DNA from: Octopus sinensis
Lineage: Eukaryota
Reading direction: 5' to 3'
Assembly: GCF_006345805.1 (NCBI RefSeq)
Contig: NW_021825867.1
Coordinates: forward strand, 1-14,118
Length of the DNA stretch: 14,118 nt
The notes beneath the pieces were generated by a model. It did not search any database and had not been told where the DNA came from. It was given only the letters and a program-made list of their open reading frames with translations. The translations under genes and the position numbers were made by a program. Shown piece by piece: positions 1 through 14,118 of the stretch (its first letter is position 1; every line of letters begins with the position of its first letter).

Positions 1-284
1 TTTGCACAGATTACAGCAACAACGTGAGAGTCTCTTGCACCAGGTACACACAGAGTTACCACCCATGCTGATACTTTCCTTCATTCGATCATGATATTTT
101 TTATTTAGCGTTTTACTGTTTTTGCTACGGCCAATATGCTATGCACCACGTAATAGAAATATTAATAGAGATTGTTAAAAATCAAGTGATGCCTCTACCT
201 GAAGCTAAGACTTTAGACAGGTCAATCCTACTCGCATCTATTTGCATGCATACGCGCATACAAACGTACACAAACACACACGTG

Positions 285-314
285 TATAGACATATATACA
301 GACACACATACATG

Positions 315-365
<51 letters not shown>

Positions 366-392
366 AGAGAGAGAGAGAAAGAGAGAAAGAAA
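285..392. repeat. Compound microsatellite (TA)n-(TG)n-(AG)n
   Basis: Directly visible. Confidence 0.95.
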
Positions 393-689
393 ATATATGT
401 AGGGTAGAAAAATTATAGAAATTTTCTACCAGTGGCTAGCATGCATAAAATAGTCAATAGACAACATAATTTTCATATAAAATTACTATACACAAAAGAA
501 GTGACCCTAACAGGACACCTTACATGCTAAAAGGAGCAATAAAGCCCGAACCACAGTTATGAGTGATTTCGAAGGGGATGAAAAATAAATTCATTTTCAG
601 TAGTTATTACTTTCACATAGGTTTCGAACATTAATGAACAAATAAAATAATTTCGAAACTAGGTACAAGTGGTATAAATGTACACTAAT

Positions 690-722
<33 letters not shown>

Positions 723-730
723 ATATATAC

Positions 731-800
731 ATTCTTTATTCTTTTACTTATTTCACTCATTTGACTGCGGCCATGCTGGAGCATCACCTTAATCGAGCAA
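731..800 (-). mobile_element. SINE 3' tail fragment (octopus-type tRNA-derived SINE)
   Basis: ttatttcactcatttgactgcggccatgctggagcatcacctt is homologous to 2476-2520 and, inverted, to 3590-3615. It is truncated abruptly where the transposase remnant begins. Confidence 0.8.
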
Positions 801-802
801 AG

Positions 803-1455
803 AACATGGTGAATCAACAGAAATGTCTTTATTTGGCTCTTGAAAATCCGAGAAAACTGCACGAAAGACCACTGCACAGCCCAAAAATGACGGCCTGGTG
901 TGCTGTTGGAAAAGCTGCTGTCATTGGTCCTTAATTTTTTGAGGACAATTATGTAAATGCTGTTACTGTGAACTCCGAGTGTTACATCGAGATAATAAAC
1001 AACTTCTTTGCGCCTGAATTACGACGAAAATGTATGCCTATTGGATGTGTGTGGTTTCAGCAGGATGGGCCGACAACCCACACTGCCAAAACATTAATGA
1101 ACGACTCAGGTTCCAGGTTTCCTGATTTGTCCATGTGTGATTATTTCTCGTGGGGAAACCTCAAGGCACGTGTGTATGCGTATAAGTTCCGTACATTGGA
1201 CGAATTGAAGGAAGCTATTCGCGTGGATGTCGCCCACGTTGATCAAGCAATGCTAGAGAGAGTGGAAGCCAACTTTCAAGAACGCCTTCAGAAATGCTTC
1301 AATAAAAACAGATACTACATGATGGATATGTTTTTCCCACTTGATTTTAAAAAATGCTATTTCAATACGAACACATTGGTGTCAATAAAATTCGTTTGCA
1401 GCTACAATTAATATCGTGATTTTTCAAAAACATCCGTCCTCTCTGACCAACCCTG
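803..1455 (+). mobile_element. Tc1/mariner DNA transposon remnant, 3' half (catalytic domain of a D,D,D-type transposase plus right TIR), pseudogenised
   Basis: Frame from ATG 806 reads MVNQQKCLYLALENPRKLHERPLHSPKMTAWCAVGKAAVIGP*FFED...VTVNSECY...WFQQDGPTTHTA...PDLSMCDYFSWGNLKARVY, matching Tc1/mariner motifs (VNxQN.RYW..ENP, LHSPK.TVWC, IGPYFFE, WFQQDG, PDL..CD.F.WG.LK). It has one in-frame TAA, and only 24 aa separate the 2nd and 3rd D, implying an internal deletion. Ends in TIR 1422-1455 (...caaccctg). Confidence 0.92.
1422..1455 (+). repeat. Terminal inverted repeat of the Tc1/mariner element (right end)
   Basis: Reverse complement cagggttggtcagagaggacggatgtttttgaaa matches the TIR at 4167-4200 at 28 of 34 positions. 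Confidence 0.85.
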
Positions 1456-1661
1456 TGTTTTACTCTCTTTTTTTTCTAATTGTCTAAATCTCTCGTTCTT
1501 TTATCTTCATTCGAAATCTTTTGATTTTACTCCTCTCGTTGCTATTTTTTTCTTTCCTGTTCTCTCATTCTCTAGATGTCATTCTTTCTTTGCTCTTGCT
1601 TACAGGCTCTCTGATCTGGCATTATTGTTCCTTATTCTCACTCTCCTTCCTTTCTCAGGAA

Positions 1662-1731
1662 AGTAAAAACAGACGAAATACTGCTAAGCATTTCGCCGGT
1701 GTGCTAACGATTCTGCCAGCTCACCGCCTAA
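1662..1731 (-). mobile_element. 5' head fragment of a second SINE family
   Basis: Minus strand aggcggtgagctggcagaatcgttagcacaccggcgaaatgcttagcagtatttcgtc resembles the tRNA-like head of a common octopus SINE (recalled from memory); it abuts (TA)n. Confidence 0.6.
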
Positions 1732-1954
1732 TGCATATATATATATATATATATATCAACTAATGTAGGATAAATGTTTTTCGAAAAAAATTTTTATCAA
1801 TGGCCAGCATATCAAAAAATACCTTTAAAGGTAATTATTAAAATAACTTACAAAATAAGGGCAAAAGAAAAATTCCATGCCAAATATGCCGAAAAAGGAC
1901 AAAATTGTCAATAACCATTATATTTATGCGTCTCGAAACAAACCGATAAAAGGT

Positions 1955-2029
1955 GTATATATAATATATAGATATATATATATATATAATAATATATATA
2001 TATATACATACATACATACATATATACAT

Positions 2030-2080
<51 letters not shown>

Positions 2081-2158
2081 CATACACACACACATACATA
2101 CCATATATGTTATGTATATATATATATATATATATATAGATATAATATATAGATATAT

Positions 2159-2220
<62 letters not shown>

Positions 2221-2262
2221 GATAGATAGGTAGACGTGTGTGTGTGTGTGTGAGTGTGTGCG
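1955..2262. repeat. Compound microsatellite (TA)n/(CA)n/(GATA)n/(TG)n
   Basis: Directly visible; pure (GATA)n at about 2158-2220. Confidence 0.95.
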
Positions 2263-2451
2263 TGTTTGTCATTTTTATGAGAAGTTATATGTGAACACAA
2301 TTTAAGATTAAACTGGAAGATTGCTCAATGCATTTCAGTAGAGAACACATTAATTCATTACTATAACGGAAAACTTGACAGCCTGAAGAAGAGCAAGTCA
2401 AAGCTTCAAATTTACCAGCCTATTCCTGGTAAAATTACATATATATATGTA

Positions 2452-2692
2452 TTCTTTTATTCGTTCATTCATGTTCTTGTTTCATTCATTTGATTGCGAC
2501 CATGCTGGAGTACCACTTTAAAGGGTTTTAGTCGAAGAAATCCCCTCCCTCCAGCACTTATTACGCCTAGTACTTATTCTATTGGTCTCTTTTGCCGAAC
2601 CGCTACGTTCACCTACGTAAACACACTAGCGTCGGTTGCTAAGTGATGGCGATGGGGGTGGTGGTGCCAACACTGACAACACACAGACATAA

Positions 2693-2735
<43 letters not shown>

Positions 2736-2911
2736 TATATACATACAACGGGATTCTTTCAGTTTCCGACTACCAAATCCTCTCACAATGCTCTGGTCGG
2801 CTCGAAGCTATAGTGGAAAAACACTCGCCCATGGTGCCACGCAGTGGTACTAAATGCGGAACCATGTGGTTAGGAAGCAAACTACTTAACAACAGCCCAC
2901 GTCTTACACCT
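2452..2911 (-). mobile_element. Near full-length tRNA-derived SINE with internal (CA/TG)n
   Basis: Minus-strand head aggtgtaagacgtgggctg...ggttccgcatttagtaccactgcgtggcacc carries degenerate A/B boxes; internal (CA)n at ~2695-2730; tail catggtcgcaatcaaatgaatgaaacaag. Homologous segments recur at 731-800, 3445-3636, 12013-12292 and 12744-12895. Confidence 0.88.
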
Positions 2912-2968
2912 ATGTATATATATATATATAGATATATATATATATATATATAATATATATATATATAT

Positions 2969-3000
<32 letters not shown>
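2912..3000. repeat. (TA)n microsatellite
   Basis: Directly visible. Confidence 0.95.
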
Positions 3001-3001
<1 letters not shown>

Positions 3002-3207
3002 TTAATCCAAACATGAAACACAAAGGAAACACAACAACGCTGGGAGGACGTGGAAACAAATATTGTATTATTGGACGCTCAGGAAGGAAGGAAGAAGGAG
3101 GGTCTAACGTTTCGAGCGGAGCTCTTCGTCGGAAACATAGGAGAAGGAGAGATACAGAGAGGGAAGACAGAGGAAAAAAAAATCGCCAACGGTACCCCGC
3201 GGTCACA
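3001..3207 (-). mobile_element. ~207 bp hammerhead-bearing element in (TA)n, Penelope-like pLTR/non-autonomous derivative (copy 1)
   Basis: Aligns end to end, inverted, with 13343-13550 (shared blocks such as gttaatccaaacatgaaa, gtattattggacgctcaggaaggaagg, acgtttcgagcggagctcttcgtc, aatcgccaac, cgcggtcaca). Flanked on both sides by TA arrays. Confidence 0.8.
3102..3136 (-). ncRNA. Minimal type I hammerhead ribozyme motif, core variant (CCGACGA)
   Basis: Minus strand: GUUU CCGACGA A GAGC ucc GCUC GAAA CG UU AGAC. Stem I GUUU/AGAC (one G-U pair), stem II GAGC/GCUC, palindromic ACGU at stem III; U4 is replaced by C. Confidence 0.6.
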
Positions 3208-3213
3208 TTTTGA

Positions 3214-3411
<198 letters not shown>

Positions 3412-3444
3412 GGATGAATGGTATGTATACACACAGCTCGCACA

Positions 3445-3636
3445 GGTGTGTATGTGTGTTTGTATCTCTACCCCTCCGTTCGTCAATCCGTGCGGGTGTT
3501 TTTACCTCCCGGCAACTTAGAAGTTCAGCAGGAGATTCAGATAGAATAAGGACTAGCAGCAATCAATTTGTCCCCAAACCCTCCAAGATTGGCCGCAGTC
3601 AAATGACTAAAACTAGTGAGAGAGAAAAAGCAAAGT
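3445..3636 (+). mobile_element. SINE 3' half (diverged)
   Basis: gtgtgtttgtatctc...ggtgtttttacctcccggcaacttagaagttcagc...gatagaataaggactag...tggccgcagtcaaatgactaaaactagt is the reverse-complement homologue of 2470-2700. Confidence 0.75.
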
Positions 3637-3649
3637 AATACATATATAT

Positions 3650-4200
3650 ATTTGCCTCCAGAGTTGCTTCCATTTGACGTGCGAAGTTAAGCCACTGTGC
3701 ATAGTCCCATGGCTTCAACTGTTGCCCATTGACCAATTTGTACGGGTGGAAATGCAGATCTTTCCGATCGATTAGCAATGGCAAGTTTAGTGAAATGCTT
3801 CCGAGCAGAGCGATGCGGACTCCGTATGGAAGCTTATCAGACGCGTTCCACATTTTCTGGGGTCCGTACCGTTCATGGAGCTTCCACTAGTCTCCTATTC
3901 ATTAATGTACCTCGTGTACGAAGTGCATTCACCCAATATAAATTTGTGCTATGGGTGGGAACAGCCTGAGTTCGGTGAATGTTGAATTGGCGCTGAAACT
4001 CACGCTGAACACTTGTGACAGACTCATTCTTCACGTAATTGTCGTAGTCAAACACGCGATGCTCTAAGCGCCATAGCATCACCTGAAAAGAAAACAATTA
4101 AGACATCCAGGACCGAATGGTACCTGTCGGACATATGACCCTCCCTCTGGGGCTGAGTAATAGCCATTTCAAAAAAATTCGTCCTGTCTCTCCCACCCTG
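3650..4200 (-). mobile_element. Tc1/mariner DNA transposon remnant, 5' half (left TIR plus HTH/DUF4817-like N-terminus), pseudogenised
   Basis: Minus strand starts TA|CAGGGTGGG at 4202-4200. Translation: WRLEHRVFDYDNYVKNESVTSVQREFQRQFNIHR..VPT...RTRGT...*TVRTPENVERV**ASIRSPHRSARKH, then a frameshift to RKDLHFHPYKL...QQLKPWDYAQWLNFARQMEATLEAN. RTPENV, SP.RS.R and DLHFHPYK are typical of the family. Confidence 0.9.
4167..4200 (-). repeat. Terminal inverted repeat of the Tc1/mariner element (left end), flanked by TA
   Basis: Minus strand reads cagggtgggagagacaggacgaatttttttgaaa; TA target dinucleotide at 4201-4202. Confidence 0.85.
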
Positions 4201-4914
4201 TATGTGCAAGATTTAGTAAAAAGGAGTGAATGAATGAGTGAGAGAGTGAGTGAGCGAGTTAGTGGTTGACTGATTGTATGGGCAAAAGAATTTTACGAAA
4301 AAAGGAAATTTCTGTTGTATGAGTTAGTGAGGGTGCGAGTGAATGGAAATGTTCGTGTGTTCGAATGTTTGAGTGAAAGACTTCATTGGTGAAGGAAAGG
4401 AATAGTATTGACAAAATGGGTTGTGAAAGGTTAAGTGAAATAAGGTAGCGAGTTCGGTAAAGTGATTAAGAGAGAAGGAAAGGAATGAAAAACAATTGTA
4501 AAGAGAAAGGAAGAGCTAAGTGAGTGTAAGGATGAGTGGAATAACTGTGGTTGAAAAATAGGGAGGAGTGGAATGTGAGAATGAGAGAAAAGGAAGATAG
4601 TTTTAAGGAGAGATATAACACGATGAAGGAACGTTAGCATAAGAGAAAGGGATATGAAGGTAATGAAGAGATTGGCTAGATATACAGGTAGATAGAGAGA
4701 GAGAGAAGGGGAGAGTGGGAGGAGAGAGAGAGAGAGAGAAATAGTGTGCAAAAATAATAAGGGTTGGTTGGAATAGCGATTTGAAGAAAATATGATAGAA
4801 CATGGCATGGATGGAAAGAGAGAGAGAGAAGGGCAGAGGGAGAAAGAGGGAGAGAGATGACAGAGGTGGAGTTAAGCGGATGTAAGAGAGTGGGAGGGCT
4901 AATGAGAGAAATGT

Positions 4915-4968
4915 TGATGACGCTGGTGACGACGCTCATGATGATGACGATGATGATGATAATATTTT

Positions 4969-5004
<36 letters not shown>

Positions 5005-5007
5005 AAA

Positions 5008-5039
<32 letters not shown>
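4915..5039. repeat. Trinucleotide arrays (GAT)n, (TAC)n, (TAT)n
   Basis: Directly visible. Confidence 0.95.
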
Positions 5040-5614
5040 CTTTCACGTGTAATCAGTAAAACCGCGCTTAAACGCTTCCAATGATGCAGACGACACTGTC
5101 AGATAGCCATTCCTGACATGACGCCTGGCGGATTAAGGTATGATCAAGGAAAAGTAAATCCTATTTCACAGCGACGGTTCGGAATTGGAAGACAACAGAA
5201 CAAGAACAAGAACAAGCAAAAAGAAGAAGAAGAACAACAACAACGATGAAATAAATGAACAGCAACATAAATGAGAAGATGAAGAAGTAGAGCAGAGAAG
5301 AAATAAAAGAAGATGGAGGAGGAAAACGGAGAAGGAGAAGGAGAAGAAGAGTTAGAGAGAGAATTCACGTGAATAAAGTGAAGAAGAAAAAAAAAATCAC
5401 GGCAAAAACATCGTAAAGCAACAAACATCATCAAGAACAGTAGCTGCAGTGAATAATAACAACAATAATAATAATAATAACAGTAAGAAGAAGACAGAAA
5501 AGCACTTCAAGTAGAGAATTCAGAACCATGAGTAGTAAGTTTAAAAGGATGTTCTGTCATTATGGAGTGGTGGAGTGGAAGGAAAGAATAAATCTGAAAT
5601 ATCTAAGTAGGTGG

Positions 5615-5850
5615 GTATTCTGTCACATAGCCCTGCAGCTCATGGCAGATGGTGTAAGCCTGCGATCTGAAGTACTGTTCTAAACATGCCAGTTTCTTCT
5701 ACGAATAATATACTTTTCACAGCTTTCGTGTGACTTTTAGCAACACAACGTCGCACTGCATTTCCTTCAAGCAAAACTTAACATACTCTGCCAATAGCCA
5801 TAGATATGCGACTTTTCGATTGTCAGAGTAGATGATGCAGTGCAAAACTC
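5615..5850 (-). mobile_element. Highly decayed RTE-clade LINE fragment (region C-terminal to the RT core)
   Basis: Across frameshifts the minus strand gives, in the expected order, LHCIIYSDN (~YLGSIISSD), KSRISMAIGRV (~RI..A...FGRL), KAVKSILF.EET (~RAVV.S.LLYG.ETW), LEQYF (~LEQFH) and QGYVT (~WQDYVT). Confidence 0.45.
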
Positions 5851-5869
5851 CATGATGGCGGGCGGAGTA

Positions 5870-6122
5870 TGAAGGAAAGAAAGAAAGAAAGAAAGAAAGA
5901 AAAAGTGGGTGGCGATGGCGGTGATGGCGGTGGTAGTGGTTGCGGTGGTGGTGGTTGCGGTGGTGGTGGTTGCGGCGGTGGTTGCAGTGGTGGTGGTGGT
6001 GATGGTGACGGTTGAGTTGGTAGGAAGGAGATTTTGGAAAAATAGAAAGAGAAAGAAAGAGAGAGAGAGGAAGGGGGAGGAGAAGCGGAGAGAAAGAGGG
6101 AATGAGAGATACAAAGAAAGGG

Positions 6123-6157
<35 letters not shown>

Positions 6158-6197
6158 GGTGTGTGTATTCATGTGTGAACGTACGTATGTGTGTATG

Positions 6198-6234
<37 letters not shown>

Positions 6235-6260
6235 TTATATATATATATAGACAGACAGTC

Positions 6261-6328
<68 letters not shown>

Positions 6329-6420
6329 GCATACATACGTAAAGTAGATAAAATGAGGCGAAGTTAGATAGAACAGGTAAGAATGCGCGTGTGTATATAT
6401 ATATATATATATATATGTAT
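5870..6420. repeat. Compound simple repeats (GAAA)n, (GGT)n, (GA)n, (TA)n, (TG)n, (GATA)n
   Basis: Directly visible. Confidence 0.93.
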
Positions 6421-7001
6421 AGGTGAAGATGAAGGAGGCTAGAGAGAGGGGAGAGAGACAAAGGTATAGAGAAATATGGATTGGCACAGAGTTAGAAAGA
6501 AAAAGAGAGAGAAATTGAGTCAGAGAGAAGGAGTCAGAGCAAGAGGGGGACAGAGAGAGAGAGAGAAACGGAGACAGAGGAAAGACTTATGTTAGTGGTT
6601 GCCATTGGCGGGGAGGTCGAACTTATGATGTAAAATAGCAATCACGTTTTATTTTGTTAAAGTAGTTTTCAAGCTAAAATGTTAAAAGATTTCAACTTGC
6701 TTTGCCTCTCCCTTACCCTCCCCCTTTCTCTTTCTACTTACCTCCCACTTCCATGCTTTTCATTCATCGTATTTATCTACATAACCACTTATATTTCTTC
6801 TCCCCCTCTTTCTCTTTCTCTACCGTTCTTATTCGTCATCTTCTCCTGCCGTATATACATTGTCGCCGTCGTTAGCGTCGATGTCTTCGTTCTCTTCATA
6901 CTTTAAAATTTATCGATTCATCTTGCGGAATCTCTGAGTTTTCCATTTGTTCGACAAGAAACAAATATACAACACTTCTGGGTTTTTGGTTCCTCGCAGA
7001 C

Positions 7002-7022
7002 GTACATACATACATACATACA

Positions 7023-7056
<34 letters not shown>

Positions 7057-7467
7057 CATACATACATACATACATACGTACGTACGTACATACATACATA
7101 CGTATATACATACATACATACATACATACATTCATACATACATACATACGTATATACATACACACACACATACATACATACATACAAACATACATACATA
7201 CATACATACATACATACATACATACGTACGTACGTACATACATACATACGTATATACATACATACATACATACATGCATACATACATACATACATACATG
7301 CATACATACATACATACATACATACGTACATACATACATACATACATACAAACATACATTCATTCATACATACATACAAACACACATACATACATACATT
7401 CATACATACATACATTCATTCATACATACATTCATTCATACATACATACATACATACATACATACAT
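7002..7467. repeat. Long (CATA)n tetranucleotide array with variant units
   Basis: About 465 bp of CATA with CGTA/TATA/CATT/CAAA variants. Confidence 0.97.
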
Positions 7468-7782
7468 GTGTTAGTGTTAGTCTGTGTGTGTGTGTGTGCA
7501 TCTGTGTGTTTGTTGTGTATGTGAGTGAGTGGGTAAGTATGTACATACGCATTAAAATAAATATATGCATTTATGAACACAGTTACATTTATGCAAAATA
7601 TATGTATGCACGTATGTATGTATATGTATGTATGTGTGTGTGAGTGTGTGTGTGTGTGAGTGTGTGTGTGTTTTAAAGAATGTGTTTGCATGAACAATGC
7701 AAGAAGCAAGGATAGATAAACTGAAAGACATATATTTATATATTAGTATCTATGGATACATGTATATTAATACATATGTATG

Positions 7783-7824
<42 letters not shown>

Positions 7825-8183
7825 CTTGTATATATATATATATATCTATATGTATATATGTACGCATATATATATATATATACGCATGTATACATTCATA
7901 CATTTATATATATATATACATGCACAAACATATGTAGATATTAATGTATAAATATAAAGAGTGAGAGTGAAAGAGGGAGAGAGAGTGAGAATGAAACTAT
8001 ACAGATAGTTATCTATAAGTATAATAAATATATACAAACATTGATGTATTTTCCTATGTATAAGTGTGCATACATACATATATATATATGTATATATATA
8101 TTATATATATATGTATATATATATATATATATATATCTAAGAGTTATACGTTCTTGTCCATGTTGTATTTTTCTACATACCTT

Positions 8184-8215
<32 letters not shown>
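7468..8215. repeat. Degenerate (TG)n/(TA)n low-complexity region
   Basis: Directly visible; interspersed with short unique stretches. Confidence 0.85.
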
Positions 8216-9232
8216 TATCGGTATAAGAATATTCTTACCTGAATATATGCCAATGCGCGCGCATGTCAATGTGTGTGTATATTTGTGCGCGAGCGTTAAT
8301 TCTGATATTAAATGTAATAGGAAAATATCAAAGCAAAACGAACAACAAACAAAAAAAAGAAACAAGTCACAAACCTGTTTGACATTAGTAGCCAAGAGAG
8401 GAGATACATTTATTTGGAAAAGAGCAAATATGCTTTGAATTGCATATACCCTTCAATTTTGCAGAAATATATGCATGATATTTCATATTAAATGCCAAAA
8501 GCTCAGTGCAACTTAAAACAAATACGATTCTCTCTCTTCCTATATTTTATACATTTTTTTTTTCATATTCTTTTAATCACAGTACTTCTCAATCGCTTTC
8601 TCGGTCTCTTATCCATTGCATACATGCAGGCATCCACCCATCCATACACACATACACACATACACACAATACATACATATATTCGTAACATACCTATATA
8701 TCCATAACATATCCCCACACACACACACATATATATGCATCTATGTACATGCATATATGTATTTACGCATTTGTTAATACATATAGGTATATGTGTATAT
8801 TATGCATTTGTGTGCATATGTATGTTTGTATGTACATGCAATTTTTCTGGTTTTTCTTTTCTCTAGTTTCTTATGTTGATATTTATGTGTGATTTCCGTG
8901 CAACCAGATATTTTGTGGGGAGAGCTGAAAGTAATTTATCTAAATCCATCACCAATTTTACCAGTTCTTCATAGTCACACCTTATCGTTATTGACCTTTG
9001 TTTTTCGCTCTATTTAGTACTGAAAACCAACGTGCCTGGTGCAGAAATTACCACCGGAATTTCAATTTCAAATATTAGACGAATATATTGTTAACCAGGT
9101 GTTGATTTTAAATTGAGAATAGTGTATGTGATCTTTTTTTTTTGTATTGTGTTATGAGTATTACTTCCATTATTAGTTGTTTATGGCTGTATTTTCTTCT
9201 TTGTTTTATGGTATATCTTTTTATATATCATT

Positions 9233-9590
9233 TTATTACCTCCACCTTCTCTAAGGTGGGTGTATTATTTGCAGTCGTGTTTGTTTGTCTGTGGACAAGA
9301 TATCAAAAGAAACGCTGTATGGATTTAGATGAACCTTTCAGTGATGTTTGGTCTCGTGACTGGCACGAAATGATAAGATTTTGGGATCAATCCGGTACCG
9401 GACGAGGATTCTGGATTATTTTTCCTGTTTTTTTACTTAACTTTTTTGAGCTGTCGGGTTCATTTTTAGTATTCTCGTTTGTGAGAGCAATCGAGTTTTC
9501 TTTCAGATATTCTCATTTTAAAAATCCTCTCTGGCTAATCGTTGAGAGAACGTTGGTGTGCCCTGGCGGAGGTTTGCGCTCTCTGAGTGC

Positions 9591-9594
<4 letters not shown>
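9233..9594 (+). mobile_element. Helentron-associated non-autonomous element (HINE/DINE-1-like)
   Basis: Starts ttattacctccacc in a T-run. Subterminal inverted repeats acctccacc (9238-9246)/ggcggaggt (9565-9573); 5' stem-loop ccacctt-ctct-aaggtgg (9242-9259); short tgtt/tgtc repeat; internal palindrome tccggtaccgga (9391-9402); 3' hairpin gcgctc-tct-gagtgc (9576-9590) followed by a T-run. Confidence 0.75.

Positions 9595-9655
<61 letters not shown>
9593..9655. repeat. (TTA)n microsatellite
   Basis: Pure array directly after the HINE-like element. Confidence 0.97.
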
Positions 9656-9656
<1 letters not shown>

Positions 9657-10399
9657 GTGTTCATCTATTTTATGGCAATTTGTATTTGATTCACACAACA
9701 TATTTTACGTGCAATGTAATCCTTTTCGTATGTAGAGGTGTGGTGTTTGATGTAATTGTTGCATTTTATTTCCTTTTATATTACTCTATGGTTTGTAAGA
9801 GGATCAGTACAGCAAAATAAATTCCTTAACTTCTCATTACATCACTGAAATCAGAACAAATTTCATTTTTGACCATTGCACTAGCTACCACATAAATTGA
9901 AATACGACCAAAACAGAGAAACAAAAAATGCTTTGAAATCGAAGCACTCTGGCAAAATTCTAGAAACTCTGATAAATACAATTTCATAAATATAGGCGTA
10001 GCATAAATCAGCAATCAGCTGTATGATTAAAAGCATTTAAATATGGAACGTCATAAAAAGCCATTTAAGTAAACACTACAGAACAAATATTAGCCAGTTA
10101 ACTGTATATATTTCCATTAAATGTCTTCACTTGGTTGATACTAAGAGGGAAACGTTGTACTAACGGAGATGTTCAATAATATTACATTACTATAATGAAA
10201 GTACTGTTATTTTCAAAACAACTAAAAGAAGTTGCTCTCCAAACATACAGATATAAAACGTCTGGTTAAAACTGAAAAAAAAAAAAGACAAACGAAAAAC
10301 GAAAAACAGACGAAAAATGTATGACAGAATTCCGGAGGACACTGATCAAATGATGAATTTTCGCAGTAACTTAGGATATATAAAACGCACAAGCTGAAA

Positions 10400-11460
10400 T
10401 TCTACAGTTAAAGATACCGATAAATCATTAAGAAACGTTGATATAATAATACATATCCACAGCTCTTGATAATATACAGACATCTTTTTCATAATGTGTT
10501 AGACTCTGCAATATATTAAACCTGACAAACTGTACAAAGGAAAAATCACTTTATCTATACAACTTTTTCTTCAAACAGACGATCAACTCAGATTAAAGCA
10601 TGCCATACAATTCCGGTACTACTGATCAAACTAGAACAAAAAGTTTGCATCATACTAGTCTATAAGGCTTTGGAAAATCTTAGAGTTACAAACATAGACG
10701 AATAACTTAAAGACTTACTGTAAGATCAATGCCTATAAAAACAGATATCCTCACAACAGTGGACAATTATTTAGTAGGAAACTTAAACACGTATGGAATT
10801 ATTAAACACATGACACTAATAAAATATAGGAACATGACAAACGTAATTCGTTCGTAATCATAAAGATGAGTATATTGTAAAAATTAAACAATTTACACGC
10901 TGAAAACGAATTTATAAGGATTCAGAAAGATAACATCAACCAGTTTAAACTTAATAAAGGTTTTACAGTGATAAACTCACAAACACCTCTTACACCACAC
11001 TAAAGTAGAATTCCCTATAGCACTGGAATAATGAAAATACGTCGGTGAGATAGTTATTCAATGAGGGCATAGATATCTTAGAAGATGCCAACGATGCAGA
11101 CAGTTCACTCTTAGAGGCAGGAAGTTTGTTTACCGACGATCCAGTGGCAGAAAAAAGTATTGAATAATATATATAAACACACAAGAAGAAAACGATGATA
11201 GAAAATATATTGAAGCAATTATTAGTATCCTCGACAAAAAAACCCCACTCATTCACAGTATACATGGTAATATATAATAATATTAGGTATAAAAAAATAA
11301 TTGAATATCCACGTGTTTCATGCAACAAATGCATCAAATACTCAATCGATTACAATATAGCAAACCACACGTAAATTATATGTACCAAATGCCTACATAG
11401 AAGACATGAACACATCATAAAGATATTAACAGAAGAAAAAATGCGTTACCCTAATAGAAA
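10400..11460 (+). mobile_element. Decayed non-LTR retrotransposon ORF1 (gag-like RRM plus zinc knuckles); boundaries approximate
   Basis: Strong A-rich plus-strand bias. 10711-10857 reads RLTVRSMPIKTDILTTVDNYLVGNLNTYGIIKHM (ORF1 RRM-like: V..P....L..YG.I). 11300-11410 reads IEYPRVSCNKCIKY...NHT*IICTKCLHRRH (tandem C-x2-C, the second with C-x2-C-x4-H). Many stops. Confidence 0.55.
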
Positions 11461-12012
11461 AATTAACACTAATAATATGTAATGTATTAATCGGAATGCT
11501 GTCCTCATTTTGGTTGAGGACACCACTGCGACTACTACATAACATAAAATTCTTCATCTAAGAAAAAAAAAGAAAAAAGAAAACAGAATTGTACTAATAA
11601 TATACTACAAAAACACTAAAGTGAAAACCCTTAGCACCTTGATAACAGTTGAAAATTTTTGGCCTCCGACATCAAGGATTACATTTTCCAGGTTGCTCAA
11701 GCCTATTTAAAGTTTTAAGAAACTAGGCTGCAATCTGGATATTTGCCCACTCTCTCTACTGGATCAGCGCAGGTAAACTCGCAGGTGCACCTCTTTGTTG
11801 ATGATTTTATCGATGTCACAATGATTAGGAATTGCATGGGAAATAAATATGTGTCGTCGAATGAGTGAAGCCTATTGCATTAATAGTATTTCTATTATAA
11901 ACCCGCGAGCAATGATATGTAATGCCGTCATCAACTTTGCGAATTTGAACTCAAAACACGAAAGGTAAGCCACAAAATACAGAAACTCATTTAGCTTGGA
12001 GGCCAAATGCAT

Positions 12013-12292
12013 CTGCGTAAACAAAACAACACTAGTTTCAAACGGTGGGTGGGTGCAACAAAGACATAGACACAGACACATGAACACACGCACGCACGCA
12101 CATACACTCAAACACACAGACAGATATACATACGCACATATACTTGGCTACAAATCCACTCAAAATGCCTTGGTCGGTCCGGGGCTATGATAAAATAGAA
12201 GATAATTGGTCAAGGTGCCACACAGTGGAACCGAATCCGAAGCCACGTTGCTGCAATGTAAGCTTCTTAACCACGCAGCTGAGCCTGAATCT
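12013..12292 (-). mobile_element. SINE, 5' two-thirds, diverged
   Basis: cgtaaacaaaacaacac...(CA-rich)...caaatccactcaaaatgccttggtcggtccggggctat...caaggtgccacacagtggaaccgaatccg...cttcttaaccacgcagc is homologous to 2615-2911. Confidence 0.8.
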
Positions 12293-12649
12293 CATTATGA
12301 AATTACCTTCTTTCAAAAAAATAACTCAGTTTATTTCGTGACAGGACAAATAAAATCTAACAAATTTCACACACAGTTTGAACTCCAGGCACCAGTAGCA
12401 CAATAGTTCAGATCTATAAGTGGTGTCAAGCAGGCCCCGTGTCAACAATTTGATTAAGGCGGATTATAGTATGAGAAAGAGACTTAACTATTGCCGTTTG
12501 ATATTTATCAAGGCTTTATTCTTTTAAGCCAAACAGGCTTCTGAGAGCATAGTGGACATATGAAATCTCATTAGATACGCATAAAAAATGGACTAATTTC
12601 TAGAAAAGAAAATTGGATATATATTTTGATGCGTATCTATGCCGGTGTA

Positions 12650-12737
12650 TACACACACACACAACACACACACACACACACACAACACGCACGCACCACA
12701 CACACACACACAAACACGCAGCACACACACACACACA
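12650..12737. repeat. Interrupted (CA)n microsatellite
   Basis: Directly visible. Confidence 0.95.
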
Positions 12738-12743
12738 ACGTAC

Positions 12744-12895
12744 GCAGTCGAACGAAACGACCCCACGACTTTCTTTGTAACTTGTTTAATGGTGTTAAAC
12801 CTGTTTGGAAACACGGACGTAAACACACCAACATCGGATGTCAGGTGATGGTGGGGGTCAAACACAGACACACACACTCACACACACATATATAT
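12744..12895 (-). mobile_element. SINE internal fragment, truncated at its internal CA/TA tract
   Basis: agtcgaacgaaacgacccc...ggacgtaaacacaccaacatcggatgtcaggtgatggtgggggtcaaacacagacac is homologous to 2530-2700. The expected head is replaced by the LRRC42-like fragment. Confidence 0.78.
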
Positions 12896-13183
12896 ATGGA
12901 CAATGTGGACTTGGTTGAATCCTTCCAACACTTTCCTGACCTTCTTGGTAAAGAAATCTTCCTTGCTGCCGAACGCAATGAACAATTGGCTCAACCAGAT
13001 CCTACTGTTATCCAACGTCTTGAACTCTTTTCCAAAGCCTTCAGCACTGAATTCCTACAGAGTTTATATTTAAGTCGAGAACATCTGCTGGTGAACTATT
13101 TGTCTGATGATTTCCATCTGTTTGTTGGTGTGCAGTCCTTGAACCTCAGCCACTGTGGATTATCTGATGACCATGAAATTATA
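12896..13183 (+). pseudogene. LRRC42: Captured/retrocopied fragment of a leucine-rich repeat-containing protein 42-like coding sequence (96 open codons)
   Basis: MDNVDLVESFQHFPDLLGKEIFLAAERNEQLAQPDPTVIQRLELFSKAFSTEFLQSLYLSREHLLVNYLSDDFHLFVGVQSLNLSHCGLSDDHEII is colinear with human LRRC42 as I recall it (DNVDHIDSLIGFPEQIAEKLFSAAE...LQKFTEAYGSLVLCSLCL...LTCLDLSCCKLGDEHELL). There is no polypyrimidine/AG acceptor upstream or GT donor downstream; both ends run into TA tracts. Confidence 0.8.
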
Positions 13184-13230
13184 TATACATATATATATAT
13201 AATTTCATGGTCATCAGATAATCCACAGTG
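13151..13230. repeat. Perfect 37-bp inverted repeat (fold-back) with 6-nt loop
   Basis: 13151-13187 cactgtggattatctgatgaccatgaaattatatata is the exact reverse complement of 13194-13230; loop catata. Confidence 0.97.
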
Positions 13231-13284
13231 CCCCACCATGGCCGCAGCCTTCGGGCTAAAACATTTTTAAGGATTTAAGGATTT
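13228..13284 (+). mobile_element. SINE/LINE 3' tail with UUCG stem-loop and short tandem (taaggatt) end
   Basis: gtgccccaccatggccgcagccttcgggctaaaacatttttaaggatttaaggattt shares catggccgcag...aaac with the other SINE tails in this window. Confidence 0.65.
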
Positions 13285-13342
13285 ATATATACATACATGT
13301 ATATATATACATACATAATATATATATATATATATACATATC

Positions 13343-13550
13343 TGTGACCGCGTGTGTACTGTTGGCGATTTTTTTTCCTCCGTCTTCCCTTCTCTGGATC
13401 TTTCCTTTTCCTATGTTTCTGACGAAGAGCTCCGCTCGAAACGTAAAACCCTCCTTCTTCCCTTCCTTCCTGAGCGTCCAATAATACTATTTTTGTTCTA
13501 CGCCCTCGCGTTGTTGTGGTTTCTCTTTGTGTTTTCATGTTTGGATTAAC
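13343..13550 (+). mobile_element. ~207 bp hammerhead-bearing element in (TA)n (copy 2)
   Basis: Inverted homologue of 3001-3207 with the same two termini; ends ggattaac-(TA)n. Confidence 0.8.
13415..13449 (+). ncRNA. Minimal type I hammerhead ribozyme motif with intact core
   Basis: GUUU CUGACGA A GAGC ucc GCUC GAAA CG UA^ AAAC. Core CUGANGA 13419-13425, GAAA 13438-13441, GUA triplet 13443-13445, stem I GUUU/AAAC, stem II 4 bp, palindromic ACGU in place of a full stem III. Confidence 0.75.
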
Positions 13551-13603
13551 TATATATATACATATATATATCAGCAACAAAATTATCCAGAATTGATTAT
13601 TTG

Positions 13604-14117
13604 TATAGACATTGATATTGTTATTATTATCGAGGACAAAACAAGTAGTCCATAATAACAACAATACTAATATGGATGGTAGCATGCCTAAATCAGCGCT
13701 ATATAGTTATGGAATTAAAATTGTATTAATCAGAGGACGCATTGAAGTGTCTACCCGCTAGAAATAAGAGTTAAAACCCTCATTTGTCCCCCCTTCCACA
13801 AATTACACTGAAAATAACAGATACAACAATATACGCCGCACGAGCGAACCGGAAGGAGAGCTCTCACATAGAATAAAGCAATATATTTAATGGAACAGGT
13901 ATATATGTGGACCGGTTTCTGGTTTGACACGATGTTCTTACTTTCTTTAGCACTTCTTAACATTTAGAAGCATCCTCCCAGTTGAAATCTACTGGCATCC
14001 AAAATGTGCATAGCTTCAGTGTGAAAGTATTATATAGATATTAATATTGCTATTATTATCGAATCAATACAAATGTCCATAATAACAACAATAATAATAT
14101 AGGTGGTTGCAGGTCTA
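13604..14117. repeat. Diverged direct repeat (~85 bp seen twice, period ~430 bp), runs off window end
   Basis: 13604-13690 tatagacattgatattgttattattatcga...gtccataataacaacaatactaatat aligns with 14033-14117 tatagatattaatattgctattattatcga...gtccataataacaacaataataatat. Confidence 0.8.
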
Positions 14118-14118
14118 G

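What the first reader, a model, noticed from the sequence alone, without database searches (positions are those of the whole stretch)
12896..13183. Host-gene (LRRC42-like) coding fragment captured inside a SINE's microsatellite, with TA microhomology at both ends
Seen: 96 uninterrupted codons resembling LRRC42, with no splice signals. The fragment starts inside atatatATGGAC and ends in GAAATTATAtata, so the coding sequence merges into TA tracts at both junctions. It sits where the SINE head should be. The lack of stops suggests a recent event. Inference: templated insertion of mRNA-derived or genomic sequence at a broken (TA)n site, by retroelement template switching or microhomology-mediated repair. 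The surrounding 214-aa ORF fuses SINE-derived and LRRC42 sequence.
Basis: partly seen in the sequence, partly recalled or inferred. Interest (0 to 1): 0.72.

Follow-up and report, generated by a model that had tools for sequence, protein, structure and literature searches.

The report
Dead LRRC42 fragment in octopus microsatellite
A real 282-base copy of part of one exon of the octopus LRRC42 gene sits at the edge of a TA repeat, followed by a folded-back copy of its own end and the tip of a LINE retrotransposon; it was likely pasted in from messenger RNA millions of years ago and is decaying like ordinary genomic debris.

Summary
Window 12899-13180 copies codons 30-123 of one exon of octopus LRRC42 (parent on contig C4, 97% identical). 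It spans no exon junction, so the proposed RNA test is uninformative. TA microhomology exists only on the right: the copy stops at the exon's best match to the TA tract (TATACA). The left junction has none, and the ATG is not parental. Copy-specific alleles occur in sequencing runs of three organism labels, so it is no misjoin and not recent. Changes on the copy are 9 non-synonymous to 2 synonymous (neutral); on the parent, 0 to 3. Likely history: a TA end primed reverse transcription inside the mRNA, then a LINE tip landed in the same tract and its join folded back. A DNA template is not excluded. Earlier scan notes report similar RNA/LINE-tail fusions on other DNA of this genome. Ordinary pseudogene debris with a tidy mechanistic scar.

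The parts
12738..12898 (-). Body of an abundant SINE, lacking head and tail here; ends in its internal CA/TA microsatellite plus TG (likely the SINE's own CG, decayed)
   Evidence: 1551 candidates, 40 scored; 75-92% to fetched copies; 13 motif-selected rows read TA tract, then CG in 12 and TG in 1, then AC/AT-GGGC-like sequence
12899..13180 (+). 282-nt copy of codons 30-123 of the first coding exon of LRRC42; 8 substitutions against the parent; no intron, no exon junction
13181..13200 (.). TA spacer containing TATACA, the 6-nt match to the parent just past the copy's end; centre of the palindrome
13201..13230 (-). 30-nt inverted duplicate of 13151-13180; with the TA spacer it forms a 40-bp palindrome (98% complementary, no gap between arms)
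   Evidence: I1; -58.4 kcal/mol, z -14.7; contig 13201-13270 in run X1
13228..13283 (+). Last 56 nt of a LINE (relatives carry AP endonuclease and reverse transcriptase); first 3 nt (GTG) shared with the inverted duplicate
   Evidence: 308 exact 20-mer matches, 0 control; (RVT_1 E 6e-20 upstream in L032)
13284..13341 (.). TA tract behind the LINE tip, the likely priming site of the LINE insertion
   Evidence: 56 of 95 sampled copies of this tail are followed by (TA)n
13342..13547 (+). Separate ~205-nt young repeat inserted in TA repeats; carries a hammerhead-like CTGACGA..GAAA motif (seen by eye; no Rfam hammerhead hit)
   Evidence: 2532 candidates, best 95-97%
13572..14118 (+). Older repeat family (67-93% to other copies, many in adjacent inverted pairs), running to the contig end
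12629..13270 (+). Incidental 213-aa open frame across CA repeat, SINE, LRRC42 copy, hairpin and LINE tip
   Evidence: no Pfam family for the whole frame

Best explanation
This is a neutrally decaying 282-base copy of one LRRC42 exon that was likely made in two steps: a broken TA-repeat end likely primed reverse transcription inside LRRC42 mRNA, and a 56-base LINE tip likely landed later in the same TA tract, its join folding back to copy 30 bases in reverse. Step 1 (inferred): a bottom-strand 3' end in the SINE's TA tract paired with UAUACA in the mRNA; a retroelement reverse transcriptase copied 282 nt towards the 5' end; the cDNA was joined to the left flank without microhomology. Step 2 (inferred): a LINE primed in the TA tract to the right and stopped after 56 nt; hairpin- or snap-back-primed synthesis copied the last 30 nt of the LRRC42 copy in inverse orientation and closed the join through a 3-nt GTG overlap. 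Shown: the anatomy, the parent exon, the junction sequences, presence in independent runs, and the neutral substitution pattern. Inferred: the RNA template, the enzyme and the order of events.
For: Parent exon at 97% on another contig. The copy ends at the only site in the 477-nt exon with a 6-nt match to the TA spacer (3 of 467 start positions, all one site; post hoc test), and has 0 nt of microhomology on the left. A match at the sense 3' end and none at the 5' end is the polarity of priming on mRNA (internal priming, PMC5322556 section 16). The inverted arm carries the copy's A at the 13181 mirror position, not the parent's T, so it was likely templated on the finished junction. The tail is a LINE 3' end. 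Tail-only insertions are common: 41 of 95 copies keep 30 nt or less upstream of the motif, and 56 of 95 are followed by (TA)n. The same LINE tail is fused to a full-length 5S rRNA at L035, 1 Rfam hit in 94 loci scanned, so this enzyme likely does copy host RNA. Copy alleles are in runs X1, X2 and X5. Substitutions: copy 9 non-synonymous to 2 synonymous against 78.6% expected; parent 0 to 3; Fisher p 0.027.
Against: No exon junction, poly(A) tail or verifiable target-site duplication, so RNA origin is not shown. The right microhomology needs a 2-nt slip (parent GAAATT-TTATACA, copy GAAATT-ATATATACA). Fold-back is not a habit of this LINE: 0 of 63 other 5' junctions show it (4 of 1362 control positions do). 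No second mRNA capture was found: of 43 open frames beside tails, 2 hit Pfam, and both are single-copy and look like native exons. The palindrome arms are identical over 30 nt, which cannot separate one event from two. One of the 11 copy changes (12922) was polarised by inference, as it is not listed's table.
Confidence: 0.55

Rival explanations
1. DNA-templated repair: a break in the TA tract invaded the LRRC42 gene at TATACA, a repair polymerase (polymerase-theta type) copied 282 nt, and hairpin-primed synthesis added the inverted piece; no mRNA was involved.
For: The copy is colinear with genomic DNA and has no RNA-only mark. Hairpin-primed inverse-repeat insertions in AT-rich flanks are a described polymerase-theta scar (PMC7165422 passages). 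Fold-back is absent from 63 other junctions of this LINE.
Against: Those insertions are described as local and mostly 3-30 bp, up to 157, while the donor here is on another contig. Both ends stay inside the exon. Microhomology is only at the end where mRNA priming predicts it. Distant templated insertions in human cells were argued to come from RNA (PMC5110952 passages).
Confidence: 0.25
2. One reaction: the LINE's reverse transcriptase made the whole LRRC42-hairpin-tail unit in a single insertion, as an mRNA/LINE chimera by template jumps or twin priming.
For: The main fragment and the LINE tip are co-oriented, as template switching predicts (PMC13174262 passages). Divergence is similar: 5 of 282 on this copy's lineage, and 1 difference over the tail's first 35 nt from the family majority. 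A 5S/tail chimera exists. Earlier scan notes put small-RNA fusions at about 50-57 nt from a LINE end; this tip is 56 nt.
Against: A simple switch would join sense LRRC42 directly to the tail; instead TA repeat and an inverted piece intervene. Tips this short are common without any recognised captured RNA (41 of 95), so the length proves little.
Confidence: 0.15
3. A functional new gene or exon: the 213-aa fused frame or the hairpin is expressed and kept by selection.
For: The frame is open in this assembly and over the 198 nt seen in organism C. The hairpin is very stable.
Against: The substitution ratio is neutral. An open frame is expected by chance (0.63). Six putative RNA runs hold 0.22 of the words, about the 0.206 expected from the parent alone; these are contigs, so this is weak.
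Confidence: 0.03
4. Assembly artefact: a misjoin or chimeric read at TA repeats on a small unplaced contig.
For: The window is the whole 14-kb unplaced contig C2338. No listed contig spans the whole stretch, and the tool skipped both TA junctions.
Against: Differences from the parent are 8 substitutions and no indels. X2 has a contig identical to the copy over 12904-12952. X5 has a separate contig sharing the copy's derived G12988 and T13125. X1 has a 70-nt contig over 13201-13270 that crosses the hairpin/LINE joint, with 30 letters on the short side, one under the tool's 31-letter rule. Two flank stretches have no second full copy in the assembly.
Confidence: 0.02

Closest known systems
Tailless retropseudogenes (Noll et al. 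2015, PMC5322556; passages and section 16 read)
   Same: 3'-truncated RNA copy without poly(A), ending where the target end can pair inside the RNA; 5'-truncated mRNA-derived forms are described.
   Different: Described for mammalian L1 at TT/AAAA sites with target-site duplications; here the primer is a TA repeat, no duplication can be verified, and RNA origin is inferred.
Class 2 templated sequence insertions (Onozawa and Aplan 2016, PMC5110952; abstract and passages read)
   Same: Patch from a distant locus, no poly(A), microhomology at a junction, donor intact.
   Different: Human polymorphisms; this copy is shared by several organism labels and has a LINE tip and hairpin beside it.
RNA/LINE chimeras: U6-L2 of platypus (PMC4476161, section 10 read); mRNA/L1 chimeras (PMC13174262, abstract and passages read)
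   Same: Host RNA piece upstream of, and co-oriented with, a short LINE 3' end.
   Different: There the RNA joins the LINE directly, and the mRNA cases mostly use first exons and splice sites with long L1; here a TA spacer and an inverted duplicate intervene and no splice site is used.
Snap-back 5' junctions of R2-mediated insertions (PMC11371274, passages read) and inverse-repeat templated insertions of polymerase theta (PMC7165422, passages read)
   Same: A short inverted copy of neighbouring DNA at the 5' join of an insertion, closed by a few bases of microhomology.
   Different: Seen in engineered human or mouse cells; here a heritable natural case with the hairpin centred on a TA repeat. 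The enzyme is not identified.

Membership tests
LRRC42 gene copy | Sequence identity to LRRC42 and an intact parent elsewhere | tested here: met
Processed pseudogene (classical retrocopy) | Loss of introns across an exon junction | tested here: inconclusive
   Copy lies wholly inside one 477-nt exon
Processed pseudogene (classical retrocopy) | 3' poly(A) tail | tested here: not met
   3' end joins TA repeat
Tailless retropseudogene | 3' end at a site complementary to the target end (internal priming) | tested here: met
   6-nt TATACA match, best site in the exon, with a 2-nt slip
Tailless retropseudogene | Target-site duplication | tested here: inconclusive
   Both flanks are TA repeat and the right flank holds further insertions; the SINE head is not in the contig
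Tailless retropseudogene | RNA template | not testable with these tools
   Only indirect polarity and exon confinement
mRNA/LINE chimera by template switch | Host RNA co-oriented with the LINE 3' end | tested here: met
   Both on + strand
mRNA/LINE chimera by template switch | Direct junction of sense RNA copy to LINE sequence | tested here: not met
   20 nt of TA and a 30-nt inverted piece intervene
mRNA/LINE chimera by template switch | Both parts arrived together (empty site in a relative) | not testable with these tools
   No relative's assembly is held; two flank searches found no empty allele
Polymerase-theta inverse-repeat templated insertion | Short inverted copy of flanking DNA with microhomology at the second join | tested here: met
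   30-nt inverse repeat, 3-nt GTG overlap; the enzyme itself cannot be tested
Functional retrogene | Purifying selection on the frame | tested here: not met
   9 non-synonymous to 2 synonymous against 78.6% expected
MicroRNA precursor | Processed small RNAs from both arms | not testable with these tools
   Only sub-threshold Rfam microRNA hits, as any perfect hairpin gives

The most novel reading that the evidence does not exclude
Octopus TA microsatellites act as primers that capture pieces of mRNA, and fold-back at the same self-complementary repeats turns the captured piece into a perfect gene-matching hairpin of pre-microRNA size. Here an 80-nt hairpin would yield small RNAs complementary to LRRC42 mRNA: a repeat-driven route to new regulatory small RNAs in cephalopods.
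Probability: 0.05. Interest if true: 0.75.

Novelty: new member of a known kind. Interest (0 to 1): 0.27.

Why it matters
As it stands it is one more templated gene-fragment insertion. Its value is as a legible scar: priming site, fold-back and LINE tip are all readable, and the copy is shared across organism labels, so it could serve as a presence/absence marker. It would matter more if TA-primed mRNA capture proved common in octopus genomes, or if such hairpins made small RNAs against the parent gene.

Tried and rejected
Left-end TA microhomology: 0 nt. A looser GAC overlap with the SINE's own CGAC needs an extra base and was not counted. Twin-priming inversion of one SINE (body minus, tail plus): rejected, because the tail has the LINE's loop and 3' end, not the SINE's. 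Fold-back as a family habit: 0 of 63 junctions. A looser first test flagged 7 of 69; the four I inspected were more distant inverted repeats or a 12-nt arm overlapping the LINE, and the other three were not inspected. More mRNA captures beside this LINE tail: 43 open frames from 63 junction flanks, 2 Pfam hits (SMPD4-like at L029, CAPZA at L111), both single-copy in the assembly; Pfam has low power on short frames. Sampling note: 92 loci (95 motif copies) from the first 100 listed of 308 matches, contigs C1-C6 only. Empty-site allele: none for two flank stretches. Expression: RNA runs are contigs only and look parent-only; no proof of absence. Organism D (run X8) shows one unbroken 1306-nt contig and no second version; contigs cannot prove absence. 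ESM Atlas gave only LRR look-alikes. tRNA scan: 0. Rfam gave no hammerhead hit. A 16-nt hairpin motif in DNA letters and 'LRRC42' were absent from 3 supplement files of PMC9699675; file 2 was not searched and RNA-letter tables would be missed, so this says little. Paper searches for an LRRC42 pseudogene or retrocopies in octopus listed nothing on point (listings only). No structure prediction was run; it would not bear on the question.

Full report
Setting. The window is the whole unplaced contig G000:C2338 of a 2.72-Gb assembly. The best protein hit is named LRRC42 of Octopus sinensis (95% identity), and its record's contig length equals that of C4 here, so the genome is likely that species.

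The observation. The 96 open codons are there. A DNA search finds the parent at C4:106300191-106300475, minus strand, 97% identical. The parent is the first coding exon (residues 1-131 of 289), 477 nt from acceptor to GTAAGT donor; the next exon follows on the same locus. The copy is 12899-13180, codons 30-123. It starts 169 nt after the acceptor and ends 26 nt before the donor, so it spans no junction and holds no intron.

Left junction. The parent reads GTAGCT|GACAAT, the window TATATG|GACAAT; exact microhomology is 0. In 13 motif-selected rows from fetched loci the SINE's TA tract is followed by CG (12) or TG (1) and then its unique sequence. The window's TG is thus likely the SINE's own decayed CG, and the ATG is an accident. 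The break lies at the edge of the microsatellite. The SINE head is not found to the right in the contig; later insertions may have pushed it past the contig end.

Right junction. The parent continues GAAATT-TTATACA, the copy GAAATT-ATATATACA. TATACA is the only 6-nt match to the TA spacer in the exon (3 of 467 start positions, one site; post hoc). A match at the sense 3' end and none at the 5' end is the polarity expected if a TA end primed synthesis on mRNA (internal priming, PMC5322556 section 16). A DNA template could give the same picture.

Positions 13151-13230 form a 40-bp palindrome with no gap, centred in the TA spacer: 13201-13230 is an inverted copy of the fragment's last 30 nt. It mirrors the copy's junction, not the parent's, so it was likely templated on the finished insertion. 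It overlaps by GTG with 13228-13283, the last 56 nt of a LINE. A 20-mer of this tail has 308 exact matches; long copies carry a reverse transcriptase upstream (RVT_1), and relatives also carry an AP endonuclease. The clade was not tested; CR1/L2-like is my recollection of the motifs. In 95 sampled copies, 41 keep 30 nt or less upstream of the motif and 56 are followed by (TA)n. One of the loci carries a full-length 5S rRNA fused in sense to the tail (L035; the only Rfam hit in 94 loci scanned). Fold-back at the junction was seen in 0 of 63 other copies, so the hairpin is a one-off. Inverse-repeat joins of this kind are described as snap-back junctions of R2 insertions (PMC11371274 passages) and as hairpin-primed polymerase-theta insertions (PMC7165422 passages).

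Is it real? Yes. Of four runs laid on 12738-13283, X2 has a contig identical to the copy over 12904-12952, beside a parent contig. X5 has two versions over 12958-13155, one sharing the copy's derived G12988 and T13125. X1 has a mixed contig with the copy's alleles at 12988 and 13003. X8 has one unbroken 1306-nt contig and no second version. The TA junctions themselves were skipped by the tool, and no listed contig spans the whole stretch.

Age and selection. With X8 and the protein alignment as outgroups, 5 of the 8 differences arose on the copy (4 non-synonymous; the synonymous one at 12922 is inferred) and 3 on the parent (all synonymous). The X5 version adds 6 private changes (5 non-synonymous). 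Copy 9:2 fits the neutral 78.6%; parent 0:3 does not (p 0.01; Fisher p 0.027). The copy shares K at 13035 with organisms B and C where D and a further outgroup have T, so it arose after the split from D and before the B/C split. Organism names are coded. With the scale used in PMC13282606 (distance 0.09 = 25 My, section 7), my own arithmetic gives roughly 5-14 My. For context, the sinensis/vulgaris split is put at 2.5 My and the bimaculoides split at 34 My (10.1101/2023.05.16.540928 passages). 'Recent' is not supported: no stop is expected 63% of the time after 11 changes.

Function. None is shown. The 213-aa frame runs largely through stop-free repeat. Six putative RNA runs hold 0.22 of the query words against 0.206 expected from the parent alone; these are contigs and weak evidence. 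The hairpin folds at -58.4 kcal/mol, as any perfect palindrome would; its Rfam microRNA hits are all under threshold.

Mechanism. Best reading (0.55): TA-primed reverse transcription inside LRRC42 mRNA, then a LINE tip in the same tract with a fold-back join. Rivals: DNA-templated repair (0.25), a single chimeric reaction (0.15), a functional gene (0.03), artefact (0.02). It works like a tailless retropseudogene or a class 2 templated insertion (PMC5110952 abstract and passages). It fails membership as a classical processed pseudogene (no poly(A)) and as a direct template-switch chimera (no direct join; PMC4476161 section 10; PMC13174262 passages).

Novelty. A new instance of known kinds. Two paper searches (listings only) showed nothing on this copy. 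Earlier, unreviewed scan notes describe small-RNA/LINE-tail fusions and one LRWD1-like/LINE-tail fusion elsewhere in this genome; I checked only the 5S case myself. One supplement file of PMC9699675 that I did not search may bear on the small-RNA idea.

Noticed in passing
L004 (G000:C4:106332473-106332757, +): A second LRRC42-like gene, 44-46% identical in protein, lies 32 kb from the parent in opposite orientation; likely an old tandem paralogue.
   Followed up: no
L035:1352-1470: Full-length 5S rRNA fused in sense to the same LINE tail.
   Followed up: partly
L029:1534-1803: A LINE tip sits antisense directly 5' of a single-copy SMPD4-like exon that ends in a GTGAGT donor; no AG lies between the tip and the start of the Pfam match, so the tip may have hit the exon or its acceptor.
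   Followed up: partly
L111:274-441: LINE tip in the intron before the last exon of a single-copy F-actin capping protein alpha gene; native exon, not a capture.
   Followed up: yes
window 13342-13547: Young ~205-nt repeat (95-97% to best copies) flanked by TA repeats in all 6 copies displayed, with a minimal hammerhead-like motif; Penelope-type terminal repeat by recall and by earlier scan notes, not tested here.
   Followed up: partly
window 13228-13250 and L019: The LINE tail and the abundant SINE's tail share the start of their 3' end but differ in the loop and terminal repeat: a candidate LINE/SINE partner relation.
   Followed up: no
window 12958-13155, run X5: The copy-type contig has half the depth of the parent-type contig (28 against 57): heterozygous, hemizygous or a bubble effect.
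   Followed up: no
window 12781-12810: About 30 nt in the SINE body differ wholly from the family sequence (loose ends at 12780 and 12811-12819): a possible further small replacement.
   Followed up: no
window 935-1411 and 3599-3886: Open frames that look like Tc1/mariner transposase remnants (by eye; not tested).
   Followed up: no
L048, L080, L090: Tandem or repeated LINE tips, including two identical 160-nt junctions in L048.
   Followed up: no

What the first reader, a model, noticed from the sequence alone, without database searches (positions are those of the whole stretch)
13343..13550. Discrete ~207 bp (TA)n-targeted mobile unit carrying a minimal hammerhead ribozyme, present twice
Seen: two inverted copies 10 kb apart (3001-3207 and 13343-13550) share both termini, lie within TA arrays, encode no recognisable protein, and conserve a central CUGACGA-A-GAGC/GCUC-GAAA-CGUA motif with 4-bp stem I. 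Established: Penelope-like retroelements carry minimal type I hammerheads with a palindromic stem III thought to work as dimers, and some clades insert in microsatellites. Inference: a non-autonomous ribozyme-bearing retroelement (solo pLTR or retrozyme-like) that may help explain the TA-rich landscape; predicted cleavage 3' of 13445. Whether this family is already described I cannot tell.
Basis: partly seen in the sequence, partly recalled or inferred. Interest (0 to 1): 0.75.

Follow-up and report, generated by a model that had tools for sequence, protein, structure and literature searches.

The report
Solo Penelope ends with minimal hammerhead
This 208-base repeat is the detached end piece of a known kind of jumping gene (a Penelope-like retrotransposon) and carries that group's usual stripped-down self-cutting RNA motif; it is ordinary in kind, though its sharp ends likely record how the element is copied, and most copies carry a change in the motif's catalytic core.

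Summary
The two copies are real, but they are not a stand-alone ribozyme element. The unit is the pseudo-LTR (pLTR) of a ~5.3 kb Penelope-like retrotransposon (RT, CX4CX2C linker, C-terminal GIY-YIG; Neptune-type). It follows the ORF in 18 of 20 loci and precedes it in 16 of 30. At least 7,851 copies share an exact 30-nt hammerhead core. That U4C form is the genome majority (5,766 vs 2,085) and is not CpG decay (control 180). The 3' end abuts (TA)n (50 of 79 vs 74 of 2,370) exactly where the full element reads TTTATATA into its 5' UTR. 5' ends cluster at -9..+16 (26 of 30); none start at the predicted cut. Likely origin: internal priming behind the upstream pLTR of an uncleaved RNA, then run-off at the transcript start. 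It is not a retrozyme and is too small a fraction to explain the TA-rich landscape. This scan has already noted the same kind of solo end in other genomes. Cleavage and the start site are untested.

The parts
13343..13550 (+). Copy B: solo pLTR of a Neptune-type Penelope-like retrotransposon; begins 8 nt inside the usual 5' boundary
   Evidence: 96% identical to the ORF-attached copy L032; family structure
13415..13449 (+). Minimal type I hammerhead motif with canonical core: stem I GUUU/AAAC, CUGACGA, extra A, stem II GAGC-UCC-GCUC, GAAA, palindromic ACGU instead of stem III
   Evidence: Read from sequence; architecture as in PMC4209133; pair counts
13445..13446 (+). Predicted cleavage site (GUA|AAAC); untested, and not used as a copy boundary
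   Evidence: Inferred from hammerhead numbering; 0 of 30 copies start here
13469..13476 (+). CCTGAGCG motif kept across subfamilies and in the sister family; function unexplained (possible distal stem I or promoter element)
13551..13571 (+). 3' TA run; its start corresponds to the parent's TTTATATA, the likely priming junction with the (TA)n target
13319..13336 (.). TA array on the 5' side of copy B
3001..3215 (-). Copy A: solo pLTR of the same family, starting at the -8 boundary (ATTCAAAA leader)
3102..3136 (-). Minimal hammerhead motif of copy A with U4C (3131), H17=U and a G-U pair in stem I
2915..2999 (.). TA array at the 3' end of copy A
3223..3385 (.). TA array at the 5' end of copy A

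Best explanation
[quoted passage not shown] Steps: (1, shown) The full element is pLTR - ~290 nt 5' UTR - ORF - 1-2 kb CA-rich spacer - pLTR, and its sequence continues past the pLTR with TTTATATA. (2, inferred) Transcription starts in the upstream pLTR about 8 nt before the unit. (3, inferred) The endonuclease nicks a (TA)n array and the nicked end pairs with UUUAUAUA in the RNA. Priming behind the downstream pLTR gives ORF-bearing copies. Priming behind the upstream pLTR gives a ~215 nt cDNA that runs off the RNA's 5' end and integrates as a solo. (4) Copy ends do not match the cut site (shown), so the template was likely uncleaved (inferred). The motif would cut only as a dimer, and these two copies, 10 kb apart on opposite strands, are likely inert. 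Odds: identity about 0.95, the route in steps 2-3 about 0.55.
For: Unit downstream of the GIY-YIG end in 18 of 20 loci chosen by ORF end/spacer. Unit ~270-340 nt upstream of the ORF start in 16 of 30 loci chosen by ORF start, 13 of the 16 followed by TTTATATA. Both pLTRs flank a near-full ORF in 6 of those 16 when refetched, one of the 6 uncertain. RT motifs DKGG, LPKIHK, YIDD, linker CSRSRCNTC and CIKCNLC..YVGQT are in the translations; 85 homologs of 656-1358 aa, most with RVT_1 and some with GIY-YIG. 5' ends at -9..+16 in 26 of 30 copies picked by a 3' pattern, 2 longer, 2 shorter, 0 at +104. Genome-wide, 2,877 copies reach -7 but only 636 extend 4 bases further. TA-rich 3' flank beyond the first 8 nt in 50 of 79 copies vs 74 of 2,370 background windows. 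Contigs of other runs leave the element right after TTTATATA (loose ends at 949). Published: internal RT initiation and insertion from unprocessed RNA in a Poseidon element (PMC11167929); PLE transcripts start in the upstream pLTR (PMC6765202).
Against: No transcription start was measured; only contigs were available. The RT and GIY-YIG Pfam scores of this family's own fragments are below the curated cut-offs, and two fragments had no hit. Most solos begin a few bases inside the -8 boundary, and AT/TG microhomology with the flank could itself concentrate breakpoints there. Priming by TA homology differs from the Poseidon result, where initiation is at a non-homologous site. The 30-copy samples come from one chromosome arm and required an exact 30-35-mer. 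Clade assignment rests on motifs, not a tree.
Confidence: 0.8

Rival explanations
1. Solos are ordinary 5'-truncated insertions primed at the downstream pLTR. They stop at one spot because AAAATGTG is the first microhomology to TA/TG targets, or because RT stalls before the CA-rich spacer.
For: 5' flanks are often TA-rich (21 of 64 vs 84 of 2,370). The ~200 nt 3' of the boundary are pyrimidine-rich with no TA repeat. ORF-bearing copies are mostly 5'-truncated.
Against: Several copies join unrelated, non-TA sequence exactly at -8/-7 (L009, L018, L028, L226, L228). ORF-bearing L236 starts at the same point in its upstream pLTR. The drop from 2,877 to 636 occurs within 4 bases.
Confidence: 0.22
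2. Solo units are a self-propagating non-autonomous family (retrozyme- or SINE-like): transcribed on their own, cut and circularised or read through into TA, and mobilised in trans by the parent's protein.
For: Solos outnumber ORF-start copies by far (7,851 or more vs 185 first-look candidates and 41 exact junctions). One locus has three units in tandem separated by TA (L259) and one is head-to-tail (L028). PLE origin of animal retrozymes is argued in 10.64898/2026.07.22.740005.
Against: 9 of 90 loci have a second core within 1.5 kb, several on the opposite strand, and none forms an array. The C4, U4 and GUA variants all occur on ORF-linked copies. No copy starts at the cut site, as monomers of a cleaved circle would.
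Confidence: 0.13
3. Solos arise after insertion by recombination between the two pLTRs of full-length copies, like solo LTRs.
For: A full-length copy starting at -8 would leave the same solo. Recombination or deletion was suggested for solo pLTRs in Adineta (PMC3846280).
Against: This needs over ten thousand full-length insertions, whereas surviving ORF copies are mostly 5'-truncated (1,299 first-look candidates for the ORF end vs 185 for the ORF start), and the repeats are only ~210 bp.
Confidence: 0.07

Closest known systems
Minimal hammerheads (min-HHR) in pLTRs of metazoan Penelope-like elements (Cervera and De la Pena 2014, PMC4209133; read parts 1-2 of 4)
   Same: Type I motif with 4-bp helix I, an unpaired base between A9 and G10.1, G10.1-C11.1, palindromic 15.2-16.2 and no helix III; thousands of mostly single genomic copies, few attached to full elements.
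   Different: Helix II is 4 bp (7-8 in their Schistosoma motifs). The majority subfamilies carry U4C and a sister family A6U; the core variant named in the parts I read is U3-A8. One motif is nearly invariant across subfamilies only ~72-75% alike elsewhere.
Neptune clade of EN+ PLEs (Arkhipova 2006 as described in Craig et al. 2021, PMC8557442; read Introduction and passages)
   Same: RT, then CX2-5CxxC linker, then C-terminal GIY-YIG with CCHH; pLTRs in partial tandem with a hammerhead near the 3' end; microsatellite bias attributed to the linker.
   Different: A long (1-2 kb) CA-rich spacer and a ~290 nt 5' UTR separate the pLTR from the ORF. No tree with named references was built, so Nematis is not formally excluded.
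Poseidon PAc of the green anole (Frangieh et al. 2024, PMC11167929; read part 1 of 4 and passages)
   Same: Reverse transcription starts inside the RNA just past the pLTR; hammerhead mutants still insert; no RNA reads end at the cut site.
   Different: PAc starts at a site not homologous to the target and its ORF begins inside the hammerhead. Here the stop point is an element-encoded TTTATATA matching the (TA)n target, and the ORF starts ~290 nt later.
Animal non-LTR retrozymes (bioRxiv 10.64898/2026.07.22.740005; read part 1 of 5)
   Same: Short non-coding repeats with a type I hammerhead, related to pLTRs.
   Different: Defined by tandem units. Here copies are dispersed monomers collinear with the pLTR, bounded by pLTR ends rather than by cleavage sites.

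Membership tests
pLTR of an EN+ Penelope-like element | Same repeat at both ends of an RT + GIY-YIG ORF in direct orientation | tested here: met
   18 of 20 downstream, 16 of 30 upstream, both ends in 6 of 16, e.g. L259, L260
pLTR of an EN+ Penelope-like element | PLE-type RT motifs (DKG, LPKIHK, YIDD) and C-terminal GIY-YIG with CCHH | tested here: met
   Motifs in translations; Pfam RVT_1 and GIY-YIG hits below cut-off for this family; homologs 32-59% identical. LPKIHK as a PLE motif is recalled.
Neptune clade | CX2-5CxxC linker between RT and EN | tested here: met
   CSRSRCNTC; shared with Nematis according to PMC8557442
Neptune clade | RT phylogeny groups with named Neptune elements rather than Nematis | not tested
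   No named reference sequences were in hand; homologs were almost all unnamed
Naiad / Hydra clades | N-terminal EN (Naiad); CCHH absent and CxCX5C linker (Hydra) | tested here: not met
   EN is C-terminal, CCHH present, linker CX4CX2C
Minimal type I hammerhead (min-HHR) | CUGANGA / GAAA / UH core, extra base after A9, G10.1-C11.1, palindromic 15.2-16.2, 4-5 bp helix I | tested here: met
   All present in copy B. Copy A and 5,766 of 7,851 exact-core copies depart at U4
Minimal type I hammerhead (min-HHR) | Helices supported by compensatory change | tested here: inconclusive
   97% of cells paired; one compensatory pair (G-C to C-G, a single event between sister families); stem II invariant, partly by how rows were chosen
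Minimal type I hammerhead (min-HHR) | Self-cleavage as a dimer | not testable with these tools
   Needs a bench assay; contigs show no RNA ends
Non-LTR retrozyme | Tandem repeats with two or more consecutive hammerhead units | tested here: not met
   Window copies are monomers; no arrays among 90 loci; only isolated tandems (L028, L259)
Non-LTR retrozyme | Abundant circular RNA | not testable with these tools
   No raw RNA reads were offered

The most novel reading that the evidence does not exclude
The tens of thousands of solos are a genomic record of 'strong-stop'-like cDNAs: RT is primed by TA homology behind the upstream pLTR of an uncleaved RNA and runs off the cap. Whole subfamilies amplified with U4C (or A6U in the sister family) while the hammerhead fold stayed fixed, so in this clade the fold is kept for a non-catalytic role such as RT loading or promoter function, and cleavage is dispensable in vivo.
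Probability: 0.3. Interest if true: 0.55.

Novelty: new member of a known kind. Interest (0 to 1): 0.3.

Why it matters
As a class this is published: Penelope-like elements carry minimal hammerheads and litter animal genomes with single pLTRs. The value is mechanistic. [quoted passage not shown] This family offers natural U4 and C4 masters that both amplified, a sharp 5' boundary that is not the cut site, and a 3' boundary at an element-encoded TA motif. Together these make two open questions directly testable: is cleavage needed, and how do solo pLTRs and (TA)n targeting arise? It also suggests that some repeats annotated as unclassified SINEs in such genomes may be pLTRs (inference).

Tried and rejected
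Rfam: no hammerhead hit among the 150 of 152 window matches listed, nor among 3 matches on the unit. MFE folding does not give the hammerhead monomer: z -1.9 and -0.6 for the two cores, stem I probability 0 and stem II 0.2 in the whole unit, as expected without helix III; RNAalifold recovered only stem II. CpG decay as the source of the C4/U4 split: rejected, the mirror product CCAACGA has 180 copies vs 2,085. 'Core conserved above flanks' among individual copies: only marginal (0.93 vs 0.91, 0.96 vs 0.91, 0.89 vs 0.85 in three samples not chosen by the core), so copies decay after insertion and conservation is seen between subfamilies. First parent candidate: 20 long-ORF GIY-YIG loci proved to be a sister family with its own pLTR; the unit near L070 was an unrelated insertion. 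A distal stem I through CCTGAGCG: favoured in most subfamilies of this family (mean z about -2.6 to -3.9; -1.2 in one) but not in the sister family; left open. Pairing of that motif with stem II: probability 0.01. Splice acceptor as the 5' boundary: no shared AG across subfamilies (read). Expression: no RNA holder listed on record; runs guessed to be RNA hold the unit as contigs only, which says nothing on strand, start or cleavage. Literature: searches 'octopus, Neptune, Penelope', 'octopus, Penelope, hammerhead', 'solo pLTR, Penelope' and 'hammerhead, U4C, self-cleavage' showed no description of this family. Repbase, Dfam and paper supplements were not consulted and may hold it. The dimer-cleavage paper of Lunse et al. 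was not held and may already list these core variants.

Full report
Observation. The window holds two copies of the unit, B at 13343-13550 (+) and A at 3001-3207 (-), 89% alike over an alignment that includes flanks. Copy B contains a complete minimal type I hammerhead at 13415-13449: stem I GUUU/AAAC, CUGACGA, one extra A, stem II GAGC-UCC-GCUC, GAAA, and the palindrome ACGU where stem III would be, with the predicted cut after 13445. Copy A differs at U4 (CCGACGA), has U at position 17 and a G-U pair in stem I, and reaches 8 nt further at its 5' end. Rfam has no hit and the monomer does not fold as a hammerhead, which is expected for motifs that lack helix III (PMC4209133, parts 1-2 of 4).

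Copy number. The genome G000 (2.72 Gb; probably an octopus, a guess from size and repeat content, not tested) has 7,851 exact matches to the 30-nt core, reversed control 0: 5,766 with C4 and 2,085 with U4. The mirror CpG-decay product has 180 copies, so both are inherited subfamily states. Only 8 of 30 copies picked by a 3' pattern match the exact core (places), which suggests roughly 29,000 copies across related subfamilies, about 0.2% of the genome; this is a rough figure.

Parent element. Two of the 30 best copies shared ~1.9 kb of CA-rich upstream sequence, and one of them led into the end of a GIY-YIG frame. Of 20 loci taken from the 43 matches to that ORF end and spacer, 18 have the unit downstream in the same orientation, two of them partial. 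Of 30 loci matching the ORF start, 16 have the unit about 270-340 nt upstream, and 13 of the 16 continue with TTTATATA into a shared 5' UTR; 41 exact junctions exist genome-wide. Refetching those 16 gave 6 with a unit on both sides of a near-full ORF, about 5.3 kb apart in L259 and L260; one of the 6 may be an independent insertion. [quoted passage not shown] Pfam scores for these decayed fragments are below cut-off; 85 longer homologs were found, most annotated RVT_1. By the features in PMC8557442 (Introduction and passages) this is a C-terminal EN+ PLE of Neptune type, not Naiad or Hydra; Nematis was not excluded by a tree.

Ends. The 3' end is fixed and followed by TA-rich sequence beyond the first 8 nt in 50 of 79 copies (those of 90 loci left after removing duplicates and copies without a mapped 3' end) against 74 of 2,370 background windows; 5' flanks are TA-rich in 21 of 64. 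The break falls where the full element itself reads TTTATATA, also in contigs of other runs, so pairing of a nicked (TA)n target with this motif is the likely priming step (inference). In 30 copies chosen without regard to the core or the 5' end, 26 start at -9..+16, 2 extend into the spacer, 2 start at +63 and +70, and none at the cut site near +104. Genome-wide 2,877 copies reach -7 and 636 reach -11. In the ORF-attached copy nearest to B the boundary lies in TCATTC, which resembles an initiator (recalled consensus; other subfamilies read TCTTTC, so this is weak).

Mechanism. PLE transcripts start in the upstream pLTR (PMC6765202, passages), and a Poseidon protein starts reverse transcription inside unprocessed RNA, with hammerhead mutants still inserting (PMC11167929, part 1 and passages). 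Applied here: priming behind the downstream pLTR makes ORF-bearing copies; priming behind the upstream pLTR makes a ~215 nt cDNA that runs off the RNA start and becomes a solo. This explains both sharp ends, the large excess of solos and the absence of copies starting at the cut. The start site and the priming step are inferred, not shown. Rivals are a truncation hot spot, independent propagation of solos, and recombination between pLTRs.

The ribozyme. Among individual copies the core is hardly better kept than the flanks, so copies decay once inserted. Between subfamilies only 72-75% alike the core is the same (chosen by core; also L254 and L257, chosen by ORF). A sister family with thousands of candidates keeps stem II and swaps the outer stem I pair (CUUU/AAAG), but has U at position 6; this is one compensatory event. 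U4C lowers cleavage in vitro yet still supports a viroid in vivo, and an A6 change gives low activity (PMC3088659, passages). So selection on the masters keeps the fold while tolerating changes in the CUGA turn. Whether that means slow cleavage is enough or the fold has another job is open. In the window the two motifs are on opposite strands 10 kb apart and are likely inert.

Arrays of units, the defining mark of non-LTR retrozymes (10.64898/2026.07.22.740005, part 1 of 5), are absent among 90 loci, 9 of which have a second core within 1.5 kb; isolated tandems exist (L028, L259). Only 3 of the 13 merged TA arrays in the window touch a unit, so the family uses the TA landscape more than it explains it; local growth of arrays on insertion was not tested.

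Prior description. The class is published. My four searches showed no account of this family; an octopus repeat annotation lists Penelope families without mention of hammerheads in its main text (PMC13282606, part 1 and passages), and the giant squid paper only counts hammerhead hits (PMC6962438, passages). I did not see supplements, Repbase, Dfam or the Lunse et al. paper (cited second-hand). Earlier notes of this scan on other genomes describe the same kind of solo end, including a fixed 5' start and core changes; I read them after forming this view and they are not independent evidence.

Verdict. A real feature and a new member of a known kind. Interest 0.3, resting on what the ends and the core variants make testable.

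Noticed in passing
window 12896-13234 (+): A 94-codon open stretch with leucine-rich-repeat-like spacing sits between TA runs, with no evident splice sites, and its last ~36 nt are duplicated in inverted form across a TA run (13146-13181 / 13199-13234). It may be a retro-copied host mRNA piece. It resembles LRRC42 from memory only; Pfam had no hit, and the Atlas gave LRR clusters below 0.9.
   Followed up: partly
window ~790-1440 (+): Decayed Tc1/mariner-like transposase fragment (WFQQDG and DLSMCDYFSWG motifs, family recalled); no Pfam hit.
   Followed up: partly
L069-L088, e.g. L070, L087, L088: Sister Neptune-type family with 5,197 first-look candidates and open frames up to 829 aa; its pLTR hammerhead has CUGU(N)GA (A6U) and stem I CUUU/AAAG, and it is also followed by a short TTATATAT before its 5' UTR.
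   Followed up: partly
window 13469-13476 and all families: CCTGAGCG followed by TAATA, 15-25 nt past the predicted cut, is kept across both families better than its neighbours; role unknown.
   Followed up: partly
L259:6061-6816: Three units in tandem, ~275 bp apart and separated by TA runs, at the 3' end of a full-length element: a natural substrate for hammerhead dimers.
   Followed up: no
L033:8352-8541 (same place as L018) and L028: Units joined at the -8 boundary directly to an RT fragment or to the end of another unit, as a template jump from an RNA 5' end would produce.
   Followed up: no
5' boundary of the unit (window 3203-3208, minus strand): The boundary contains ATG-TGA, a start-stop pair; related subfamilies keep TTCANNATG.
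   Followed up: no
runs: The unit is held by runs of four coded organisms (A-D), so the family is shared among related species or labels.
   Followed up: no
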